Positions 1 to 64,000 of a stretch of DNA of 64,000 nucleotides are shown piece by piece; the stretch's first letter is position 1, and each line of letters begins with the position of its first letter. The translations under genes were made by a program, and so were the position numbers. Below the pieces are notes generated by a model, which did not search any database, had not been told where the DNA came from, and saw only the letters and a program-made list of their open reading frames with translations. The DNA lies in IMG/VR virus record IMGVR_UViG_3300037313_000197, positions 62,891 through 126,890 of that record, one strand, 5' to 3'. This DNA is from a virus.

Positions 1-979
1 CCAACTTATAGTCAATACGTCCGGGGCGAATAAGAGCCGGGTCAAGAGAATCAACGTGGTTGGTAGTAATGAAGGTGATTAGACCACGTGGAGTAGCCAC
101 ACCATCTAGAGCATTCAGCAGACCAGCCAGCGTAGGCGTTTCCTTTTCGGTATTACGAGACACCGTGCTGGTGAAGATATCGATATCTTCAATCAAAAGG
201 ATGGAGTCGTTCGTAACATCACCGATAAGAGCGGACAGAGACTTGTCATTAGTTACCGCGCTCAGGTTCAGGGTATACAGGTCCATACTCAACTCATTAG
301 CCAGAGCAAGTGTCATGCTGCTCTTTCCATTACCCGGCTCGCCATAGAGCATATAGCCACGGTGCCATGGAATACCGACCCTATCGTAATCGTCAGGGCT
401 GTTTCGGAAGTTATCGATATCGGTAAGCAGAGCCTCCTTGACACCCTCAGGAAGAAAGACCGAACCCATGGTGCGCTTGGGAAGGTAAATGCATTCCCAT
501 CCATAGTTACCAACGCTAAAGAGACATGTCTTATTCTCGGTCTTAGCGGCCTTCTTACGAAGATCATCGAGAAGACGCTCTAGAGCACGGATTCCCTCTT
601 CACCACTGGAAGAGAAAGTAAGAACTTCGCGGCGGTTGATAAGACGTGCACCACCCATGGCCTCCATTGGGCTATCAGGAGAGTCCTGACCCATCGAAAC
701 AGTCAACTTGTGACCATCGATGTAAACAGGAATACCCTCCTTGGCATCGAGGTATCGAGCAATGCCATCACGATCCACGAGAAACTTATAGTTCTTTCCG
801 GTAACTCGCTCGTTGAGCCAAGCCATCAGTTCTCCGTAACCGAAAGCATCGTCTTCCACCGTGGCGAAGTACCTGTTTCGGTTGGTGTACCAATTGTGCA
901 GGTTTTTGCCGTGGTTATAGATTGTCATTCCAAGAGCAACACCCTTGGCGACCTTTTCGATCTTTGACTTGGCGTCCAT
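1..979 (-). CDS. BCS1-like AAA+ ATPase (3' end runs off the window)
   Basis: Hand translation from ATG at 979: GIPWHRGYMLYGEPGNGKSS (Walker A), LLIEDID (Walker B), TTNHVDSLDPALIRPGRID (second region of homology). Absent from the ORF track because no stop lies in the window. Confidence 0.85.
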   Translation of the reverse strand, partial: MDAKSKIEKVAKGVALGMTIYNHGKNLHNWYTNRNRYFATVEDDAFGYGELMAWLNERVTGKNYKFLVDRDGIARYLDAKEGIPVYIDGHKLTVSMGQDSPDSPMEAMGGARLINRREVLTFSSSGEEGIRALERLLDDLRKKAAKTENKTCLFSVGNYGWECIYLPKRTMGSVFLPEGVKEALLTDIDNFRNSPDDYDRVGIPWHRGYMLYGEPGNGKSSMTLALANELSMDLYTLNLSAVTNDKSLSALIGDVTNDSILLIEDIDIFTSTVSRNTEKETPTLAGLLNALDGVATPRGLITFITTNHVDSLDPALIRPGRIDYKL

Positions 980-989
980 TAATTACCTT

Positions 990-1157
990 TCAGGGAGTAT
1001 CGACGGATGGAACACAACCATACCCGCCAGAAGCCTTAACTACAAGCACACCATGCTTATTGTCACATGTGCGCTTCTCATTGCCGTAGTAGATGATTCC
1101 TCCGATAATCAGGACAATCAGAAGAACAACACCTACAGTTGCACCAAACTTTTCCAT
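990..1157 (-). CDS. Small membrane protein (55 aa)
   Basis: Hand translation MEKFGATVGVVLLIVLIIGGIIYY...; fills the gap between neighbours. Confidence 0.6.
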   Translation of the reverse strand: MEKFGATVGVVLLIVLIIGGIIYYGNEKRTCDNKHGVLVVKASGGYGCVPSVDTP

Positions 1158-1165
1158 AATGTTCC

Positions 1166-1495
1166 TTACTTGATGCCGAAGAAATTGTTGGCTCCAAGAC
1201 TACTGTTAAATCCATTGGAGAAGTTTCGATTGTACCACCGGCCAATACTAACGAAAAGTACGGTCATCATAACGAAGAACATTGCGAAGCCACCACCGAA
1301 GAGCATATAACACATACCCATCTTGGGAGTCAGGTGCTTGAATCGCGCTCTGCCGGGACTAACCTCATGCTCCCATAGTGTCATGCCCTTACGAAACTTG
1401 TTTGTGATTCGGAAAGCGAGATACCCCAGAAGCATCCATCCCGCATAGATAGCGAGGATAATCATAAGTATAGTCATGTCAGCCCTTCTTGACAC
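1166..1495 (-). CDS. Hypothetical membrane protein
   Basis: Two hydrophobic segments, tightly packed. Confidence 0.6.
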   Translation of the reverse strand: MSRRADMTILMIILAIYAGWMLLGYLAFRITNKFRKGMTLWEHEVSPGRARFKHLTPKMGMCYMLFGGGFAMFFVMMTVLFVSIGRWYNRNFSNGFNSSLGANNFFGIK

Positions 1496-1718
1496 GAGTC
1501 ACAGAAGTAACACGATACTTCTTGACGCTCTTGACGTTCTTCTCGACAGCAGTCGTCTGGTCAGAATCACCATATCCGATGTAATACCGACCGGGAGCAA
1601 CCTGAGCCACAACAACCTCACGGTCACCGGCAGAATCGATTGCAGAAAACATCTGGTGGACATTCTCAGCCTGATAAGGCAGACCAAGGTCAGCGAAGAA
1701 ACGGCTCTGAGTGGACAT
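1479..1718 (-). CDS. Hypothetical protein
   Basis: RBS AAGGAG upstream, promoter at 1753-1781. Confidence 0.6.
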   Translation of the reverse strand: MSTQSRFFADLGLPYQAENVHQMFSAIDSAGDREVVVAQVAPGRYYIGYGDSDQTTAVEKNVKSVKKYRVTSVTRVKKG

Positions 1719-1752
1719 ATTTTCTCCTTCGTCGTTCGGACTTGATGATGTA

Positions 1753-1781
1753 ACTCTACATGCTCAGTTAGTACGGGTCAA
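1753..1781 (-). promoter_or_regulatory. Sigma70/HrdB-type promoter
   Basis: TTGACC-17-TAGAGT. Confidence 0.6.
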
Positions 1782-2069
1782 GCCTTCGTCCCAACCTTCT
1801 ACTCTCCAAAGTGGCGAATTTATCTTCGTTCCTATGGCCGGTAGAGGAGCATCTAATGGCAAGTATGCCCAACCTCTCCACCCCGGCCCGTCAGGACCGT
1901 CAGAAAAGGCCGGTGAGCGCTCGCAAAATTGATCCCCAATGACAGACAGGTTGCCAAAAACGCAGACGCTCTTATAGGGGAACTTATTCTCCTGTCTAAG
2001 AACGAGGCTTAGAATTAGGAAAGCGGTGGCAGCAAGAGCAACCACCATAATCCTTTTAGTTAAGCGCAT
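1764..2069 (-). CDS. Hypothetical exported or membrane-anchored protein
   Basis: N-terminal basic plus hydrophobic segment. Confidence 0.55.
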   Translation of the reverse strand: MRLTKRIMVVALAATAFLILSLVLRQENKFPYKSVCVFGNLSVIGDQFCERSPAFSDGPDGPGWRGWAYLPLDAPLPAIGTKINSPLWRVEGWDEGLTRTN

Positions 2070-2376
2070 CGACTCCCCTTCGGTCAGCGTTCAACTGCTT
2101 GAAGAAGTAATAAGAAGCCTTGACCCACTTGGCAGGGAAGTATAGCGCGGCGGGGATAATGGCAATAGGCAGGAAAATCACTGCCACAACAAGCCATACA
2201 GCCTTGTATACCTCATTTGCTCTGTGCGCAAGAATCTTCTTGCTAGGGTACCGGTCATCACGTTCTGATCGGTAATCTGAAACCTTAATGCAGAGATACA
2301 TAATTGAAGCAACAAGGCCGAACATTCCGATAATAACCCACAAAGGAAGAAGGACATTAATAAACAAATCCCACAT
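2056..2376 (-). CDS. Hypothetical membrane protein
   Basis: Two transmembrane-like segments. Confidence 0.6.
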   Translation of the reverse strand: MWDLFINVLLPLWVIIGMFGLVASIMYLCIKVSDYRSERDDRYPSKKILAHRANEVYKAVWLVVAVIFLPIAIIPAALYFPAKWVKASYYFFKQLNADRRGVDALN

Positions 2377-2499
2377 GGTAACCTCACTTAGTCAGACGGT
2401 CAATGAATCGAGAAATATGATATGCCGCGAACGGCACACCGCCAAGAATTACAATGCTCGTAATACCACCAATGAGGTTATCCATGTGGGACTCCTTTA

Positions 2500-2817
2500 T
2501 CAAATATTTGAAAGTTCTGCCAATAACTTGATTCCAGTCTTAGCCTCTACCGGCCCGACTAGTTCCCCATCCTTGAAAGCAAGGACGGTAGGAACGCTCT
2601 GAATCTTGTAAGAGTCTACAAGGTCACGATCAGCCTTGTCAATGTCCACAGCAAGGAACTTAACATCGCTCATCTTTTCAGACGTAGCCTCGTAGTGAGG
2701 GAGGAATCTTTGGCAAGGGATACACCAAGAAATTGCGTGGAAATCCACAACTACTACTCCACCGGCATCTAGCGCGGTGGTCAAATCACTTACAGACGAA
2801 ATCTCTGTAACACTCAA
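2500..2817 (-). CDS. trxA: Thioredoxin
   Basis: VVVDFHAISWCIPC active site, AVDID, IQSVPTVLAFKDG. Confidence 0.92.
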   Translation of the reverse strand: MSVTEISSVSDLTTALDAGGVVVVDFHAISWCIPCQRFLPHYEATSEKMSDVKFLAVDIDKADRDLVDSYKIQSVPTVLAFKDGELVGPVEAKTGIKLLAELSNI

Positions 2818-3239
2818 ACTGCATTCACTCCCTTAAAAGAAATCTTTACATCGCCTTCGAATGCCTTGTTGATCTGCTCTTCGGCAACCTTTAGAGCACC
2901 GGCAATATCATCAGCGCGAACTTCAATTGTAACACCGCCAGTGACCTCGGCAACAATCTTAAACTTTGTTTCGGCAGTATTCTCAGTTGTCTCGTAGTTA
3001 CGCTTTTCAACGTCATCAACGCGAGCACCTTGATAAATGCCACGGATATAAGAATTGTAGAACTTACCGGCGCTAGTAGCATTACAAATACCATTGTAAG
3101 CACCCGGATTGACATTGACATAACCAGCAAACCCGCCGTGCTTGAACTCGACGGCTAAGGTCTTGTTCTGATAATCGTAATACACCTTCTTGATAGTGCT
3201 ACTGTCAGGCTCAAAACTGTAATCATATACAAACTTCAT
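2814..3239 (-). CDS. KTSC-domain protein
   Basis: SSTIKKVYYD..TLAVEFKHG..Y..V....Y......S.GKFYNSYIRG pattern. Confidence 0.75.
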   Translation of the reverse strand: MKFVYDYSFEPDSSTIKKVYYDYQNKTLAVEFKHGGFAGYVNVNPGAYNGICNATSAGKFYNSYIRGIYQGARVDDVEKRNYETTENTAETKFKIVAEVTGGVTIEVRADDIAGALKVAEEQINKAFEGDVKISFKGVNAV

Positions 3240-3481
3240 TACTCTCCTAGAGTACCCATGTGTACGTAGATATCGTACACTGCTTCGTTGTCATCCATCT
3301 TTGTGATAACTAGATGACCAACGGTTAACGTACCCCCGCCGACCTCATCCAACAAAACCGTAGCCCTCTCAACGGCGGTCTTGATTTCCTCGGCGGTAGG
3401 TACCTTGTCTTCACCATCAATATTCCAAGTAAAGTCTTGCAAAAGAAATTGCAATGCGATGCTGTCGTAATCTATTTTCAT
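3239..3481 (-). CDS. Hypothetical protein
   Basis: ORF track, start trimmed to MKIDYDS; overlaps neighbours in an operon-like way. Confidence 0.6.
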   Translation of the reverse strand: MKIDYDSIALQFLLQDFTWNIDGEDKVPTAEEIKTAVERATVLLDEVGGGTLTVGHLVITKMDDNEAVYDIYVHMGTLGE

Positions 3482-3660
3482 AGAACTGAAATCACAGCCT
3501 GACGTACTTGCTTTTCTGCATCTGCCCAATCATTTCCTACGCCATGAGCGATGATTTCATCGTCCTGTCCAGACTCGTCAAAAGCCTGAGCAACGTAGTA
3601 CATGATTTCGCCCTCTAGGTCGTCTTCCCAGATTTGAGCGCGTAGTGAATAGAACTTCAT
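3478..3660 (-). CDS. Hypothetical protein
   Basis: RBS GGGAGAG, 4-nt overlap with the next gene. Confidence 0.6.
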   Translation of the reverse strand: MKFYSLRAQIWEDDLEGEIMYYVAQAFDESGQDDEIIAHGVGNDWADAEKQVRQAVISVL

Positions 3661-3753
3661 TTCTCTCCCTAATTAAGTGGGGAGCCTAGACGTTACTGCC
3701 ACGTCTTCTTCAAGGCCACAACTTGACGCATCACTTTAATGCTTTAGGCTCAG

Positions 3754-3824
3754 AGGGATATACGGGAATCGAACCCGTGCGATCACCATGGCAAGGTGAC
3801 ATGCGGCCACAACATCTATATCCC
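3754..3824 (-). tRNA. tRNA-Gly(GCC)
   Basis: Acceptor GGGATAT/ATATCCC, loop TTGCCAT, TTCGATT T-loop, U73. Confidence 0.9.
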
Positions 3825-3840
3825 ATATTCAATTATATTG

Positions 3841-3869
3841 AGTCTATCAGTCTCTAATCACTCTGTCAA
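3841..3869 (-). promoter_or_regulatory. Sigma70-type promoter for tRNA-Gly
   Basis: TTGACA-17-TAGACT. Confidence 0.7.
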
Positions 3870-4314
3870 CAAAGGCTACATGGTTTTTAAGGATTTCTAT
3901 GGCCTGCTTCTCCCACCAATACCCGCCATATCCATCCACGTGCTCAATTGCAAATGGGAAGCCAAGGTGTATAACAGGAACTCCATTGTCACGAGCGAAG
4001 TCGATTTCATGCTGTGTGCCAAGGCCGGTAGGAACAGCAGAAGGCGTAAGGTTAAGAAGAACATCAGACTTCTCTACCGCCACGTCATTTAGAATTTGCA
4101 TTCTCTCGTTCCATGGACCCTTGAATGCCTCCCAAGGCCGGTAGACAAGAAAGTCTGCCTTTACAAACGCCCGAGATAGTTCATCTCTCCACCACCTATA
4201 CGAAACAGCAAGCGGGGTATCAAAACGATCTTCCTGCCACCAGTATTCAATCGGGCCTGCAAGATACAAAACCTTTGACTGTGAATATGATTCTTTACCG
4301 TAGATGCTTTCCAT
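3847..4314 (-). CDS. Nucleoside 2-deoxyribosyltransferase family protein
   Basis: VLYLAGP, VYRPW, D..AVEKSDVLL, GTQHEIDFA motifs; start trimmed to MESIY. Confidence 0.7.
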   Translation of the reverse strand: MESIYGKESYSQSKVLYLAGPIEYWWQEDRFDTPLAVSYRWWRDELSRAFVKADFLVYRPWEAFKGPWNERMQILNDVAVEKSDVLLNLTPSAVPTGLGTQHEIDFARDNGVPVIHLGFPFAIEHVDGYGGYWWEKQAIEILKNHVAFVDRVIRD

Positions 4315-4506
4315 ACCGGGCCTTTCGTTCAATGGACTCGTATGAATCCAAAATGTAAGCGGCGGCAGAGACAAAGAGAATAACGAAGACGCTCAATAGA
4401 ACAACATGTACAGGACTTACCGGCCACAACTTAACCATTGCCTGTCCAAAGACAATTAGCAGCGGCATCGGAAGAACCTTAACCAGAGACTTTGCCCAAA
4501 TCATAG

Positions 4507-4731
4507 TCAGTCCTTAAACCGAAGAACGATGGTATTGCCCTTGACACACTGCCCGCCCTTGCCCTTTTCCTGAATACCATCAGCCTTGGCACCCAGAGCC
4601 TCACACGCCTGCGTCTTGGCGGTCTCAACCCTCTGAGTCCAGTTGGGAATAGTGATGGCCGCACCAAGAATGGCGAAAACTAGCATTGTGAAAAGACCAC
4701 CAACAGCAAGTCCCGATCCAAAACCCTCCAT
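4507..4731 (-). CDS. Hypothetical membrane-anchored protein
   Basis: N-terminal TM segment, two Cys. Confidence 0.55.
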   Translation of the reverse strand: MEGFGSGLAVGGLFTMLVFAILGAAITIPNWTQRVETAKTQACEALGAKADGIQEKGKGGQCVKGNTIVLRFKD

Positions 4732-4740
4732 GGGAACTCC

Positions 4741-5004
4741 TTAAATATCAGCGTTTGAAGGAGACGGCTTCTCGTTCAACTTGTAAGTCGAGTCTAGCAC
4801 GACCCAACCCTGATCTTCAAGAGCCTCACGATGGAACTTTCCATGGTGTCCGCAGAACAGAATATCGCTGCCACCCTTAATTGCCTGCATAAAAGCCTGT
4901 GCGCCACAACGGTCACACCTGTCTGCCACCACCAACTCACGTTCCGGCGATGCGCTAGAAAAAGCATTAAAAGTTAAGGTAGTCATATTGCGACCTTCTT
5001 TCAT
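4741..5004 (-). CDS. Small Zn-binding protein of an actinobacterial family
   Basis: DRCDRCGAQA...LFCGHH. Confidence 0.65.
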   Translation of the reverse strand: MKEGRNMTTLTFNAFSSASPERELVVADRCDRCGAQAFMQAIKGGSDILFCGHHGKFHREALEDQGWVVLDSTYKLNEKPSPSNADI

Positions 5005-5019
5005 AGTGTGTTACTTGCG

Positions 5020-5090
5020 TAGCCTATCCCGGTAACGCTCCGAGGACTCAACATTGAGAGTGTTGCGAGTTACTTCTACTCCAATAGGCC
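5020..5090 (-). tRNA. tRNA-Glu(CTC), non-canonical T-loop
   Basis: Acceptor GGCCTAT/ATAGGCT, stem CAACA/TGTTG with loop CTCTCAA, T-arm CTCGG-AGCGTTA-CCGGG. Confidence 0.8.
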
Positions 5091-5094
5091 ATGA

Positions 5095-5117
5095 GCCGGG
5101 GCTTTTTACACCCCGGC
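5095..5117 (-). terminator. GC-rich hairpin, possible terminator or processing site
   Basis: GCCGGGG/CCCCGGC 7-bp stem after the stop at 5128; no U-tract. Confidence 0.4.
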
Positions 5118-5127
5118 CTGTAGTTTA

Positions 5128-5517
5128 TCATGCAGTTGCCGGTGGCGGCAAGTTCTTCTTTAGCAACATATTAGGCGGTGGTTCAGGAAGAGACTCACCC
5201 TTAGATTCAAGAAGTCGTCGTGCCTGTTCCAATTGTACTCTCAGCAAAAGAAGTTGCTCATATGCCTCAAAGTACTTTGCCTTCCACTCGTCTAGTTCCT
5301 TTTCCACTGCCTGCATTTCCTGCTTTAGAGCAGTCAACTCCGCTCTTAGTTCATTGCGGAGGTTTGTGGCAGTGTCATCCTTATCCTTTGCCTTCTTTAG
5401 TTTCGCTTCAATCCACTTTAGTCCTGCACCGGCGAATACGGTTCCTAGGAACGTGAGAACCGGTACTAGCCAGTCGCTAATATTAGCCACCGCGCTTTTC
5501 TCTCCTGCGGGATTCAA
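5128..5517 (-). CDS. Membrane-anchored coiled-coil protein
   Basis: TM segment WLVPVLTFLGTVFAGAGL followed by a long heptad-rich helix. Confidence 0.65.
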   Translation of the reverse strand: MNPAGEKSAVANISDWLVPVLTFLGTVFAGAGLKWIEAKLKKAKDKDDTATNLRNELRAELTALKQEMQAVEKELDEWKAKYFEAYEQLLLLRVQLEQARRLLESKGESLPEPPPNMLLKKNLPPPATA

Positions 5518-5899
5518 TTATGTGAAGAACACCAGCAGTGAAGGCAAGGGCAAGGATAAGAACCCAGATGATCGGTGTAAATCCAATAGTCAATAGTCTA
5601 AGGAGCACCATGAAGAAGAAAGCACCAAACATCAGCATGGTGCCCCAATATCTTCCCCTTGCAGAATTCCGCACTACTCCGTAGAGCCCAACTGCGCCGG
5701 TAGTCATGTAACTCGTTCCAATTACAATATGACCAATAGAGGAGTCACTAAGAACTCCTATTGCAGTGGTGCTTCCTCCTACATACCATGGACCAGCAAT
5801 GTACACGCCTGTGATTAGAAGTGCAACTGCTAGGAAGCCCTGAATCAGATACTCAGGATGAGCCTCCATCCATGTAAGGGTTTTTGACAGTCTTGACAT
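5483..5899 (-). CDS. Four-TM membrane protein
   Basis: Four hydrophobic segments, own promoter at 5906-5934. Confidence 0.7.
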   Translation of the reverse strand: MSRLSKTLTWMEAHPEYLIQGFLAVALLITGVYIAGPWYVGGSTTAIGVLSDSSIGHIVIGTSYMTTGAVGLYGVVRNSARGRYWGTMLMFGAFFFMVLLRLLTIGFTPIIWVLILALAFTAGVLHIIESRRREKRGG

Positions 5900-5905
5900 A
5901 CAATA

Positions 5906-5934
5906 AGTATAATCTCGATACTATCAAAAGTCAA
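5906..5934 (-). promoter_or_regulatory. Sigma70-type promoter
   Basis: TTGACT-17-TATACT. Confidence 0.65.
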
Positions 5935-5969
5935 CGATTCTCAAACTTGACTAAACCTTTACTCAGGTT

Positions 5970-6197
5970 TTACACAAACTCGTGTGCAGATATTTCCTTG
6001 CCAACGTAACGATGCCTTTTAATGTACTCAGATACCGATTCAAAGCCATTTGCTCGACCATGAAGGATAATCAAATAACGTGGCTCGCGCTTTTCCTTAA
6101 CGCAGTCGTTGCACAAGTAGAGAGTGGTAGCAGTTGCCAGCCTAGACCTCTGTGGAGTTAATTCATTCTTATTCTTACCACACGCGCTGCATGTCAT
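5970..6197 (-). CDS. Zn-finger hypothetical protein
   Basis: CSAC...LCNDC. Confidence 0.6.
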   Translation of the reverse strand: MTCSACGKNKNELTPQRSRLATATTLYLCNDCVKEKREPRYLIILHGRANGFESVSEYIKRHRYVGKEISAHEFV

Positions 6198-6489
6198 TCT
6201 TACTCACTCTCATTAGATAGCAGGGAATTCCTGCATTACGGATTTTTGTAATTACTACACCGGCCCATTCACCAATGCTTGTTTGTTGTGGAGTACTGTG
6301 CTCAGCGAAGTTCTCTAGGAACAGCACCAACATTAGACATGGGTCACCATCTGGGTGTGGTATTACTGCCCAATCTACGGAGCGATACGGCGGCGGTGTA
6401 GCACGACAAATCTCTCCAACTACGGACCTTACATAGTCCATGTTATTGAAGATATTGATTACGCCAAACGCGTTCGTATTTCTTGCCAT
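6175..6489 (-). CDS. Hypothetical protein
   Basis: ORF packed between neighbours. Confidence 0.55.
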   Translation of the reverse strand: MARNTNAFGVINIFNNMDYVRSVVGEICRATPPPYRSVDWAVIPHPDGDPCLMLVLFLENFAEHSTPQQTSIGEWAGVVITKIRNAGIPCYLMRVSKNDMQRVW

Positions 6490-6767
6490 GTTTCCTCTGT
6501 CTTGTGTGAATTTCTGTTCTTGTCTGGCTTACCAGAGCCATTCCAGTATACACCACCCCAGACCCCTTGCTGTCCATCCATTCCCGCTTCGGCGCATTGC
6601 TTCATGACTGGACAATGTAGGCACATATCATCAACCTGCTTTGCAACATTCTGACTCTTTTCATAATCCTCAAAGAATAGGTCGGGATTATCTATTCTGT
6701 TACAAAGTGCTAGGTCGTGCCAAGTGAAAGTCGTAGGGTCTAACCCCATTTGTTCAAGGAGATTCAC
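6459..6767 (-). CDS. whiB: WhiB-family Fe-S transcription factor
   Basis: WHDLALC..PDLFF..CLHCPVMKQC..GVWGG. Confidence 0.92.
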   Translation of the reverse strand: MNLLEQMGLDPTTFTWHDLALCNRIDNPDLFFEDYEKSQNVAKQVDDMCLHCPVMKQCAEAGMDGQQGVWGGVYWNGSGKPDKNRNSHKTEETWQEIRTRLA

Positions 6768-7009
6768 GGGTTAACTGGAACTCTCCACATGCCTCGGTCG
6801 GTCATCTTAATGCGCCTCACGGTTCCCCATGCTCCATTACGAAACATGCCATTCTTAACCATGTAACCACCGGGGTTTCGCTTCCAAATCACAATCTCAT
6901 ATCCATCCCAGAAGATATCCTTCATGGCAGGATTGAAAGAAGTAGCATTCTGCCCAACGTAGTCGTGGGCCTGATCGAAGTTAACGTGCTTGTGATTGTT
7001 GTTCTTCAT
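6764..7009 (-). CDS. Hypothetical protein
   Basis: RBS AAGGAG, 4-nt overlap with whiB. Confidence 0.6.
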   Translation of the reverse strand: MKNNNHKHVNFDQAHDYVGQNATSFNPAMKDIFWDGYEIVIWKRNPGGYMVKNGMFRNGAWGTVRRIKMTDRGMWRVPVNP

Positions 7010-7061
7010 TGTATTCTCCTTTGTGGAGTCATTCTTTAATCAACTACCGGGCGGTAGAGAG

Positions 7062-7134
7062 AGCCCCTACTGTGAATCGAACACAGATTTTGCCCGTACC
7101 AAGGGCATGTTCTAACCATTGAAACTATAGGGGC
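7062..7134 (-). tRNA. tRNA-Thr(GGT)
   Basis: GCCCCTA/TAGGGGC, loop TTGGTAC. Confidence 0.9.
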
Positions 7135-7136
7135 GG

Positions 7137-7207
7137 GGCTGGACCGGAGAATTGAACTCCGAATAACCGCTTACGAGACGGTTGTTATACCGTTTAACTA
7201 GTCCAGC
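7137..7207 (-). tRNA. tRNA-Thr(CGT)
   Basis: GCTGGAC/GTCCAGC, loop CTCGTAA. Confidence 0.9.
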
Positions 7208-7216
7208 ACTTCTTAA

Positions 7217-7245
7217 AGTTTAACAGGCTTAATTTCTCCTGTCAA
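7217..7245 (-). promoter_or_regulatory. Sigma70-type promoter for the Thr tRNAs
   Basis: TTGACA-17-TAAACT. Confidence 0.7.
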
Positions 7246-7251
7246 TAGGAA

Positions 7252-7277
7252 GGCCGGGTATTTTTCAATACCCGGCC
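7252..7277 (-). terminator. Probable intrinsic terminator
   Basis: Perfect 10-bp inverted repeat GGCCGGGTAT/ATACCCGGCC just after the 7300 stop. Confidence 0.6.
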
Positions 7278-7299
7278 AACCCTTAAAACTCAATTACGA

Positions 7300-7572
7300 T
7301 CACGCGAATGGGTCGTAATCTGCTGCGCGGGTGAAGTCAGTCTGGGTGTCATCCGTGCTAATCTCACGTGCGCGGCGGTGAGCAAGAGTCTCAACATCGT
7401 CACGTGACTCGTAGTTGTCCATTGCTGCTGCGTAGCCAATGTAGGAAACGTCTGCAACGTTGGCTGCTGCTGCACGGTCCTTAGCGTCCTGAGCAACGTC
7501 AGTTGCACCGGGAACTACATATAGGTTCGCAACAACTTCGCTTGCTGTCTGTACTGTGTCTAGGTATGCCAT
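7300..7572 (-). CDS. Acidic Ala-rich hypothetical protein in its own transcription unit
   Basis: RBS AAGGAGGTG, start MAYLDTV, promoter 7599-7628, hairpin 7252-7277. Confidence 0.7.
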   Translation of the reverse strand: MAYLDTVQTASEVVANLYVVPGATDVAQDAKDRAAAANVADVSYIGYAAAMDNYESRDDVETLAHRRAREISTDDTQTDFTRAADYDPFA

Positions 7573-7598
7573 AAGGTAAAACACCTCCTTCTTATAGA

Positions 7599-7628
7599 AG
7601 TATAACACAGGTGTTTTCCTAATGTCAA
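7599..7628 (-). promoter_or_regulatory. Sigma70-type promoter
   Basis: TTGACA-18-TATACT. Confidence 0.7.
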
Positions 7629-7638
7629 ATAGTGGACA

Positions 7639-7965
7639 TTACCTTCTGCTGGTATTTGCAAAGGTGATCTGCTGCATCATAACTGATGCTGCCTTTACAT
7701 ATTGATTCTTCACCAGACTAGACGTTTCTACCTTGCTGTAATTCTCAAACAGTTCGTTGAACTTGTCAAGAGCCATACCACAACAGTGGATACACCATCC
7801 GGCGTTTCCGTCACTGCCATAAAATACACGCTGGTTGGATACCCCCGGAATTCCCGCGTACTTCTCAGAGGTCTTAGCGCCGCATACAGCAGTGATTCTC
7901 TTGTTGCTGTCCGTAGGGACTAGCCACTTCTGCCAGTCCCTACGGATATGCATATTTGCGATCAA
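7639..7965 (-). CDS. Hypothetical protein
   Basis: ORF with C..WCIHC. Confidence 0.55.
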   Translation of the reverse strand: MIANMHIRRDWQKWLVPTDSNKRITAVCGAKTSEKYAGIPGVSNQRVFYGSDGNAGWCIHCCGMALDKFNELFENYSKVETSSLVKNQYVKAASVMMQQITFANTSRR

Positions 7966-8189
7966 GACTTTGAACTACTACTCGACGTAGCAACCGGGAC
8001 CAGAAGGCTAATGAGAGCGACAACAAGGAAAGTTGCCTGCCAACCGAGCGACGGAATAGCGGGAATGTGCGAGTGAACAGCACCAAGCAGAAGCATGGTC
8101 GGCCAGAAAAGAACCAGTGCGCGAAGGAAGGCAGCACCGATAGCAATAAGTGGAGCGGCAATCAGGCCAAGTAGAACAACTGCAAACAT
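7962..8189 (-). CDS. Hypothetical membrane protein
   Basis: Very hydrophobic, RBS AGGAG. Confidence 0.65.
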   Translation of the reverse strand: MFAVVLLGLIAAPLIAIGAAFLRALVLFWPTMLLLGAVHSHIPAIPSLGWQATFLVVALISLLVPVATSSSSSKS

Positions 8190-8220
8190 GTTTTCTCCTA
8201 AGTTTAGTTTGGGTTTTGCG

Positions 8221-8293
8221 TATCCCCTATCGGATTCGAACCGATACTTTGCAGGGTTTAAATCTGCTGCCTCTGCCGTTGGGCTAAGGGGAC
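8221..8293 (-). tRNA. tRNA-Leu(TAA), short variable loop
   Basis: GTCCCCT/AGGGGAT-A73, D-arm GCCCAACGGCAGAGGC, loop TTTAAAC, 5-nt variable loop, TTCGAAT. Confidence 0.85.
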
Positions 8294-8306
8294 TTAATAC
8301 GGGTCC

Positions 8307-8336
8307 ATTCTATCCCGCGTTATAGGAGAAAGTCAA
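8307..8336 (-). promoter_or_regulatory. Sigma70-type promoter for tRNA-Leu(TAA)
   Basis: TTGACT-18-TAGAAT. Confidence 0.65.
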
Positions 8337-8340
8337 TTGC

Positions 8341-9282
8341 TCAGAATGTCCACGAGTCTACGTCATCGCCGTAGTCCCACGAATCCCACGAATCATAATC
8401 ATCGTCGTCATCGTCCTCGTCATCTTCCCAATCGTTTACCGCAGCAATTACCGAGAAGAAAGCATTACCGGCAGTGTCAATAACACCGTCACGGTGGCGA
8501 CCATTGTAAGAAGCGCTCTCGATCTTCTCACCCTCACCGATAATCTCATATCGGCAGACACGAACCTTCTCCCAATGAGAGTCGGTAGGAACGCTCACAA
8601 CGTCACGTGGGTTAACACGAACGTGAAGCAGTGCCTCTCCACGAAGGAAGTTGGATGCGTAGTTGTGGCTTGCCACGTGAAGACCAGCCGAACATGCCTG
8701 AGCAGGATCGAAAGCAACCTCAGAGCGAGGCATTGTAACAATGTCTCCAACCTTCTGAGGAATCTGGCCCTCGTGCTTAACGCCATTTACCCAAGCGACA
8801 CCAGAGGCATGCGACTTGTACCCGTCATCCTTACGGTAAACCGACTTGTAGGCAACGATGTTACCCTCGTCGTCAATCGCAAAGTCGTGACGAGACAGCC
8901 ATTCGTACAACTGCTCACGTGAGTGCTGCTCTGGGTTCTGCTGAACCTTCTCCATGAAAGCGACAAGTGGCTTCCAGTCCTCAACACCTTCATCAAGGAA
9001 TCGGACAATCTGCTTGGTAAGAGCATTGTCCACAGGGTCACCATCAAAGAGGATAGTTCCACCCTGCACCGCGACACGCTCAGTGATCGCCTTGAAGTTA
9101 TTCTCAACAGCCTTGGCCGGTGAGAAAAGATCGGCTAGACCATCAGCGTCATTGGAAATGACCTTCTGTACAATCTTGTGCCAATTTGGGTTGTCGCTAT
9201 TAGCGACGTACATTTCACCATCGAGAACGACAGTGATATTCTGCTGGTCTTCGCTTCCGACCAGATTATACTTAATCGCCAT
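8341..9282 (-). CDS. rIIB: rIIB-like protein
   Basis: CSAGLHV, VRVNPRDVVSVPTD, KVRVCRYEII; directly downstream of rIIA; acidic C-terminal tail. Confidence 0.85.
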   Translation of the reverse strand: MAIKYNLVGSEDQQNITVVLDGEMYVANSDNPNWHKIVQKVISNDADGLADLFSPAKAVENNFKAITERVAVQGGTILFDGDPVDNALTKQIVRFLDEGVEDWKPLVAFMEKVQQNPEQHSREQLYEWLSRHDFAIDDEGNIVAYKSVYRKDDGYKSHASGVAWVNGVKHEGQIPQKVGDIVTMPRSEVAFDPAQACSAGLHVASHNYASNFLRGEALLHVRVNPRDVVSVPTDSHWEKVRVCRYEIIGEGEKIESASYNGRHRDGVIDTAGNAFFSVIAAVNDWEDDEDDDDDDYDSWDSWDYGDDVDSWTF

Positions 9283-11309
9283 TAGTTAGTTCCCTTTCGA
9301 TTGGCGTAAACTGCATTCATGTATTCCACGACTGCATCAGGACGCTCGTTCCAGACAGTCGGAGAGAGCATCGGGTAATCCTTAATGAAGTCCCTGTTAG
9401 CAGCGGCAGGACGTGCCTTCTTAACAGCATCTTCAAACTCCGAATGATTCACCGCGAACCCAGCATTTTCGGGCCTCGTTAGAACCATACGTGCAATACT
9501 AGCGTACTCCTTGTCATCGAGCATGTCAAGCCTCTTAAGGACAGTTCCAGAGAATGCATTGATACCGAGAGAGGCAGCCCTAACACTTCTGTTCACATAG
9601 TAGTGCTCAAAGTACGCCGCGTCTAGTTTCTCAAAGTCTCGCTTAGCAACATTCTTTTCATAAGTTGCTCGGAACAAGTACCATTCCTTAGCGTCAGGAA
9701 AGTCCTTCTTCAACTTTGCGTGACGGTTAGCATTATCCTGAATCATGGTGTACTCAGGCATATGCTTAGCGATATCCTTGATGTGCTCTCGGCTTGGCTT
9801 GTGAGCATCACGCGCACCGGTCCAGTAAATGATCTTCTCATTATCCTTTACCGGGCGAAGAACGAATCCACCTGCGGCGCTGTCCCAGCAGTGATACTTA
9901 CCGGCGACCTTTGGAGCAACACTAATGTTTGGCTCGCGGGTGCTGGAAAGAATATCAGACCACTTGGCAATCTGGTGCGCCTCAGCATCAAAGATGTGCT
10001 GGTTGGTGATTTCATCAAGATCAGTGAGATACACCTGAGTGTAATAGTGGTTACCCCTTGTAGCCCACTTCTTGATTTCGTAGATGTATTCCTTGATACG
10101 CTCCTTGTTTGCAGTAGAAATGGTCTTCTTTGCTGCATATCCGGTGACAATAATGTAGTTCTTATTGATTACCTCACTGTAGTTCAAGGAGTATCCAGCA
10201 CGCACCGGGCGGTAGGTTCCCTCAAAGTCCCAGCGAAGGAACTCAGCGTAGACAGGATTGCCCCTAGAATCGTGTCTACGGTCATCAACAATGCCAAAGT
10301 TGGAAAGTTCCATACCATTCCACTTAACACTGTTACCAAGCCACGTGTAAGCATTGCGAAGGGTCTTAGACTTCTCAAAAGCCTCATGATAGTCCTTGGC
10401 ACCGGCAATGGACTGCTCGACGTGCTCACGAATCCTCTTCTGGTATTCGTTACGCAGATTCACCACCGCGCTCTTCGTAACACCATTGTAGATAAGGCCC
10501 TCACGAGAAGGCGTAAAGGTAACCTCATCACGACCATTCATTTCAACATAGCAGGCCACCTTACGACGGTCCCTGCCAGAAATGCTGTAGTTCTGCATGT
10601 CCACAGGATAGGCCACATTGCCCATGACAATTACATCGTATGAGAGGTTGTCATCGAAAAAGATACGGTCTGTAAGAGCCTCACGCTTCTTTACAGGGTC
10701 AACTCCATTGAGCACCACCGTGCCCTTCTGCCAGAACGAGAAGAAGACCTTTGCCTTGTTATCAAATGAGTTACCGGGCTTGACAGGAATCTTAATAGTC
10801 ACACCATTGGCCTCAGTGGTAGGGCCGGTGTGAACAATCTCCATAACACCGCTACCGTCCTCATCACGAGAAACGCTAACTAGAGTCTTGACACCATCCT
10901 TGATACCGGCGACGGTGAACTGATTGGTGTAACCAAGAGCAGCCTTTGCACCGATACCCATAGAGCCGTTCGTGGTCTTCTGCTGGCGCTTGGTAGACTC
11001 ACCGTACTGAGAATAAATCTCACGAATGGTACGCTCGTCCATCCCAACACCAAAGTCCTGCACCGTGAAATACGGATCAAGAGCAGAGGGAGTAGTCACA
11101 CGGATTGGCGTGCTCGTGTTGCCTGCATCAATGTGGCTGTCACGAGCGTTCGTGCTGTATTCACGAATACATGCCAACTCAGGGTCGGAGTAGAGGTCAG
11201 TTAGAAGGCTCATCAGATGCACCGTGGCATCTGCACTAATCTTCATCTTAACCTTGTCACCGCCGAGGTTATTATCAACAGTGAAGGTGTTCTTATTATT
11301 GGGAATCAA
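9282..11309 (-). CDS. rIIA: rIIA-like protein (GHKL/HSP90-type ATPase N-domain)
   Basis: LYSDPELACIREYSTNARDSH, VQDFGVGM, GSMGIGAKA. Confidence 0.88.
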   Translation of the reverse strand: MIPNNKNTFTVDNNLGGDKVKMKISADATVHLMSLLTDLYSDPELACIREYSTNARDSHIDAGNTSTPIRVTTPSALDPYFTVQDFGVGMDERTIREIYSQYGESTKRQQKTTNGSMGIGAKAALGYTNQFTVAGIKDGVKTLVSVSRDEDGSGVMEIVHTGPTTEANGVTIKIPVKPGNSFDNKAKVFFSFWQKGTVVLNGVDPVKKREALTDRIFFDDNLSYDVIVMGNVAYPVDMQNYSISGRDRRKVACYVEMNGRDEVTFTPSREGLIYNGVTKSAVVNLRNEYQKRIREHVEQSIAGAKDYHEAFEKSKTLRNAYTWLGNSVKWNGMELSNFGIVDDRRHDSRGNPVYAEFLRWDFEGTYRPVRAGYSLNYSEVINKNYIIVTGYAAKKTISTANKERIKEYIYEIKKWATRGNHYYTQVYLTDLDEITNQHIFDAEAHQIAKWSDILSSTREPNISVAPKVAGKYHCWDSAAGGFVLRPVKDNEKIIYWTGARDAHKPSREHIKDIAKHMPEYTMIQDNANRHAKLKKDFPDAKEWYLFRATYEKNVAKRDFEKLDAAYFEHYYVNRSVRAASLGINAFSGTVLKRLDMLDDKEYASIARMVLTRPENAGFAVNHSEFEDAVKKARPAAANRDFIKDYPMLSPTVWNERPDAVVEYMNAVYANRKGTN

Positions 11310-11320
11310 CGTTACTCCTA

Positions 11321-11737
11321 TTACTTAACTAGAGTGCCGGTATTGATAATGTAAATGGTGTCCTCAGACTTAGCACCAAAGAAGGTCCAGAAGTTGCTAG
11401 GTGCGACATACCTTTGAAGAGTTACTGTCTTATCCATACCGGAGACTGTCTCAACTCGATATGGTGAGTCTGCCCCATCAGGGTCAGTGGCAACAGCATA
11501 CTTCTTGCCGTTGTAGGTCCATGTGTATGCTGAGGTATTATTGATTACATCTAGATTCACATGAACATTCTTTTGGGTTTCTAGGGTGATTCGGTCGGTG
11601 CTGGAAAGTGTAACAAGTGCTCCACCTATCACACACCCCAAGAGTGCAGAGATAAAGAAAGCAATTAGTCCCTCTTCTCCACCAGCAAAGAAGAAGGTAA
11701 GAATGCCAATCGCAATAGCAAGGATGATCCAGAACAT
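11321..11737 (-). CDS. Hypothetical membrane protein
   Basis: Two N-terminal TM segments; start trimmed to MFWIIL. Confidence 0.6.
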   Translation of the reverse strand: MFWIILAIAIGILTFFFAGGEEGLIAFFISALLGCVIGGALVTLSSTDRITLETQKNVHVNLDVINNTSAYTWTYNGKKYAVATDPDGADSPYRVETVSGMDKTVTLQRYVAPSNFWTFFGAKSEDTIYIINTGTLVK

Positions 11738-11818
11738 GGTTGTTCCTCTCGTCGTTTGTGGCGTTTTATGTAGCGTAACAGACGGCGGGTGAGCCGTCAA
11801 GACTCACCCGCCTATCTA

Positions 11819-12610
11819 TTAGAGGTAATTGTACCGAGGCATCTTCCAAGGAAGTTGCTTAAACTCGTCGGTATCGATATCGAGAATACCGGCCGCGTTT
11901 CGGTCACCCTCCATGTTCAAACCATAAACCTGAGTATATGGTCCGTCCTCACCAGAGAATGGCTTTGCATGGTCCAACTTCCAGTCATACCACGTGTGCA
12001 TGTGCCCATGGAAGTGCATCTTTGGCTTAACTCGGTCAAGCACCCAATCGATCTTCTTACGATTGGCACGGCTGTCCTCGTCAGGCTTTAGACGGTCCTT
12101 CCATACGGTACGGTCAGAACAGTCGTGGGTAAAGAAGTAGTCGATTTCCTTACCGGCAGCGTTCTGAACAGCGGTGTACATTTGCTCATTAGTAATGGCT
12201 TCCTGCCACCACCACGACTCACCGGGCGTGCGGTATGCCTTGTCGATGCTCACAGCGCCACCCAGACCTAGGAACCTTTTACCGCCCCACTTCCAGACAC
12301 ACCCACGAGGAATGTAAAGGATGTTAGATCGTACGTAAACATGACCGTTGGTAGAGCGAGGGTTCAACTTTTCCCAAGACTCGATAAGGTCATAGTCTTC
12401 GTGGTTACCGCCAACAAAGAGAATACGACGGTTAACCTTCATCAAAGCAGCATTCATTTCGTCAAGATAGACGATGCCGCTATAACCGGGCCAAACCCCC
12501 ATGTCCCCAAGTTGAATGATGAGTTCACAGTTTTCCTCAACTGCCTGCTCAATACGCTTTAGGGCAACTTGAAGGTTTCCATGTAGATCACCCTGAATTA
12601 GAAGTTTCAT
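11819..12610 (-). CDS. Calcineurin-like metallophosphoesterase
   Basis: GDLHG, LGDMG, GGNHE, FTHDC, HGHMH. Confidence 0.9.
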   Translation of the reverse strand: MKLLIQGDLHGNLQVALKRIEQAVEENCELIIQLGDMGVWPGYSGIVYLDEMNAALMKVNRRILFVGGNHEDYDLIESWEKLNPRSTNGHVYVRSNILYIPRGCVWKWGGKRFLGLGGAVSIDKAYRTPGESWWWQEAITNEQMYTAVQNAAGKEIDYFFTHDCSDRTVWKDRLKPDEDSRANRKKIDWVLDRVKPKMHFHGHMHTWYDWKLDHAKPFSGEDGPYTQVYGLNMEGDRNAAGILDIDTDEFKQLPWKMPRYNYL

Positions 12611-12612
12611 GA

Positions 12613-12927
12613 TTACCCAACCTTAAATCGTAGGCCCTTGTCACTAGAGCAAATGGTTGAAACGCTCATACGCTCCAAGAACTCGTCTTCATCGATGGGA
12701 GTATCCCATGAAGGAGAGTCTACACCACGCCACCCGTCAGGGTCAAGAATGACTACCTTATGAATTCTGCACCAATCCTCAGGACGACGCTTCATTGGAC
12801 TTGCTCCTATTCTTACAGGCTCGTCGGTTATAACAAACATAGACTTCAACAGTTGAATAATCGAAAGGATAACCTCGTCCAGTGTGGCGGTATAGAATTT
12901 GAAGTCTACTCTTTCGATCAGTACCAC
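12613..12927 (-). CDS. Hypothetical protein
   Basis: ORF track; C-terminal half ILDPDGW..DEFLER looks conserved. Confidence 0.5.
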   Translation of the reverse strand: MVLIERVDFKFYTATLDEVILSIIQLLKSMFVITDEPVRIGASPMKRRPEDWCRIHKVVILDPDGWRGVDSPSWDTPIDEDEFLERMSVSTICSSDKGLRFKVG

Positions 12928-13123
12928 AAAGAGCGCACTTCATTACTTCTCCTTGTTGTGGTACTTATTGATAAGATGATTGACGTAGCAGTCTTCGCAC
13001 ACATCTACCCCGTCGATCTTGGGATTGTGCTTAACATAGTCAGCGGTGTAGACAGTGCCGGTGTCGCAGTGAGGACACCGCTTAACCTTCTTGTCCTGAT
13101 TCTTTAGCATTCCCTTACGCATT

Positions 13124-13399
13124 TCAGCCTCCGAAGTCGAAACTAAAAATGTGCCAGTATTCATCAGGCACATTCGGTGCAAAGCCCCGCCTGTACTTCA
13201 ATCTTTGAAGCATCTGTTGCGGTGTCTCTGAGCCGTTGTAGTACCCAACACTAACACGGTCATACTCTGCACCACAACCGGGCCGTCCACTATCTGGACT
13301 GTACTCCCAAACAGTATTGTGATGAGTCTCGTGCGGGTTAGCACCTTGCTTACAGTCAGAGCAGCGTGATGATGAACTTCCAACTTCTAAAGTTGCCAT
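13124..13399 (-). CDS. Hypothetical protein
   Basis: CSDC..H..C pattern. Confidence 0.5.
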   Translation of the reverse strand: MATLEVGSSSSRCSDCKQGANPHETHHNTVWEYSPDSGRPGCGAEYDRVSVGYYNGSETPQQMLQRLKYRRGFAPNVPDEYWHIFSFDFGG

Positions 13400-13611
13400 T
13401 ACTTGCGCTTTCTCTTGCGTTGCTTATCTGCCTTAATGTTTACATCATCTAGCATTTCGGCAATTTCCTTCTCGCCTTCCGGCGTCCTGTCACCACCAGA
13501 GCAGTGAAGCAGGATAGCCATGAAAAGCGCTTCTCCGGTATATTCATTACCGAACTTATCCCTAGCAAATGCCTTGGCGGCGACAGATGAGAATGAATTA
13601 GTATTCTTCAT
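13399..13611 (-). CDS. Hypothetical protein
   Basis: RBS AAGGAG. Confidence 0.6.
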   Translation of the reverse strand: MKNTNSFSSVAAKAFARDKFGNEYTGEALFMAILLHCSGGDRTPEGEKEIAEMLDDVNIKADKQRKRKRK

Positions 13612-13632
13612 ATCTGTCTCCTTATAGATTAA

Positions 13633-13670
13633 TACACCGGGCCTTCCCGTGAGAAAGAAAGCCCGGTGTA
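13633..13670 (-). terminator. Hairpin terminator
   Basis: TACACCGGGC/GCCCGGTGTA 10-bp inverted repeat after the 13682 stop. Confidence 0.55.
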
Positions 13671-13681
13671 TCTAAAGTGTA

Positions 13682-14053
13682 TCAGTTAGCCTCAGACTTT
13701 GCAACCCACTTGGGAATGTTGATGCTAACAGCCTCTTGCACATTATAGTCGTAGAAGTGCTCTCCATCCCACGAGTCGTACCGACCATTTGCGATCCATG
13801 TCTTACCAAGAGTCTCAAAAACTACGTACATAGATTCCTTATGACGGTCGTTGTAGGAGGAAAAGGTACTGCGCTCCACAATCCTCACCGGCTCACCGTC
13901 GAACTTGACAGCATTTCCATCCCACAGAAGGAAAGCCAGTTCGCCGGTAGAGAGGATTGGGTCACAAACGTCTCTATAAGAAGGGCTCTGATATGTAATT
14001 GTAAAGTGTCCAGCCTTTACAGCCTCATCGAGAATGCTCATACCTTCACCCAC
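13682..14053 (-). CDS. Hypothetical protein, paralog 3 of a tandem Y.SWD family
   Basis: NGRYDSWDG motif. Confidence 0.65.
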   Translation of the reverse strand: MGEGMSILDEAVKAGHFTITYQSPSYRDVCDPILSTGELAFLLWDGNAVKFDGEPVRIVERSTFSSYNDRHKESMYVVFETLGKTWIANGRYDSWDGEHFYDYNVQEAVSINIPKWVAKSEAN

Positions 14054-14490
14054 TGAATAACCTTAACCTCCTTGGGCTTAACCTCAAAGAGTTCTGCGTC
14101 ATCCCAATGAACACCATCCCACGAAGCGTAGTAGGCATCCAACTTATAAGTCTTACCATCTACCTCATAGATGTGGTAATACCCATCGCCCTGACCCTCA
14201 CCGCCGAACTGGTCGAGTTCCTTGACGAAATGCTTCTGACCATCGTGCTCAAAGGTGTAGCCATTTGCAACAGGATTGCCATAAAGAGCATCGGTGACCT
14301 CGCCCCACTTAACCGTATCATACTCGGTGAGAAAATCTTCTAACTTAGGAGCCTCGGGGCGCTTGTAATGACGGTACTTCTTCTCATACTCATCATACTT
14401 GCCGTTTTCAAGGCACTCATTGTGGTAATCAGTTGCTACAGTCAGTGCAGCAAAAATTAGAACATCCTGTGCATTCATCGTGCCCTCCAT
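14038..14490 (-). CDS. Hypothetical protein, paralog 2 of a tandem Y.SWD family
   Basis: AYYASWDG motif. Confidence 0.7.
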   Translation of the reverse strand: MEGTMNAQDVLIFAALTVATDYHNECLENGKYDEYEKKYRHYKRPEAPKLEDFLTEYDTVKWGEVTDALYGNPVANGYTFEHDGQKHFVKELDQFGGEGQGDGYYHIYEVDGKTYKLDAYYASWDGVHWDDAELFEVKPKEVKVIQWVKV

Positions 14491-14852
14491 CGTGTCTCGG
14501 TGTGCTCGTAGGACTCAGCCTCTTGCCAGTCGCCCTCCCAATAATCAGAATCCCAAGAAGAGTACCGGCCAAAACGAACAAAGTTCTCGGAGTTACCTTC
14601 AAGATCGGTGAACTTGATAACCTGATAAATCTCCCCGCCGTCGTGACGGATACCACCGTTTGCGACATACTCAAACTTGCCGACATTCTCGATAACAAGA
14701 GTCTTGCGCTCTTCGGTAAGCATGTACTCTACACCCTCACCGTCGTAGTCCTCATCCACCGGCTCAAAGGTGCCGTCCCATCCCTGCTGAAAACGAGGAT
14801 TGTCCTCATAGTAATCAGAGAGAAGATTATAAACTTCGACTGCCTTAATCAT
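14475..14852 (-). CDS. Hypothetical protein, paralog 1 of a tandem Y.SWD family
   Basis: FGRYSSWDS motif. Confidence 0.7.
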   Translation of the reverse strand: MIKAVEVYNLLSDYYEDNPRFQQGWDGTFEPVDEDYDGEGVEYMLTEERKTLVIENVGKFEYVANGGIRHDGGEIYQVIKFTDLEGNSENFVRFGRYSSWDSDYWEGDWQEAESYEHTETRWRAR

Positions 14853-15625
14853 AGAAGAATTAGCCTTTCCTTATTGTCCTTATGGACCTGAACATAATCG
14901 ACCTCGGGAACAACCAAATCCTTTAGATTCAGCGCCGCGAAGAGTGCCCACTTACCCTTCCAGAAAGAGGTAATGGTCTGCTGCAATGCCCATCGGTAGG
15001 CAAATACAGGGTTTTCCTTATAGTCGCTTGGGATAATCTTACGCTCTAGAGCAGTAGCGTATACTTCCTCACGAACTAGACGCAACTTATCAGTATGAGT
15101 CATCTGCTCAAACTTCGTCCAATCCACCGCGACTTCCTCACCATCTACAAGAATTACCTCAAAGAGAGGCTTATCGTAATAGGCAACCGAAGCGTGGATA
15201 GAATCGTGCTCGTACTTTCGATCAACAGCAGCAGTAAAGAAGTTCTCTGCCTTAGCACCGCGAGGCAGACGAGCACGCTTGACACCGTAGTGCTCAACCC
15301 AGATCGGGTATAGAATATCATAAAGGGGCCGATGGAACTCTACACCTTTCTCCTGAAAGAAGATAGCATCCTTTGCGTGCTTGACCCAGCGGTTGTCCCA
15401 GAACAGGTGAGAAACCTTAATGGTGTACAACTCACGAGCCGACGCATACTTGGGGTAATCCCACGTGTAGTTCTCTAGGGCCGGGTGGTAGAAAGTCTCA
15501 ATCCTCTTGCCAAGACAATCCTTTGGCATCTTCTCATCTGTGAAGTAATCGTAATCCTTTGGCTCACGGTTCAGATCAGGAAACCAAATCTTCGCTGCTG
15601 CACTGCCGATAAGGCGAGGCTCCAT
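14849..15625 (-). CDS. Putative nucleotidyltransferase-like phage protein
   Basis: LIGSAAA..REPKDYDY (GS..DxD signature), YEHDSIH; RBS AGGAG before MEPRL. Confidence 0.6.
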   Translation of the reverse strand: MEPRLIGSAAAKIWFPDLNREPKDYDYFTDEKMPKDCLGKRIETFYHPALENYTWDYPKYASARELYTIKVSHLFWDNRWVKHAKDAIFFQEKGVEFHRPLYDILYPIWVEHYGVKRARLPRGAKAENFFTAAVDRKYEHDSIHASVAYYDKPLFEVILVDGEEVAVDWTKFEQMTHTDKLRLVREEVYATALERKIIPSDYKENPVFAYRWALQQTITSFWKGKWALFAALNLKDLVVPEVDYVQVHKDNKERLILL

Positions 15626-15633
15626 GGACACTC

Positions 15634-15885
15634 CTAAATCTTGACGAATTGAATGTTGATAATATCGATTACTACATAGCACCCAGCACACCATCCGGTA
15701 GTGTTGCCTTCAAAGATCAATTCTTCTCGGATGCGAATATTGTCCTCTGCGCAATCGCCACAGTTAAAATGTGCTATGTCATGATGACGCCACATGTACT
15801 CTGCCGGTGCCTCGCACCATTGACAGACTAGTTCAAAGTCCATCATTTGATCAAGGTCAGCGACAGGAAGGGTATCTAATTTCAT
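15634..15885 (-). CDS. Zn-binding hypothetical protein
   Basis: CQWC..CGDC..CAGC. Confidence 0.6.
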   Translation of the reverse strand: MKLDTLPVADLDQMMDFELVCQWCEAPAEYMWRHHDIAHFNCGDCAEDNIRIREELIFEGNTTGWCAGCYVVIDIINIQFVKI

Positions 15886-15913
15886 TGTTCTTCCTGTTCT
15901 CGTAGGTATGTAG

Positions 15914-15943
15914 AGTCTACTCGTCTACCGGGCCGGGTGTCAA
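15914..15943 (-). promoter_or_regulatory. Sigma70-type promoter
   Basis: TTGACA-18-TAGACT. Confidence 0.65.
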
Positions 15944-15949
15944 TGAAAA

Positions 15950-16288
15950 TTACCCTGTAGGGTTAAGTCTACGCATATGTGTTCTAACTGCACGGCAGTT
16001 GGCACATACCAACTCACATTTTTCAATTTCAGCGAGTACCGTTGCCAACCCTTTGCTTCTCATAAGGTCAGCAATGTGCCCATCCTTGTTATCAGCAATG
16101 TGATCGAATTGCATAACGTAGTATGGATACGATTGCTTACAATCAGTACATGGATTGTCCTTTAGTGCATTTACCGTGGCAATCATTGCTTTTCGGTACT
16201 GCCGACTTCCGTTCTTGTACTTTTCTTTGTTTTCCTTATAATGCTTTGCTGCGTAAGCCTTTCTGGCTTCTGGATCTTTATATGGCAT
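15950..16288 (-). CDS. Small HNH endonuclease, possibly inactive
   Basis: CTDC..YVMQFDH..KCELVCANCR; the His seen in the paralogs (CxNCH) is Arg here. Confidence 0.8.
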   Translation of the reverse strand: MPYKDPEARKAYAAKHYKENKEKYKNGSRQYRKAMIATVNALKDNPCTDCKQSYPYYVMQFDHIADNKDGHIADLMRSKGLATVLAEIEKCELVCANCRAVRTHMRRLNPTG

Positions 16289-16467
16289 GATAATAGCATT
16301 ATATCAAGGGTCAAACAACAAAGCAAGTTTGATCCCTATCGGCATTTGTAGAAAGCCCTTATGCTGCTCTAGTCTTTCTACCGCTTGACTTACTAGTGAC
16401 TGGACTAACTGCATCGTGAACGCCACAGCATAGCATCGCTCGGGAATGGTCCGTCAAGCCTTGTTTA

Positions 16468-16788
16468 TTACTTGATCCTGTCTAGAATTGCCGAGATATC
16501 ACTTCTAATTTCTGCTTCCGGCCTACCGTAGTAGTCCCTTTCAGTAACCATGTAGTTCAACCTCTTCTTCAATTCAGACTTCTTGTATGGTCCATCAAGG
16601 TCATTGATATCTCTAAAGTCTTCAAAGGGCGAAGGACATGAGCATCCTGAGTCGTTTCCGATCCAGTATTCTCCACGCTTGCTCTTCCAGACTGCCGTGA
16701 TATCAAATTCATATGATTCTTCATACCAATCGAACTCTCCGATTGTTTCCAATCCGAAGTCCTCAGGATTGTAATAGATATTGCTCAT
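16468..16788 (-). CDS. Conserved actinophage hypothetical protein
   Basis: YEFDITAVW..DSGCSCPSPFED. Confidence 0.65.
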   Translation of the reverse strand: MSNIYYNPEDFGLETIGEFDWYEESYEFDITAVWKSKRGEYWIGNDSGCSCPSPFEDFRDINDLDGPYKKSELKKRLNYMVTERDYYGRPEAEIRSDISAILDRIK

Positions 16789-16846
16789 TTTGTTTCTCCT
16801 TTTCTAGTGGTTATAGCAAACCCAAAGTTAGATATTAGAGAAACAG

Positions 16847-16929
16847 TACCGGCCACGAGACTTGAACTCGTACGTCCTTTCGGACACTAGGTTTTGAATC
16901 TAGCGTGTCTGCCATTCCACCACACCGGC
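16847..16929 (-). tRNA. tRNA-Leu(CAA)
   Basis: Loop TTCAAAA, long variable arm GTCCGAAAGGAC, A73. Confidence 0.9.
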
Positions 16930-17050
16930 AAGTATCGGGACCACAGATTAAGACAACCACTGTAGGAAGGAAGTCTAGATCGATGGTCCCTCTTGATTTT
17001 CGGATGGTTAGGTGAACCTACAGGATGCCTAACTTACCTAGAATCAATTG

Positions 17051-17131
17051 TACCCGACAAGGGATTCGAACCCTCACGCCTTGCGGCACCGGAACCTAAA
17101 TCCGGCGTGTCTACCATTTCACCAATCGGGC
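17051..17131 (-). tRNA. tRNA-Leu(TAG)
   Basis: Loop TTTAGGT, long variable arm GCCGCAAGGC, A73. Confidence 0.92.
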
Positions 17132-17321
17132 ATGCCCCTTTATTTACACAGGAGTTGGGGTCTTCCTGCTCTTGCTCATTAAGTCTACATCACTACCGGC
17201 TATGTGTCAAGATAACTTACCGCACTCAATACACTGCGCTTTTTCCTCGGTAATTTTGGTCCAAACGTGGTCGCATTCATCCTCGTCTTCTAACCACTCT
17301 ACCATCAACTCAAACAACTGT

Positions 17322-17555
17322 CTACCCCTTGTCAATCCAATAGTTAACGTCAAAGACACGCTCAGTCAGGAATGGGTGATACCTATGGTGTCTCCACTTA
17401 TACTTACCGCGTTCCATTTCATGATAGTCCTTATAGATTTCAAGAAACTCTAGGCGCTCGTCAGTATCTCCATTGGGTCGAGAGAAAAGAACAACATAAT
17501 CATTGTTCCATGCTGCTGCCTGCTCGATAGCACGGTCAATATGGATTTGTCTCAC
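17322..17555 (-). CDS. Hypothetical protein
   Basis: ORF, abuts the upstream gene. Confidence 0.55.
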   Translation of the reverse strand: MRQIHIDRAIEQAAAWNNDYVVLFSRPNGDTDERLEFLEIYKDYHEMERGKYKWRHHRYHPFLTERVFDVNYWIDKG

Positions 17556-17756
17556 TTAGACCTCCACAAGAGTGTCAGCAGAAAGATAGGTATAAGCACG
17601 CTTGCCTAGCGGACGCTTTACCTCAACTACCGGCCTGCCTGACCTGTCCTGCTTCTTCTTGCCAACAACGAGCCTAGAAACGGTCAGAGAGTCCTCTGAA
17701 AATTCAGTGTGGATGATCTTCTGTCCTGTATTAAGTGAGCCAATCTGAGCCTTCAT
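17556..17756 (-). CDS. Hypothetical protein
   Basis: RBS GGAGG, promoter 17789-17817. Confidence 0.6.
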   Translation of the reverse strand: MKAQIGSLNTGQKIIHTEFSEDSLTVSRLVVGKKKQDRSGRPVVEVKRPLGKRAYTYLSADTLVEV

Positions 17757-17788
17757 GATGCCTCCTGTGGAGCGGGGTGGGAAGATGA

Positions 17789-17817
17789 ACTTTACAGATG
17801 TTAAAACGATGTGTCAA
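17789..17817 (-). promoter_or_regulatory. Sigma70-type promoter
   Basis: TTGACA-17-TAAAGT. Confidence 0.6.
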
Positions 17818-18025
17818 GAGGCTTGTAGGGAGAGTTCAAGTCCTCATCATTAATGACTAGAATATACTCTATAGCAGTTCTCCATCAAAGTAAATGCTGT
17901 GGATATTTTTGCTACCAACAAATGCGATCTTCTTAGGCTCATACACCTTTGACTTCACCGGCTGACCGATGAAATACCCAAGCATATGCTCTTCATCACC
18001 TAGATGAAAACCCTTGATAATATAC

Positions 18026-18367
18026 TCAGCCAAAGTAACCCATCCTTAGTTGTTGTCGCCAAGAATGCTGCTTGGCATTCTCTCTAGAATTGACCGGAAA
18101 GTCAGTGAAATCTTCCGGCCTTAACTGTCGCCCTAGTCTATCCTCTAGACAACCGATACACAAGAGCCCGTAAACTTCGTTATTGATGGTGACACTATTC
18201 CAAATGTAGTCATGAACCATGTAATATTCATCAAACTCTCTTTGGTGCATTTCACAGTCCATACACAGATGGGACGAGTGCATATCACAATACTCGTCCC
18301 AATCTATAAATTCATCGTCATCATCGACTTTGATAGTGCAACCGCATTCCATTACCGCCCGGCCCAT
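18026..18367 (-). CDS. Cys-rich hypothetical protein
   Basis: CMDC..EYYMVHDYIW..LCIGCLEDRLGRQL..DF. Confidence 0.65.
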   Translation of the reverse strand: MGRAVMECGCTIKVDDDDEFIDWDEYCDMHSSHLCMDCEMHQREFDEYYMVHDYIWNSVTINNEVYGLLCIGCLEDRLGRQLRPEDFTDFPVNSRENAKQHSWRQQLRMGYFG

Positions 18368-18387
18368 TTTAATCTCCTAATTATGGG

Positions 18388-18473
18388 CGGTGGGCAGAGG
18401 ACTTGCACCCCAGAGTTATTAACTCCTAGCCGTCTAGCAAACGGTACCAGTGCGCTTGTCTGGTTTACCCACC
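18388..18473 (-). tRNA. tRNA-Ser(GCT), atypical D-arm
   Basis: GGTGGGT/GCCCACC-G73, loop TTGCTAG, long variable arm, D-arm ACCAG-ACAAGCGCA-CTGGT. Confidence 0.8.
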
Positions 18474-18489
18474 AATACCCATAATTATA

Positions 18490-18948
18490 TCAGGAGATTT
18501 TAATTGTCTCAACATGGATACCTTCAAGAATCTCAAAGTATCCAGCCCATGGAATGTCGTAAGACTTGCCCTTGTATTCAAAGTTAAATGGAACGACTGC
18601 TCTACGATCATATGAGTGATCGTACTTCTTGAATTCATCACGAAGATCATAAGCATCCTGCTCGTCATCAAATGCGTCTGCAAGATAGACCTGACCATCG
18701 TCATGTCCAAAGGTGTCGCCGGTAGAGTAACGAACAACTACCACGTAGACCTCATCAGAATCATCATCTACTTCAACAGTAAGTGAATCATTCCAATAGT
18801 AATGCTTCTCATCGGCCTTGTCATTTACAACTACTGCACGATAACCGCTAATATCCAATGCGGTATTCGGCCTGTCCCAACTATCATCAGGATCAGCCTC
18901 AGTTGTCTCATAGACGAAAGTGTCTACTTCGATCCTAACGTTCTTCAT
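18490..18948 (-). CDS. Hypothetical protein
   Basis: VVVRYSTGDTFG..YDIPWAGYFE; RBS AGGAG. Confidence 0.65.
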   Translation of the reverse strand: MKNVRIEVDTFVYETTEADPDDSWDRPNTALDISGYRAVVVNDKADEKHYYWNDSLTVEVDDDSDEVYVVVVRYSTGDTFGHDDGQVYLADAFDDEQDAYDLRDEFKKYDHSYDRRAVVPFNFEYKGKSYDIPWAGYFEILEGIHVETIKIS

Positions 18949-18958
18949 TTAACTCCTA

Positions 18959-19198
18959 TCAGAAAAGGTGAACGTAAAGCACACCGTTATAGTCGAGTCC
19001 GTCGCCGGTATCAACCTGCTGAGTAACTAGGTTCGAATAAGGCTCGTAACCATGCTCGTCCTCGTAAACCTTTAGAATGGCAGAAGCCTCTAGCATCACG
19101 TTAGAGAGCGACTTGGAATCAATATTCCAGACCTCGACCGTCTCATTCTCACAGAGTCGAGACTTAATGTCAAATTCAGTAGCAAGATCATCGTGCAT
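18959..19198 (-). CDS. Hypothetical protein
   Basis: RBS AAGGAG. Confidence 0.6.
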   Translation of the reverse strand: MHDDLATEFDIKSRLCENETVEVWNIDSKSLSNVMLEASAILKVYEDEHGYEPYSNLVTQQVDTGDGLDYNGVLYVHLF

Positions 19199-19228
19199 TT
19201 TTACTCCTTGGTTGGTTGGTTAAAACTG

Positions 19229-19301
19229 CTGCCCTGTCAGGAGTCGAACCTGCGTAGATAGATTCAAAGTCTATTTGGGGAACCCACACCCCGGCAAGGC
19301 A
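19229..19301 (-). tRNA. tRNA-Gln(TTG), atypical D-arm
   Basis: TGCCTTG/CAGGGCA-G73, loop CTTTGAA, D-arm GGGG-TGTGGGTT-CCCC. Confidence 0.85.
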
Positions 19302-19305
19302 AAGA

Positions 19306-19650
19306 TTACAACTTTGTACCACCATCGTAAGGAACGGCAAGTCCCTTAGAAAGCAGTTCTGCATTAATTGAAACCCCATTTGATTCGATATATACGAGAT
19401 AACGCCCGTACTTATCTGCCTTCTGAGGCTTGAAGGTTTGAATTTGCACCAGATTACCTACCGGCGCTAGAGACTCATCAAACATTCTTGCTTCGTTATA
19501 TCCTGCCTGCCCACGTTCGGGGGTGTCAAGACCGATAAGTCTGAGTCTCATTTCGTGATAAATCTTAAAGCCAAGGTCAACCATAAGATCAACTGTATCT
19601 CCGTCAACCCACTTGACAACCTTGGCGTTATATACGTAATTAATATCCAT
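19306..19650 (-). CDS. Thermonuclease (SNase-like)
   Basis: VDGDTVD..RLRLIGLDTPE..DKYGRYL..NAELLSKGLA. Confidence 0.92.
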   Translation of the reverse strand: MDINYVYNAKVVKWVDGDTVDLMVDLGFKIYHEMRLRLIGLDTPERGQAGYNEARMFDESLAPVGNLVQIQTFKPQKADKYGRYLVYIESNGVSINAELLSKGLAVPYDGGTKL

Positions 19651-19669
19651 GTATTTAGTTTATCATACG

Positions 19670-19741
19670 TGCACCCAACCGGATTCGAACCGGTGACTAG
19701 TCGATTATAAGCCGACCGTTCTGCCACTGAACTATGAGTGC
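19670..19741 (-). tRNA. tRNA-Ile(TAT)
   Basis: GCACTCA/TGGGTGC-A73, stem GTCGG/TCGAC, loop CTTATAA. Confidence 0.9.
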
Positions 19742-19869
19742 ATGCGGTAGGCCGCTAAACCTACCTAGAATCTGTCTGCCTCGGAAGCCCACCGGCCTGT
19801 CGTGGGTTTTATGGAACCTTACACCGCTACCAGACTGCTACATTAAGTTAGGAGTTAGGAGATTCTTTG

Positions 19870-19940
19870 AGCCTCTTGTCAGAATCGAACTGACGGCACG
19901 ACGTTACAAAGGTCGGGCTTTACCATTAAGCGAAAGAGGC
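19870..19940 (-). tRNA. tRNA-Thr(TGT)
   Basis: GCCTCTT/AAGAGGC, loop TTTGTAA. Confidence 0.88.
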
Positions 19941-20019
19941 AGGTGCGGGGAGGTAAAGGTGTCCTAAACCCGAGCCACCAGTCTCGTAGACTGAACCCGC
20001 TTGTGGTCTATTTGTTTAT

Positions 20020-20763
20020 TTAGTTTAACACATCAGACTCTAGAAGGTCAAGCATTCCATTGTCTGTTTCCATCTTCCACACCCGGCGCTTTGCATTGGT
20101 GCTTTCAATACGGTTAGTAGCCCTATTGTAGTACTCAAATGGAAGGTCACGTGCCTCGCTGTAGAAGTATCGGCCATTGAAGAACGGGTCAGGAATCGGA
20201 AGAACATCAGGGTTCTTCTCTCGGATCATGTCGAGCATATCAGCCTTGTTCTTGCCTTGCAACTCCTTGTGACTGAACATCGACTGAGCCTGCATGGAAA
20301 TAGCATTCCTATTTGCATCGGCCTTGCGCCAGAGGAAGTAGTCGAGCACGTCCTCACGCTTCGTCAGACGGATCACACGAGCGTCGAAAACGGCTGGCTT
20401 TTTACCGGCGTGCGCGTGGTGTGCGTTGAAAAATCCGGTAAAGGTAGAGGCGCTTACAGACACGATCTTTTCCACCTTGCCACCAAACCATCCCTGCTCA
20501 TGCTCACGCTCATCAATGAGAAGCGAAATCTCATCAGACTGAGTGTAGGCAAACTTAACAGGAATATCAGAGTTGCGGCAAGTGTCATAAACAGCATTGT
20601 TCATAGCGCTGTGAAGCATACCATCAAAAGGCTTAACTAGGCCCTTGGTGTAGGTGTGGAAAGCCTTACCGTCAAGTCGGACGATCAGCCAACCGTCAGG
20701 CAGGATGCTGGAAGAATGCATCCTCTCAATAGCCTTGAACTTATCTCCAAGTTCAGTGTGCAT
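20020..20763 (-). CDS. thg1: tRNA-His guanylyltransferase (Thg1/TLP family)
   Basis: VRLDGKAFHTYTK..KPFD, YTQSDEISL, FDAR, YFLWRKAD..RNAISM. Confidence 0.92.
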   Translation of the reverse strand: MHTELGDKFKAIERMHSSSILPDGWLIVRLDGKAFHTYTKGLVKPFDGMLHSAMNNAVYDTCRNSDIPVKFAYTQSDEISLLIDEREHEQGWFGGKVEKIVSVSASTFTGFFNAHHAHAGKKPAVFDARVIRLTKREDVLDYFLWRKADANRNAISMQAQSMFSHKELQGKNKADMLDMIREKNPDVLPIPDPFFNGRYFYSEARDLPFEYYNRATNRIESTNAKRRVWKMETDNGMLDLLESDVLN

Positions 20764-20773
20764 TAGTTACTCC

Positions 20774-22222
20774 TTACGTTACTGCTGACCATGTACCGGG
20801 CGATCCGCTAGCAGTGCAGACCCAGAACTTTGTATTTGAATTGGTGTTTGTGTTGACAACATAGTCACCCTTACGCCATACACCACTTGTCGGTGCTCCG
20901 GTACTTTCTGTAAGGTTCTTACATTGCCACTTGCGAACATTGGCAAGATCAGCACCCGCGCCGATCTTTCTGTCGAACGTCCAGCCAGTGAAGTCTACAC
21001 CATTGAGCAGCCAGTTGTGAACAGTCGATCCGGTTGAACCTCCACCGCCGAATGCCCATCCTCCTGTTGTGCCCTTAGCCAAACTTCCTCTGAACTCAAC
21101 ATTTGAAGATGTGCCCCTAGCAGCGTCCTTGATGATTCCCCAAGATGCGTTGCTATGGTTCTTAATGTTTAGATCGAGTAGACCATTGTTTGCAGTATAA
21201 ATTACACAACCGTGGCCGGTGCAGGTATTGATGAAGCCTGAGATTTTGAAATTATACACTTCTGCATTGTAACCAAGGGACAGTCCTGCACCCCCGACGT
21301 TAGTTACTCCCATGCTTCTAATTGTTACATTCTTAGAGTCATCAATCGACACACCCGAAGAAATACCAATTCCATTGCAGTCAAGTGAGGCGATATGAAC
21401 ATTGGTCGCGCCTCTCACGATGACACAGGCTGAACCAGACCTAACATCAGTCTCCTTGGTAATGACTGCTCTGTCAATAGTAACGTCAGAGATTTGTCTA
21501 CCGGCGACTGAGTAGATGCCTAGACCTCCACCACCGGCTGACGTACATACCAATTCCTTGACCACAACATTGCTTACTGAATCACCAGCAACATCATTAG
21601 GCTCAATGTCAAAACCCGAAGGCATTGCAATAGCGCCGGTAGCAGTATCACCTTGGTGACCAGTCTTTACAGAATTAATCCTGCGGAATCTGAAAATCGA
21701 TCCCTTGATGATAGAAACAGCATTCCTGCCAGTGTGAGAATCTGATATGGAGTTCACTGTGTCAATGTACACGCCTGAGGTATTGTTGGTAGAACCACCG
21801 GCGATGTAAATACTATCGCCTGCTGGGTTCTTGCTGTTCAGGGTGGTTACTGTGAAGTTTGTGCAATTGTCAAGACGAATATCATGCTTTGCCTCATCCA
21901 CCGGCCAAAGCGTACCGCCGACAGCAAACTTATTATTCATTACGTTACCGTCAGTATTGATCGTATCAATGACTGTATCAGTACAGTTAACAAAGGCAAT
22001 GATCGACTGTCTTGGCGAATTGTCTCTACGCTTGATAGTTCCGATAAAGTGCATGCGGAAACCGGTCTTGCCATTAACTACAAGACCGTCCGCTCTGAAC
22101 TCACCGGCAGGAACCAGAATCTTGCTATTGTTATTAATAGCAGTTTGGATTGCCGCTGTGTTGTCAGCGCCGGGGGTAACACCCAAAGAGGCTAGGCTTA
22201 CGTAATCTGAATAATCTGTCAT
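20774..22222 (-). CDS. Right-handed beta-helix (pectin-lyase-like) depolymerase or tailspike-like protein
   Basis: SLGVTPGADNTAAIQTAIN..ILVPAGEF N-terminal motif, repeated beta-helix rungs, GFDIEPN, C-terminal WRKGDYVVN..FWVCTASGSPGTW. Confidence 0.75.
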   Translation of the reverse strand: MTDYSDYVSLASLGVTPGADNTAAIQTAINNNSKILVPAGEFRADGLVVNGKTGFRMHFIGTIKRRDNSPRQSIIAFVNCTDTVIDTINTDGNVMNNKFAVGGTLWPVDEAKHDIRLDNCTNFTVTTLNSKNPAGDSIYIAGGSTNNTSGVYIDTVNSISDSHTGRNAVSIIKGSIFRFRRINSVKTGHQGDTATGAIAMPSGFDIEPNDVAGDSVSNVVVKELVCTSAGGGGLGIYSVAGRQISDVTIDRAVITKETDVRSGSACVIVRGATNVHIASLDCNGIGISSGVSIDDSKNVTIRSMGVTNVGGAGLSLGYNAEVYNFKISGFINTCTGHGCVIYTANNGLLDLNIKNHSNASWGIIKDAARGTSSNVEFRGSLAKGTTGGWAFGGGGSTGSTVHNWLLNGVDFTGWTFDRKIGAGADLANVRKWQCKNLTESTGAPTSGVWRKGDYVVNTNTNSNTKFWVCTASGSPGTWSAVT

Positions 22223-22223
22223 A

Positions 22224-22592
22224 TCAACTCTTACAAGGATTTGCCTTGACGTACCCGATGAACGTTCCCTTATCAGTAATTACATCAAAGAGCACCTGAG
22301 TGTTAGCGTTCTGGATAGTTCCTACCGTAATAGTATTGTTAGATGGATCGACTACATTTGGTGTCCAGTCTGTTGCTGGGAATCCATTGATATTTACACC
22401 AAGTACATTGTGCGTACCGGTCAGAGTCAGATAAAGGCGATAGTCGGCAGCCTGACGCTGAGCAGGCAACTTACATGACTTATCGGTATCCAGACCTTCT
22501 GTTACAGAAGCGGCAACAGCAGGAGCGGCGGTAGCAATCAAAACTGCTGGCACTGTCCATGCAGCACCCTTTACTACTGTTCTACGCTCCAT
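22224..22592 (-). CDS. Secreted protein with a twin-arginine-like leader
   Basis: MERRTVVKGAAWTVPAVLIATAAPAVAAS, a leader typical of actinobacterial exported proteins. Confidence 0.75.
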   Translation of the reverse strand: MERRTVVKGAAWTVPAVLIATAAPAVAASVTEGLDTDKSCKLPAQRQAADYRLYLTLTGTHNVLGVNINGFPATDWTPNVVDPSNNTITVGTIQNANTQVLFDVITDKGTFIGYVKANPCKS

Positions 22593-22619
22593 GATTTATC
22601 CTTTGGTTGTTTGGTTAAG

Positions 22620-22695
22620 TGGAGGTCTCGGGAGGGTTTGAACCTCCGTCCCCACGCCTTCCCGGCATGGTATTTTCCCTTAATACTACAAGACC
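22620..22695 (-). ncRNA. tRNA-like RNA with encoded CCA and a 5-nt anticodon loop (GGGAA)
   Basis: GGTCTTG/CGAGACC-T-CCA, D stem GTAT/ATAC, T-arm GGAGG-TTCAAAC-CCTCC, anticodon arm CATGCC-GGGAA-GGCGTG, no U33. Confidence 0.75.
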
Positions 22696-22696
22696 A

Positions 22697-22772
22697 TGGT
22701 GCGCCGGGGAAGACTTGAACTTCCATTCTCTCCTAGTAAAAGGAGCGGTGTTAGACTTACACCCACCGGCAC
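22697..22772 (-). ncRNA. tRNA-Val(TAC)-like RNA with encoded CCA and a 6-nt anticodon loop
   Basis: GTGCCGG/CCGGCGC-A-CCA, T-arm GGAAG-TTCAAGT-CTTCC, CTCCT-TTTACT-AGGAG. Confidence 0.75.
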
Positions 22773-22863
22773 TTATCGTAATCCTACACGATACCGTTCC
22801 ACATCTCAGCATTACCTGTCATGGCCGTATCTGCCTTATCATCGCCCACCCTCGGATTACAAG

Positions 22864-22938
22864 TGGTGCGGAATGCTACGCCTCGCAACGTAACGCTAAC
22901 GGTCCCGGTGACCGCCGTGCTCACTACACTAATTCCAC
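22864..22938 (-). ncRNA. tRNA-like RNA with encoded CCA and loop CACCGGG
   Basis: GTGGAAT/ATTCCGC-A-CCA, U8A9, D stem GTGT/GCAC, stem GCGGT/ACCGT, T-arm GTTACG-TTGCGAGG-CGTAGC. Confidence 0.65.
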
Positions 22939-22939
22939 G

Positions 22940-23013
22940 CTCCCCCGGCAGGATTCGAACCTGCAACCCTCTGATTAACAGTCAGATGCAACTACCAATT
23001 GTGCTACGGGGGA
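22940..23013 (-). tRNA. tRNA-Asn(GTT)
   Basis: TCCCCCG/CGGGGGA-G73, loop CTGTTAA. Confidence 0.95.
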
Positions 23014-23138
23014 ATATAAGGGACTGGTTAACACGGCCATTTATCCCTTGTTTAAAGTGCGTTCCGAATTTACACTTAGTTCTCTTCGTTTCGTATGTTA
23101 CCGGCAATCCATTATCCGGCGTTTATTTGTGTCTTATA

Positions 23139-23167
23139 AGCATACAGACTGTGACAGCGCTTGTCAA
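23139..23167 (-). promoter_or_regulatory. Sigma70-type promoter upstream of Asn and the tRNA-like array
   Basis: TTGACA-17-TATGCT. Confidence 0.65.
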
Positions 23168-23341
23168 GTCTGCTTGTTTGGGCGAAGTCTTTCTTCAATG
23201 TTATCGTTCATGATCTTCTCAGATGCTTCGTCATGACCTTCGCCACGTAATTCTCTTAATGCCCATTCAAGCGATAGTTCTCGTCCTCTTAGCATACCAA
23301 TGTACCAAGAGTCCTCATCAACTACCCGGCGATTCGTATTA

Positions 23342-23563
23342 TTAGCGATTCCCTCTAGGTGCTTGCGAACGAACTTCGCCTGACTTTCGATCTTCTCTTC
23401 GGGGGTCAACCTTTTTCTTTTCCTTCTTGGGTGGGAGAGCGAGGACAACCAAGTGTCCCGGTTCCTCAATACGCACAAGGCGTCCAAGAAACTCGTACTC
23501 TTCCTTCAATCTGTTCACTTGTTCGGGGGTACCGTGGAAGTGATAATTTCTTGCCTTAGCCAT
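23342..23563 (-). CDS. Basic hypothetical protein
   Basis: RBS GAAAGG, MAKARNYHFHG. Confidence 0.55.
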   Translation of the reverse strand: MAKARNYHFHGTPEQVNRLKEEYEFLGRLVRIEEPGHLVVLALPPKKEKKKVDPRREDRKSGEVRSQAPRGNR

Positions 23564-23572
23564 TGTGGCCTT

Positions 23573-23806
23573 TCATTTAGTCGGCTTTAGAACCTTGCCA
23601 TTGTCAAAGTCGATTGCAAATGCTGATACACCAGTTAGGAACTCCTGAATGCGTGGTGCATGGGCGTTCCAGATAATCTCTTCATTCAACTTGGCCTTGA
23701 TCTGACTTGCTGCTGCTGCATGTACAAAATACACTACACCGCGCAATTCAATTGCTGCGAACGCATTATCACTAAAGATTAACTCGTCCTGTCGTACATC
23801 TGCCAT
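23573..23806 (-). CDS. Hypothetical protein
   Basis: RBS GAAAGGTG. Confidence 0.6.
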   Translation of the reverse strand: MADVRQDELIFSDNAFAAIELRGVVYFVHAAAASQIKAKLNEEIIWNAHAPRIQEFLTGVSAFAIDFDNGKVLKPTK

Positions 23807-23933
23807 TGTTCACCTTTCGTTAATAACCAACTGGTCAGCCACTCGCATCCCACCCGTTTGTTCCAGTTAGGCATTCTTGTTGCCATACTTGTGCTGGTCA
23901 CCGGCCTAAGCCTTGTCCGCTGTGTTAGTTAAG

Positions 23934-24236
23934 TGGAGCCGGGAGGATTTGAACCTCCGTCTTACTACCGTCCGCATAGTTCCGTCTTACAGTCATAGTG
24001 CTTTAAGATATCACCCATCTGCGCCAGCGAACTGGACCACCTTCAACTTTGGCAGAGTTGACAACTGTACTACTGAAAACTCTAACTTGGTTAATAAGGT
24101 GTTAGAGAACCCCATCCTGAACTAAATCAGGCTGCTAGAGCGTAGTCTGCATTTATTGTTTTTGGACGTTTTAGTGATCCGTCCAATCACGACTGAGAAC
24201 CATGTTTAGTTGTAGTAATCGAAACCTGTCGGCCCC
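23934..24236 (-). ncRNA. ssrA: tmRNA, 303 nt, tag (A)ADYALAA
   Basis: 5' GGGGCCGACAGGTTTCGA, 3' GGAGGTTCAAATCCTCCCGGCTCCA with G3:U70; ATAAAT-GCA resume context, GCA GAC TAC GCT CTA GCA GCC TGA at 24150-24127. Confidence 0.93.
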
Positions 24237-24257
24237 TTGTTCCTCTAGATTAGCACC

Positions 24258-24617
24258 CTAGAGGGCCGGTGTCAAGACTGCCTGAAACAGCATAAAAATC
24301 ATCGGAACGTAGAACAGAACACTAATGACCAGATCACGTCTCGTTGTCCTGAGTCCACCATACGCCTCAATCTCATGGATGGCAATGCCGAAGTTGATTG
24401 CAGAAAAAAGTACAATAGCAATGGTCGGTAGAATCCATCCTACCGTAACCACAAGCCAAATGTACAGAGGTAGAACAAAGATAACAAAACCAAGGAAAAG
24501 GTGACCGGCATTAGTATCCTTGCTCACTACCGGCCTCCACAGGTTATCCTTCAACTTGTTGAAGGACTGTGCCCATGAAAAGAGGACAAAGGCGGTAAAA
24601 ACAATAACAGCAGTCAT
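24258..24617 (-). CDS. Multi-TM membrane protein
   Basis: Four hydrophobic segments. Confidence 0.65.
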   Translation of the reverse strand: MTAVIVFTAFVLFSWAQSFNKLKDNLWRPVVSKDTNAGHLFLGFVIFVLPLYIWLVVTVGWILPTIAIVLFSAINFGIAIHEIEAYGGLRTTRRDLVISVLFYVPMIFMLFQAVLTPAL

Positions 24618-24619
24618 GT

Positions 24620-24874
24620 TTACTCCTTGGCGTTGAGTTGAGCGCTGAGGTAGTCACGCAGTTCTGTAACTGCTTCCCTAGTGAGGTTAGCATACAGGTG
24701 ACTGGTCTCGCTGCCCCTCTTCATATCAACATCAAATACGAACTCATCAGGACTAATCTCACCGATATTCTTTACCCAAAGTGAGTAGGTCGATCCATCT
24801 TCTGATTCCAAAGTAAGACTATAGTCGTCTTCTCCATCGACCTTCTTGTCAAAGGTATACTTATAGAGTGGCAT
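24620..24874 (-). CDS. Hypothetical protein
   Basis: RBS AAGGAG. Confidence 0.65.
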   Translation of the reverse strand: MPLYKYTFDKKVDGEDDYSLTLESEDGSTYSLWVKNIGEISPDEFVFDVDMKRGSETSHLYANLTREAVTELRDYLSAQLNAKE

Positions 24875-24901
24875 ATTTACTCCTTATTAGTTTCTTATAA
24901 A

Positions 24902-24982
24902 GCCCGCGATGAGGGATTCGAACCAAACACATCACCGGTGGCTGCGCAACCCCGGCATTTTACCAATTAAACTAATCGCGGA
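24902..24982 (-). ncRNA. tRNA-like RNA with an extended anticodon arm and a broken T-stem
   Basis: TCCGCGAT/ATCGCGGG, D-arm TAGTTTAATTGGTAAAA, GCCGG-GGTTGCGCAGCCA-CCGGT, TTCGAAT loop flanked by TTTGG/CCCTC. Confidence 0.55.
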
Positions 24983-24984
24983 AG

Positions 24985-25077
24985 CGGATACGGTCTGCCC
25001 CTCATGACTCAGACATTACCATTAACTAGTATTACAGGTAGTTTTATTTTCTTGCGGAATTCTTAAACTACGTATCC
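24985..25077 (-). ncRNA. Cloverleaf-shaped RNA without a canonical anticodon or T-loop
   Basis: GGATACG/CGTATCC 7 bp, then TA and GTTT/AAAC, 3' stacked GTCTG/CAGAC arm. Confidence 0.45.
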
Positions 25078-25113
25078 TAATGAAATCCACACTTGCAAAT
25101 GCTTCATTCACTG

Positions 25114-25187
25114 TGTCTCTAGTAGGATTCGAACCTACAAGTCTTTGGTTTAGGAAACCACTGCATTATCCGTTATGCTATAGAGAC
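25114..25187 (-). tRNA. tRNA-Arg(CCT)
   Basis: GTCTCTA/TAGAGAC, loop TTCCTAA. Confidence 0.9.
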
Positions 25188-25705
25188 TGGTGGGGTCGGA
25201 ACATTGCGCAATTCCTGTCACCAAAAGCAGTATCTAGGCTTAATGTACACTTGGCTTCGACTTACTTTCGACTCAACCCCCGTGGATCAGCCGTGACTTG
25301 CACACGGAAGTTTCAGCGTCCTCATGAGGCTTTAGACTGAAACTAGTTCTATTCACTGACCCAAGTGCAAACCATTGCTTTCGCTCTTGCCAGTTCCCGG
25401 CTTGCTAGGATATTAGAGTCCGTTACGTCTAAACGCAATCTGGCCGACTATGTTATTGGTGACTGAGTAAGCACCCATCAAACTCAGGCACCAAGTACAG
25501 AGGGTGAACAAGGGCTTAGGGACTTATTGACGTTGCCAGAATTACGGTTTCTACGAGTGACACGCATTGTCTTTAGTTTTAAACCTTGTTCACCATGAAG
25601 TTATAATGTCCGTTAACTTTTGCGAGCGCGAGGTAGGTTCCCAAGAGCATTGAGCACGGACTACACTCAATCCTACCCCACTACATACCCCCGCAAGGAT
25701 ATGTA
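25188..25705 (-). ncRNA. Candidate large structured ncRNA (~520 nt) ending in ACCA
   Basis: No ORF of 60 aa or more on the coding strand; many helices (11 bp 25503-13/25584-94, 8 bp 25309-16/25337-44, 6+6 bp 25456-68/25482-94); 3' end CGACCCC-ACCA. Confidence 0.6.
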
Positions 25706-25756
25706 ATTGCATTTATTTGCGAACCGTGCTATTGGTTCCTCCATTGTTTAAGATTA

Positions 25757-26098
25757 TCAGGCGTTGTTTCCGCTGTCAAGACTAGACTCTACACGATCCT
25801 CTTCGTCAGTGTCAACATGTACCGGAACTTCCCTTTCGTTCCAGTATGCACCTGCCGTCACTGTACCGGGCTTGACCTCAGTTCGTCCAGCATCAATGAT
25901 TACAACTTCACACTCTTCGATCTGTCTCTTTGTTCCGTCAAGAACAATGACCGGACCTCCGTGATGAGAGCCTACCAGTTGAAGCGCGGCGTGTACAGCC
26001 TGAGCAGCCAACTTCTTTGGACTCATCTTTGCATCCTTACGAACCTTAATTACTAATCTAAGTTCTTTAGGAACTTCTTCATTCTCAGACATTTTCAA
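25757..26098 (-). CDS. pth2: Peptidyl-tRNA hydrolase, Pth2 type
   Basis: VRKDAKMSPKKLAAQAVHA, IDAGRTEVKPGTVT. Confidence 0.88.
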   Translation of the reverse strand: MKMSENEEVPKELRLVIKVRKDAKMSPKKLAAQAVHAALQLVGSHHGGPVIVLDGTKRQIEECEVVIIDAGRTEVKPGTVTAGAYWNEREVPVHVDTDEEDRVESSLDSGNNA

Positions 26099-26162
26099 CT
26101 CCTCTCTTGTTTTCTACCAGTATAAAGATGTTAAGGGTTCAACTACCCTCTTGTCAAGAGTC

Positions 26163-26555
26163 TCAGAGAACTTTCTTAGAAATCTGAATGACTATCGGAT
26201 CACCCTCCTTGTTTCTATAAAGCACTCCATCCCTAAGTTCAAAGTAAACAATCTGAGCGTCGTACTCGTTGTTTTCTAGTTCTCCTCTTGCGATGTACAT
26301 ACATGGGTTGGTGTTCCTGACGGTACCGGCCCTCATTTCAAGCCAGTCAGCGTCCTTAGAACCGTCTAGAAAACCCTCAGAAAATCCAGCGTACTTCCCG
26401 TGCCCCTCGTATTTCCAGACCGGCTTAGGAGCCTTCTTATCGTCAGGATCAGGCACCGGAAACTCTTCTCCCAGAGGGATCGGCGGGGTACCAACAGGAG
26501 CACTCCAAATATCCACATACATAACGTTATAGTGATCGTGCTTCTTAACAATCAT
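26163..26555 (-). CDS. Hypothetical protein
   Basis: RBS AAGGAGGG. Confidence 0.6.
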   Translation of the reverse strand: MIVKKHDHYNVMYVDIWSAPVGTPPIPLGEEFPVPDPDDKKAPKPVWKYEGHGKYAGFSEGFLDGSKDADWLEMRAGTVRNTNPCMYIARGELENNEYDAQIVYFELRDGVLYRNKEGDPIVIQISKKVL

Positions 26556-26626
26556 AATCCCTCCTTGGGTATAGCAAAGTAGGGCGAGCGGATTCCTCCA
26601 CCCGCCCTACTAAGCGTGTAAATATT

Positions 26627-27517
26627 CTAGAAACGTCCAGCGGCCACTTGCGCAACGGTAATACCACGAGCACGGACGTGACGAACAACCTGATCCCTGT
26701 CGTCAAAAACCATCTTGATGTTCCAGTTAGGAATAACCTTCTCATCGTAGATATCAGCCTTGACAACATAGTCAGGACGAACGTCACCAGACTTACGCAT
26801 AAAGAGGTCGTAGTCCTCAGAAGTGAAGCAGAAAATCCTCTCGATCCACTCTCGCGTAGCCTCTTCGCAACCATCAGTACGACCCGAAACAAAGACAATA
26901 TCGTAGTCACCAGAAGCACTCAGGCCAAGGACGATATCAATAACGTCCCAGATAGGCTCATCGGTGCCGACCTTGCTTTCGTCATATGGAGAACGGCTCA
27001 CGTGTCGAGCAATTGTACCATCGATATCCACAACAACAGCCGGGGAAAGATAGTCATTACCGAGGCGGTGTGTATATGGAGTAAATGTCGGGGCAGGAAG
27101 AAACTCGTCTTCAATGCTCTGGGAACTAAGGTCATTATAGAACTTAGTTACAATGTCAGCACCAACCTTGTCAAGACGCCTGTTATCACGAACGATAGCC
27201 TCGTCCAGACGGATAGGAAAAACCTTGATTTCCACGTCCTGAGCGTGCTCGTGACAGAACTTGATAAGTGCCTTGCGGAACTTAGGGTTAATGTTAGTGT
27301 CTGCAACGATCACATCCATACCGGCGACGAAAGCACCCTCCATCTGAGCGCGGTGGACGGTAGTAACAGCATTCTCGTTCTCTCCCGAAGCAACTCCCAT
27401 CGCCTCACGAATGTCATCACGTGATACAATCATGGTGTTTGGGTGCTCCTTGGCATAGGCACGAGCCCACGTAGTTTTACCCGAGGCCGGGATACCAACG
27501 GTCAAAATAACAGTCAT
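26627..27517 (-). CDS. pnk: Polynucleotide 5'-kinase/3'-phosphatase (T4 PseT-like)
   Basis: GIPASGKTTWA P-loop, SRDDIR, DIDGT HAD motif, VSGR, FDDR. Confidence 0.93.
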   Translation of the reverse strand: MTVILTVGIPASGKTTWARAYAKEHPNTMIVSRDDIREAMGVASGENENAVTTVHRAQMEGAFVAGMDVIVADTNINPKFRKALIKFCHEHAQDVEIKVFPIRLDEAIVRDNRRLDKVGADIVTKFYNDLSSQSIEDEFLPAPTFTPYTHRLGNDYLSPAVVVDIDGTIARHVSRSPYDESKVGTDEPIWDVIDIVLGLSASGDYDIVFVSGRTDGCEEATREWIERIFCFTSEDYDLFMRKSGDVRPDYVVKADIYDEKVIPNWNIKMVFDDRDQVVRHVRARGITVAQVAAGRF

Positions 27518-27993
27518 GCAAACTCCTTGTAAATATAGGGCGGAACCTCATGTCCTTCGCTGAACAGGAGCCTAGCATAGATCGGAGACTCGCGGAAGAG
27601 CCTGTTATGCGCCTCACGAGCCTTGGAAGTACATGCCTTCTGACAGAACCTAAGAATCTGATTCACTGCATAAAAAGCAGTACCGCAGACTCGACACACA
27701 CAGGGAATTCCATATGCGTCATACTCTGCTCGCTCTTTGCGCTTTAGATCAAAGTCAGGCTTGATAAGTTCGGGGTACCTAGCGATAAAGACTTCTGGAA
27801 GAAGACTTCCCTTAATGTTATTGCATCGTTCACAACAAAGAACCTTGTTGCCGATTGTGTTACTACCGCCCAGACTGGATGGGATAACATGATCGACAGT
27901 CCGGGCTTCTGGCGCTCCACAGTAGAAACAATCCGTACCGTGGAGCCGACCCAGAAGAACGCGAGGATTTTTGTGACTCTTCTTCTTGGACAT
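27514..27993 (-). CDS. HNH endonuclease
   Basis: CFYCG..TVDHVIP..GGSN..N.VLCCERCNNIKG. Confidence 0.9.
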   Translation of the reverse strand: MSKKKSHKNPRVLLGRLHGTDCFYCGAPEARTVDHVIPSSLGGSNTIGNKVLCCERCNNIKGSLLPEVFIARYPELIKPDFDLKRKERAEYDAYGIPCVCRVCGTAFYAVNQILRFCQKACTSKAREAHNRLFRESPIYARLLFSEGHEVPPYIYKEFA

Positions 27994-27995
27994 TT

Positions 27996-29189
27996 TTAGT
28001 CCTCCTTGACGAGCGAAACCTCCCTCTGAGGTTTGACTGATGCCAAGGCTAGTGGGAAGACCGGTTTGTTGTCAAGTGCGGCAAAGAGGTACTTTGTGTG
28101 GTATGTGTACTTCTTTGCTTCCAGAGCAAATTCCTTACGCGAGACCATATCGTAACGCTCGCCAAGATCATGCTCGATCTGGTCAAGAATTCGGTCAGTC
28201 TGCATAACGATATCAATGGCTTCTGCGAACAGACGATTAGCCACATCATCAATGAACTTGTGGAATTCCTCAGGAAGATCACGCTTTAGATCAGACACAG
28301 TTCCTCCATTGACAAGGTGCTGCCAAATAGACTTTTCTGTTAGACCAGAAACGAGGCGGTGAATACGAACATACTCCGCTGCCTTCATCTTGGTTCTGAA
28401 ATTACGTGTCGGCCAGAGGTACACAAAACCCTCATCACCGGCAGGAATGTCCTGATCTTGTCCAGAGTCAAACCCGGCAACAGGCTTACGAACAACCTTA
28501 TCAGGCCATGCGCAGTTATCGAATTCATCCGTGTCAGGGAAGCCAGTAGCATTGTCGATAACGTCGATGAGTACAAGACCTTCGTACTCACCGTAGTCAA
28601 CTACAATTCGGTTCTCAGGGTAGATGATTTCGAATAGATATGTCTTGTCTTCCTTGGGACGGAACATTTTCTCACCCAACATCACCGTCTTATTGAAGAA
28701 CTTCGTAGCCCACTCAGCCTGCTCAGAATGCATGGAGCCACGTGTGGCGATTGCATACTTGCGAGAATCATAGGTAACCCCGTCAACTTCAAACGTCTCA
28801 GTAACGTGTGAGTAAAGAATACCCAGCGATCCATCCATCTTAGGCATGCGCAATGCAGGGCCGGTAGGCGGATAAGGTGCCCCGCTCTCATCCCAATTCA
28901 TGAATTTGGGGAATGGCCTCGCCACAACTTCCATGGTTTCGTGATTGTAAATAAGACCTCTACAAGCCTTGTTGGTTTCAGACCAGTGACGACCAAACTG
29001 GCAGGCAGGGGTATAGTTTAGAATTGTAAGGGGAAGTTCGTTGTGAGGGCGTGCAGACACCAGACCATCAGCGATGGATTTAGCCAATTCCTGCTCGTTC
29101 ACAACATCATACAGATGTACCATTGTTCCTTGCCTTTCTACAGGTCTTGCACTGCCTACGGCCTTGATACCAGTAGGTGTTTTCGTCAT
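27996..29189 (-). CDS. rnl: RNA ligase 1 (T4 RnlA-like)
   Basis: CRGLI..VVARPFPKFMN, PKMDGSLG, FEII..NRIVVDY, EGFV, KMKAAEY; start trimmed to MTKTP. Confidence 0.9.
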   Translation of the reverse strand: MTKTPTGIKAVGSARPVERQGTMVHLYDVVNEQELAKSIADGLVSARPHNELPLTILNYTPACQFGRHWSETNKACRGLIYNHETMEVVARPFPKFMNWDESGAPYPPTGPALRMPKMDGSLGILYSHVTETFEVDGVTYDSRKYAIATRGSMHSEQAEWATKFFNKTVMLGEKMFRPKEDKTYLFEIIYPENRIVVDYGEYEGLVLIDVIDNATGFPDTDEFDNCAWPDKVVRKPVAGFDSGQDQDIPAGDEGFVYLWPTRNFRTKMKAAEYVRIHRLVSGLTEKSIWQHLVNGGTVSDLKRDLPEEFHKFIDDVANRLFAEAIDIVMQTDRILDQIEHDLGERYDMVSRKEFALEAKKYTYHTKYLFAALDNKPVFPLALASVKPQREVSLVKED

Positions 29190-29565
29190 CGTATGCATGC
29201 CCTCGTGGACACGCTGTTTTGCTCTTCTGTACAGACGAATAATGGTTAACTGCTTCTGCAATGTTATTCTTCTGCGTGTCGTATCTCAGGTTCTCTACCG
29301 CGTTGTTTAGAGGGTTGAAATCATTATGGCAGACCACCATGCCCTTAGGCTTTAAGCCAAAAAACGCTTCTGCTATAAGTGTATGCACCTTTCTAGTTGT
29401 CATTTTACCATCAGGCTTGACTAGAGTTACCTGATACCTACCAGTAGTATGCATACTCTGCTTTAGAAACTTCTTAGATTTGGAAGAGTAAATTCTTCCA
29501 TCAGCGAAGGCAAAGTATTCATCAAAGTCCGGTATTGGTAGGCTTTGAATATAGCCCTCACTCAT
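29107..29565 (-). CDS. NUMOD4/HNH homing endonuclease
   Basis: GRIYS..VHTLIAEAF..VVCHND.N..NN...NLRYDT..N, CPRGH.Y. Confidence 0.88.
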   Translation of the reverse strand: MSEGYIQSLPIPDFDEYFAFADGRIYSSKSKKFLKQSMHTTGRYQVTLVKPDGKMTTRKVHTLIAEAFFGLKPKGMVVCHNDFNPLNNAVENLRYDTQKNNIAEAVNHYSSVQKSKTACPRGHAYDDENTYWYQGRRQCKTCRKARNNGTSV

Positions 29566-29864
29566 GACTTCCTCTTCCGCTTGGTCGGTGCTTTCTTGGC
29601 TACCGGCTTTTCCATAGATGCCTTGACAAGTTCCAGTTCACGAAACTCAACCCAGACCTCCTCGCCATAAGCAATTTTGACACGGCATGAATGTGGCGTC
29701 ACTGCACCAATGACCTTACCCTCTTTACCGAGAGTGCCGGGTGGAATTGACATATACCGGTTACAGTTGCGAACAACCTTTACCTTATCGCCAACTCTGA
29801 ACTTAACGGGAGAATCCCCAATCGTCTGATCCGTGCTCGTACTTGTTGTAGACCGTCTTGCCAT
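29562..29864 (-). CDS. Small protein with a KOW/SH3-like segment
   Basis: FRVGDKVKVV..GKEGKV. Confidence 0.55.
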   Translation of the reverse strand: MARRSTTSTSTDQTIGDSPVKFRVGDKVKVVRNCNRYMSIPPGTLGKEGKVIGAVTPHSCRVKIAYGEEVWVEFRELELVKASMEKPVAKKAPTKRKRKS

Positions 29865-30087
29865 TTCCTACCTCCCAAGTCAGAGTAAGTGAATAGGTAT
29901 CGCTACCCCATCGATCAGCGGTGTGCACCTTCACAGAGATTACAGCATGGCCGGGTACACCGTCAAGAGCAGCAATCAACTCATCCTTGGTTGTGCCAGT
30001 CTTTAGATCAAGTTCTGCATTTACCTTCATTTCACTCCTAATGCCTAAATAGATGATGGGCGGTGCAAGTTTCCCTACACCGCCCAT
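29803..30087 (-). CDS. Hypothetical protein
   Basis: ORF track; true start probably MKVNAE. Confidence 0.5.
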   Translation of the reverse strand: MGGVGKLAPPIIYLGIRSEMKVNAELDLKTGTTKDELIAALDGVPGHAVISVKVHTADRWGSDTYSLTLTWEVGNGKTVYNKYEHGSDDWGFSR

Positions 30088-30100
30088 CCTAGTCTACTTT

Positions 30101-31642
30101 TCAGCCTCGCGCAAGATCACGAATGTTCTTGATTGTCGTGCGCTCAACAAACTCACCGTTCTTCCAAACAGTTGTCAGTTCAGACTTCTTCAAAGCCCAC
30201 TCAGAAGCATCGTCAACTGCGTAGTACTCACCGGTCTCAGTGTTGCGAAGCACTGCAATGCGACCACGGAGCGACTTCTTTGTACCGCCATCAGTGACAG
30301 GGTTCTTAAAGATTGGCTTCTCTACACCGTCGATGACAACGTTGGTAGCCTTCATGGCAAATCCAAATGTGTCACGCGTCTGGTACTGGTAACCGAAACT
30401 ACCCATGCCGAAGACAACATTGGCACTAGCAAATCCCTTAGCGTCAAGACGCTCTAGAATGTTCTTTGCACGCTCGTAGTTGATCGAGTCACCATAGATA
30501 ACACCAATGTGAGAATCGAGCAACTTGTGACCCGTCTCGGTGTAAATACCGCCGAACGTCTCCCAGAGCAGTTCTACAACACCCTTGGACTCGGCGTCAG
30601 AATAATCAATGGTTTCCAACAACTTGCCGGTCCTAGTGTTCATACCACAAAGGATATCAGCAGGATCACCAGAGTCAGGACGAATAACCAACTTGCCATC
30701 GCGAGCAAGAATCTTATCCTTTAGCGAAGGCACCGTCTCAGTGACAACCTTCCACAAGTCCCACGTGTCAGAGACAACCGAGAGAATTCCCGAAGGGTAA
30801 AGGTCGATCAGGCGCTCGTAAGTCTCGCGCTCGTCATCCTCACCACCGGCACACATCACAGAGTGCTCAGTAGCAGCAACAGAGCCACCAATGAGGTAAG
30901 TGTCGTCCAGTTCAAGCCAGCCGGGAGCATCCATGGCAAAGTCGAAACCATCATCGCTGTTCTTAAGAACAGGGTAGTACGTCTCAATAAAGTCAATTGC
31001 AGGAATAGTGTCTGTGCCAGTGAACTGAGTCAGGTGACCAAATCCAGAAAGCACCGCCGACTCAACACCGGCCATTCCACGCATCGAAAAGTCATGACCC
31101 TGCCAGTCAACAAACTCCTTGGGAGAGCCAGTCTTAACAGCGTACTCATCGAGCAGTCCACGCATGCGCTTTGCAATTGTAGCGCTCGTCATCGGCATCC
31201 AGAGGACATTCGACATAAGCGTCTCGATGTAGTTCACGAGCCAGAAGAAATCAGGATGAGTGTTCTCGACCGTAAACATCGGCACACGAAGCGGAACAAG
31301 AGCACCCTCAGGAAGAGCCTTGAATTCCAGAGGCAGGTAACCGAGCGCGTGAAGATCACGAATGTGCTGGTCACCAATCTCATTAGGGCCAAGGTAACCA
31401 AGAGTGCGTCGGTTGTATTCAGCAACCACGTCCTCAACGTCACGGTCGAAGAAGGTATCGTTAAACTGGTTTCCAAGGTACTCCTGTAGGAAGTACTGTA
31501 GACCGACATTGACGACCTTATCGATGCCCTTGATACGTGAAACACGCGGCGTCCAGTTGGAGTAAACAAACTCAGTACCAGCGGGATATTGCCTTCTGTG
31601 GTCAAGTTTGTAACCGTCAATAAGAGTAATAGCATTAAACAT
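30101..31642 (-). CDS. nadV: Nicotinamide phosphoribosyltransferase-like protein (NadV / Namat candidate)
   Basis: DGYKLDH..QYP, HDFSMRG, SVAATEHSVMC, SVVSDTWD, VIRPDSGDP, IYGDSI, FGMGS, KKSLRG. Confidence 0.92.
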   Translation of the reverse strand: MFNAITLIDGYKLDHRRQYPAGTEFVYSNWTPRVSRIKGIDKVVNVGLQYFLQEYLGNQFNDTFFDRDVEDVVAEYNRRTLGYLGPNEIGDQHIRDLHALGYLPLEFKALPEGALVPLRVPMFTVENTHPDFFWLVNYIETLMSNVLWMPMTSATIAKRMRGLLDEYAVKTGSPKEFVDWQGHDFSMRGMAGVESAVLSGFGHLTQFTGTDTIPAIDFIETYYPVLKNSDDGFDFAMDAPGWLELDDTYLIGGSVAATEHSVMCAGGEDDERETYERLIDLYPSGILSVVSDTWDLWKVVTETVPSLKDKILARDGKLVIRPDSGDPADILCGMNTRTGKLLETIDYSDAESKGVVELLWETFGGIYTETGHKLLDSHIGVIYGDSINYERAKNILERLDAKGFASANVVFGMGSFGYQYQTRDTFGFAMKATNVVIDGVEKPIFKNPVTDGGTKKSLRGRIAVLRNTETGEYYAVDDASEWALKKSELTTVWKNGEFVERTTIKNIRDLARG

Positions 31643-32468
31643 GAGTAACCAGTCCTTCCGAGACTTCCAGCACCTTGACAGGTGGATTGTTGATTGTAAT
31701 AGAGTCTGTTGCGTAAATGTTCTCGTATCGCTGTTCTAGGGCAGAAGTGCCCTTGGTGAACAGGCCATGAGTAACGTAGAGGTCAAGATGCACACCATAC
31801 ACCGTTCTGATATTGTCTGCAAGACCTACGAACGTACCGCCGCCATCACACAAATCATCTACCACAAGGTAGCGCATTGCAGGAATCAGTGTGTCTATCA
31901 TCTTGAATCCAGACAACTTGTTTGTGCGAGGATCACGAACCTTTGTTGCGTGGTACACCGGAACATCAAACTGCTTAGCGGCATCTTCTGCTCGCTTCGA
32001 TGCTCCAAGGTCAGGAGCAATGATTCCGTCATACTTGACGCCGGGATTAACTTCCTCAATCATGTGGCGAAGGCGAACATCAACAATTTCTAGATTGTTA
32101 ATCATACTGCTCGCCAGAGAGTGAGGGTCAAGAGTCATAACCTTGTCGAAACCCTGAGCATTAATCATATTCGCAACGGACTTAAGGGTAAAGAGCCAGT
32201 CGCCCTCCCACTTAATCCTATCCTGTCGTGCGCCGGGAATGCAGGGAAGAATCAGATTCTTAATCCTACGACCGCGCTCACGAAAAGAGTCCGCAACCAG
32301 CATTCCGGTAACGAACTCCTGTAGAGAGTTGGGACGGAGAAGCATAATAGCATTCTCGTCTGTGGCATTCCATGCCCGTTCCAGATCAACAACGGGTGTG
32401 TTGTCTGGATAAAGACCCAACTCTAGCGTAACCATTCGATTACGCCTATTTCCAATTTGTATTGACAT
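31635..32468 (-). CDS. prs: Ribose-phosphate pyrophosphokinase-like protein (Prs / Adps candidate)
   Basis: LPCIPGARQDR, DPHS, IAPDLGA, KVRD, VVDDLCDGGGTF, YVTHGLF; start trimmed to MSIQI. Confidence 0.9.
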   Translation of the reverse strand: MSIQIGNRRNRMVTLELGLYPDNTPVVDLERAWNATDENAIMLLRPNSLQEFVTGMLVADSFRERGRRIKNLILPCIPGARQDRIKWEGDWLFTLKSVANMINAQGFDKVMTLDPHSLASSMINNLEIVDVRLRHMIEEVNPGVKYDGIIAPDLGASKRAEDAAKQFDVPVYHATKVRDPRTNKLSGFKMIDTLIPAMRYLVVDDLCDGGGTFVGLADNIRTVYGVHLDLYVTHGLFTKGTSALEQRYENIYATDSITINNPPVKVLEVSEGLVTHV

Positions 32469-32520
32469 TGTTGTTCCTCTTTCTCTACGAGTACCGGCGC
32501 TTGTCAAACCCGGTAAGATT

Positions 32521-32730
32521 TTAGTTATAGTATTCGTCTACGAACTGAATCGCAGCAGAAACCTTGTCATCGTCATAAAATGGATTTGCGGTAGAAACCC
32601 GCAGAGCCTCAGCAGTGCTAGGATCGTAGTCACGAAGGACATTGAAGAATGCCTGACCGGGACGCCATGCTGGGTTATGTCGCATAGCCTCGTACCAACC
32701 GTCCATCAGATGATTCATGCTATGCTTCAT
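32521..32730 (-). CDS. Hypothetical protein
   Basis: MKHSMNH..WRPGQAFFNVL..NPFYDD after RBS GGAG; the longer ORF runs through tRNAs. Confidence 0.65.
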   Translation of the reverse strand: MKHSMNHLMDGWYEAMRHNPAWRPGQAFFNVLRDYDPSTAEALRVSTANPFYDDDKVSAAIQFVDEYYN

Positions 32731-32749
32731 AACTGCTCCAATCATTTTG

Positions 32750-32822
32750 TGGAGGCGGTGTGCGGAATCGAACCGCTTAAATTCTTTTGCAGAGAACTGC
32801 CTCTCCATCTGGCCCCACCGCC
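32750..32822 (-). tRNA. tRNA-Cys(GCA)
   Basis: GGCGGTG/CACCGCC-T-CCA, loop CTGCAAA. Confidence 0.92.
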
Positions 32823-32836
32823 ATTTAGTTATTACG

Positions 32837-32917
32837 TGCGCCGTGATGGAGTCGAACCACCCGAGGTTTCCCAACAGATTTACAGTCTGTCCCGCTGCCC
32901 CTACGGTATAACGGCGC
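32837..32917 (-). tRNA. tRNA-Tyr(GTA)
   Basis: Loop CTGTAAA, variable arm GGGAAACC, A73. Confidence 0.92.
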
Positions 32918-32948
32918 ATGTGCGAGGTTTCCCTCGCTGTGTACTACT

Positions 32949-32977
32949 AGAGTACACCCTTCTAGAGTTGGTGTCAA
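32949..32977 (-). promoter_or_regulatory. Sigma70-type promoter for Tyr/Cys
   Basis: TTGACA-17-TACTCT. Confidence 0.55.
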
Positions 32978-32981
32978 CTAT

Positions 32982-33401
32982 TTACCCGTCTGGGGAATAA
33001 TCCCACAGTTGATCTAGTCCAGCCGCTAAGAAGAAATAACCAAACATCAAAGCAATAATCACTGCCGTTGGAGCATGCAGCCAGATATACCCATGAAGAG
33101 CATATGAGATTGCAGCCATAATCCAAGCGCTAAATCCAATAATCGAAGAGAATTGAACTGTTGGTATATGTTGACTTAACATTCCAATTACTAGAAGTAC
33201 TGAAACAATTCCAATAACTAGTCCCCACCATTCGGAAGGGATAAGTGGTTCAATCTTGGACAACACCGTTGCACCGGCCCCGTACTTATCCTCAGTAAAG
33301 TGGTTGAAGCCATAGACAGCCTGCCACGCACAGAACAAATACGCCAGCGGTGTAATATGCGTGTCAATTGTTTTGCTGATCCAGTTTATTACTCTTAGCA
33401 T
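32982..33401 (-). CDS. Four-TM membrane protein
   Basis: Four hydrophobic segments. Confidence 0.7.
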   Translation of the reverse strand: MLRVINWISKTIDTHITPLAYLFCAWQAVYGFNHFTEDKYGAGATVLSKIEPLIPSEWWGLVIGIVSVLLVIGMLSQHIPTVQFSSIIGFSAWIMAAISYALHGYIWLHAPTAVIIALMFGYFFLAAGLDQLWDYSPDG

Positions 33402-33413
33402 TCTTTCATTATA

Positions 33414-33854
33414 TCAGAGAATGTTGTTGTACTTGTCTAGGTGACGTGTCTCGTAGACCTCGTACTCAGTCGGCACCGGGTTTCCCCAGCGTCGGTTGGG
33501 ATAAGCAGTCTTCTTGACGTAGCCACAGCCGATGCAGCGAAACTCATAACGGTTCACGAATTCACCCGGTTCAGCGATACGGCGGTTCATCATGCGGGAC
33601 CATATGAAACTCTGTTCTTCGCGGTAGTTCTGTTGCATGAACTTAACCCAAACGAAGACGTGATTCTTGGCCTCGGTGCAGCGTGGGGCGTGTGTCGGTT
33701 GATAACGGTCACGTCGTTTCTTGCTCCGTGACTTCTTGTAGAGAACGTCATCGTCGTCCCCGAACATGTAAGTACCGCCCTTGGCATTGCCATCGAATTT
33801 GTATGTCAGATCGATGCAGCATCCGCAGGACAGGTATTTCATCTTGTTGCTCAT
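33414..33854 (-). CDS. Hypothetical Cys-containing protein
   Basis: RBS AAGGAG; CTEAKNH..RCIGC. Confidence 0.6.
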   Translation of the reverse strand: MSNKMKYLSCGCCIDLTYKFDGNAKGGTYMFGDDDDVLYKKSRSKKRRDRYQPTHAPRCTEAKNHVFVWVKFMQQNYREEQSFIWSRMMNRRIAEPGEFVNRYEFRCIGCGYVKKTAYPNRRWGNPVPTEYEVYETRHLDKYNNIL

Positions 33855-33896
33855 TGAGTCTCCTTGTTTAGTGTACTTACCTAAACATGGTGGACC

Positions 33897-34094
33897 TCAT
33901 TTCTGAATGACATATCCTGTAACCTCTTTCATGTAATCAAGTGCCGACTTCTCGTCATCAAAACGGAACTCGTGCACGCTCGATCCCCAGCGGGGGTGAG
34001 CACACCAATGCAGCATATCGAGAATAACAACGTGCTTGTCTCCACGAACCTCATACACAGGAGGGTTCGCAAAGGCTCTGGGATTCATCGCCAT
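33897..34094 (-). CDS. Hypothetical protein
   Basis: RBS AAGGAG. Confidence 0.55.
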   Translation of the reverse strand: MAMNPRAFANPPVYEVRGDKHVVILDMLHWCAHPRWGSSVHEFRFDDEKSALDYMKEVTGYVIQK

Positions 34095-34121
34095 TTGAAC
34101 TCCTAAGGTCAGGTGGAGGGC

Positions 34122-34430
34122 TTAGTAGAGTCCCAGCATATCGGTGCTAGTGTCGCGTGTCAAGTCCTTCTTGGAGTCTTTGTTATCAGATTCTTTTTCC
34201 TGTTTAACCTCAACTCTGGCTGCTTGCCACGCCGCCAAGTGTCCAGCAACATTGGCATAAATGCTCACCAGTGCGAGATACAAAATGGAAACTTTGTCCC
34301 AAGTGGCGGGGTAGTAGAAGTAAAGAAAGATTACCACGGGGAAATGACAAAGCCAATGAAGGGTCAGATGACCATTCAACTTCCTCATGAAGATTGGGTC
34401 TTTTTGAATAGCCTCCCACAATGACTTCAT
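34122..34430 (-). CDS. Two-TM membrane protein
   Basis: SILYLALVSIYANVAGHLAAWQAAR. Confidence 0.65.
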   Translation of the reverse strand: MKSLWEAIQKDPIFMRKLNGHLTLHWLCHFPVVIFLYFYYPATWDKVSILYLALVSIYANVAGHLAAWQAARVEVKQEKESDNKDSKKDLTRDTSTDMLGLY

Positions 34431-34834
34431 GCTTCGTTATTTTCTCTCAACGTTACACCAAGGAATAGATAGGCGTTGAAGATCATGATAGGAAGAATAA
34501 GCAGAATCACCGTGACTGCATTTCCAATAAAGATAAATGTTAGAAGGCCGAATACCCACAAAAGAAAGGCAACAAATGATCCCCACTTAACTGCTACTTC
34601 GTGGCCGGTAGCCATTCCATACATTTTAATTAGACCAGTTGCTACAAGACCACCGGCCCAGAAATAGCCATTGAGCGGTAGATGGGCAAGCAAATCTTGA
34701 ACCTCTGGTCCACCACCAATAATCATGAGAAGCAGAATAGCAGCAGAGACGGTGGATACGATAATCCACAGCCAAGAAGATACGCTGTATCTTGCATTCA
34801 AGATACGTCTGATAAACTGCCTTACTGCAATCAT
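34427..34834 (-). CDS. Four-TM membrane protein
   Basis: Four hydrophobic segments. Confidence 0.7.
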   Translation of the reverse strand: MIAVRQFIRRILNARYSVSSWLWIIVSTVSAAILLLMIIGGGPEVQDLLAHLPLNGYFWAGGLVATGLIKMYGMATGHEVAVKWGSFVAFLLWVFGLLTFIFIGNAVTVILLILPIMIFNAYLFLGVTLRENNEA

Positions 34835-34899
34835 ATTCTTAGTTTAACACTGAACGTGTTATTTTACTACTTCTTTGTAGTTGAGTATTGGTACTTAAA

Positions 34900-34975
34900 T
34901 GGGAGCGGACCACTGAGTCGAACAGTCGATTTCCAGATTATGAGTCTGGCGAGACACCCTTTCTCCATTGCCGCT
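34900..34975 (-). tRNA. tRNA-Met(CAT), copy 1
   Basis: CCAGA-CTCATAA-TCTGG, encoded CCA, two mismatches in the inner acceptor stem. Confidence 0.75.
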
Positions 34976-34977
34976 AG

Positions 34978-35047
34978 TGGCGCGTCGGGGATTTGAACCC
35001 ACGCTGTCATTCCTTATGAGAGAATGCTGTCGCCGTAGACCCGCGCC
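34978..35047 (-). tRNA. tRNA-Met(CAT), copy 2, short D-arm
   Basis: GGCGCGG/ACGCGCC region, ATTCT-CTCATAA-GGAAT, TTCAAAT. Confidence 0.75.
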
Positions 35048-35052
35048 AAAAG

Positions 35053-35124
35053 CACCCCCTGAGAGAATCGAACTCCCATCTGCGACTTAGAAGATCGCGG
35101 CCCTATCCATTAGACGAAGGGGGC
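35053..35124 (-). tRNA. tRNA-Arg(TCT)
   Basis: GCCCCCT/AGGGGGT-G73, loop CTTCTAA. Confidence 0.92.
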
Positions 35125-35135
35125 ATGTACCACTA

Positions 35136-35165
35136 ATTCTAACAGGGTAGTGGTGATCCTGTCAA
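35136..35165 (-). promoter_or_regulatory. Sigma70-type promoter for Arg/Met/Met
   Basis: TTGACA-18-TAGAAT. Confidence 0.7.
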
Positions 35166-35167
35166 GG

Positions 35168-35548
35168 CTATACTTCTTCGAACTTATTTCGTGCTGCACT
35201 TACCACCGAGTCGATATTGCCAAAGAACGAAAACATTCCACGAATAAGGGCATAGATAAGATAGAGAACACCGAGAACGAAGGACAGAGGGAGAAGAAGA
35301 ATTGCAAAGAAGACTCCAAGTGCGATAAGAAACTCCTTGGCCGCTTCCTTCTCTGCCTCACAGCGCTGAACATAAAGGGACTTGTTCTGTCGCGGCGTCT
35401 TCATCCGTCCACTCTGGACCCGCTTCCACTTACCGAACAACTGCACAGGATTTAGGTCGTCCGAAGAAGAAATAATCCAAAAGACAATCTGCCCGAAGCC
35501 TCCGAGCACCGCCCAGAGAATGAGCACTACAAGAATAAAGGTTTCCAT
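35168..35548 (-). CDS. Membrane protein
   Basis: Two TM segments flanking a charged loop. Confidence 0.65.
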   Translation of the reverse strand: METFILVVLILWAVLGGFGQIVFWIISSSDDLNPVQLFGKWKRVQSGRMKTPRQNKSLYVQRCEAEKEAAKEFLIALGVFFAILLLPLSFVLGVLYLIYALIRGMFSFFGNIDSVVSAARNKFEEV

Positions 35549-35591
35549 CAGCGTCCTTCTTCCTCATGAATGCGTGCGTGGTCAACGAGGC

Positions 35592-35789
35592 TCAAAATCG
35601 TTCAAGCCCATTATCAGTGTTTGTCTTATTAGAAGCAATCGCCTTAGCAATCGCAACAAGACCGGTCTCTACTGCATTGGCGAGAGCAAATAGGCCGGTG
35701 GCAATGGCTGCCTCACCCGCCTGCTGACTACCGCCCCACTGAGAGTTGTCCTGAATCTTACGAACTGCATCATTACTAACGTTAATCAT
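35592..35789 (-). CDS. Hypothetical Ala-rich protein
   Basis: RBS GGGAG. Confidence 0.55.
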   Translation of the reverse strand: MINVSNDAVRKIQDNSQWGGSQQAGEAAIATGLFALANAVETGLVAIAKAIASNKTNTDNGLERF

Positions 35790-35790
35790 A

Positions 35791-36174
35791 CTACTCTCCC
35801 TTTAGCGAGTCGAAAATCTTAAAGCAATTTGAAAGAAGCATTGCAGCGTAGCCTAGCACCTTGAAGACAACATATCCAAGAGCGCCAAGTGCCACAAGGG
35901 GCCAGAAAGGAACAACAAGTGCTCCACCCAACTTTTGCATCAGGTACTTTGCCGCATAGTGCTCTTCCTTGCGGTAATGTGGATACATGGGACTGTTCTT
36001 GTCTGTTCCCACCCGGCGATTGTATGCCTTCTGCCAATCCTTGAACTGGCCCCAAAAGTTACCAGCAGAACGGAACCATCCATTTCCGTCAACAGTAATT
36101 GCATATGCTCCAAAGCCAAGGTAGAAATACAGAATCAATAGCAAAAATAGTAGGAAACCAAGTTCGCCGCCCAT
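35791..36174 (-). CDS. Membrane protein
   Basis: Two TM segments, FWPL motif shared with its neighbour. Confidence 0.65.
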   Translation of the reverse strand: MGGELGFLLFLLLILYFYLGFGAYAITVDGNGWFRSAGNFWGQFKDWQKAYNRRVGTDKNSPMYPHYRKEEHYAAKYLMQKLGGALVVPFWPLVALGALGYVVFKVLGYAAMLLSNCFKIFDSLKGE

Positions 36175-36527
36175 TATCGTCCCTCTTCCTCTCGGATACG
36201 TGCATAGTCAATAACTATTGTGTTGGTCATGCTGCTGTTCTTCTCGGTGAGTCTTTCCCACGCAGCAAGGCCAAGCATAGCAGGGATACTAATGGGCCAC
36301 AAGATCATGGCACCGGCGAGTGCAAGAGCGCTCTCGACTCCCCTTTTTGCTGACTGGTAAGCCTGCCAAGTCATTTCCTCGTCGTGCCACTGGACGGCAG
36401 GATGGTCAGGAAACTCACGCACAAAAGCGCGGTACCGAACTACTCCCAGATACTCAGCGAACTCACGACGGCTTCCGTAGAGGCTACCAGCAACCAAACC
36501 CACTGTGATAACCAGTAGAGTAATCAT
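36174..36527 (-). CDS. Membrane protein
   Basis: Two TM segments, LWPI motif, RBS AAGGAG. Confidence 0.65.
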   Translation of the reverse strand: MITLLVITVGLVAGSLYGSRREFAEYLGVVRYRAFVREFPDHPAVQWHDEEMTWQAYQSAKRGVESALALAGAMILWPISIPAMLGLAAWERLTEKNSSMTNTIVIDYARIREEEGR

Positions 36528-36557
36528 AATTGCTCCTTGTCGTTGTTGTTGAGTGAG

Positions 36558-36586
36558 AGTCTATCGGTACCGCGCCCTGCGGTCAA
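36558..36586 (-). promoter_or_regulatory. Sigma70-type promoter
   Basis: TTGACC-17-TAGACT. Confidence 0.6.
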
Positions 36587-36743
36587 GCCTCACTTCTTCT
36601 TGAACTTCTTATAAAGAACGATTGCTGAAAGCACCAACTGCGCTAGACTTAGCGCCTTCTGTGCCTTGGATACCTTGTCGTTCTTCTCTACATAAGCGCT
36701 AGAGGGACGCTTTACATTAACTGCTTCCCACTGCATCCCGCGA

Positions 36744-37031
36744 TTATCCATTAATGTCATCCTCCGTAATCGTAAATTGCTTTACTGCTGTCATGGCATC
36801 TCTGTCTGCTACAAGGCTCTTGATCTTCTCACAGGCTACCGCCCGAGCATCCTCTTCTGTACCGCCAAAGTCCTGACGCCATACAGCACTTCTGCTGTAC
36901 TCAACGTCCGGGGCAGCGACGAAATACTTTACGTCCTCAACAACCAATGTCCACAAGTTCTTGCCCTGCGGAGTGACAGTTGCAATATACTTACACGTTG
37001 TCTTGGCGTTGTCATTTGCTGCAATGCTCAA
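36744..37031 (-). CDS. Hypothetical protein
   Basis: TTG start, 4-nt overlap with the esterase gene. Confidence 0.55.
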   Translation of the reverse strand: MSIAANDNAKTTCKYIATVTPQGKNLWTLVVEDVKYFVAAPDVEYSRSAVWRQDFGGTEEDARAVACEKIKSLVADRDAMTAVKQFTITEDDING

Positions 37032-37861
37032 TTTGTCTTACTCCTTAACCATGTAATCATGTTGTTCCAACGTACCATATCGTCTTGGCCGGTGCCAGTC
37101 AGCATAGTCTCATCATGACCTCTACCGGCGACCTTAACAGTCACGTGTTCTTGTCCTGCTTTTGTTAGCCAGTATTCAATGGCATCAATTGTTGATGGTG
37201 GTACAGCCTCATCAGAATCCCCCTGAACGGCATAAAACGGTGGCTTTTCTGCTCCAAAGTATGTCTCTGGCTTAAAGGAATTCCATGCTGCTCCTGCATT
37301 ACCCCATGTAGGCTCATAGGAATAACCAAGTGCCGCACAAGCGTATCCAAACAACTTGACAACTGTAGGAGTGCACATGTCATTGCCCCAACCACCATTC
37401 ATAGAAACATCTGCTAGGCGGTGCGGCTGCAAGACACCAGAGCATGTTACTACCGCTCTAACACTATTGTAATATCCTGATACAACTGCTGCAACATGTC
37501 CACCGGCGCTGAATCCGTAAAGTGCCACACGGCTAGGATTTAGACCAAACTTAGAAGCATTGGCCTTAAACCAATTAGTTGCTAGTGCAGCATCGATTCT
37601 CTGATACGGCCAGCGCCATCCCTTGTTCGATCCGTTATCAGAAACGAGCCGGTAGTTAATATTAAATACAACAAATCCCGCTGCATAGAACATTTCAGAA
37701 ATCTTAGTCGATGCTTCCTTTGAAGCATTAGCCCAAGAACCTCCATGGATTACAACAATGCCGGGACGTGAATTTGCCGACCAAGAATCGTCGTAATAAA
37801 CGTCTCCATTCTGGTCGGCATCGTCGGTGTAATAATTAAAAGTTTGAATTTGTTTTGTCAT
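37028..37861 (-). CDS. Alpha/beta-hydrolase (HSL-type esterase)
   Basis: IHGGSW oxyanion hole, GFSAGG nucleophile, QGDSDEAVP, GHD; start trimmed to MTKQIQ below the Lys tRNA. Confidence 0.88.
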   Translation of the reverse strand: MTKQIQTFNYYTDDADQNGDVYYDDSWSANSRPGIVVIHGGSWANASKEASTKISEMFYAAGFVVFNINYRLVSDNGSNKGWRWPYQRIDAALATNWFKANASKFGLNPSRVALYGFSAGGHVAAVVSGYYNSVRAVVTCSGVLQPHRLADVSMNGGWGNDMCTPTVVKLFGYACAALGYSYEPTWGNAGAAWNSFKPETYFGAEKPPFYAVQGDSDEAVPPSTIDAIEYWLTKAGQEHVTVKVAGRGHDETMLTGTGQDDMVRWNNMITWLRSKTN

Positions 37862-37862
37862 G

Positions 37863-37948
37863 TGAATGGGGAGGGATTTGAACCCCCGGTGGCGTTTCCG
37901 CTCTTGATTAAAAGTCAAGCCCAATCGACCATGCTCTGGCACCCATTC
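37863..37948 (-). tRNA. tRNA with a Lys(TTT) anticodon on a class II scaffold
   Basis: GAATGGG/CCCATTC-A73, 3-bp D stem CCA/TGG, loop CTTTTAA, variable arm GCG-GAAA-CGC. Confidence 0.85.
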
Positions 37949-37965
37949 ATTCTTTATATCCCACG

Positions 37966-38038
37966 TACGCCATGACGGGCTCGAACCGCCGACAAACCGA
38001 TTAAGAGTCGGTCACTCTACCAACTGAGTTAATGGCGC
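37966..38038 (-). tRNA. tRNA-Lys(CTT), canonical
   Basis: GCGCCAT/ATGGCGT-A73, loop CTCTTAA. Confidence 0.92.
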
Positions 38039-38043
38039 ATAAG

Positions 38044-38129
38044 AGGATCGGGTGGGATTTGAACCCACGAAGGCTCTAGGCCGCTTGATTAAGAGTCAAG
38101 TCCAATTAACCGTGCTCTGGCACCGATCC
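38044..38129 (-). tRNA. tRNA with a Lys(CTT) anticodon on a class II scaffold
   Basis: GGATCGG/CCGATCC-T73, 3-bp D stem, loop CTCTTAA, variable arm GGC-CTAGA-GCC. Confidence 0.85.
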
Positions 38130-38199
38130 ATTGACAGGCTAGATGGGAAGATACCTGTCAGCCCTCTACTAAAAATACCATCGGGCTAAATTTATTTAT

Positions 38200-38355
38200 T
38201 TAGAGCCTACTTCTGTTTGTAAATGCTCCGACAATCCACAGAATAACTCCAATAACAATTAGAATCAATCCAATAGTTACAAGAACTGAGACTGCCTTGA
38301 CAAGTAGACCAACGATTAGAAGAAACAATCCTAGTCCGATCAAACCACCAAACAT
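38200..38355 (-). CDS. Small two-TM membrane protein (51 aa)
   Basis: Hand translation MFGGLIGLGLFLLIVGLLVKAVSVLVTIGLILIVIGVILWIVGAF.., RBS GGGAGG. Confidence 0.7.
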   Translation of the reverse strand: MFGGLIGLGLFLLIVGLLVKAVSVLVTIGLILIVIGVILWIVGAFTNRSRL

Positions 38356-38383
38356 TTGTACCTCCCTTTTAGGCTTTCGCCCG

Positions 38384-38455
38384 TGGACACGTGTGGGATT
38401 CGAACCCCTCTAATTCATTGCAAGTGAAATGTGCTCCCATTACACTACACGGCCC
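38384..38455 (-). tRNA. tRNA-Ala(TGC), copy 1, imperfect stems
   Basis: G3:U70, loop CTTGCAA, bulged acceptor. Confidence 0.75.
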
Positions 38456-38519
38456 TCGTGCCTTTTAACGTCATGCTCGGGACGGTCTCGTCGCACTAGC
38501 CTCATGCGAGTCAACAACG

Positions 38520-38591
38520 TGGAGATGATGGGATTCGAACCCACATATGCTTGCTTGCAAAGCAAGTGCTTCCCTATCAGGCCACATCCCC
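38520..38591 (-). tRNA. tRNA-Ala(TGC), copy 2
   Basis: GGGGATG/CATCTCC-A73 with G3:U70, loop TTTGCAA. Confidence 0.9.
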
Positions 38592-38918
38592 ATTGCTACT
38601 AGTCAAGCGTATCAGAGTCAGTAGTCTGAGTCAAATACTGCTTGCAAGTAGAGCAGATTGGAATTCCAACTGGATCTTCGTCCCAAAGTATCTCATCGAT
38701 AGCCTCTTCACCGAAACACTTGATCTGCACCCCGCAGATCAGTGTAACGTTTTCATCTAAGAGCATTTTATTCCTTGATCTGTACGTCTACTACCTCGAC
38801 ACCGCATTCTTCGCCGGTATCGAACATATCGTGTAGTATGTCCTTTGCGTCTGACTTGTCAAATGCTTCGACAACGACCTTCAAACATACTTCAAATTCG
38901 TGCTTTTCCATGTACCCA

Positions 38919-39296
38919 TTATACCTTGGCTCGTTTATGAGTTCTAAATCTATGACAATTCGAACACACGATATCACATTTAGCGATTTCAGCCAACAGC
39001 ATTTCTAGAGACACCTTGCCATACATCTGTGAAATGTTGAACGACTTGTCAGAAAGGTGATCGAAGTCCATAACGTAATATGGATAATTCAGTTTACAGT
39101 CAGCACATGGAGACTCTTCCTTGATTTGCTGAACCGTTGCTCTCTGCATGTCCCGCCAGTTAGCAGCCTTGTCAACGTAATACTTTTTGTTGGCTTTGTA
39201 ATGCTCCCTGACATATTCACGGTGATGCGTTTTGCACATTGTTGACCTAGATGCTAGGTCTGTGCTATCACAATCATCAACTTTACACTGTTTCAT
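38919..39296 (-). CDS. Small HNH endonuclease
   Basis: CADC..YYVMDFDH..KCDIVCSNCHRFRT. Confidence 0.88.
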   Translation of the reverse strand: MKQCKVDDCDSTDLASRSTMCKTHHREYVREHYKANKKYYVDKAANWRDMQRATVQQIKEESPCADCKLNYPYYVMDFDHLSDKSFNISQMYGKVSLEMLLAEIAKCDIVCSNCHRFRTHKRAKV

Positions 39297-39345
39297 ATAT
39301 GGAATTATATCACGCTACGAACTAACTATCAAATTCGTAGCAACG

Positions 39346-39419
39346 TACAGGTAGAGGGATTCGAACCCCCAAGTCTCTTGGTTCGTAGCCAAGTGTTTTC
39401 TCCGTTAAACTATACCTGC
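39346..39419 (-). tRNA. tRNA-Arg(ACG)
   Basis: GCAGGTA/TACCTGT, loop CTACGAA. Confidence 0.92.
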
Positions 39420-39420
39420 G

Positions 39421-39492
39421 CGCCCTGTCACGGTATCGCACCGTGTAACTTTCGGGTTTCAACCGAACGCCTCACTTTTTAGCCTACAGGGC
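39421..39492 (-). tRNA. tRNA-Phe(GAA)
   Basis: GCCCTGT/ACAGGGC, loop TTGAAAC, T-loop TGCGATA. Confidence 0.82.
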
Positions 39493-39620
39493 ATGAAGAC
39501 ATTTCCTACACACACGAAGCCTCTCCTAAAACTTGCTCCGCAGCCTCACAGTTCCACCCTCGGAAATGTCCTTTAAATTTGCCGGGGCGAAAACTCAACG
39601 AATTCGCGCCGGTATATACG

Positions 39621-39649
39621 AGTCTACAGGACTTATTTTAGCCTGTCAA
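39621..39649 (-). promoter_or_regulatory. Sigma70-type promoter
   Basis: TTGACA-17-TAGACT. Confidence 0.7.
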
Positions 39650-39657
39650 ACTCAGTG

Positions 39658-39891
39658 TTACCAGAAAACACCAACTTTTAGAATATCTTCCTCGGCCAAG
39701 TCCTCATATTCCCCCGCCTCAATGTCCTCGGGATGCAGAGTCGTCCACTCGTCCCCATCAAAGTAAGCCTTTTCTGGCGTTCCAAGAGAAGCCTCACGAT
39801 ACGAGTTTCCCTCTTCATCAGAAGACACAAGGAAAATATCATCATCGTCATAAAACTGGTCTAGAATTTGGATAAGTTCTCTTTTAGTCAT
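39658..39891 (-). CDS. Acidic hypothetical protein
   Basis: SSDEEGNSY motif; RBS GGAGG. Confidence 0.6.
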   Translation of the reverse strand: MTKRELIQILDQFYDDDDIFLVSSDEEGNSYREASLGTPEKAYFDGDEWTTLHPEDIEAGEYEDLAEEDILKVGVFW

Positions 39892-40397
39892 TCTTCCTCC
39901 TGTACACCGGGCGGTGCGTTGAACCATGCGTGATTTTTGTCAGCACTGTTAGTTACAAATTCAATTGCAAAGTCATGTAGGGTAGGATCAAACCTACCGT
40001 TAGACTCCATTTCCCGTAAGTTTAACCATAGTCTCCATGCATGACGACGACGTTTGAAATCATCATCTTCTACACCGGCCAGCCAGAAAGACTTTATAGT
40101 CCGCTTATAAGTATCCCTTACATGAGTCATGTTTGGAACATAAGTTTCTCTAATGCCTTCGATCTTATCAACAGTAGCCATTTGAGAGAACATTGCTTCT
40201 AGATACTGCGGAACTCCCTTATCACAATAGAGAAGAAACCGGTCAAGAGAAGACTTTACAACATCGTCTGTACCGACGATCTTTTGCTTAGGCTTGAACT
40301 TATCGTATCCATAAACTTCAAACCTGTCGTGGTCTGAATTGGTATGGTTCAAGCCATATAGCCTAGAGCCATGGGGCGTTGAAAAGATAAGTTCCAT
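39888..40397 (-). CDS. Predicted nucleotidyltransferase (Pol-beta superfamily)
   Basis: HGSRLYGLNHTNSDHDRFEV. Confidence 0.8.
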   Translation of the reverse strand: MELIFSTPHGSRLYGLNHTNSDHDRFEVYGYDKFKPKQKIVGTDDVVKSSLDRFLLYCDKGVPQYLEAMFSQMATVDKIEGIRETYVPNMTHVRDTYKRTIKSFWLAGVEDDDFKRRRHAWRLWLNLREMESNGRFDPTLHDFAIEFVTNSADKNHAWFNAPPGVQEEE

Positions 40398-40403
40398 GGT
40401 TCC

Positions 40404-40736
40404 TCACTTATAAATACCGGGCCTTCGAACAGCCTTGCCAATCGTGGCCGTACTAACATTAAACTCTGATGCAAGAGCAGCATGTGACTCACCGGCCTTG
40501 TTGCGCTTACCAATTTCAAGAGCCTGATCGTACGTCAACTTGCGGAAACTCTTAGCCTTCTCCCGAAGTTCTTTAATCTCCTGCTGGTACGAGTTCTTGT
40601 TGGCCCTTCTGACGTAGAGTTCTTTTCGAGCCTGATCGCAGTAGTCGTAGAAAAGATTCGGGCTGTCACGGCGCGGGGAGAAAGCGGAGATGCTGTGATA
40701 GTCCCTACAACCACGGCAATATTTATCCTTGTACAT
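40404..40736 (-). CDS. Zn-binding plus helix-turn-helix protein (possible endonuclease remnant)
   Basis: CRGC..FSPR..C; SHAALASEFNVSTATIGKAV. Confidence 0.6.
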   Translation of the reverse strand: MYKDKYCRGCRDYHSISAFSPRRDSPNLFYDYCDQARKELYVRRANKNSYQQEIKELREKAKSFRKLTYDQALEIGKRNKAGESHAALASEFNVSTATIGKAVRRPGIYK

Positions 40737-40828
40737 TGTTGCCTCCTTAGGTCTGTTTCCAACAGCCTATCGAACAGAGATAACAGTGTCAATAGCAACG
40801 CCCACGCGGTATGCGTGGGCGTCAGGGG

Positions 40829-40911
40829 CGGAAGGTGAGGGAGTCGAACCCACATCGGTTTTACCCTTAGCAGTTTTCAAGACTGTGTGCTACGCCAATT
40901 GCCGACCTTCC
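40829..40911 (-). tRNA. tRNA-Ser(TGA)
   Basis: GGAAGGT/ACCTTCC-G73, loop CTTGAAA, long variable arm. Confidence 0.9.
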
Positions 40912-40932
40912 ATTGGGCCGAAGCCCTTTTTA

Positions 40933-41160
40933 TTACTTTTCGAAATGCAAATGGTTTCCGGTTGAATTTCCTTCTGAACCAATTCTATCTGTTGAAACGT
41001 TGAATGTGTACTGTGGGTATGTTACATATTCGTATTCGGTAGTCGTTGTCTTACTGACCAACTTACCGTCTTCGTAAACCTCTGTTACCGTTACCTTTGA
41101 TACCTTCTGGGTGTTTCCACTTTGCCCTACGACAAAGCCACCATTTCTATATTCATACAT
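40933..41160 (-). CDS. Hypothetical protein
   Basis: ORF between tRNAs. Confidence 0.5.
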   Translation of the reverse strand: MYEYRNGGFVVGQSGNTQKVSKVTVTEVYEDGKLVSKTTTTEYEYVTYPQYTFNVSTDRIGSEGNSTGNHLHFEK

Positions 41161-41244
41161 AATCTTTTTCAGTACCTCTACCCAGATATGATCTGGGCTT
41201 CACACCTTATAAGAGTGCTGAGGCCACCGGCCTCCCTAGAGGCA

Positions 41245-41320
41245 TGGTAGACGAGAAGGGACTTGAACCCTAATTACATGGTGTGTAAAACCATTGCATT
41301 ACCATATATGCTACTCGTCC
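41245..41320 (-). tRNA. tRNA-Val(TAC)
   Basis: GGACGAG/CTCGTCT-A-CCA, loop TTTACAC. Confidence 0.92.
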
Positions 41321-41352
41321 ATAACCAGTGTAAGGCACTGGCACCTATTTTG

Positions 41353-41655
41353 TCAAACTCCGTCAGGGCTTACAGCAAGCGTAGCCTCTTCAATAAGAGC
41401 CTTTAGCGTAGTCGCCAACTTGATAATCTCAACAGAAGCCTGATCGTTTCCGGTAAGACCGAGAACAAGAGCGTTCTGAGCAGATACAGCAACGAGAACA
41501 GAAACAACACCAACGTTTAGGTAAATCTCGCCACCCTCGCCCTTTGTTGCAAAGGCAGTGCCAAAGTCCTTATGAACAGACTCAGCAACCTCACCGGCAG
41601 CCGCAATAAACTCTTCCGGGTCAGACAGGTTATACTTCTCTAGATCAACAGCCAT
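41353..41655 (-). CDS. Hypothetical protein
   Basis: RBS AAGGAG before MAVDLEK. Confidence 0.65.
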   Translation of the reverse strand: MAVDLEKYNLSDPEEFIAAAGEVAESVHKDFGTAFATKGEGGEIYLNVGVVSVLVAVSAQNALVLGLTGNDQASVEIIKLATTLKALIEEATLAVSPDGV

Positions 41656-41689
41656 TGTTGGCTCCTTTGTTAATTGGTTACATCTAACG

Positions 41690-41762
41690 TACCCACGGGA
41701 GGTACTGCCCCTCCACCGCTTCTTTATCAGAGAAGCATCCAGCACTTCTAGAACACGTGGGC
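41690..41762 (-). tRNA. tRNA-Ile(GAT), non-canonical T-loop
   Basis: GCCCACG/CGTGGGT-A73, CTTCT-CTGATAA-AGAAG, T-arm GGAGG-GGCAGTA-CCTCC. Confidence 0.8.
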
Positions 41763-41871
41763 TTAAAGGTAATTGCTAGAGGCTGACGGTGGACGCCTTT
41801 TTCGCTTAACCTAGGTACGCGCTCAACTTTCCGTCAAGTTGCCTAGGAGGTACATTACCAATACCTGTGGG

Positions 41872-41945
41872 TCTGGCTAGAAGGATTTGAACCTCCGACC
41901 TCTTGAATCCAAATCAAGCACGCTACCAAACTGCGCTACAGCCAG
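41872..41945 (-). tRNA. tRNA-Pro(TGG), copy 1
   Basis: C1:G72, A73, loop TTTGGAT. Confidence 0.92.
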
Positions 41946-41956
41946 ATAAAACAACG

Positions 41957-42030
41957 TACGGATGGTCAGACTTGAACTGACAGTCTCTGCACCCCAAATG
42001 CAGCGGATTAGCCGATTTTCCCACACCCGT
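41957..42030 (-). tRNA. tRNA-Pro(TGG), copy 2
   Basis: ACGGGTG/CATCCGT-A73, loop TTTGGGG. Confidence 0.82.
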
Positions 42031-42144
42031 ATAGAATCCTATAAAGGCGATTCAATTCCTTTTCAGAGCGCATTAGCAATGCTTCGGACTACACCGGGCG
42101 GGATGAATGCTTATCGAGCGTTCCCCATTTCCTTCTCTCTAACG

Positions 42145-42217
42145 CGAGCCTGACGGGAGTTGAACCCGCTCCATACACCGTGACAGGGTGATATCTTAAC
42201 CGTTTGACCTCAGGCCC
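42145..42217 (-). tRNA. tRNA-Asp(GTC)
   Basis: GGGCCTG/CAGGCTC-G73, loop CTGTCAC. Confidence 0.92.
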
Positions 42218-42241
42218 ATAGAATGTTATTTAGTTTTAGAG

Positions 42242-42313
42242 CATGCCACCTAGGAGTCGAACCCAGTTTTGAATCGGGTTGGAGCCGATTTGCCTATCCG
42301 TTGGCTGTGACAT
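42242..42313 (-). tRNA. tRNA-Trp(CCA)
   Basis: ATGTCAC/GTGGCAT-G73, loop CTCCAAC; 5' end overlaps the HNH 3' end. Confidence 0.82.
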
Positions 42314-42701
42314 ATGAGTTTTTGAGCCAGCCAAATTGAGCGGCAGTGACTTTGCTGTGGCAGTTAGCACACCTTACATCACACTTCTCAATCTCAGCAA
42401 CAATCGTTTCGATTCCTAGACCGTCTGCAACGGCTCTACCGATATCAAAACTCTTTAACTCTCTATCTCTGTGATCGAACTGTAGGCATCTGATATCAGA
42501 TTCTCCACAGTCAACACATGGATTGTTTTGCAGGTATTCAATTAGGAATTCTTTGTTTCGCCTTTTGTAAGTGGCGTTACGATCTAAATACTGCTGCTTA
42601 TTTGCATAGTAATGCTTTCTTCTGGCTTCTTTAAGCCTCGGATCATTCTTGTCTTTATACGGCATATTTAGATTATAAAGGATTCCAATTGTTTTGTCCA
42701 A
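42294..42701 (-). CDS. Small HNH endonuclease
   Basis: CVDCGE..LQFDHRD..KCDVRCANCH; true start probably MPYKD. Confidence 0.88.
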   Translation of the reverse strand: MDKTIGILYNLNMPYKDKNDPRLKEARRKHYYANKQQYLDRNATYKRRNKEFLIEYLQNNPCVDCGESDIRCLQFDHRDRELKSFDIGRAVADGLGIETIVAEIEKCDVRCANCHSKVTAAQFGWLKNSYVTANG

Positions 42702-42716
42702 TTTGGAACCCTATTG

Positions 42717-42788
42717 TAGCCTATGAGGGAGTCGAACCCTCGTTACAGGAGTGAAAATCCTGCGTCCTAACCGCTGAACGAATAGGCC
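42717..42788 (-). tRNA. tRNA-Glu(TTC)
   Basis: GGCCTAT/ATAGGCT, loop TTTTCAC. Confidence 0.92.
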
Positions 42789-42799
42789 ATTGAGTGTCA

Positions 42800-42828
42800 A
42801 TCTTATCAGACCTTCGATTGACTGTCAA
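42800..42828 (-). promoter_or_regulatory. Sigma70-type promoter (downstream member of a tandem pair)
   Basis: TTGACA-17-TAAGAT. Confidence 0.6.
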
Positions 42829-42876
42829 GGTGCACTTCGGGCGTCTCCGCGTCTGACCTTGCTTTCAACAACTCTT

Positions 42877-42905
42877 ACTTTAGACTCTCTTGGAGTCCGT
42901 GTCAA
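42877..42905 (-). promoter_or_regulatory. Sigma70-type promoter (upstream member of a tandem pair)
   Basis: TTGACA-17-TAAAGT. Confidence 0.6.
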
Positions 42906-42925
42906 GGGCTTTACCCTCTCGGGTT

Positions 42926-43231
42926 TTAGTCGTGTAGATAAAGGTCGCCGGTAGTCGTCATTCCAACAACCGAACCTGTTGGATACTTGTAACCCCATTG
43001 AGAAATACAGGTATATCTACACTGGAATGATGCAACTCCACTACGGGACTGACCGTAGTAAAGATAAGGTCCATAGTCTGTCCACGACGGATATGTCGAT
43101 GACGTATAGATTGTGTGACTCGTACCGTTAATGACAGTACCCTTAACATACGTTGTCGCCTGTGCCTGACCCGCAGGTAGCATTACCATAAACATTGCGA
43201 ACAAAGCCGCGATAATAGCCTTTAACTTCAT
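42926..43231 (-). CDS. Secreted small protein
   Basis: Sec signal MKLKAIIAALFAMFMVMLPAGQAQA. Confidence 0.7.
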   Translation of the reverse strand: MKLKAIIAALFAMFMVMLPAGQAQATTYVKGTVINGTSHTIYTSSTYPSWTDYGPYLYYGQSRSGVASFQCRYTCISQWGYKYPTGSVVGMTTTGDLYLHD

Positions 43232-43262
43232 TATTCCCCTTATTCTGTTTGATCTTTATGGG

Positions 43263-43334
43263 CTCCCCTATCTGGATTCGAACCAAAAATAACTGATTCA
43301 GAGTCAGTCGGTTTACCAATTAGCCTACAGGGGA
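43263..43334 (-). tRNA. tRNA-Gln(CTG)
   Basis: TCCCCTG/TAGGGGA-G73, loop CTCTGAA. Confidence 0.9.
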
Positions 43335-43335
43335 A

Positions 43336-43410
43336 TGGAGCGAGTGACCAGAATCGAACTGGCGTCACAACATTGGAAGTGTTGGGTAATAACCACTATA
43401 CGACACTCGC
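43336..43410 (-). tRNA. tRNA-Gly(TCC)
   Basis: GCGAGTG/CACTCGC-T-CCA, loop CTTCCAA. Confidence 0.93.
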
Positions 43411-43456
43411 ATTGCGTATTTGCACCGCGCCCGGTGGTTCTATAAGTATAGAACGG

Positions 43457-43786
43457 TTAGTCTTCTCTGTCAACTCTGATGAACTCAGTGTATGAAACTG
43501 GCTCTTCCTTCTTGAATCTAACAGTCTGTCTCAAAAGGTCTAACTCTGCTGTCTCATCTCCATCACCAAGGAATACATCGATTCCGAAGCCTGTTGTTCC
43601 TCCATCACCACCGAGCAATTCCTGAAAGATGATTCTAGCCAGATAAGGAGGATCATCCCATCGAGATACACCGCGCTTTAGAGCAGCCTGTAGATCAGAG
43701 CCGATCTTGTACCGGCTCCAATGTGTGTACAGATAAACCTTCTTGCCGTCTCCATAATTGAGAACGACGTTTCCTCTATCTCCCAT
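43457..43786 (-). CDS. Conserved phage hypothetical protein
   Basis: MGDRGN..VYLYTHW..RWDDPPYLARIIF. Confidence 0.7.
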   Translation of the reverse strand: MGDRGNVVLNYGDGKKVYLYTHWSRYKIGSDLQAALKRGVSRWDDPPYLARIIFQELLGGDGGTTGFGIDVFLGDGDETAELDLLRQTVRFKKEEPVSYTEFIRVDRED

Positions 43787-44399
43787 TACTTCCTCTTTCC
43801 GTGCTTGATTTCAGAGCCTTCTCGTAGCGTCTAAGGATTTCCTCACCGCTTACCGGCGTGAAGCCATTAGCGTCCACGCCAACAGAGAGCATTGGAGTGC
43901 CCTTCTTGGAGAAGGTACTTTGCTCGGTCTGGTGAGTATGCCCGTGAATAAGTGGCACGTTCTGGTCAGTAGGACGGAGGTTGACATGCCTGTCCTTGTC
44001 CGTGTGGTCACCAGTGTAAGGGTAGTGCGAAAGCACAAACATCTGGTTACCAATAGAGAACTGCTCAGTCTCGTTCCAGACCTCATCGAAAACCTCTAGG
44101 TAATCATCCATAAACCGATCCCTACGCGCCTCGGACTCTAGAGAGGATACGCGGTCATGGTTACCCGGCACAAGTACCTTGAAGCCGGGAAGACCCTTCA
44201 TCTTCATCAGACCTTCCGGCCATGGACCCATTGCCACATCGCCAAGGTGAATCACCATATCATCAGCCGTAACCGTCTCATGCCAGTTGGCAATGAGCAT
44301 AGCATCGTGGTGGTCAATATCCTTGAACGGACGACCGTCTCCAAGATGGAGAATGTTCTTATGACCAAAGTGTGTGTCACTTGTGAAAAATACAGTCAT
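43776..44399 (-). CDS. Calcineurin-like phosphoesterase
   Basis: FTSDTHFGH, HLGD, GNHD, LSHYP, HGHTH, VGVD. Confidence 0.9.
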   Translation of the reverse strand: MTVFFTSDTHFGHKNILHLGDGRPFKDIDHHDAMLIANWHETVTADDMVIHLGDVAMGPWPEGLMKMKGLPGFKVLVPGNHDRVSSLESEARRDRFMDDYLEVFDEVWNETEQFSIGNQMFVLSHYPYTGDHTDKDRHVNLRPTDQNVPLIHGHTHQTEQSTFSKKGTPMLSVGVDANGFTPVSGEEILRRYEKALKSSTERGSNGR

Positions 44400-44692
44400 T
44401 ACTTCTCCTTAATAAGAAGTAGAGCGAGAAAGAAAGAGCGAACCCTGTACCAGAAAATCTTTGACTGCATGCTCTGATCCTTCTTCTCAGGAAGGAAGAA
44501 AGCCTTTCTTGCGGCGCGGTGAGAGCCAGTAACATGAACCATCAGGAGAAGACCGATCCATGAAGTAATCGAAATCATGAGAAGAGCAAAGAACAGGTCA
44601 AAACCATCAAGCGTACGGTCAAAGTAGTAAACTCGGAAGAAGAACCAGAGAGGTAGTAGCCAGACACCTAGGATAATGAGGAATGTAATCAC
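44399..44692 (-). CDS. Membrane protein
   Basis: Two N-terminal TM segments. Confidence 0.6.
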   Translation of the reverse strand: MITFLIILGVWLLPLWFFFRVYYFDRTLDGFDLFFALLMISITSWIGLLLMVHVTGSHRAARKAFFLPEKKDQSMQSKIFWYRVRSFFLALLLIKEK

Positions 44693-45372
44693 TTGAAGTC
44701 CTTTGCCTTGATCTTGGTGATGATTCGCCTACCGGCGCGGTCAAAAAGAGGAACAGCAGGCACAGCAATGATACCCTCTGCCTCAAAGTCTCCCCACATC
44801 GAGCGAAGACCCTTGAAGTTCGGACTCATGTGCTTGACCATACCACCAGAACGGGTGTTGTAGCAACCGTACTTAACAAGTTCCATTCCATCCTGCAACG
44901 TACCGCGACCCAGCACCGGAACAGACTCTAGACCGACCTTGCTACAGAAATCATCAACGTCCTTGCGAAGCAGCCAGAAGTCACCTACGCGAACGTCAAA
45001 AGCAACGAAATCAGGAAGGTCACCGTACTTGCCACCGCCGTTGATCTTCGGACCATATCCCTCACCATAAATGGTAAGTTCATCGATCTTTCGATCCTGC
45101 ATGATGATAGCAACATTCTTACTGATGCGCTCACACAGATTCTCTAGGTGAGCCAGAAGAGGCTTAGGAATCTGAGCATTATCAGTCCTGCCACCAATCC
45201 AGAAACCACCATACGAATTGAACGTAAGTCGAATGTTGGTACCGTCAACCTTCTCAGTGAACTCCCACTCTAGACGAGACAGGTATTCCAGTTCTGGGAG
45301 ACACCACTCACCATGGAGCATAACTCCCTTGTCATCCCGCTTGAACGGGGCATTGATCTTGTGGTACTCCAC
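44689..45372 (-). CDS. RNA ligase 2-like nucleotidyltransferase
   Basis: TEKVDGTN, YGEGYG, FVAFDV, EGII, ITKIK. Confidence 0.88.
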   Translation of the reverse strand: MEYHKINAPFKRDDKGVMLHGEWCLPELEYLSRLEWEFTEKVDGTNIRLTFNSYGGFWIGGRTDNAQIPKPLLAHLENLCERISKNVAIIMQDRKIDELTIYGEGYGPKINGGGKYGDLPDFVAFDVRVGDFWLLRKDVDDFCSKVGLESVPVLGRGTLQDGMELVKYGCYNTRSGGMVKHMSPNFKGLRSMWGDFEAEGIIAVPAVPLFDRAGRRIITKIKAKDFK

Positions 45373-45381
45373 AGTAACTCC

Positions 45382-45651
45382 TTACTTACAGGACGGGTCA
45401 AGAACAACAGAAATAGCACGAGCCTCATTGTTACCACCGACCGTAGTAGTCGAGTAGCGAACACCATTCTCACAAACGGTAGCAACATTGCCGTACCCGT
45501 CAGGCATTTCAATAATGGTCACAGGCTTGTTGACACGCGGACCAATAGGGGCATCCTTGAACTGCTCCATAGCCTTGTCAAAACCGGGGTCACACGCAGA
45601 GAGCGAGAGCGCCGCAGCAGCAACAGCAAGGCCAACAAAAATCTTCTTCAT
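45382..45651 (-). CDS. Lipoprotein
   Basis: Signal with lipobox LSLSAC. Confidence 0.75.
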   Translation of the reverse strand: MKKIFVGLAVAAAALSLSACDPGFDKAMEQFKDAPIGPRVNKPVTIIEMPDGYGNVATVCENGVRYSTTTVGGNNEARAISVVLDPSCK

Positions 45652-45660
45652 TTTTACTCC

Positions 45661-46287
45661 TTAGTCAGATGGTTCATCGTCGTTGAACAGAGCGTATACT
45701 TCCTCGTCCAGAATGTCAACAGAGGCCAAGATTTTTCTTGCCTTGGTTGCATTTCCAATAAGGAAGAGGTTGATTGCAGTTAGTAGCGCTGCGTCACGTG
45801 CCTTCAAGGCACTGAACTTATCGATATCTACCTCATCATAGTTGGGAGGTAGATCACGGTTGATTCTTTCCATTACCTGCGCCTGCTCGTCGGGAGACAG
45901 GGAGCGCAACATGAACAGGAGATAGCCTAGACGCTCAGTAGGTGTCGTGTCAACTAGGTCTTGGTCTACCTTATTGTCAAACCTGTCGTATGACTGGAAG
46001 TCTGAGGGGTCAGGGTTTTTACTCTCACCCTTTAGGGCCGGGTAAAAATACCGAGCCTTTCCACCGTGCGGAGTGTTTGCCTTGTGCATGTCAACATCTA
46101 CCATAAAGAAGCCCTCAACACTACCGTCCAGAATTGCTTGGTCTAGATTTGCACGAGCGGAAGGACGAAGCACGTCGTAATCCAATACATCAAAGTCTTC
46201 CTGTTTCATTTCTGAAACCGGGACATAACGTACAGATACAACGTGCTTCGTCAATGTTGGTGAAAAGACACCCTTCCAAATACTCAT
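45661..46287 (-). CDS. Hypothetical protein
   Basis: 208-aa ORF, RBS. Confidence 0.6.
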   Translation of the reverse strand: MSIWKGVFSPTLTKHVVSVRYVPVSEMKQEDFDVLDYDVLRPSARANLDQAILDGSVEGFFMVDVDMHKANTPHGGKARYFYPALKGESKNPDPSDFQSYDRFDNKVDQDLVDTTPTERLGYLLFMLRSLSPDEQAQVMERINRDLPPNYDEVDIDKFSALKARDAALLTAINLFLIGNATKARKILASVDILDEEVYALFNDDEPSD

Positions 46288-46574
46288 ACACCCATTATAT
46301 CATCGGGAATAATATCAGGAACAATATCGCCAGCGCGAACATAAATACATGACTGAACAATATCCTCCAAACCACCGATAAGATACTCAGCCATAGCAGC
46401 GCCATGCTGACAGGTTAGACCATTCTCAATTGACTCAACGACCAAGGTCGCCTGCATTTCAAGAACTCTGTTCAGTCCATCAGCAGAAAGATAAACCTTT
46501 CCATCAATAACTTGATGGTCAAGAATGTCCTTCAAAGACTCTTTGTATTCCTCGCTAGGCTCTTCAAATTCCAT
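46284..46574 (-). CDS. Acidic hypothetical protein
   Basis: RBS GGGAG, 4-nt overlap. Confidence 0.6.
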   Translation of the reverse strand: MEFEEPSEEYKESLKDILDHQVIDGKVYLSADGLNRVLEMQATLVVESIENGLTCQHGAAMAEYLIGGLEDIVQSCIYVRAGDIVPDIIPDDIMGV

Positions 46575-46583
46575 AATTACTCC

Positions 46584-47126
46584 CTATCCGAATGCTATTC
46601 TTTGTATTGCAGGTATACGAATTTCCGGCGTATCCACAGTACAGAACCAACAGTGATATGTGCTGTGGTCACAATCCTTTGGACTTCTCTGCAAAGTAGC
46701 AGGCCAGTTCGTGGGCTGCGGACCCGAGAAGCATTCAGGACATTCCTCGCCGGGGTACAAGGCTCTACCGTTTTCACAAAGAGCACACCATTCAGGACGA
46801 GGAACACGAGCAGTCTTCTGCCTTCCCAACAATGGAAGATTACCGTTTTCATCATAAGTCAAGTCAGACTTACGAGAGTTACAAATACGGTGCATCAACT
46901 GCAAGTTGTCTAGAGACCAGATTTGTTCAAATGTCCATCCATCAGCCTTTGCCTTTACCTGTGGGTAAATGTGATCTAGGCTTCTTCCATACCGGCTCTC
47001 TGGGTCTGGGTCGAATGGAAGTCTACAACCGGGGTATTGACACTTGTAACCATCACGATCAATCAGCGCAGCAATTGTCTGTTCGCGGTCGAACACGAAC
47101 GAACTCTCTATATCTATTAGTGTCAT
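46584..47126 (-). CDS. HNH endonuclease with a C-terminal Cys cluster
   Basis: RDGYKCQYPGC..SLDHIYP..NLQLMHRICNSRKS. Confidence 0.85.
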   Translation of the reverse strand: MTLIDIESSFVFDREQTIAALIDRDGYKCQYPGCRLPFDPDPESRYGRSLDHIYPQVKAKADGWTFEQIWSLDNLQLMHRICNSRKSDLTYDENGNLPLLGRQKTARVPRPEWCALCENGRALYPGEECPECFSGPQPTNWPATLQRSPKDCDHSTYHCWFCTVDTPEIRIPAIQRIAFG

Positions 47127-47135
47127 TATCCCTCC

Positions 47136-47444
47136 TTAATTGTATATTTGTGCAGCAAGATCACGTATGTACTTGCCATAGTGTTTTGTCACACTACCTA
47201 CCGGCGTACCTTGTGTCAAGTGGTACTCCCAGAGCAAGTCCTGCAAGTTGAACAAACCTGAGGGACATAGATAAATCTCGTTGCCTTCGACATAAATCTT
47301 TGCAAGTTTCATAGGATTTGGAATGTGTTTAACTGAACATTCACAACTACTATCAACTTCACTACTTCTTATTAAAACATACTCTATATTCATTCTAGTC
47401 TCCATACCGGCCCTTGTCAAGACCCACTTCCTAGGACTTTCCAA
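47136..47444 (-). CDS. Hypothetical protein
   Basis: ORF; start may be MNIEYV. Confidence 0.5.
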   Translation of the reverse strand: MESPRKWVLTRAGMETRMNIEYVLIRSSEVDSSCECSVKHIPNPMKLAKIYVEGNEIYLCPSGLFNLQDLLWEYHLTQGTPVGSVTKHYGKYIRDLAAQIYN

Positions 47445-49270
47445 CCTGAGATAAAACTCGCTAGATCAGCGGGCATCTGTTCACGTTGTGGAGCACGGAT
47501 CGGAGCCACTTGATTTTCCTGTCTTTCTTCTGTAGCCTTGTTCTCTTGCCTCAACATACTCAGTGTCTTTACTTCAATCTCAGCCAAGTCAGGACGAGGC
47601 GTGTGCGTAATTGCGTTAAAGATCGCTCCACAGATGGAGTCCGAGAAGTCCTTGGTACCGCTACGGCTGTGGTCGATCTTATCAGCCTTGGTTACTCTCA
47701 ACGCAAGCAACTCGTCTACAAACAAATCATTATGCGGTGCAGAGAGTCTTCCCTCATGAACCATCATAGCCATGTCAGTATAGTGTTTCTTTGCTACTGA
47801 CAGGATTTCCGAATTGATACCGGCCCTTCTCAGTTCGTGCTTCATGTCGTTTGAGTTCCAACGGTCGAAGGTCACCAGTGCCAAATCAAATCCACGGCGC
47901 TGTAGCGAGAGGATAAATTCGCGGACCTCCGAGAAGTCCACTGTCTTTTCTTTGGTCGGCGTCCACCATCTTACAACGTCTACAACGACCTGTGGTGCTG
48001 GCTCTGTTAGGTTCGCTCCAATCTTCCTCTGCTCCCACTTTTCTACATGGGCCATGGTGACAACACATCGGTCAATCTTCTGAGCAAGGTCAACGTGAAC
48101 GTAGTAACGGGTACTATCCTTTGGCCCAAACCACTCCTCAAATCTGTTTTCTTCATCGATACCATTGTGACCACGGAAGGCATTCTCCATTGCCTCGCGG
48201 TCCTTGAAGAATGCGTCAACTGCCTCGGGAGGCATGCAGGCAAAACGTGAAAGAGCATCCACAGGATTCTTCAAGAAGGCTTCCATATAGTTTTCAATCT
48301 TCTTGGTTGGGTTAACTTCCCAAGAAGGACGCTTTAGTGCAAAGACTCTTGGCTCAGCGTATCGAATGATATGGTCTTCTTCCCATTGAATCTTGAATTC
48401 ATTACCCGGCGTGCCCGGTGGAAGGTCTTCGTGAATCTGAAAAGTGTGTTCTCTGATAATGGTATGCTTTTCACCCTGAGTTGGAGGATTGCCGTAGGGG
48501 TTTCCCTCTACCGCCTCCTTGTAACGTTGCTGGATGAAGTCATCCTTGAATCGTGGGAAGGAAAGTAGAACTACCTTTCCAACCTCTGGGAAACGAGAAG
48601 TAACAGATGCCGCGTACATATCATAAACAGCCTGAGCGGTCTTTCCATGCTCGTTACCAGTGTTGCTGTCAAGAGCGAAACCTGAAATCTCGTCAAGAAC
48701 AACATACAGAACGTTGTAACCTTCCCAAGCCTCTCGCTCGGAGTGACCTGAGTAAACGTTAATGTTCTTATCAAAGGCCATGTGTCCTGCCTTCTTTTCG
48801 TACTTACCCTCAAACCATGGGGAACGTTCGATACGAATAACAAAGTTCTTGAAGAACACGTTGTTAGCCTGTTGAGCGTTGATAGCAATATTCAGAATGT
48901 CAATTGAGTCACCGGCTGGCTTACCGTAGTATTCAGCGGGGTCACGAAGACACAGTAGCAGGTACACGATGTAGGCACAAGCCACGGTGGACAGGAAGTC
49001 CTTACCAGAACCCTTGCCCAATTGTGCGATTACTTCTCGTGCTGTCTTCTTCCATCTACGAAGGCCCTCGTCTTCGCCATAGAGGCTCTGTAACGTTGGC
49101 AAGAAATAGATCTGACTAGATGCCTCTACCAATTCATACTGATACTCAGACAGCGGTGAGGCACCCATGTTGAGGTAGTTTGGGCTGGTAACGAACGTGC
49201 GAATATCGACGGGGCGCTCTTCAAAGTCGTCACCGCCAACGGCATTCATAAGATTAGTAAAGTTAAGCAT
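47417..49270 (-). CDS. terL: Terminase large subunit
   Basis: GKGSGKD Walker A, VVLDEISG Walker B, LLSFPR, YVHVDLA nuclease motif, FDRWNS, KDFSDS. Confidence 0.9.
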   Translation of the reverse strand: MLNFTNLMNAVGGDDFEERPVDIRTFVTSPNYLNMGASPLSEYQYELVEASSQIYFLPTLQSLYGEDEGLRRWKKTAREVIAQLGKGSGKDFLSTVACAYIVYLLLCLRDPAEYYGKPAGDSIDILNIAINAQQANNVFFKNFVIRIERSPWFEGKYEKKAGHMAFDKNINVYSGHSEREAWEGYNVLYVVLDEISGFALDSNTGNEHGKTAQAVYDMYAASVTSRFPEVGKVVLLSFPRFKDDFIQQRYKEAVEGNPYGNPPTQGEKHTIIREHTFQIHEDLPPGTPGNEFKIQWEEDHIIRYAEPRVFALKRPSWEVNPTKKIENYMEAFLKNPVDALSRFACMPPEAVDAFFKDREAMENAFRGHNGIDEENRFEEWFGPKDSTRYYVHVDLAQKIDRCVVTMAHVEKWEQRKIGANLTEPAPQVVVDVVRWWTPTKEKTVDFSEVREFILSLQRRGFDLALVTFDRWNSNDMKHELRRAGINSEILSVAKKHYTDMAMMVHEGRLSAPHNDLFVDELLALRVTKADKIDHSRSGTKDFSDSICGAIFNAITHTPRPDLAEIEVKTLSMLRQENKATEERQENQVAPIRAPQREQMPADLASFISGWKVLGSGS

Positions 49271-49824
49271 CAGTTAACAATCTCTCCTTTGAGAACGTCT
49301 TCTGATTCCCCTGAGGGTACTGTGCTGTCGCCAAAGATTCTCGATAGTCTTTCCTGAATGAACGCTCGTGTTTGTGGATACTTTTGAGCAACCTCTTGGA
49401 ACATAAGATGGATAGCCTCTGACTTGCGTTCCATTTCGGCAATTTCTTCTGCCATTGAGTTATCATCATACAGACCGGCCTTCTGCAAGGACTCTTGACG
49501 CTTTGATTCAACGTCAGCAATGTTCTTCAATACCGTCGCCCTTGTCTTGTCATCTGCCGGACCATTAACAATAGCCCACATCTCCTTGATGATAAGGTCG
49601 AAGTGCTTGTCCATGGCAGTCATTGCCTCACGGGCGCGTGCCTGAATGTCTGGATTATTAGCAGCGATGGAGCGCCACTCATCCATAAAGTTCAATACTT
49701 CTTTACGAGTCATTCCAAGTTCGCGGGCAAGCGTAGTAGGGTTAGTTTCTCCCTTTAGCATAGCCTCAACGACTTGATTCATTTGCTCATAATACTCTGC
49801 GTCTTCTACATGTGTTACTGTCAT
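49270..49824 (-). CDS. Putative terminase small subunit (HTH plus helical)
   Basis: NPTTLARELGMTRKEV HTH; abuts terL. Confidence 0.55.
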   Translation of the reverse strand: MTVTHVEDAEYYEQMNQVVEAMLKGETNPTTLARELGMTRKEVLNFMDEWRSIAANNPDIQARAREAMTAMDKHFDLIIKEMWAIVNGPADDKTRATVLKNIADVESKRQESLQKAGLYDDNSMAEEIAEMERKSEAIHLMFQEVAQKYPQTRAFIQERLSRIFGDSTVPSGESEDVLKGEIVN

Positions 49825-50060
49825 TTGTTTCTACTTCTCTTCCTTTGAGGTACGTTCACTAGTCTTCCCACCGGAACCATCCTCTTTTCCTTTCCAATGT
49901 GGATCAACAGATAATCCTTGCCATTGTCTAGGTTATGGACCAAGCATTCAAAGATAACTAGTCCATAAATGCCACTAACCTTTAGAAAGGCTCCGCTCTT
50001 TACGGTAACATCTCTAAAGGTTAGGGTGTGTGAAATTATTGCGTTTTCAGTGTATGACAC
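49821..50060 (-). CDS. Hypothetical protein
   Basis: 4-nt overlap with the next gene. Confidence 0.55.
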   Translation of the reverse strand: MSYTENAIISHTLTFRDVTVKSGAFLKVSGIYGLVIFECLVHNLDNGKDYLLIHIGKEKRMVPVGRLVNVPQRKRSRNK

Positions 50061-50077
50061 CGGAGTTAACCTTTCCT

Positions 50078-50656
50078 TTAGCGGTTACCTCTCCATTGTA
50101 TCATATTATTTATATATTCAATGTACTCTTGGTAGCCCATGCTGTTCTTTGCTCTATTACAAACAAAGCAACAGGGAACTACATTCTCAATTACATATCC
50201 GATATCATTGTTCAGTCGATCAAGACCGTTATATCTAAAGTCTTTAATCAGGAACTCGCCTTTACGCTTCGATGCTACATTGATTGAGTTCTGATCTACC
50301 CGGCCGCAGTAGTGACATGGCTGATGAATAGCCTCTAGGAACCAATCTAACGGCAGATCGAATTCACGACCTCCCCTAGCAGCATCGGATTTAACTCGCT
50401 TATATGCGGCCCTTTCTCCGATGTTCGGCTGCATGTTTTCCTTGCGCTTACACTGCTTACATCTGATCTGTGCAGATGTTTCAATCTTGTAGTCACGGGA
50501 AAGAGTGAATTGCTCACCGCACTCGCATTTGAAGATAAAAAACTTTTTCCCGTGACCATAGAGTGTCGCATGTTCATAGGTGAACGTATGCCAGTTCTTA
50601 TCTATGAACGTTTGCAACTTCAAGAAGAATGTCCGCCGTTCTTTGTGGGACTCCAA
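50078..50656 (-). CDS. HNH-type homing endonuclease
   Basis: CECG..CHYCG..NGLDRLNNDIGY..ENVVPCCFVCNRAK. Confidence 0.82.
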   Translation of the reverse strand: MESHKERRTFFLKLQTFIDKNWHTFTYEHATLYGHGKKFFIFKCECGEQFTLSRDYKIETSAQIRCKQCKRKENMQPNIGERAAYKRVKSDAARGGREFDLPLDWFLEAIHQPCHYCGRVDQNSINVASKRKGEFLIKDFRYNGLDRLNNDIGYVIENVVPCCFVCNRAKNSMGYQEYIEYINNMIQWRGNR

Positions 50657-50793
50657 ACTTGTCCCTCAAACTTGTAAGTGCGGTTCAACTTGTTTCCACA
50701 AGTCTTGCAAGTCTGCTTGTCTCTTTCGTCAATCTTGACGAGTCTATCTTCGTCGGTATCGCAGGCAAGACACGAATACGAGTAGTTAGGCAA
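50620..50793 (-). CDS. FmdB-like zinc-ribbon protein
   Basis: Hand translation from TTG: MPNYSYSCLACDT..TCKTCGNKLNR. Confidence 0.75.
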   Translation of the reverse strand: MPNYSYSCLACDTDEDRLVKIDERDKQTCKTCGNKLNRTYKFEGQVWSPTKNGGHSS

Positions 50794-50802
50794 TTTCTTT
50801 CC

Positions 50803-51399
50803 TTATGCTAGTTGGGCCAGCAGTTCCTTGCCGACGCTTAATTCTTCAACCTTATTAGGATATTCTACCACGTCAGAAATACGATAGTTTCCTGCATCGA
50901 AGTCATCGTTCCATGGACGGGTAATGAGATACGTTGGCGTACCGGCCTTCCACAGTGCTTCGAAGTTGGCAACCTTATCTTCTACAAAGATATCAGTTGG
51001 AGCAATGGTCTTATCTGGTGAGAAGTGAATCTCATCAAACTCTGGGAAACCATATTCGGACCACCACTCGATAGTTGCATCCTCGCTAACCTTTGGAGTA
51101 GTACCAAAGGAGCGGTCGGTAATAACGATGATTTCATGACCGGCATTCTTGACAGCCCATACCGCCTCTACCGCGTTCTCACGGACATTGCCACGGAAGA
51201 TGTAACCGGCGTCAGCACCATCATGGCAGAACTTTAGGAAGTCATCTGTTGTCCACTTCCAGTCCTTGTACCAATCCCAATATGGCTTTGGGTTGGGGCC
51301 ACTCTTCCAGAGATGGTCTTGGCCGGTAGCCTCTAGATAGTCCTTAACTGACTGTCCAAAATTGAACAAAACGCCATCTAAATCAAAACCTACACGCAT
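50803..51399 (-). CDS. 5'(3')-deoxyribonucleotidase (HAD)
   Basis: VGFDLDGV, VITDR, IFVEDK, PWN; start trimmed to MRVGF. Confidence 0.85.
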   Translation of the reverse strand: MRVGFDLDGVLFNFGQSVKDYLEATGQDHLWKSGPNPKPYWDWYKDWKWTTDDFLKFCHDGADAGYIFRGNVRENAVEAVWAVKNAGHEIIVITDRSFGTTPKVSEDATIEWWSEYGFPEFDEIHFSPDKTIAPTDIFVEDKVANFEALWKAGTPTYLITRPWNDDFDAGNYRISDVVEYPNKVEELSVGKELLAQLA

Positions 51400-51537
51400 A
51401 TTAACTCCATTCAATATTGATCCAGCGGTTACCGAACCAAATCTCAACCATGCCTCGGAAACGATACATCTTGAACCATCCGTTGTGGTGGTCATCCACG
51501 CTTTCGAAGCGCCCTGTCATTAGATTCATGTTATCCC

Positions 51538-52131
51538 TTAGAAGCCGATTCTTTCAGCAATAGACTTAATCTTCTCTTGATATTCTTCAAGAGTTCCGTC
51601 ATTCTGGATATAACCATCAAAATCATAGTTGTCCAGCGAGGTTTCGCTTGCGTGGTTGTTAGCAGGTCCGACACCACTACGGGTAATCCTCCATATAACA
51701 CCGCCGCGCTCTCGTACGGCTTCTGCTTCATTGGGGAACCGTACATCTGTAATAACATATCTGCCGTCTTCTGGCTTACCAGCAAATGCGGCGTCGATCC
51801 AGATGGAGTCCCAAAGAGTATTACGTCCTGCTTCTGTTCCGAGCCTTTGAAGAAGTCCACGAATTTCTGTCCCATGTACCGTTCCCTTATATCCGTCCCA
51901 GCCATACTCGTCAATCACATCGCGCACCCTAATGGACTTGTATTCCACAGGATCAAGAAACTTGTCTCTATCAAACTCTAGAGCACTTACAAAAACAATA
52001 GGATTCAACGCATACAAGAAGTCTCTCAACTTGTCTGCAAATGCAATACGCTCAAAACCATACTTCTCTACTAAAGTCTTTGCGGCCTCATCCTTGCCAA
52101 CTCTGGCGTAACCACTGAGCCCCAGAATCAT
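51538..52131 (-). CDS. Deoxynucleoside monophosphate kinase
   Basis: LGLSGYARVGKD, FADKL, RGLLQRLGTEAGR, ITDVRFPNE, HASE. Confidence 0.92.
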   Translation of the reverse strand: MILGLSGYARVGKDEAAKTLVEKYGFERIAFADKLRDFLYALNPIVFVSALEFDRDKFLDPVEYKSIRVRDVIDEYGWDGYKGTVHGTEIRGLLQRLGTEAGRNTLWDSIWIDAAFAGKPEDGRYVITDVRFPNEAEAVRERGGVIWRITRSGVGPANNHASETSLDNYDFDGYIQNDGTLEEYQEKIKSIAERIGF

Positions 52132-52634
52132 TGATATTCCTCCATGTACTGTAGCAATCTTTCGATTGTATTCTTGTCTTCTCCGAGAAGCCCTAGCGCC
52201 GTGTTGCAATTGCCACATAGCAAACCTCTCACACAGTTTCCACAACTCTTATTGCCGGAACAGCAGGCTCTGTTATGGTCAACAGCAAGTCTCCTGTTTC
52301 CCGGTATCTTTCCACAAACGCACTTTCCATCCTGACGTTCCAGCATCGCATCGTATTGCTCGATAGTGATACCAAATTTATAGGAAAGGCTTTGCTTTCT
52401 GTCAGATTCTTTTACCCTATCTGGGTGGGTCTTCTTATACTTAGCAGTGTACGCACGCTGCCTATTTCTCCAACCATCGGGGTCAGCAGCCTTTATCCGC
52501 GCTTCACTTTCGCGCTTACGCTTGTTATCACAATCCTTGCAATGAGCCAGATAACCTGACTTAATCCAAGCGGCCTTTCCAAATCTTTCCAGAGGCTTTA
52601 CCTCTGAACACTTACTACACTGTTTTGTATCCAT
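52128..52634 (-). CDS. Endonuclease VII-family protein
   Basis: QYDAMLERQDGKC.C..LAVDHN..VRGLLCGNCNTALG. Confidence 0.9.
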   Translation of the reverse strand: MDTKQCSKCSEVKPLERFGKAAWIKSGYLAHCKDCDNKRKRESEARIKAADPDGWRNRQRAYTAKYKKTHPDRVKESDRKQSLSYKFGITIEQYDAMLERQDGKCVCGKIPGNRRLAVDHNRACCSGNKSCGNCVRGLLCGNCNTALGLLGEDKNTIERLLQYMEEYQ

Positions 52635-52689
52635 GTGTGTAGTATATCATTGGTTTGTTTATACTACAAAATACCACTCAAACCGATAA

Positions 52690-52932
52690 TCAAAGTTCTT
52701 CATCCTCACTACAATAAGAGCAATCGAAATCGCAATCTAACTCTGCCTCACGATATTCAATCGTAGGGTAAATTTTGGTAAACGCATACACTAGAGTGCA
52801 CTTGGTACAAACGTGGGGATACTGTGGCGGACTCATAAGTCGTGAGGTTCCAGTTGGTCTTAGTTCGCCACCACACTCGCAGTATGCCTTTACCTCTACC
52901 GGCCTCATTTTCTTTTCAACAAACTTTGGCAT
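52690..52932 (-). CDS. Zn-ribbon hypothetical protein
   Basis: CECGG..PPQYPHVCTKC. Confidence 0.6.
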   Translation of the reverse strand: MPKFVEKKMRPVEVKAYCECGGELRPTGTSRLMSPPQYPHVCTKCTLVYAFTKIYPTIEYREAELDCDFDCSYCSEDEEL

Positions 52933-53612
52933 TAGAGTCCTATCCCTTCCCCTTCTTCATAGGACTGGAATGGCTTGGTAAAGGTTTCTCTACCGGGCTC
53001 CCCGCCCCACTTCTTAATGTAATACTCTCTATTTCTTTCAAACATTGGACCGGTTACTACTTGCTCACCGCCCCAATTCTGAGTTACACTTCCCTTGTGA
53101 AAGAAAGGTGCTGCTGTAGACTTTGCTTCTTTTCCACCGGCCAGCCTGATTCGATAACTCATATCATTATCTTCAAAGTATGCTGGTGTGAAGGATTCGT
53201 CAAAGAAGCCAAACTTTACAAGAAACTTAATTGGATTTACCACAAAGCATGAATAGTCTGGGTGCTCTAGATATTGCACTCTGTCGGTATCATATCTTCC
53301 GTCTCTAGTGTTATATCCAGTTACTAGATCATAGTTCCACAGTCCCATGAGCATATTTGTCATAGTACCGGGCTCAAATACTACATCGTCATTAACAACA
53401 AAAGCAGCGTCAAGATATAGACTTGATGCTTTCTTCAAACCCTCGTTCCACCCCGCCGACACCCCGCGATTATCTCGCCAGTTATCGATGATGATTGGGA
53501 CAATGTCCATGTCCACAGACGCCATCAGTTCAGCGAATCCTTGGAAGTTCTTAAATACAGGAACGATCAACCCTACCTTATTAATCAATTGAATCCCAAT
53601 CCACTTCCTCAA
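52932..53612 (-). CDS. Glycosyltransferase family 2
   Basis: IVPV, GVSAGWNEG, VNDD, GFFDESF..YFEDNDMSYR. Confidence 0.88.
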   Translation of the reverse strand: MRKWIGIQLINKVGLIVPVFKNFQGFAELMASVDMDIVPIIIDNWRDNRGVSAGWNEGLKKASSLYLDAAFVVNDDVVFEPGTMTNMLMGLWNYDLVTGYNTRDGRYDTDRVQYLEHPDYSCFVVNPIKFLVKFGFFDESFTPAYFEDNDMSYRIRLAGGKEAKSTAAPFFHKGSVTQNWGGEQVVTGPMFERNREYYIKKWGGEPGRETFTKPFQSYEEGEGIGL

Positions 53613-54156
53613 TCGGAATATGCTTCATCGGACCCTTCTTTGCTACAAAGTAAAGGTCACACGCCTTGCCGTTTTCATAGAACTGGTACGTGAGCCCGGA
53701 TAGGTCTTCATCGGTGAAATCGTTTGGTGTAAGGTTCTTATAGTATTCCCAGCCAAGGTCTACGGTTAGTGGAGAAGAGCCAATGTCGCTTGCTGAGGTA
53801 CCGTGCTCTGGCCTACCCTCGCCTGCACAGGTGAAGATTATTAGACCATTGTCTTTAGTGAGACGAACCATATTGGCAAATGTCTCTCGCCACACAGGGT
53901 TGTGCTCAAAGCACTCCGCTGATACCGTAACATCGAACGATCCATCGGGGGCGTCATAGTCAGCACCAGACACGACCAAATCTACACCCAGACCCGGACC
54001 AATGTCAAGACCCAGATAGTCACAGTTTGTGAAGAAGTCTCGGGCGGTGCCGTTGATGTTGAGAGAGCCTACCTCTAGCACCTTCACACTGTCAAACAGT
54101 TCTGGGTAGACATTTCTAACGGTCTCAAAAAATACTCGCTGTGCTTGATGTGCCAT
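53581..54156 (-). CDS. Class I SAM-dependent methyltransferase
   Basis: VLEVGS, GLD..PG.GVD, FDVTVSAECFEH. Confidence 0.88.
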   Translation of the reverse strand: MAHQAQRVFFETVRNVYPELFDSVKVLEVGSLNINGTARDFFTNCDYLGLDIGPGLGVDLVVSGADYDAPDGSFDVTVSAECFEHNPVWRETFANMVRLTKDNGLIIFTCAGEGRPEHGTSASDIGSSPLTVDLGWEYYKNLTPNDFTDEDLSGLTYQFYENGKACDLYFVAKKGPMKHIPIEEVDWDSID

Positions 54157-54302
54157 TACTTAATAAAACCAAACTTTCTAAGGTATCGGTAGATCGTCAT
54201 ATGCGATACCCCGCACTCCGCTGCGATCTGCTCCGGTGTCTTTCTATCGTGGAAGTATCTCTTACGCATCCACGTTTCATTTTGATAAAACTTATTAGGC
54301 AA
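54156..54302 (-). CDS. Small HTH DNA-binding protein (48 aa)
   Basis: Hand translation from TTG: ..KTPEQIAAECGVSHMTIYRYLRKFG. Confidence 0.75.
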   Translation of the reverse strand: MPNKFYQNETWMRKRYFHDRKTPEQIAAECGVSHMTIYRYLRKFGFIK

Positions 54303-54789
54303 GGGGCTCGCCACTTTCATACAGCACGCCATACCCGGCCTCTGGGTGGATCATACAAATTGGCAGTTTCTTAACATCGTGCGCGTATTTGACACAATTG
54401 TAAGTTCCACCCTTGGGTTCACCATCCCAGACAGCGATTACCAGTTCTGCTCGATCTACCATCCACTCGTTGCGCTTCTGGTAAACCCATGGACCGGGAT
54501 ACTTTTCTGAATCATGAATGATGACAACCTCTTCGGCCTTTTGAATAGCCCTTAGGTAATCGTATTCATCTTCCTTTCGGCAATAATGTCCTGCCCATGG
54601 ACGAGCAGAGACAAACGGAACATGAAGGTTGTATGCAGTTTTGGCAGCAAGCAAATCAATGCCTGCTGCCATACCCTGAATAACCTTTGTCACTTCCAGT
54701 TCAAGAAAGGACTCGCGGAGTGCTTCGGCCATTGCATCCATATCTGGAATACGCTCGGGACGATGCCCGGTAATTGCTACTGTTGTCAT
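54295..54789 (-). CDS. SLOG (YspA/DprA-like) protein
   Basis: AITGHRP, GMAAGID, RNEWMVD, AVWDG..GGT..CV.YA. Confidence 0.85.
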   Translation of the reverse strand: MTTVAITGHRPERIPDMDAMAEALRESFLELEVTKVIQGMAAGIDLLAAKTAYNLHVPFVSARPWAGHYCRKEDEYDYLRAIQKAEEVVIIHDSEKYPGPWVYQKRNEWMVDRAELVIAVWDGEPKGGTYNCVKYAHDVKKLPICMIHPEAGYGVLYESGEPLA

Positions 54790-54790
54790 T

Positions 54791-55387
54791 TCACTCCTTA
54801 CGAGTTAGTTTATTAGCGGCATAATAGGCAACTCCAACGGCATCACCGATGTTGTCAGAGTCAGAGTCGATCTTAAAGTACTGGCGGGCGAATGTCAAGG
54901 TACGCTGCTTTCTCATTTGTCTACCGGCGTTCTGGTACCAAGATGCGCTCTTACCGGGATTGTCAGCCTTGATCTTGTCCTTTTCAACCTTTGTCAAGTT
55001 CTTGTTTCCAATGAATGACTGCCATGTGATCGGAGGAACCTCAACGACCTCAGCGCCATTCTGCATTAGTACCGAAATGACGGCACCGTAAACATAAGCC
55101 AAAAGGATTGCTGTCTTGACATTCTTAACGGCAATCGCTGCTTCGATGGCTACATAGTCGGCCCTGAAACCGTCCGTGCCCATGATATCAGACGACTCTA
55201 GGAGCGCCTGAGTTTTTACTCGTGCATCATTCAGTCGGGTGAAAACATTCGACCCTTCAAAGAAAACCTCGCCACAATAAAGAGCCTTGTCACCCTCAAA
55301 GCATGCGTATGCTAGAGACTTGGTTGAACAGTCAATACCTAACGCCCTTACTACCGGCGTCCTTGTTGCTCTGTCCCATTTGCTCAT
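54791..55387 (-). CDS. ruvC: RuvC-like Holliday junction resolvase
   Basis: LGIDCST, VAIE, DNIGDAVGVA. Confidence 0.85.
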   Translation of the reverse strand: MSKWDRATRTPVVRALGIDCSTKSLAYACFEGDKALYCGEVFFEGSNVFTRLNDARVKTQALLESSDIMGTDGFRADYVAIEAAIAVKNVKTAILLAYVYGAVISVLMQNGAEVVEVPPITWQSFIGNKNLTKVEKDKIKADNPGKSASWYQNAGRQMRKQRTLTFARQYFKIDSDSDNIGDAVGVAYYAANKLTRKE

Positions 55388-55668
55388 AATATCGCATCCA
55401 ATACTGTCTTTGTGCGCTTAGTCTCTGCGGCTGCCTCGCACTTGGCGCAAAACTTGGACTCGTTGTAACGAGAAAGAAACGTTCCGCAGTGAGGCGTTTT
55501 GCAAACTCTCTCTGCTCCATTCATACGGGCTTTGTCCTCGTAATAACGCTTCATCAATCGTGCATTAGTGGCGCGCTTACAGCATTCATCCGTATGGTAA
55601 ATCTGATTGTGCTTCGCTGGCGTAAAGGCTACACCACATTCTTCGTAGGCGCAAATTCTACTATTCAT
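55384..55668 (-). CDS. Cys-rich hypothetical protein
   Basis: Multiple CxxC-like pairs. Confidence 0.6.
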   Translation of the reverse strand: MNSRICAYEECGVAFTPAKHNQIYHTDECCKRATNARLMKRYYEDKARMNGAERVCKTPHCGTFLSRYNESKFCAKCEAAAETKRTKTVLDAIL

Positions 55669-56075
55669 GACTGCCCTCCTAGATACTCAATTGCTCTGCT
55701 CAACACGTCGGTGTTGTCATTGGCAAATCCAAGCATCTTATTGCAATCATGGCATAGCAGACCGCGAACCTTACCTGTAACGTGACAGTGATCCACGCAT
55801 AGCGGAGTCTTTGGAAGGCGGCAGATAGCACAGATGTGACCCTGTGCCTCTGCCATTGCCTCATAATCATCTAAAGTAATTCCGAAGGCGAACTTCAAAC
55901 TGCTGTTCTTCTTCTTTCTAGTCCACTCGGGATCATTAGCCCTTTGTGTTCTAGCATACTCTAGACCACACTTCTTGCAGTGTGGAGCATAACCATCCTT
56001 AGCGGCGGAACGCTTATAGAAATCTACAAGAGACTTCAACTGCTTACACTTGCCGCAAATCTTTTCCGTAATCAA
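55665..56075 (-). CDS. Endonuclease VII-family protein
   Basis: CAIC..LCVDHCHVTGKVRGLLCHDCNKMLG. Confidence 0.92.
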   Translation of the reverse strand: MITEKICGKCKQLKSLVDFYKRSAAKDGYAPHCKKCGLEYARTQRANDPEWTRKKKNSSLKFAFGITLDDYEAMAEAQGHICAICRLPKTPLCVDHCHVTGKVRGLLCHDCNKMLGFANDNTDVLSRAIEYLGGQS

Positions 56076-56875
56076 GGACTTGCAACTGCCATTGGCTTAA
56101 TGGCAACTGTTCCTTCCCCCAGATTTTCCCAGCACTCACGCTTCACCGGGCAATACTTGCACTGCTTAGAACTCTTGGTAAATGGGCGGGTAGGTAGCGT
56201 GTCACCTTCCGCCTCCCAATTAGCACGAACTTCTCTAAGCCACTCTAGAGCATCTTCAAGAATCTTCTCATTACGCTCATTCATTGTTACAGGAATGACA
56301 AGGAACGAAAGGTCATCACGATTCTCATAGAACAGGAATCCATTCTTCTTTCCTGTTGCCTTCATGTAAATGAGAATCTGATATAGGTGATAGGCCAATG
56401 GCTTCATCGTGTTCTGTCGAATTGTAAAGATGGCATCCTTTGTGGTCTTGAACTCAGCCACAACTACCTCGGACTCGCCTTCCTCGTTTTCAATTCTAAT
56501 TAGAGCGTCAATGTAGCCACGAATCGGTGGGTCTTTCATAATCATTTCTGCTTCTAGTGCAACTAGAGAGCCAGACTTCTCAAAGACTTCACCAAACCTC
56601 TCCCCGGCATACCGGCCATTCATCATCGTAGCCATGCCCATTGCATCGGTAGTTTCCTCAAAGACATACTTGCCTTCGAATGCCATATACCAATAGCGAG
56701 GACAGCGAGCATTTCCATCATATCCAATGGAGGATGGTGCAAAGGTTTCCTTCTTTGTTACCTTCGCCTCTCGCACATGAGCCATATAGCCCTTTTCAAC
56801 GAGGTCTTCAATCACCTTTGCGTTGATACCGCCGCCACGAAAATGACGGCCCTTAGTGATATCTCTAAATCCCAT
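56072..56875 (-). CDS. Cas4/RecB-like PD-(D/E)XK exonuclease
   Basis: CPRYW, GYIDA, EFKT, YQILIY, CKYCPVKREC. Confidence 0.88.
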   Translation of the reverse strand: MGFRDITKGRHFRGGGINAKVIEDLVEKGYMAHVREAKVTKKETFAPSSIGYDGNARCPRYWYMAFEGKYVFEETTDAMGMATMMNGRYAGERFGEVFEKSGSLVALEAEMIMKDPPIRGYIDALIRIENEEGESEVVVAEFKTTKDAIFTIRQNTMKPLAYHLYQILIYMKATGKKNGFLFYENRDDLSFLVIPVTMNERNEKILEDALEWLREVRANWEAEGDTLPTRPFTKSSKQCKYCPVKRECWENLGEGTVAIKPMAVASP

Positions 56876-56876
56876 A

Positions 56877-57200
56877 TTAAGCCTTTGAAACGTACTTTAG
56901 GCTATCTACCAACTTTGTGATTGAATCCTTCAAAGTCATGTAAACATTCTTCTTGTGCGTCTCTTCTGCGCCTTTCTTTCCAATCGTCATATAGTATGTT
57001 CCCAGCACCGCGAACTTTGTCGCTAGCGCCTGCAACTCAACGATGAGAGCGGCTGCTTGGGCAGGATTCATACGTCCCTTTTCTACGTACAATTTTACTA
57101 CAAGATGTAGTGCCCTGTCCAGTTGCTCATCCTCCATGAAATCATGAAGGTCATTGAACTCTGTGATATCTGAGATTAACTCTAGTGGTTGGTCAGGCAT
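56877..57200 (-). CDS. Conserved helical phage protein
   Basis: Start trimmed to MPDQPL; ELQALATKF..KKNVY..LVDSLKY. Confidence 0.6.
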   Translation of the reverse strand: MPDQPLELISDITEFNDLHDFMEDEQLDRALHLVVKLYVEKGRMNPAQAAALIVELQALATKFAVLGTYYMTIGKKGAEETHKKNVYMTLKDSITKLVDSLKYVSKA

Positions 57201-57560
57201 ATCCTCTTCCTTGATTCTCTCGCACTTCTCGCATCCGTTCAAGGTATTCTTCCCTTCTTGCGTCTGCTATCCATACCGGCCCATCTAAGTATCGTCCGCA
57301 GTCGAAACAAAACAACCTGCTGAACTTGGGTTCCATATTAATTCCGTCTCCGTAGATGCCGGTCAAATGGCTGTGTGGGCAACGGTTTCTGTTGAGCCAC
57401 TTATACTTCGGATTCACCGAAGAAAGCATTCTTTAGATAAGCGGTTGTGTCTGGATCAGCAACACCGCTTCTCAGAATCTTACCGTCAACGTCCTCAATA
57501 AAGATGTGGTACTCATCCCTGCTTCTGATGGAAACAGTAACATTAATACCCTTTTCAAAA

Positions 57561-57884
57561 TCAATCTCGCTCATCACGTTCCTCCAAGAACTCTATATAT
57601 TCCTGCATATCAGAATCGGAGATAACCCACATTCTGATCTTACGCCCATCATTGTCACCAAGGACAATATTTAATGCCGGTCTCTTTCCTTGCTTTACCG
57701 CGTCCGTGCAAATCTTTCCCCAGACTGCCTTTGACAGTCCGAATGACTTTGAGTATTCCTTCACATCGACAACGAACTTATCGATGATTGCGTCACCCTT
57801 CTTGTGCTTACCCCGCCCTGAGTTGGGCTGAGGCTTGCCGCCGAATCTCTTGATTTCCGCTGCTTCTGTCTTTGCGTCTGCCAT
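57561..57884 (-). CDS. PD-(D/E)XK nuclease (Hjc-like)
   Basis: E..RFGG..NSG..KGD..VDVK. Confidence 0.7.
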   Translation of the reverse strand: MADAKTEAAEIKRFGGKPQPNSGRGKHKKGDAIIDKFVVDVKEYSKSFGLSKAVWGKICTDAVKQGKRPALNIVLGDNDGRKIRMWVISDSDMQEYIEFLEERDERD

Positions 57885-58087
57885 TAGAATAACTTGAATT
57901 CCTCAATGAACGACTTGTGATCGTTCTTGCACTTCCATGTAAGCACGGAAACCTCTGGCAAGTAGACCGCCACCGGAATGTCTCTATCGGAGCACCCCGG
58001 CGTCTGGCATTCAAAATCTCCCTCAATCTCAACTTGATTGAGGGAGGCGGCGTATGCCGCCTCCTGCTCATTCATCTGATACTTCAC
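57884..58087 (-). CDS. Zn-binding hypothetical protein
   Basis: CQTPGC..WKCKNDH. Confidence 0.6.
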   Translation of the reverse strand: MKYQMNEQEAAYAASLNQVEIEGDFECQTPGCSDRDIPVAVYLPEVSVLTWKCKNDHKSFIEEFKLF

Positions 58088-59084
58088 CTGTTTCTACCAT
58101 GTGGATTTCAGCAAGCAACTTATCAAGATCATCGCCATGTTCCTTGAAGTGCTTTGTTGTGCTAGTCTCACCCTGCCACTGCTGACCGTTCCACTTGAAC
58201 CATGCACCGGCCTTGGTAATCACAGCGTATTCTAGTGCCTCCTTGATGACCTCGCCAACATAGTCAATACCTACATTCTCTCCACCGTAGTAGATATCAT
58301 ATTCGCAGGTACCGTGCTGAGAACCCAACTTGTTCTTTTCACAGAAAGCATCGACTGTTCGACCAATTGGCTTTTGTAGAACTAGATCGCCTACATACAC
58401 ATTGCCCTTGATCTGCTTTGCGTCCGTGTTGGAAGAGGTCAATTTAACAATCTGACTTGCAGCAAAGAGGGCCTTCTTTCCACCATGAGGAACCTGCTGG
58501 ACATATGTCTGTCCAAGGAACGTGGTGGTCTGAGAGAGTAGCACAATTGCTGTATCTTCATTGCGGTATAGGATACCGTTGATGAGCGCGGTGATTGCCT
58601 TTGCATGTGCACCGATCTGCTTTCGGTCTTCCTGATCGTTTAGACTTCCATCCTTACCAATAAAGGCTTCGGGCATAATGTCTGAGATTGAGTCAATGAC
58701 AATAACGTCAATGTGGTTCTCTAGGAACGGAGCAATCTCCTTCTCGATACGTCCAGATGACTTGGACTGTACGAGGATAAGTTCATCGTTGTTTACGCCT
58801 AGTTTGGCTGCCCACTTCTTGTCCCATGCACCCTCGGTGTCAACCCAGCAGCACACTAGACCTTCCTTTTGCCACTTACCAATCGACTGCTGGAATAGCA
58901 TCGACTTACCGGCGCTCTGGTTTCCATAAACCAGACAAATTCTTCCCTTTGCGACTCCACCATTGAGAATCTTGTTAAGACCGTGAGAGGCTGTGGGAAG
59001 GAATACAACCTCTGTCTCCTGAGCGGTCTTAATACGCTTTGCGGTCTTAGGGTCAAGACCTGCTAGAAAATCTTCTAGTCCCAT
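58068..59084 (-). CDS. recA: RecA/UvsX-like recombinase
   Basis: GNQSAGKS, WVDTEG, IVIDSI, GGKKALFAAS, KAGAWF. Confidence 0.92.
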   Translation of the reverse strand: MGLEDFLAGLDPKTAKRIKTAQETEVVFLPTASHGLNKILNGGVAKGRICLVYGNQSAGKSMLFQQSIGKWQKEGLVCCWVDTEGAWDKKWAAKLGVNNDELILVQSKSSGRIEKEIAPFLENHIDVIVIDSISDIMPEAFIGKDGSLNDQEDRKQIGAHAKAITALINGILYRNEDTAIVLLSQTTTFLGQTYVQQVPHGGKKALFAASQIVKLTSSNTDAKQIKGNVYVGDLVLQKPIGRTVDAFCEKNKLGSQHGTCEYDIYYGGENVGIDYVGEVIKEALEYAVITKAGAWFKWNGQQWQGETSTTKHFKEHGDDLDKLLAEIHMVETGEVSDE

Positions 59085-59161
59085 GTTTTCTTATAGTTCC
59101 TTTACGTAATTTCTTTTCAATCTACACCCCTTGTCTAACCCGCAGGAGGCTCTAACTGCGA

Positions 59162-59185
59162 GGCGGGGAGATTTCTCTCCCCGCC
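59162..59185 (-). terminator. Hairpin terminator
   Basis: GGCGGGGAG/CTCCCCGCC 9-bp stem after the mazG stop. Confidence 0.55.
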
Positions 59186-59203
59186 CCTATAGTATATCAG
59201 CAG

Positions 59204-59554
59204 TTAGCGATTGTCGCCAGACCCTTGAAGAGTTCCGCGCTCTAGGCGACCAAACAACTTCTCTAGGTTCTTGTCAGCGACTTGCTGCAAAGACACACCC
59301 AACTCATCAGCAACACGAGCCATGTACCAGAGAACATCACCCAACTCATCAAGAATCGCCTCCTTGCGAGCCTCTGTGACCTGCATATCGTCGTCTCTCC
59401 ACGCCTTCTTTACCTTCCCTAGCACTTCCCCGGCCTCATTTGATAGACCGATTGTGGCGTAGTTTACAGCGATCAGAGTACCCTCACCAGCGTCCGGGTA
59501 TACGGCAGTCTTTGCCGTGTTCAACTGATAAACCTCAAAATCATTTGTCGTCAT
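59204..59554 (-). CDS. mazG: MazG-like NTP pyrophosphohydrolase
   Basis: GLSNEAGEV..VKK..DELGDVLWY..NLEKL..R..GSGDNR. Confidence 0.92.
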   Translation of the reverse strand: MTTNDFEVYQLNTAKTAVYPDAGEGTLIAVNYATIGLSNEAGEVLGKVKKAWRDDDMQVTEARKEAILDELGDVLWYMARVADELGVSLQQVADKNLEKLFGRLERGTLQGSGDNR

Positions 59555-59729
59555 ATGTTACTTCATCCTCATCTAATAGTTCAAGCAGTAGTTGACTGCC
59601 ATCCGGTGCGTAGGTCATTGCTATTACCTTTCCACCATAGTCTTCCAATAGATACTTTGTACCCAAGGTTAATGCTCCGTCTGCCTGCTCGATGAGAGCA
59701 GCCAATACAAATTCTAGATCAATTTTCAT
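59541..59729 (-). CDS. Hypothetical protein
   Basis: 4-nt overlap with dnaE. Confidence 0.6.
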   Translation of the reverse strand: MKIDLEFVLAALIEQADGALTLGTKYLLEDYGGKVIAMTYAPDGSQLLLELLDEDEVTYDDK

Positions 59730-62700
59730 TTTAGAATCTTATCAAGGAAGAGCGAACCGCCCTCGCTTGTCTCCTTTAGTTCTAGTTTCACTACCCTGCC
59801 GACCGTACACTTGACGAATGACTCCTTGTACTGCATTGGGAATGCCATTACAAAGTGCATCATGCCAAGATGGTCCAACAGAACCATATGGCCCATCTTC
59901 TTACCGGCCTTCGTGACGTAGGTCTTGTATGAGATAACTCGATACTCGCCTTCATTCATTTCGGGAATATCGTCACGCAGCCACTTGGAGAACTCAGTAT
60001 TGACATTGTTGTCCAGTTCATCCATCGTCATGTAACGAGCAACACGGTTATTGGCAACGAGCATGGCGTACATCTGTCCAGTCTCGATAGATGTTTCTGG
60101 ATCAACGAACACACCAGCGCTTCCGGACTCATCAAGAATCTCTAGGCGTGCCCAACCGTCACCGCGCTTAATTCCACGTACCATTGCAAGCACCGGGAAT
60201 ACCTCATTGTCAGTGTACTCATCCAGAGGACGGAACTTGAACTTAACACGAGGTTCCAAATCCTTCTTTTCAAAAGCAGGAATCTGTAGGTACTCGTAGA
60301 AGTTATCCCTCTCGTTACCACGCTTGGGGTTATCTGGGAAGCATGCTGCACCAACGGCATTCATTGCCATAAGCATACGACTGTTCATGCCGCTACCGCG
60401 CTCCATGGTCTTCTCCTCCAACTCAGCGTAGTTTGCGAATGGACGGTTCTGCATAATAGCAGCGCCAACCTTATCACGAATATACTTGATGTTGGTCAGT
60501 CCAAGACGGATAGCATCACCCTGAATTGCAATCTTCAAGTCAGATTCGTTGACGTGTGGAAGAAGCACTCTGATACCAAGACGCTTGGTCTCGATCAGGT
60601 AATCAGTAATGAAGTCCTTGTCCTTCTCGTTCTTCAAAACAGAAGCCATGAACTCTAGAGGATAGTAATGCTTAAGCCATGCAGTCTGGAACGACAACTT
60701 TGAATAGGCAACAGCGTGGCTCTTGTTAAAGGAGTAACCAGCGTGTGCCTCAAAGTCTGTCCACAACTTTGCAGCCTTGGCGTCACTAATCTTCTTTGTT
60801 GCACCGTCCATCCATGCCTGACGGTACTTTTCGAACTCTGCCGGGTCTTTCTTCTTACCAATGATCTTACGGACCTTATTGGCATCTGACATTGACATAC
60901 CGGCCAATTCCGTCATCATTAGCATAACCTGCTCCTGATACAGAACCTCACCATATGTGTCCTCAGTGAACCAACGAGCATCGGCGTGAGCGAACTCCAC
61001 CATTGCCTTGCCGTCCTTTCGTGCAATGTACTCAGCACCAATGGTGTTAATAGCACCGGGACGAACAAGAGCGTTAGATGCTGACAGTTCATCGAATGAC
61101 CAGACGCCACCCATCTTTAGGATAAGGTTGGTGTAAGGAACCGCTTCACACTGGAATACACCCTTGGTGTAACCATTGGACAGCATATCGTACACCTTAC
61201 GGTCATTGTAGTCAATGGTGTTAAGATCGATACGCTTACCATGACGCTTAGCAATTTCATCAAGAGTGTCCTGAATTACCGATAGTGTCTTTAGACCTAG
61301 GAAGTCCATCTTGATAAGGCCGATATCTGCTGCCGTGTTCATGTCCACCGCGACATACTTAATGCGAGGACCGTTGGGATCAGATGGATTCTTAGCCGTC
61401 TCAATTGGCGCATAACGCTCTAGAGGTTCCTTAGAAAGAACCAGACCGGCAGCGTGAATACCGCCACCACGCAACTTTCCATGAAGTGCCTTCGCCAGAG
61501 GGAGAACCTCGGGATGAGCCTTCATGAATACCTTACCGGCCTCAGACTTCTCGAATTCATCAAAGAACTCATCACCATCAAGGTCAGGCATATTCTTTGT
61601 CGTCTTGTTGGCCTCGGCCACAGGGATACCCAGAGCACGAGCAGCATCCTTGATAGATGACTTACCCTTGAACGAGTTGAATGTGGCAATAGAGGCAACG
61701 TGACCATACTTGCGACGAACGTATTCCTTAACCTGCTCTCGGCCTCGGTCAGCGAAGTCGATATCAAAGTCAGGGTAGTCGTCACGAGCCGGGTCGATGA
61801 AGCGGAAGAATAGCAAACCAAACTCTAGCGGGTCAAGATCGGTAATACCTAGAGCATAAGCAACTAGAGAACCAGCACCAGAACCACGACCGGGACCAAC
61901 ACGAATGTTATTTTCCTTAGCCCACTGCACCGAGTCGGCACAAATCAGGAAGTATGTTGCGAAGTCCTTGGGAATGATGATCGCAAGTTCCTCATTAAGA
62001 CGGTCGATGTGTGGCTGGCTCTTGTCCAGACCAAGACGACGCAGACCAGCCTCAGCCTTAGCACGGAGAATCTGGTTAGGATCACCGGTCTCAGGGTTAG
62101 GAAGAAGATCAAGACCAGCATAGAACGGGTACTCGCCAACGCTCTCAGCAATACGGAAAGTGTTCTCATAGATATCCGTTCGATCAATTCCTTGCGCTAG
62201 GAACTTCTCTCGTTCAGTCTTACCATCTCGGAGATAAATCTCAATATCACGGAAGGTCATCGTGCGGTTTGGGTAAAGGTAATCGAAGCGGTCCAGAAGG
62301 TCCATCTTCTTTGCCTTAGCCAAATCCGCAGAGTGATCCTTCTTCGGGTTCGTTGCAAGAATTAGCATTGCTTCTTCCACCCACAGGTCTTCTGGCTTTG
62401 CGTAGTGACAATCACTCGTCATCACCGGGCGAATACCGTACTTATCTGCAATGCGAAGCAACTCATGGTTGAGCGCTGGCTCATTGGAAGACATTACCTC
62501 AATGTAGTAGTTATCTCCAAGCATGTTCTTGTAACGTACCGCCCACTGCTCAGCGGTATCCACGTCTCCGTTAAGAATCGCCTTAGCAACCAAACCACTC
62601 ATGCAGCCAGAGAGAACAATAATTCCCTTGTTATCAGCCTCTAGCAGTTCGGTGTCGATACGTGGCTTGAAGTAGTATCCCTCAGTCCACGCCGCCTCGT

Positions 62701-63028
62701 TGAGCCTGTTAAGCGTCTTAAGACCCTCGTCATTTTGCGCGAGTAGTGTGATGTGGTTGTAAATGCTCGTGCCGTCCTCGCGCTTTGCATTGGCACGGCG
62801 GTCGTGTCGGTCGGTAGCAGAGACGTATCCCTCCATACCAAGAATAGGAATGATTCCTGTTTCCTTACCGGCGATCTGAGCATCACGGTGACCAGAGAGA
62901 GTTCCATGGTCGGTAATCGAGAAGTGGGTCATGCCCAATTCCTTTGCACGCTGCATGTATTCCAGCGGCGAGTTTAGTCCATCTAGAGGACTGTAGTAGG
63001 TGTGGCAGTGTAGCGGTTGGTATAGCAT
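59726..63028 (-). CDS. dnaE: DNA polymerase III alpha subunit
   Basis: PHP domain LHCHT.YS.LDG, TDHG; GRGSGAGSLVAY, PDFDIDF, HAAG, KMDFLGL, LYQEQ, YSFNKSHA. Confidence 0.96.
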   Translation of the reverse strand: MLYQPLHCHTYYSPLDGLNSPLEYMQRAKELGMTHFSITDHGTLSGHRDAQIAGKETGIIPILGMEGYVSATDRHDRRANAKREDGTSIYNHITLLAQNDEGLKTLNRLNEAAWTEGYYFKPRIDTELLEADNKGIIVLSGCMSGLVAKAILNGDVDTAEQWAVRYKNMLGDNYYIEVMSSNEPALNHELLRIADKYGIRPVMTSDCHYAKPEDLWVEEAMLILATNPKKDHSADLAKAKKMDLLDRFDYLYPNRTMTFRDIEIYLRDGKTEREKFLAQGIDRTDIYENTFRIAESVGEYPFYAGLDLLPNPETGDPNQILRAKAEAGLRRLGLDKSQPHIDRLNEELAIIIPKDFATYFLICADSVQWAKENNIRVGPGRGSGAGSLVAYALGITDLDPLEFGLLFFRFIDPARDDYPDFDIDFADRGREQVKEYVRRKYGHVASIATFNSFKGKSSIKDAARALGIPVAEANKTTKNMPDLDGDEFFDEFEKSEAGKVFMKAHPEVLPLAKALHGKLRGGGIHAAGLVLSKEPLERYAPIETAKNPSDPNGPRIKYVAVDMNTAADIGLIKMDFLGLKTLSVIQDTLDEIAKRHGKRIDLNTIDYNDRKVYDMLSNGYTKGVFQCEAVPYTNLILKMGGVWSFDELSASNALVRPGAINTIGAEYIARKDGKAMVEFAHADARWFTEDTYGEVLYQEQVMLMMTELAGMSMSDANKVRKIIGKKKDPAEFEKYRQAWMDGATKKISDAKAAKLWTDFEAHAGYSFNKSHAVAYSKLSFQTAWLKHYYPLEFMASVLKNEKDKDFITDYLIETKRLGIRVLLPHVNESDLKIAIQGDAIRLGLTNIKYIRDKVGAAIMQNRPFANYAELEEKTMERGSGMNSRMLMAMNAVGAACFPDNPKRGNERDNFYEYLQIPAFEKKDLEPRVKFKFRPLDEYTDNEVFPVLAMVRGIKRGDGWARLEILDESGSAGVFVDPETSIETGQMYAMLVANNRVARYMTMDELDNNVNTEFSKWLRDDIPEMNEGEYRVISYKTYVTKAGKKMGHMVLLDHLGMMHFVMAFPMQYKESFVKCTVGRVVKLELKETSEGGSLFLDKILK

Positions 63029-63349
63029 TTATCTCCTAGGTGTTTTGCGACGCAGCCTAGCAAGCGTCATATCTCTAACATATTGCATCGTAACAAGTCG
63101 TAGGTTTGCATTCCTACCGGCCTTTCTGTGAAGGCGATGCACCTGCACATGGCATGGGTTACAAAGGCTAATCAAGTCACTCATCGGCTCGTTTCCGAAG
63201 TTGTCATATGACATATGATGAATCTTGATATTCTGTGTCGAGCGGCACGCCTTGCAATACCGGCCCCGAGAAGCGAAATACATTTCTCGCTTAATCTTCC
63301 ATCGCTCAGATGCGATGTAGTTATGATATTCTTCTGAAAGTCTTCTCAT
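63029..63349 (-). CDS. HNH endonuclease
   Basis: CKAC..IHHMSY..LISLCNPCHVQVH. Confidence 0.85.
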   Translation of the reverse strand: MRRLSEEYHNYIASERWKIKREMYFASRGRYCKACRSTQNIKIHHMSYDNFGNEPMSDLISLCNPCHVQVHRLHRKAGRNANLRLVTMQYVRDMTLARLRRKTPRR

Positions 63350-63358
63350 AAAGAAGAA

Positions 63359-63384
63359 GGCGGGAAGCCTTTCGACTCCCCGCC
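63359..63384 (-). terminator. Intrinsic terminator
   Basis: GGCGGG/CCCGCC stem followed by TTCTTCTTT. Confidence 0.6.
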
Positions 63385-63391
63385 ATTCTAC

Positions 63392-64000
63392 TCACCACTC
63401 TTCGCTAGAGTCAACCTTGCCAGCGGAAACACCCGAAGTCTCGCCATCGCCAGAGTCCGAAGGACGCTCAGCGGTAACCGAGTAGTGTGCCTCCTGCTCC
63501 TCGTAAGGAACGTTTCGAACGCACTTGTCAAGATCAAACAACTTGTCCGTGTAGTCCTTAGGATCAATGTCATCCTTAGGCTGACCGGGACGTGGGAAGT
63601 ACTTGGTTTCTGCCTTCTGTCCGGTACGCTTGATCTTCCACCAGCGATCCGTGATAGTTCCCTCGTCAATTGCGTAATCTAGAACTAGAGGCGCAATGTC
63701 AGACTTTGAACCGTTAGCCTGTGACATAACGAGAACCTTCTCTTCACCCTTAGGTGTACGAACAAGAACATTCACGTAAAGACGGCTCTTAGCCTTCCAA
63801 CCACCACCGCGGACCTTGTCGCCAGCAGCATATGCTAGACGTGACTGCTCACAACCATAGCATGCTCCATCCTCAGCCGTGCAAACAGCCTTCTTGCGGA
63901 AATCGTCAGGATTGGAGTGCTCGGTGGCGAAAAAGCCTAGACCGTTATCGGCAACATAACCTGCGCCGCTCTCGTCCAACTCCTGTAGGAAGCGAATCTC
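63392..64000 (-). CDS. Single-stranded DNA-binding protein, gp32-like (5' end outside the window)
   Basis: Frame open to the window edge; C..CYGC Zn site, YVNVLV, IKRTG..T.Y, acidic C-terminal tail DSSEEW; next to dnaE. Confidence 0.7.
   Translation of the reverse strand, partial: EIRFLQELDESGAGYVADNGLGFFATEHSNPDDFRKKAVCTAEDGACYGCEQSRLAYAAGDKVRGGGWKAKSRLYVNVLVRTPKGEEKVLVMSQANGSKSDIAPLVLDYAIDEGTITDRWWKIKRTGQKAETKYFPRPGQPKDDIDPKDYTDKLFDLDKCVRNVPYEEQEAHYSVTAERPSDSGDGETSGVSAGKVDSSEEW

Follow-up and report, generated by a model that had tools for sequence, protein, structure and literature searches.

Phage tRNA islands are usually read as stores of spare decoders. What, then, is the role of tRNA-shaped elements whose anticodon loops appear unfit to decode? 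The question is raised by the window analysed here, a 64,000-nucleotide stretch of DNA making up the right-hand half of a virus record that measures 126,890 bp and carries direct terminal repeats. A first-pass annotation had described three CCA-ended cloverleafs and a helix-closed fourth element, following a promoter and a tRNA-Asn gene, and had attributed them to selection rather than decay. Array, tRNA-Asn and promoter are indeed found at the positions given, on the minus strand (Table 1). The comparisons presented below suggest that part of this island is kept for something other than decoding; at least two of the elements look selected, probably as cutting signals or as mimics of the tRNA end.

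A tRNA-headed unit within a phage tRNA island

The G+C content of the window is 45-50%. The terminase region is about 65% identical at the DNA level to that of Streptomyces BE/BK-type phages, among which Genie2 and Karp are classified in Stanwilliamsviridae. Judged by this terminase similarity, the uncultured soil phage is a distant relative of the BE/BK-type phages; its host is probably a Streptomyces-like actinomycete. Every tRNA gene of the window, together with its tmRNA, is carried on the minus strand, amounting to 35 ARAGORN tRNA calls and an additional tRNA-Asp found by Rfam only. Pfam searches place Thg1-like and PTH2-like proteins in the same island; the PTH2-like gene lies 2.8 kb upstream of the array within a separate promoter unit, and no gating codon was seen in it. 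A short CCA-adding-type nucleotidyltransferase is encoded just outside the window, and no genes for RtcB or Ro60 were found in the phage genome. Just upstream of the array there is an overlapping ORF pair with an A-rich run (23342-23563 and 23164-23487). The plus-strand ORFs that cross the array belong to no Pfam family, have no homologs and were set aside as spurious.

Table 1. Features of the array and its surroundings (window positions)
Feature	Position	Strand	Basis or size
Promoter, sigma-70-like TTGACA-17-TATGCT, heads the unit	23139..23167	-	consensus scan, 10/12 matches
Variable leader, promoter to tRNA-Asn	23014..23138	-	125 nt
tRNA-Asn(GUU), canonical	22939..23013	-	ARAGORN and Rfam, 65.1 bits
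E1, acceptor stem and ACCA module	22864..22938	-	minimum-energy fold
E4, spacer closed by a 7-bp helix, GUAAUCC/GGAUUAC	22778..22860	-	
E2, tRNA-fold gene	22697..22772	-	Rfam tRNA, 39.5 bits
E3, tRNA-fold gene	22620..22695	-	Rfam, 36.2 bits
CA-rich leader with ribosome-binding site, directly after the last tRNA-like element	22593..22619	-	27 nt
First downstream ORF, 122 aa, signal-peptide protein (MERRTVVKGAAW...)	22224..22592	-	
Thg1-like gene	20020-20763		Pfam
PTH2-like gene	25757-26098		PF01981, E = 7e-9
tRNA-Val(UAC)	41245-41320		ARAGORN

Read along the minus strand, the order is promoter, tRNA-Asn, E1, E4, E2 and E3, with spacings of 0, 3, 5 and 1 nt from tRNA-Asn onward; the linkers are CUU after E1, GAUAA after E4 and U after E2. 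The promoter heading the unit is as had been proposed, and tRNA-Asn is canonical by its Rfam score. This gene ends with G73-C74, encodes no CCA and abuts E1 directly. At the other end of the array, the 122-aa ORF is followed by a 482-aa ORF and then by the Thg1-like gene. Since a promoter/terminator scan gave no promoter and no convincing terminator match between the array and these ORFs, the array and the downstream ORFs are likely to be co-transcribed.

Folds and loops of the elements

The description of three cloverleafs holds for E2 and E3, both of which pass the gathering score of the Rfam tRNA family (RF00005, 29 bits). E1 fails it; ARAGORN does not call it a tRNA, nor does Rfam, even with the cut-off relaxed to E<=10, and it is a cloverleaf by its minimum-energy fold only (z = -2.0). 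Its acceptor stem has 7 bp including a U2-G71 wobble, followed by the discriminator A73 and an encoded CCA, and its D stem of 4 bp carries a 5-nt loop. The stem in the anticodon position has 7 bp and an ACCGG loop, which counted as seven nucleotides would be CACCGGG with A33. In place of the T arm there is an 8-bp stem capped by a GCGA tetraloop, so that E1, having neither G18G19 nor a T loop, possesses no normal elbow. E2 is reported by ARAGORN as 'tRNA-???' with a 2-base anticodon and folds cleanly as a cloverleaf (minimum free energy -31 kcal/mol, z = -3.6) with a canonical T arm and an encoded A73-CCA; its anticodon loop is the 6-nt UUUACU, and its D loop lacks G18G19 and A14. An assembly error at this 6-nt loop is unlikely, as every word sampled is present in the source run and the relatives deviate from the canonical form as well. 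The normal tRNA-Val(UAC) to which the first-pass annotation had pointed is present elsewhere in the window. In the minimum-energy fold of E3 the anticodon arm is sealed into a 7-bp stem topped by GGGAA; as a 7-nt loop it would read CGGGAAG, with G33 and a C32:G38 pair. E3 has U73-CCA, and its D stem is weak and missing from the minimum-energy fold.

None of E1, E2 and E3 has a 7-nt anticodon loop with U33, and in E1 and E3 the C32:G38 pair closes the loop to 5 nt. By comparison, U33 is present in 56/56 other ARAGORN tRNAs (33 here and 23 in the relative described below), all with Y32-U33 7-membered loops, and 0/54 tRNAs of the other phage loci compared are odd. Such loops do not permit normal decoding, as had been claimed. 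The accompanying claim, that only the anticodon loop is altered, does not hold: the elbow features G18G19 and T loop are both present in E3 (with a canonical T loop), reduced to the T loop in E2 and both gone in E1, and the D loop of E2 and the D stem of E3 deviate as well. CCA is encoded in 3/3 elements (ACCA, ACCA and UCCA) versus 6/33 of the phage's tRNAs, confirming its rarity among the latter; at the frequency of the latter, the chance of 3/3 is about 0.006. E1 and E2 further share G1-C72, U2-G71, G3-C70 and A73 in both phages, and the same acceptor signature is present in the decoding tRNA-Gly(UCC) of the relative. A paralog search identified E1-E3 as recent copies of no tRNA of either phage. 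Genome-wide, NCCA elements closed by 7 bp number 39 versus about 34 expected, which is chance level. We also considered a helper element behind every tRNA; the idea was rejected, as about half of the island's isolated tRNAs have no helix-closed element behind them.

The 7-bp helix that closes E4 is present as described; the fold of E4 itself is not better than that of shuffled sequences (z = -1.5). Neither an Rfam family match nor a consensus fold was found for it. Weak Rfam matches (E = 3-7) to C/D-box snoRNAs and RT-18, within E4 and at its junction with E1, were treated as chance.

Conservation of the array in related phages

The comparison is based on one retrieved related phage, IMG/VR 3300013105_000002 (L003/G001), and on contig difference tables. 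The former was the single related phage obtained from IMG/VR, where the queries were the Thg1-like and PTH2-like proteins, the upstream protein and DNA patterns; a further IMG/VR locus, L013, is identical to it over the aligned array stretch, and five other DNA-pattern matches, all in coding DNA, were taken as chance. Scans of metagenomes and genomes gave no further usable relative, locus L110 stopping at a contig edge. The upstream protein has 16 homologs with 56-95% identity, and none in five Streptomyces phages. Among cultured phages, neither the array nor the tmRNA had a match and the 122-aa ORF product had no homolog, and Streptomyces phage Francob has no tRNA-like element in the 250 nt after its tRNA-Asn.

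The tRNA islands of the window phage and of 3300013105_000002 are syntenic. Protein identity is 78% for the PTH2-like protein, 58% for the Thg1-like protein and 60% for the upstream protein, and orthologous genuine tRNAs are mostly only 56-78% identical. The locus of the relative consists of a promoter (TTGACA-17-TACAAT), tRNA-Asn, E1, E4, E2, a CA-rich leader and an ORF with the same, conserved N-terminus as the 122-aa ORF. The leader ahead of tRNA-Asn is variable, about 40 nt in the relative versus 125 nt here, and the CA-rich leader is kept, with UUAACCAA.CAACCAAAGG in both phages. E3 has no counterpart in the relative; it is lineage-specific and may be a recent addition or a relic.

The ortholog of E2 is a cloverleaf about 65% identical to E2. 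Given that orthologous genuine tRNAs diverge to a similar extent, E2 diverges like a real tRNA with its fold kept. The compensatory stem changes that selection would be expected to leave are present: all 21 of 21 pairs form in the ortholog, 9 unchanged, 3 with one-sided and 9 with two-sided changes and 0 broken, a pattern matched by 0 of 10,000 partner shuffles. Six of the seven acceptor pairs are identical, and A73 is kept. A canonical 7-nt loop in the relative, which would have spoken against the first-pass claim, was not found; there the 17-nt anticodon arm of the E2 ortholog reads CAUUUGG, with A33 and with C32:G38 able to pair. Its T loop is UGUAAGU, its tail is CAA instead of CCA, and it is detected by neither ARAGORN nor Rfam.

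The ortholog of E1 is reduced to a 37-nt hairpin of 12 bp (7 + 5) with a loop and ACCA (z = -5.6), which is the geometry of an acceptor/T minihelix. The 5' GUGGA and the 3' block UCCGCACCACUUG are identical in the two phages, and acceptor pairs 6 and 7 have changed on both sides. The acceptor end survives large divergence, and in one phage it has been pared to a bare minihelix. Standard annotation is blind to such elements, as ARAGORN and Rfam miss E1 as well as both orthologs in the relative. The counterpart of E4 is closed by GGUAAC/GUUACC and has no better fold (z = -0.35); the 5' third of E4 is conserved and its apex variable.

A closer relative, about 92% identical, was seen through contigs of four rhizosphere runs, by way of tables that list differences and not sequences. 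Its flanking coding DNA differs at 22/316 and 8/82 positions (7-10%) and its tRNA-Asn at 13/67 positions (about 19%), and in the leader ahead of tRNA-Asn 67 nt stand in for 120 nt. The single change listed for E1 falls on the central base of the pseudo-anticodon (22907), and for one of the four runs none is listed there at all. In E4, substitutions and a net 5-nt deletion are confined to the apex (indels at 22802-22823). A micro-ORF in E4 was rejected given this net 5-nt indel and the lack of a conserved peptide in 3300013105_000002. Where the window has E2, E3 and the start of the ORF (22482-22779), the closer relative carries 229 letters of unlike sequence, 69 nt fewer, with space for only one tRNA-sized element. 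In a second, more abundant rhizosphere contig the similarity is limited to 22827-22872 (44/46 positions identical), a segment that covers the E1 3' end and the initial third of E4. Across the sequences compared, the most conserved block of the locus is the 3' end of E1 with the 5' part of E4, and the E2/E3 stretch turns over quickly.

Because the pseudo-anticodons differ between relatives, these RNAs have probably done without decoding for a long time. Over that time the E2 stems and the E1 acceptor end have been maintained, which points to selection acting on both fold and acceptor end. The comparison indicates that the acceptor/T 'top half' with its NCCA-type 3' end is preserved by selection and that the anticodon arm is not. 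The proposal of selection in place of decay is therefore supported for E1, in part for E2, whose CCA is CAA in the relative, and not for E3. What is preserved is the region that RNase P, RNase Z, CCA-adding enzymes, EF-Tu and acceptor-directed factors recognise, as opposed to the region recognised by anticodon nucleases.

Cutting signals, acceptor-end mimics or relics

What does the array do? By analogy, we tentatively favor, with a confidence somewhat short of even, a co-transcribed block of non-decoding tRNA-derived modules that would act as processing modules of the t-element type. RNase P would cleave at the 5' end of each acceptor helix. The cut at E1 would free tRNA-Asn with only C74 trailing, and the phage or host CCA-adding enzyme would then complete the end; the last element (E3 here, E2 in the relative) would set the 5' end of the downstream mRNA, leaving it a short CA-rich leader. 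The excised CCA-ended RNAs might in addition persist as small stable RNAs. We infer both the cleavage by RNase P or RNase Z and its effects on the ends of tRNA-Asn or of the mRNA. Such cutting signals are consistent with the position of the elements, which in both phages directly adjoin the tRNA-Asn 3' end (0 nt) on one side and come within 27-30 nt of the ORF start on the other, and with the order promoter, tRNA-Asn, E1, E4, E2, leader and ORF kept in the relative. They are likewise consistent with the tRNA-derived nature of E2 and E3, evident from Rfam scores above the gathering score, with the lack of a normal decoding loop in E1-E3, with an E1 ortholog composed of exactly a 7-bp acceptor, 5 bp, a loop and ACCA, with the identity of UCCGCACCACUUG, with the retention of 21/21 E2 pairs and the one listed change of E1 in the ~92% relatives, with the absence of a promoter/terminator match ahead of the ORFs, and with the presence of a phage CCA-adding-type nucleotidyltransferase. 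A signal acting in cis, however, leaves unexplained why the sequence of E1, and not just its shape, is near-invariant, and why two or three elements should be needed, their number seeming redundant. About half of the island's isolated tRNAs do without a helix-closed element, so a helper is not generally required, and E3 is dispensable in relatives. Comparative support comes from one retrieved relative and the contig tables. An encoded CCA has been reported to block RNase Z in some bacteria, which would complicate 3' cuts here. If the elements are cutting signals, phages use tRNA-shaped punctuation in building tRNA-mRNA operons.

The sequence-level conservation of E1, the redundant number of elements and the tRNAs that have no such neighbor favor instead an action in trans, in which the excised CCA-ended RNAs would be acceptor-end mimics, decoys or sponges for factors that act on the top half or the 3' end. 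Overall we consider this unlikely, though deserving of serious weight. The proposed targets are host defence toxins, either those that alter or cleave the 3' end or the acceptor stem of tRNAs or acetyltransferase toxins acting on charged tRNA, with synthetases and EF-Tu as further ones, and the RNAs would work beside the phage CCA-adding-type, Thg1-like and PTH2-like enzymes and the tmRNA. Conservation beyond the needs of the fold, as in the nearly invariant E1 of the ~92% relatives, points in this direction, as do the GUGGA...UCCGC-ACCA end kept in the distant relative though the whole interior is gone, the acceptor pairs and A73 that E1 and E2 share in both phages, the CCA of all three elements against its scarcity in the tRNAs, and an island rich in translation-repair genes (PTH2, Thg1, tmRNA and the CCA-adding-type enzyme); the fast replacement of E2/E3 between close relatives could reflect an arms race. 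Yet the CCA of E2 has become CAA in the relative, and the acceptor signature is not specific, being found also in that phage's tRNA-Gly(UCC). Among the roles first proposed, that of a decoy for anticodon nucleases is unlikely and indeed the least likely, because the anticodon loop is destroyed, sealed and not conserved. A narrower form of the mimic reading is quite doubtful: E1, and perhaps E2 and E3, would be top-half mimics whose GUGGA...UCCGC-ACCA end titrates a host defence factor directed at the tRNA acceptor, the 3' end or charged tRNA. In this form the RNAs would be excised from the tRNA-Asn transcript and work with the CCA-adding-type, Thg1-like and PTH2-like enzymes. An action in trans would, if true, make the elements RNA decoys of a new class, aimed at immunity that targets tRNAs, and the top-half mimics would amount to an RNA counter-defence of a kind not yet described. 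Might the elements instead be decaying pseudogenes, dead and functionless copies that rapid turnover has left behind in phage tRNA islands? Every element is 'broken' differently, E3 has no ortholog, the E2/E3 stretch is replaced by a shorter one in the ~92% relative, the E2 ortholog lacks CCA and a canonical T loop and escapes Rfam and ARAGORN, E4 has no significant fold, and the low identity of the genuine tRNA orthologs attests to high turnover. For the array as a whole, decay is nevertheless improbable, if still a serious contender. At 58-60% identity of the flanking proteins, neutral stems should be riddled with mismatches, whereas E2 keeps 21/21 pairs with 9 double changes; the E1 ortholog is a precise acceptor plus 5-bp minihelix and not a random deletion product; E1 is better conserved in close relatives than the adjoining coding DNA and tRNA-Asn; and in both lineages this locus carries loops that do not decode, which implies that the elements have long persisted without decoding. 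Neutral decay is plausible for E3 and for part of E2. Two further readings keep the elements as adaptors. That they are private amino-acid carriers, charged by a synthetase that ignores the anticodon and passing their amino acid to a non-ribosomal transferase, would fit the intact acceptor stems, discriminators and CCA ends and the canonical T loop and G18G19 retained by E3. It is very unlikely, for no aminoacyl-transferase-type gene was found in the operon (Pfam identifies only Thg1 and PTH2 nearby), none of the features for anticodon-independent charging (G3-U70, a long variable arm or G-1) is present, and the E1 ortholog is merely a minihelix. Least credible are unusual decoders, with E2 reading a two-base codon (a -1 frameshift) or the purine-33 loops decoding (CCG, GGA), as the 2-base anticodon called by ARAGORN and the overlapping ORF pair with its A-rich run upstream (23342-23563 and 23164-23487) might suggest. 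The 'anticodon' is not conserved, being UA(C) in E2 and UUU in its ortholog; the middle base of the E1 loop is changed in the ~92% relative, and the distant E1 ortholog has no anticodon arm at all; C32:G38 shuts the loops to 5 nt; and the upstream ORF overlap would need a +1, not a -1, shift.

How do these elements compare with known systems? YrlA and other bacterial Y RNAs (RF02553) are likewise tRNA-mimicking non-coding RNAs and are found in actinophage relatives, Francob being annotated with a Ro-like protein. The window phage is unlike them, as RF02553 has no match in or near the array and a search for TROVE/Ro60 (PF05731) gave no partner gene in the phage genome. Frameshift-suppressor tRNAs differ in having an 8- or 9-nt loop with a 4-base anticodon, compared with 5-6 nt here. 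Phage tRNAs with anticodon-loop substitutions evade host anticodon nucleases and make up for host tRNAs that have been depleted (van den Berg et al. 2023, PMC10264068). They too are phage-encoded, come from tRNA-rich actinophage-type genomes and have an altered anticodon loop, but they keep a normal decoding loop, whereas E1-E3 have no U33 or no 7-nt loop. The tRNA cluster of phage T4 encodes the stable RNAs known as species 1 and 2, or RNA C and RNA D, small non-tRNA RNAs that are co-transcribed and processed with the tRNAs. By description the elements resemble these in their small size and their place within a cluster of phage tRNA genes; at about 120-140 nt the RNAs of T4 exceed the elements described here, which have the size of a tRNA and of which E2 and E3 are still recognised as tRNA by Rfam. 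A minihelix, made up of acceptor stem, T stem-loop and NCCA, is a substrate for RNase P, CCA-adding enzymes and some synthetases, and with RCCA it is a minimal RNase P substrate. The E1 ortholog, a natural 12-bp hairpin ending in ACCA, has exactly this geometry. Minihelix substrates are laboratory constructs, and a natural, conserved one abutting a tRNA gene, known here from its sequence, is unusual. Cleavage of small substrates by RNase P depends on a 3' RCCA motif (PMC12710915). In plant mitochondria, t-elements and acceptor-like stem-loops appear to direct cuts by RNase P or RNase Z at mRNA ends, and excised t-elements can persist and gain non-encoded C or A at their 3' end (Forner et al. 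2007, PMC1920247). The phage elements belong to another domain of life, have no homology to t-elements, and are tandem, CCA-encoding and placed within a tRNA operon, and we infer their cleavage; like t-elements, they are tRNA-shaped or acceptor-like, appear to have no decoding role and abut a tRNA or a predicted mRNA end.

The array and its flanking reading frames

Conservation within the array locus behind tRNA-Asn peaks in a block that spans the 3' end of E1, a tRNA-like, non-decoding element, and the first third of the neighboring element E4. In an abundant 19-kb rhizosphere contig this block matches at 44 of 46 positions and is the only part that the contig and the array locus have in common, the two sequences differing on both flanks.

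The small ORF downstream of the array encodes a twin-arginine-type signal peptide (MERRTVVKGAAW...). Between the window phage and its relative (IMG/VR 3300013105_000002; sequences L003 and G001, the latter joined from L021-L024) this signal peptide hardly differs, whereas the mature part is divergent. The product matches no family, and no homolog was found among the cultured phages searched. Upstream of tRNA-Asn lie two small ORFs that overlap by 146 nt in the window as compared with 68 nt in L003. The overlap in the window contains an A-rich run of lysine codons (AAGAAGGAAAAGAAAAAGG), and some homologs of the second ORF reach upstream across this run. A +1 frameshift site may lie here, unless the two are simply overlapping genes.

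Features of the tRNA island and array locus in the window phage and its relative
Feature	Coordinates	Strand	Remarks
E1 3' end and first third of E4	window 22827-22872	minus	
Small ORF downstream of array	window 22224-22592	minus	
Overlapping small ORFs	window 23342-23563 and 23164-23487	minus	
Counterpart ORF pair, relative	L003 14873-15094 and 15027-15260		
tRNA-Asn, relative	L003 15308-15396		89 nt
tRNA-Ser(UGA)	window 40826-40912		
tRNA-Ser(UGA), relative	G001 55334-55421		
tRNA-Gly(UCC), relative	G001 53076-53147		
tRNA-Asp(GUC)	window 42145-42217	minus	Rfam 51.8 bits; missed by ARAGORN
His-anticodon cloverleaf	window 3678-3751	minus	74 nt; fold z = -2.7 (relative to shuffled sequences)
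Thg1-like enzyme gene	window 20020-20763	minus	
CCA-adding-type nucleotidyltransferase, short	G000:C1:60846-61310 (full record of the window phage)		254 aa; outside window

tRNA genes of the two phages

The tRNA-Ser(UGA) genes of the window phage and G001 agree at 87 of 88 positions, against 56-78% identity for the majority of their remaining orthologous tRNAs; this disparity points to either recent exchange or extreme constraint on this tRNA. tRNA-Asn has a canonical length of 75 nt in the window; its longer counterpart in L003 has an extended D arm and a long extra region separating the anticodon and T arms. The tRNA-Gly(UCC) of G001 carries the acceptor signature of E1 and E2 (another tRNA-like element of the array), namely G1-C72, U2-G71, G3-C70 and A73, the last replacing the usual U73, and its window ortholog carries the canonical Gly set.

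3' and 5' ends: CCA, a His-anticodon cloverleaf and the Thg1-like enzyme

Throughout the tRNA island, phage tRNAs without an encoded CCA mostly have a C encoded next to the discriminator (N73-C), with other bases following it. The phage also encodes a CCA-adding-type nucleotidyltransferase.

ARAGORN and Rfam call no tRNA-His within the window. Adjoining the 3' side of tRNA-Gly(GCC), we find a cloverleaf, likewise called by neither tool, with a normal anticodon loop, UUGUGGC (GUG, His), and an encoded C73-CCA terminus; the D and T arms of this cloverleaf lack the normal elbow. G-1 is not encoded, the preceding base being U. The phage's Thg1-like enzyme could supply G-1 opposite C73 of this cloverleaf.

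What the first reader, a model, noticed from the sequence alone, without database searches (positions are those of the whole stretch)
25188..25705. Candidate ~520-nt structured RNA with an ACCA 3' end that abuts tRNA-Arg
Seen: this is the longest gene-free stretch in an otherwise tightly packed genome. It lies between pth2 and tRNA-Arg(CCT) and is dense in helices: 11 bp 25503-13/25584-94; 8 bp 25309-16/25337-44 around a CCTCATGAGG palindrome; a 6+6 bp hairpin 25456-68/25482-94; 7 bp 25248-54/25361-67; 8 bp 25630-37/25672-79 around a 5-bp inner stem; a hairpin at 25682-25705; and a possible pseudoknot 25331-37/25427-33. The minus-strand 3' end CGACCCC-ACCA can form a 7-bp acceptor-like helix with GGGGUUG (25274-80) or, with one mismatch, with the 5' GGGGUAG (25673-79). 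Its last A is directly adjacent to G1 of tRNA-Arg. Known: RNase P cuts at a tRNA 5' end, and large phage RNAs such as GOLLD and ROOL sit among tRNA genes. Inference: a large phage ncRNA, possibly a new class, released with an exact CCA end by tRNA processing.
Basis: partly seen in the sequence, partly recalled or inferred. Interest (0 to 1): 0.85.

Follow-up and report, generated by a model that had tools for sequence, protein, structure and literature searches.

The report
Phage structured RNA plus mini-tmRNA
The gap between pth2 and tRNA-Arg in this uncultured 127-kb phage is real non-coding RNA, but it is most likely three units rather than one: a new ~380-base structured RNA found only in this small phage clade, an 80-base tag-less "mini-tmRNA" that over 80 Streptomyces phages also carry unannotated, and a 93-base CCA-ended tRNA-shaped piece.

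Summary
The stretch is non-coding, structured and under selection. It matches no Rfam 15 family at E<=10. Against the only other lineage found (a 131-kb IMG/VR phage, G001, plus two fragments), three blocks are conserved in the same order with compensatory changes. These are a 150-nt pseudoknotted 5' domain (13 of 37 pairs changed on both sides), a 39-nt hairpin with an invariant 13-nt loop, and an 80-nt tRNA-like element.

The single ~520-nt RNA reading is only partly supported. A model of the tRNA-like element (25283-25362) finds it standing alone among tRNAs in cluster-BE Streptomyces phages. There it is unannotated in 82 records. The same model also finds the published CDS-less tmRNA of mycobacteriophage DS6A. 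The element keeps an invariant G3.U70 pair and an A discriminator, so it is a divergent tag-less mini-tmRNA. This scan has reported that kind before on other DNA.

The 5' ~380 nt (25363-25741) is absent from 54 related phage records and has no known relative. It is the new part.

The ACCA end abutting tRNA-Arg is real and conserved in G001, but lost in a close relative of G001. Whether it closes one large RNA or a local tRNA-shaped element is unresolved.

The parts
25786..25815 (-). Promoter-like site (TTGACA, 18 nt, TAGAGT) inside the 3' end of pth2, upstream of the RNA.
   Evidence: G001 has the equivalent site (L002 4302-4330). It also has a second site, TTGACA-17-TAGACT, ending 8 nt before the conserved RNA start. 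These are consensus matches only.
25592..25741 (-). Conserved 5' domain. Its parts are hairpin Ha (25721-25738), Hb (25709-25720), Hc (25683-25704, loop UUGCGG), helix He (25672-25679 with 25630-25637), and hairpin Hf inside He (25649-25671). The 11-nt loop of Hf (25656-25662) pairs with 25606-25613 to form a pseudoknot.
   Evidence: Alignment A3: 37 pairs, 98% of cells paired, 13 pairs changed on both sides, 0 of 500 shuffles as good, slid controls 2 or fewer. Model R1 scores 170 bits here and 185 bits in G001, and finds nothing elsewhere.
25503..25594 (-).
   Evidence: G001 has about 265 nt of unalignable sequence at this position, bounded by a direct repeat AACTTCATAGAT. L003 carries yet another insert there.
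25456..25494 (-). Hairpin Hh: 6+6 bp with an invariant 13-nt loop, UUGAUGGGUGCUU.
   Evidence: Alignment A5: 12 pairs, 100% paired, 3 pairs changed on both sides, none in the slid controls.
25363..25455 (-). Variable region V2. It ends in the conserved CACUU just before the mini-tmRNA.
   Evidence: G001 has about 170 nt here with little similarity.
25283..25362 (-). Tag-less mini-tmRNA (tRNA-like element). Its parts are a 7-bp acceptor stem with G3.U70 (25356-62 with 25284-90), discriminator A (25283), a P2-like 7-bp stem (25337-43 with 25310-16) capped by a 20-nt loop, and a T arm (25291-25307, loop UGCAAGU).
   Evidence: nine sequences, 10 covarying pairs, G.U invariant. Homology to DS6A. 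Partial matches to Rfam tmRNA in Pepperwood and DS6A.
25188..25280 (-). CCA-ended, tRNA-shaped element. GGGGUUG (25274-80) can pair with CGACCCC (25192-98), followed by A and CCA (25188-91). Alternatively this is the 3' tail of a larger RNA.
   Evidence: The MFE fold gives a closed three-way junction. Rfam and ARAGORN do not call it a tRNA. Only the last 8 nt are shared with G001. The segment is absent from L041.
25113..25187 (-). tRNA-Arg(CCT), whose G1 abuts the ACCA end.
   Evidence: 63.6 bits. It is conserved in G001 and L041.

Best explanation
The interval is the 5' part of a transcription unit that starts at a promoter inside the end of pth2 and runs into tRNA-Arg and the tRNA-like genes beyond. 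It holds three RNA units in series.

(A) About 380 nt (25741-25363). This is a structured RNA specific to this phage clade. It has a pseudoknotted 150-nt 5' domain, a variable stem, a hairpin with an invariant 13-nt loop, and a variable spacer.

(B) An 80-nt tag-less mini-tmRNA (25362-25283).

(C) A 93-nt tRNA-shaped piece ending in an encoded ACCA (25280-25188).

Inferred mechanism: RNase P cuts at the 5' ends of B and of tRNA-Arg. This frees A with a ...CACUU 3' end and C with an exact CCA end. After 3' trimming and CCA completion, B is charged with alanine by the host AlaRS through G3.U70 and A73. It then engages SmpB, EF-Tu and stalled ribosomes, but it carries no tag message. It therefore competes with, or short-circuits, tmRNA tagging in the infected actinobacterial cell. 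The neighbouring Pth2 could release peptides from it.

Unit A most likely acts as a stable protein-binding or decoy RNA of the translation and RNA-repair island. Its target is unknown.

Shown here: conservation, covariation, absence of a conserved ORF, homology of B, and the adjacency geometry. Inferred: every processing step, the charging, and all functions.
For: Structure and selection.
- The 5' domain, hairpin Hh and B keep 98-100% of their pairs. They show 13, 3 and 3 compensatory pairs between two lineages whose pth2 is 78% identical and whose PolIII alpha is 77% identical.
- The only ORF of note in the 5' domain is 40 aa here and stops after 14 codons in G001.

B is independent of A.
- Model R2 finds one site per genome in cluster-BE phages at 31-42 bits. 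Ordinary tRNAs of the window score 22 bits or less.
- In Pepperwood the site lies in an unannotated gap between tRNA-Val and tRNA-Leu. 82 phage records carry it with no annotation.
- R1 (unit A) is absent from those genomes and from 50 IMG/VR relatives.

B is a mini-tmRNA.
- G3.U70 is present in 9 of 9 sequences, and the discriminator A is invariant.
- Rfam tmRNA aligns the Pepperwood copy as a tRNA-like domain with the middle deleted (21.8-30.3 bits).
- R2 hits the DS6A CDS-less tmRNA site (32.2 bits, E 2e-6), where Rfam tmRNA gives 43.2 bits.
- PMC11915505 states that the DS6A form inhibited endogenous tmRNA in E. coli.

Context: Thg1-like, Rnl1, Pnk, Pth2, a full tmRNA and more than 36 tRNAs.

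Abutting idiom: other CCA-ended tRNAs in this genome sit 0-1 nt before the next tRNA.

Promoter-like sites are conserved upstream in both lineages.
Against: - There are no expression or end-mapping data at all.
- Only two independent lineages carry A, so the covariation is counted on very few events.
- The window's own B gets no Rfam tmRNA or tRNA hit. Its T loop (UGCAAGU) and D region differ from the canonical form kept in BE phages and DS6A.
- C is not recognised as tRNA-like by any program, and G001 does not conserve its shape.
- Both lineages conserve the 3' CCCCACCA together with a complementary 5' GUGGGG. The three-unit reading does not explain this.
- The phage also has a full tmRNA and no SmpB gene, so the benefit of a competitor is unclear.
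Confidence: 0.58

Rival explanations
1. One large RNA of about 490-555 nt is closed by a long-range helix between the 5' GUGGGG (25675-25680) and the 3' CCCCAC. The tRNA-like element is an internal domain. The exact ACCA end is made by RNase P cutting at tRNA-Arg.
For: The MFE fold of the whole interval pairs GUGGGGU with ACCCCAC. Both strands of this helix are conserved between G000 and G001, although the roughly 100 nt before the 3' end are unalignable. Each lineage can form 7 bp, offset by one position. GOLLD RNAs are known to lie among tRNA genes and sometimes to contain them (own knowledge).
Against: - The same GGGG is the outer part of helix He, whose innermost pair covaries (G-C to U-A).
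- The tRNA-like block is a free-standing gene in more than 80 phages that lack the rest.
- It has the acceptor and T-arm geometry that RNase P recognises, and U at position -1 like the real tRNAs here.
- L041 is 98% identical to G001 in the core, yet it has replaced the 3' segment and lacks CCCCACCA before tRNA-Arg.
- The six common pairs are invariant, so no covariation test is possible.
Confidence: 0.2
2. Unit A is not a stable trans-acting RNA. It is a cis-acting leader of the operon for the mini-tmRNA, tRNA-Arg and tRNA-like genes. It could be a folding or processing platform, or a sensor that sets transcription or maturation of what follows.
For: In both lineages it sits directly after promoter-like sites, at the 5' end of the unit. 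No terminator-like site lies on the minus strand between it and the downstream RNAs. The CACUU leader before the mini-tmRNA is conserved.
Against: No expression platform (terminator or sequestering helix) was found. BE phages and DS6A express their mini-tmRNA without such a leader. Conserved loops of 11-13 nt and a pseudoknot suggest a binding surface rather than a spacer.
Confidence: 0.12
3. The interval is a graveyard of decaying tRNA and tmRNA copies with no present function.
For: The array is full of odd tRNA-shaped elements. The spacers V1, V2 and unit C turn over fast, and segments are shuffled between close relatives.
Against: Compensatory changes keep 98-100% of the pairs in three blocks. 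A 40-nt run is identical across lineages whose flanking protein is 78% identical. The G.U wobble is kept in 9 of 9 sequences.
Confidence: 0.05

Closest known systems
CDS-less ('tRNA-like domain only') tmRNA of Mycobacterium phage DS6A (JN698994.1 28478-28560). Source: Mao et al. 2009, as cited in PMC11915505.
   Same: Applies to unit B. Shared features: a 7-bp acceptor with G3.U70, discriminator A, a short P2 stem capped by a GAAA/AAA-RCC-N6-GG loop in place of the pseudoknots and tag, a T arm, and a phage of an actinobacterial host. My model built from G000 and G001 hits the DS6A site at E 2e-6.
   Different: The window's copy has a non-canonical T loop (UGCAAGU) and a D region without GG. 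It gets no Rfam tmRNA score. It also coexists with a full-length tmRNA in the same genome.
Mitochondrial (jakobid) and plastid tmRNAs without a tag reading frame (PMC11915505; Jacob et al. 2004, cited there).
   Same: They are reduced to the alanine-accepting domain, yet conserved.
   Different: They are organellar, often permuted or two-piece, and co-occur with SmpB. Nothing suggests common descent with the phage forms.
GOLLD (RF01998) and ROOL (RF03087) large ornate RNAs (PMC12286853, PMC5737381).
   Same: Applies to unit A. Shared features: a large phage-borne structured RNA of unknown function next to tRNA genes, with conserved blocks separated by variable-length stems.
   Different: No covariance-model match at E<=10 in the window or in G001. 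A is smaller, has no demonstrated closing helix, and was found in only one small clade. Oligomerisation was not tested.
Stable RNAs 'species 1 and 2' (rnaC, rnaD) of the phage T4 tRNA cluster
   Same: Small stable RNAs of unknown function, co-transcribed with phage tRNAs (next to tRNA-Arg) and released by tRNA processing enzymes.
   Different: No sequence relation was tested. The T4 RNAs are about 120-140 nt.

Membership tests
GOLLD (RF01998) / ROOL (RF03087) | A match to the family covariance model. | tested here: not met
   cmscan of Rfam 15 at E<=10 with permissive filters finds nothing in 25180-25760 or in the G001 copy.
RNase P RNA, Y RNA/YrlA, 6S/Ms1, group I/II introns | A match to any Rfam model of these families. 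| tested here: not met
   The only hit in the interval is a chance-level microRNA model (16 bits, E 1.7).
tmRNA, CDS-less form (unit B) | A 7-bp acceptor stem with a G3.U70 wobble and discriminator A (the AlaRS identity set). | tested here: met
   G.U is present in 9 of 9 family members including the window. A is invariant after the stem.
tmRNA, CDS-less form (unit B) | A T arm abutting the 3' acceptor strand, and a P2-like stem in place of an anticodon arm with no anticodon loop. | tested here: met
   The 5-bp T stem has 3 covarying pairs. The P2 stem covaries across BE phages. The loop is 17-20 nt.
tmRNA, CDS-less form (unit B) | Detectable homology to an accepted member (DS6A). | tested here: met
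   R2 hits DS6A 28468-28564 at 32.2 bits, E 1.8e-6, which is the only hit in that genome. The architecture aligns.
tmRNA (RF00023), full family | The Rfam gathering score (47 bits) and a tag reading frame. | tested here: not met
   Window copy: no hit. Pepperwood: 21.8-30.3 bits. DS6A: 43.2 bits. No mRNA-like domain is present.
tmRNA, CDS-less form (unit B) | A canonical T loop (UUCGAnU) and a tmRNA-type D loop with GG. | tested here: not met
   BE phages and DS6A have both features. G000 and G001 have UGCAAGU and a D region without GG.
tmRNA, CDS-less form (unit B) | Alanylation, SmpB binding, and interference with trans-translation. | not testable with these tools
   These need biochemistry. 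The only support is the literature statement about DS6A.
tRNA (RF00005), units B and C | A match to the tRNA model or a default ARAGORN call. | tested here: not met
   No tRNA hit at E<=10 in 25188-25362. ARAGORN finds B only at -ps80 with a forced intron, and never finds C.

The most novel reading that the evidence does not exclude
Unit A (25363-25741) is the founding member of a new class of phage structured RNA that works together with the mini-tmRNA it precedes. For example, it could bind SmpB, a ribosomal factor or an RNA-repair enzyme. Alternatively A, B and C could stay together as one ACCA-ended particle. Two short stretches of A also occur in the phage's own tmRNA: AAUAAAUGCA at the resume codon, and GAUGGGUG. 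This hints at mimicry of tmRNA parts.
Probability: 0.15. Interest if true: 0.8.

Novelty: new variant of a known kind. Interest (0 to 1): 0.6.

Why it matters
Large phages that carry their own tRNA sets are thought to use them to resist host attacks on translation. This locus adds two RNA players beside the tRNAs.

The first is the mini-tmRNA. It sits unannotated in more than 80 cultured Streptomyces phages. Hosts such as S. lividans and S. griseus are genetically tractable. Whether it blocks or redirects ribosome rescue can therefore be tested directly.

The second is the ~380-nt RNA. It has clear structural selection and no known relative. It lies in an island with Pth2, Pnk, Rnl1 and Thg1-like genes, so it is a candidate partner or decoy for translation or RNA-repair factors.

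For annotation, the result shows that an 'empty' spacer in a phage tRNA array can hold several distinct RNA genes that ARAGORN and Rfam miss.

Tried and rejected

The contigs behind 25 pth2 homologues of 56-92% identity could not be fetched. These would probably have given more lineages of unit A.

**Searches for more copies of A**
- Exact-pattern scans found only G001, its fragment L003/L035 and L041. These were three conserved blocks in IMG/VR and one block in the JGI metagenomes.
- All other hits were chance matches in coding DNA. One example is L027, inside a metallo-beta-lactamase-like ORF.
- blastn of the interval against INPHARED phages found nothing.
- pth2-anchored loci from IMG/VR and from GTDB genomes contain no R1 match.
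- L062 has a long non-coding stretch after pth2, but it is unrelated.

- The long-range closure (5' GUGGGG with 3' CCCCAC) could not be separated from the local acceptor (GGGGUUG with CGACCCC). The shared pairs are invariant, and G001's local alternative has a mismatch.

**Other leads dropped**
- Shared 8-mers between A and the phage tmRNA are not more frequent than in shuffles: 4 observed against a mean of 1.9, and 54 of 300 shuffles were as high.
- The complement of the Hc loop (CCGCAAG) occurs downstream of tRNA-Arg in the window. G001 has no convincing counterpart at an equivalent position.
- Reading the mini-tmRNA loop as a short tag gives Ala-Ser-stop here, but no consistent stop in BE phages.
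- No SmpB gene was found in the phage.

Full report
**Setting**

The window is the right half of a complete 126,890-bp IMG/VR phage genome with direct terminal repeats (G000). All 36 ARAGORN tRNAs and a 304-nt tmRNA lie on the minus strand.

The finding lies between pth2 (25757-26098, PF01981) and tRNA-Arg(CCT) (25113-25187). Nearby genes are polynucleotide kinase/phosphatase, a T4 Rnl1-type RNA ligase, two HNH endonucleases and a Thg1-like enzyme.

PolIII alpha is 56-57% identical to the PolIII alpha of the Streptomyces phages Pepperwood and TunaTartare (Stanwilliamsviridae, cluster BE). The order Rnl1, then Pnk, then tRNAs is shared with them. The phage is therefore a distant relative of that family, probably on an actinobacterial host.

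- The interval 25188-25756 has no minus-strand ORF of 60 aa or more and no tRNA. It is the second-longest such gap in the window.
- The ACCA end abuts G1 of tRNA-Arg exactly.
- Folding energy alone is unremarkable: z = -1.5 on the minus strand and -1.7 on the plus strand.
- Rfam 15 gives no match inside the interval at E<=10. This held when 3.5 kb was scanned and when only 581 nt was scanned. The relative's copy also gave nothing.

**Relatives**

pth2-anchored and pattern searches found one other lineage.
- G001 is a complete 131,350-bp phage (loci L002, L012, L048). Its pth2 is 78% identical and its PolIII alpha 77% identical.
- L003/L035 is a fragment very close to G001.
- L041 is an 8.4-kb metagenome contig 98% identical to G001 in the RNA core.

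A pairwise alignment shows three conserved blocks in the same order, separated by unalignable spacers of very different length. The interval is about 570 nt in G000 and about 900 nt in G001.

**Block 1: the 5' domain (25741-25592)**

I wrote a structure of five helices plus a pseudoknot and counted it on the three available sequences.
- 37 pairs, with 98% of cells paired.
- 13 pairs changed on both sides.
- None of 500 shuffles did as well, and structures slid by 1-3 columns gave at most 2.

Two further hairpins lie upstream of his boundary.

The 11-nt loop of the inner hairpin (GUCCGU) pairs with ACGGAC 45 nt downstream. One flanking pair changes from A-U to G-C.

The only ORF of note is 40 aa in G000 and stops after 14 codons in G001. 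The block is therefore not coding.

**Block 2: hairpin Hh (25494-25456)**

Three of its 12 pairs are compensatory, and the 13-nt loop is invariant.

**Block 3: the tRNA-like element (25362-25283)**

A run of 40 nt is identical between the two lineages. The element folds as follows:
- a 7-bp acceptor stem;
- a short D region;
- a 5-bp T stem with a 7-nt loop, directly abutting the 3' acceptor strand.

The T stem has three compensatory pairs. ARAGORN finds the element only at relaxed settings.

**The turning point**

A covariance model of block 3 (R2) was run over related genomes.
- It hit one site per genome in cluster-BE Streptomyces phages at 31-42 bits. Ordinary tRNAs of the window score 22 bits or less.
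- In Pepperwood the site is an unannotated gap between tRNA-Val and tRNA-Leu.
- blastn finds the element in 82 Streptomyces phage records, with no feature annotated under any match.
- The loop AAAGCC-GACAAU-GGAC is identical between G001 and these distant phages.
- On nine distinct sequences, 10 of 23 pairs show compensatory change. The third acceptor pair is G.U in all nine, and the discriminator is always A.
- Rfam's tmRNA model aligns the Pepperwood copy as a tmRNA tRNA-like domain with the central 308 positions deleted (21.8-30.3 bits, below the 47-bit cut-off).

The tmRNA database paper PMC11915505 records a CDS-less tmRNA in mycobacteriophage DS6A. [quoted passage not shown] R2 hits exactly that DS6A site (32.2 bits, E 1.8e-6), where Rfam tmRNA gives 43.2 bits. 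The architecture aligns, including a GAAA-RCC-N6-GG cap on the P2 stem.

Block 3 is therefore a divergent member of the tag-less mini-tmRNA kind. Earlier follow-ups in this scan reached the same reading for similar elements in other phages, including a Streptomyces phage. I consulted those notes only after my own result.

In G000 and G001 the T loop (UGCAAGU) and the D region have both departed from the canonical forms kept in BE phages and DS6A. This explains why Rfam is silent on the window's copy.

**Consequence for the single-RNA model**

The model of the 5' domain (R1) finds only G000 and G001. It finds nothing in the following:
- TunaTartare, Pepperwood, Rhodococcus phage NiceHouse or Microbacterium phage Zooman;
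- 50 IMG/VR records sharing PolIII alpha at 49-60%, 16 of them complete;
- pth2-anchored loci.

So the mini-tmRNA exists widely without the upstream RNA, and it is a gene in its own right. Its acceptor and T-arm geometry, and the U at position -1, match the real tRNAs here. It is a plausible RNase P substrate, as tmRNA precursors are (established knowledge; PMC3985003 abstract). Cleavage there would separate the upstream ~380 nt (unit A) from the rest.

**The 3' end**

The last 93 nt (unit C) can close on itself: GGGGUUG with CGACCCC, then A-CCA. The MFE fold is a three-way junction.

This genome repeatedly places a CCA-ended tRNA 0-1 nt before the next tRNA (Gly then Gln, Val then Ile). An ACCA end abutting tRNA-Arg is therefore the local idiom for tandem tRNA-like genes.

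No program recognises C as a tRNA, and G001's equivalent 122 nt share only the terminal CCCCACCA.

Three points count against a functional closing helix:
- The same G's form the outer part of helix He.
- The six common pairs never vary, so no test is possible.
- L041 has replaced the whole segment between the mini-tmRNA and the next ORF. There, tRNA-Arg and another module are in swapped order, and CCCCACCA is absent before the tRNA.

I cannot explain why the 8-mer is conserved under the three-unit model. I leave 20% on the single-RNA reading.

**Transcription**

Promoter-like sites (TTGACA, 17-18 nt, TAGAGT or TAGACT) lie inside or just after the end of pth2 in both lineages. In G001 one ends 8 nt before the conserved RNA start. 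No terminator-like site lies on the minus strand before the downstream tRNA-like genes. These are consensus matches, not evidence of use.

**What unit A is**

It has no relative in Rfam, in cultured phages or in related metagenomic phages. Its architecture is conserved structured blocks with long invariant loops, a pseudoknot and variable-length stems. This is what protein- or RNA-binding ncRNAs look like, but no closing helix or partner could be identified.

Two short identities with the phage's own tmRNA caught my eye: AAUAAAUGCA at the resume codon, and GAUGGGUG. They are not statistically unusual.

My working view is a stable decoy or scaffold RNA of the translation and RNA-repair island. 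This is a guess.

**Limits**

- Only two lineages carry unit A.
- Two tools that could have added lineages or expression data were unavailable.
- All processing and functional steps are inferred.

Noticed in passing
window 24903-24981 (-); L002 5451-5529; L215 about 2505-2635: An odd tRNA found by Rfam (36 bits) but not by default ARAGORN. It has an enlarged anticodon region and an 8-bp acceptor followed by C. It is conserved in G001 (78%). Pepperwood has a similar tRNA-like gene with a long insert in an unannotated gap. The phage set lacks tRNA-His and tRNA-Asp but encodes a Thg1-like enzyme (20020-20763).
   Followed up: partly
L002 4541-4660 versus L003 4541-4670: In G001 the variable stem V1 carries about 115 nt bounded by the direct repeat AACTTCATAGAT. 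The near-identical relative L003 has a different sequence between the same repeats. This looks like an insertion or replacement hot spot inside the RNA.
   Followed up: no
L041 (reverse complement) 441-865 versus L002 5095-5452: The flanks are 98-99.9% identical, but the segment holding tRNA-Arg and a conserved module (GGTAAGCCGGGAA ... GAGGAAACCCGCAGAGGT) is rearranged, with the two in swapped order. The module is conserved (79%) and may be another RNA element.
   Followed up: partly
window 568-1165: This is the longest stretch of the window without a minus-strand ORF of 60 aa or more or a tRNA (598 nt). It has no DNA match in G001. It was not examined further.
   Followed up: partly
window 23933-24236 (-) versus L012 11246-11605: The full-length phage tmRNAs differ strongly in their tags. 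G000 has a 7-residue tag, ADYALAA. G001 has a 29-residue tag ending in SLVTV, which is not the usual ALAA-type end.
   Followed up: no
window 25188-25280 and 24903-24981: The palindromic hexamer UGCGCA sits in a loop of the CCA-ended element (UUGCGCAAU) and in the loop of the odd tRNA (UUGCGCA). The two loops could kiss each other or themselves.
   Followed up: no
window 37028-37942, 30101-32507, 20774-22592: Auxiliary genes lie inside the tRNA region: an esterase-type alpha/beta hydrolase (BD-FAE), a NAMPT/NAPRTase-like enzyme with a phosphoribosyltransferase, and a 482-aa protein without a Pfam hit next to a 122-aa ORF.
   Followed up: no
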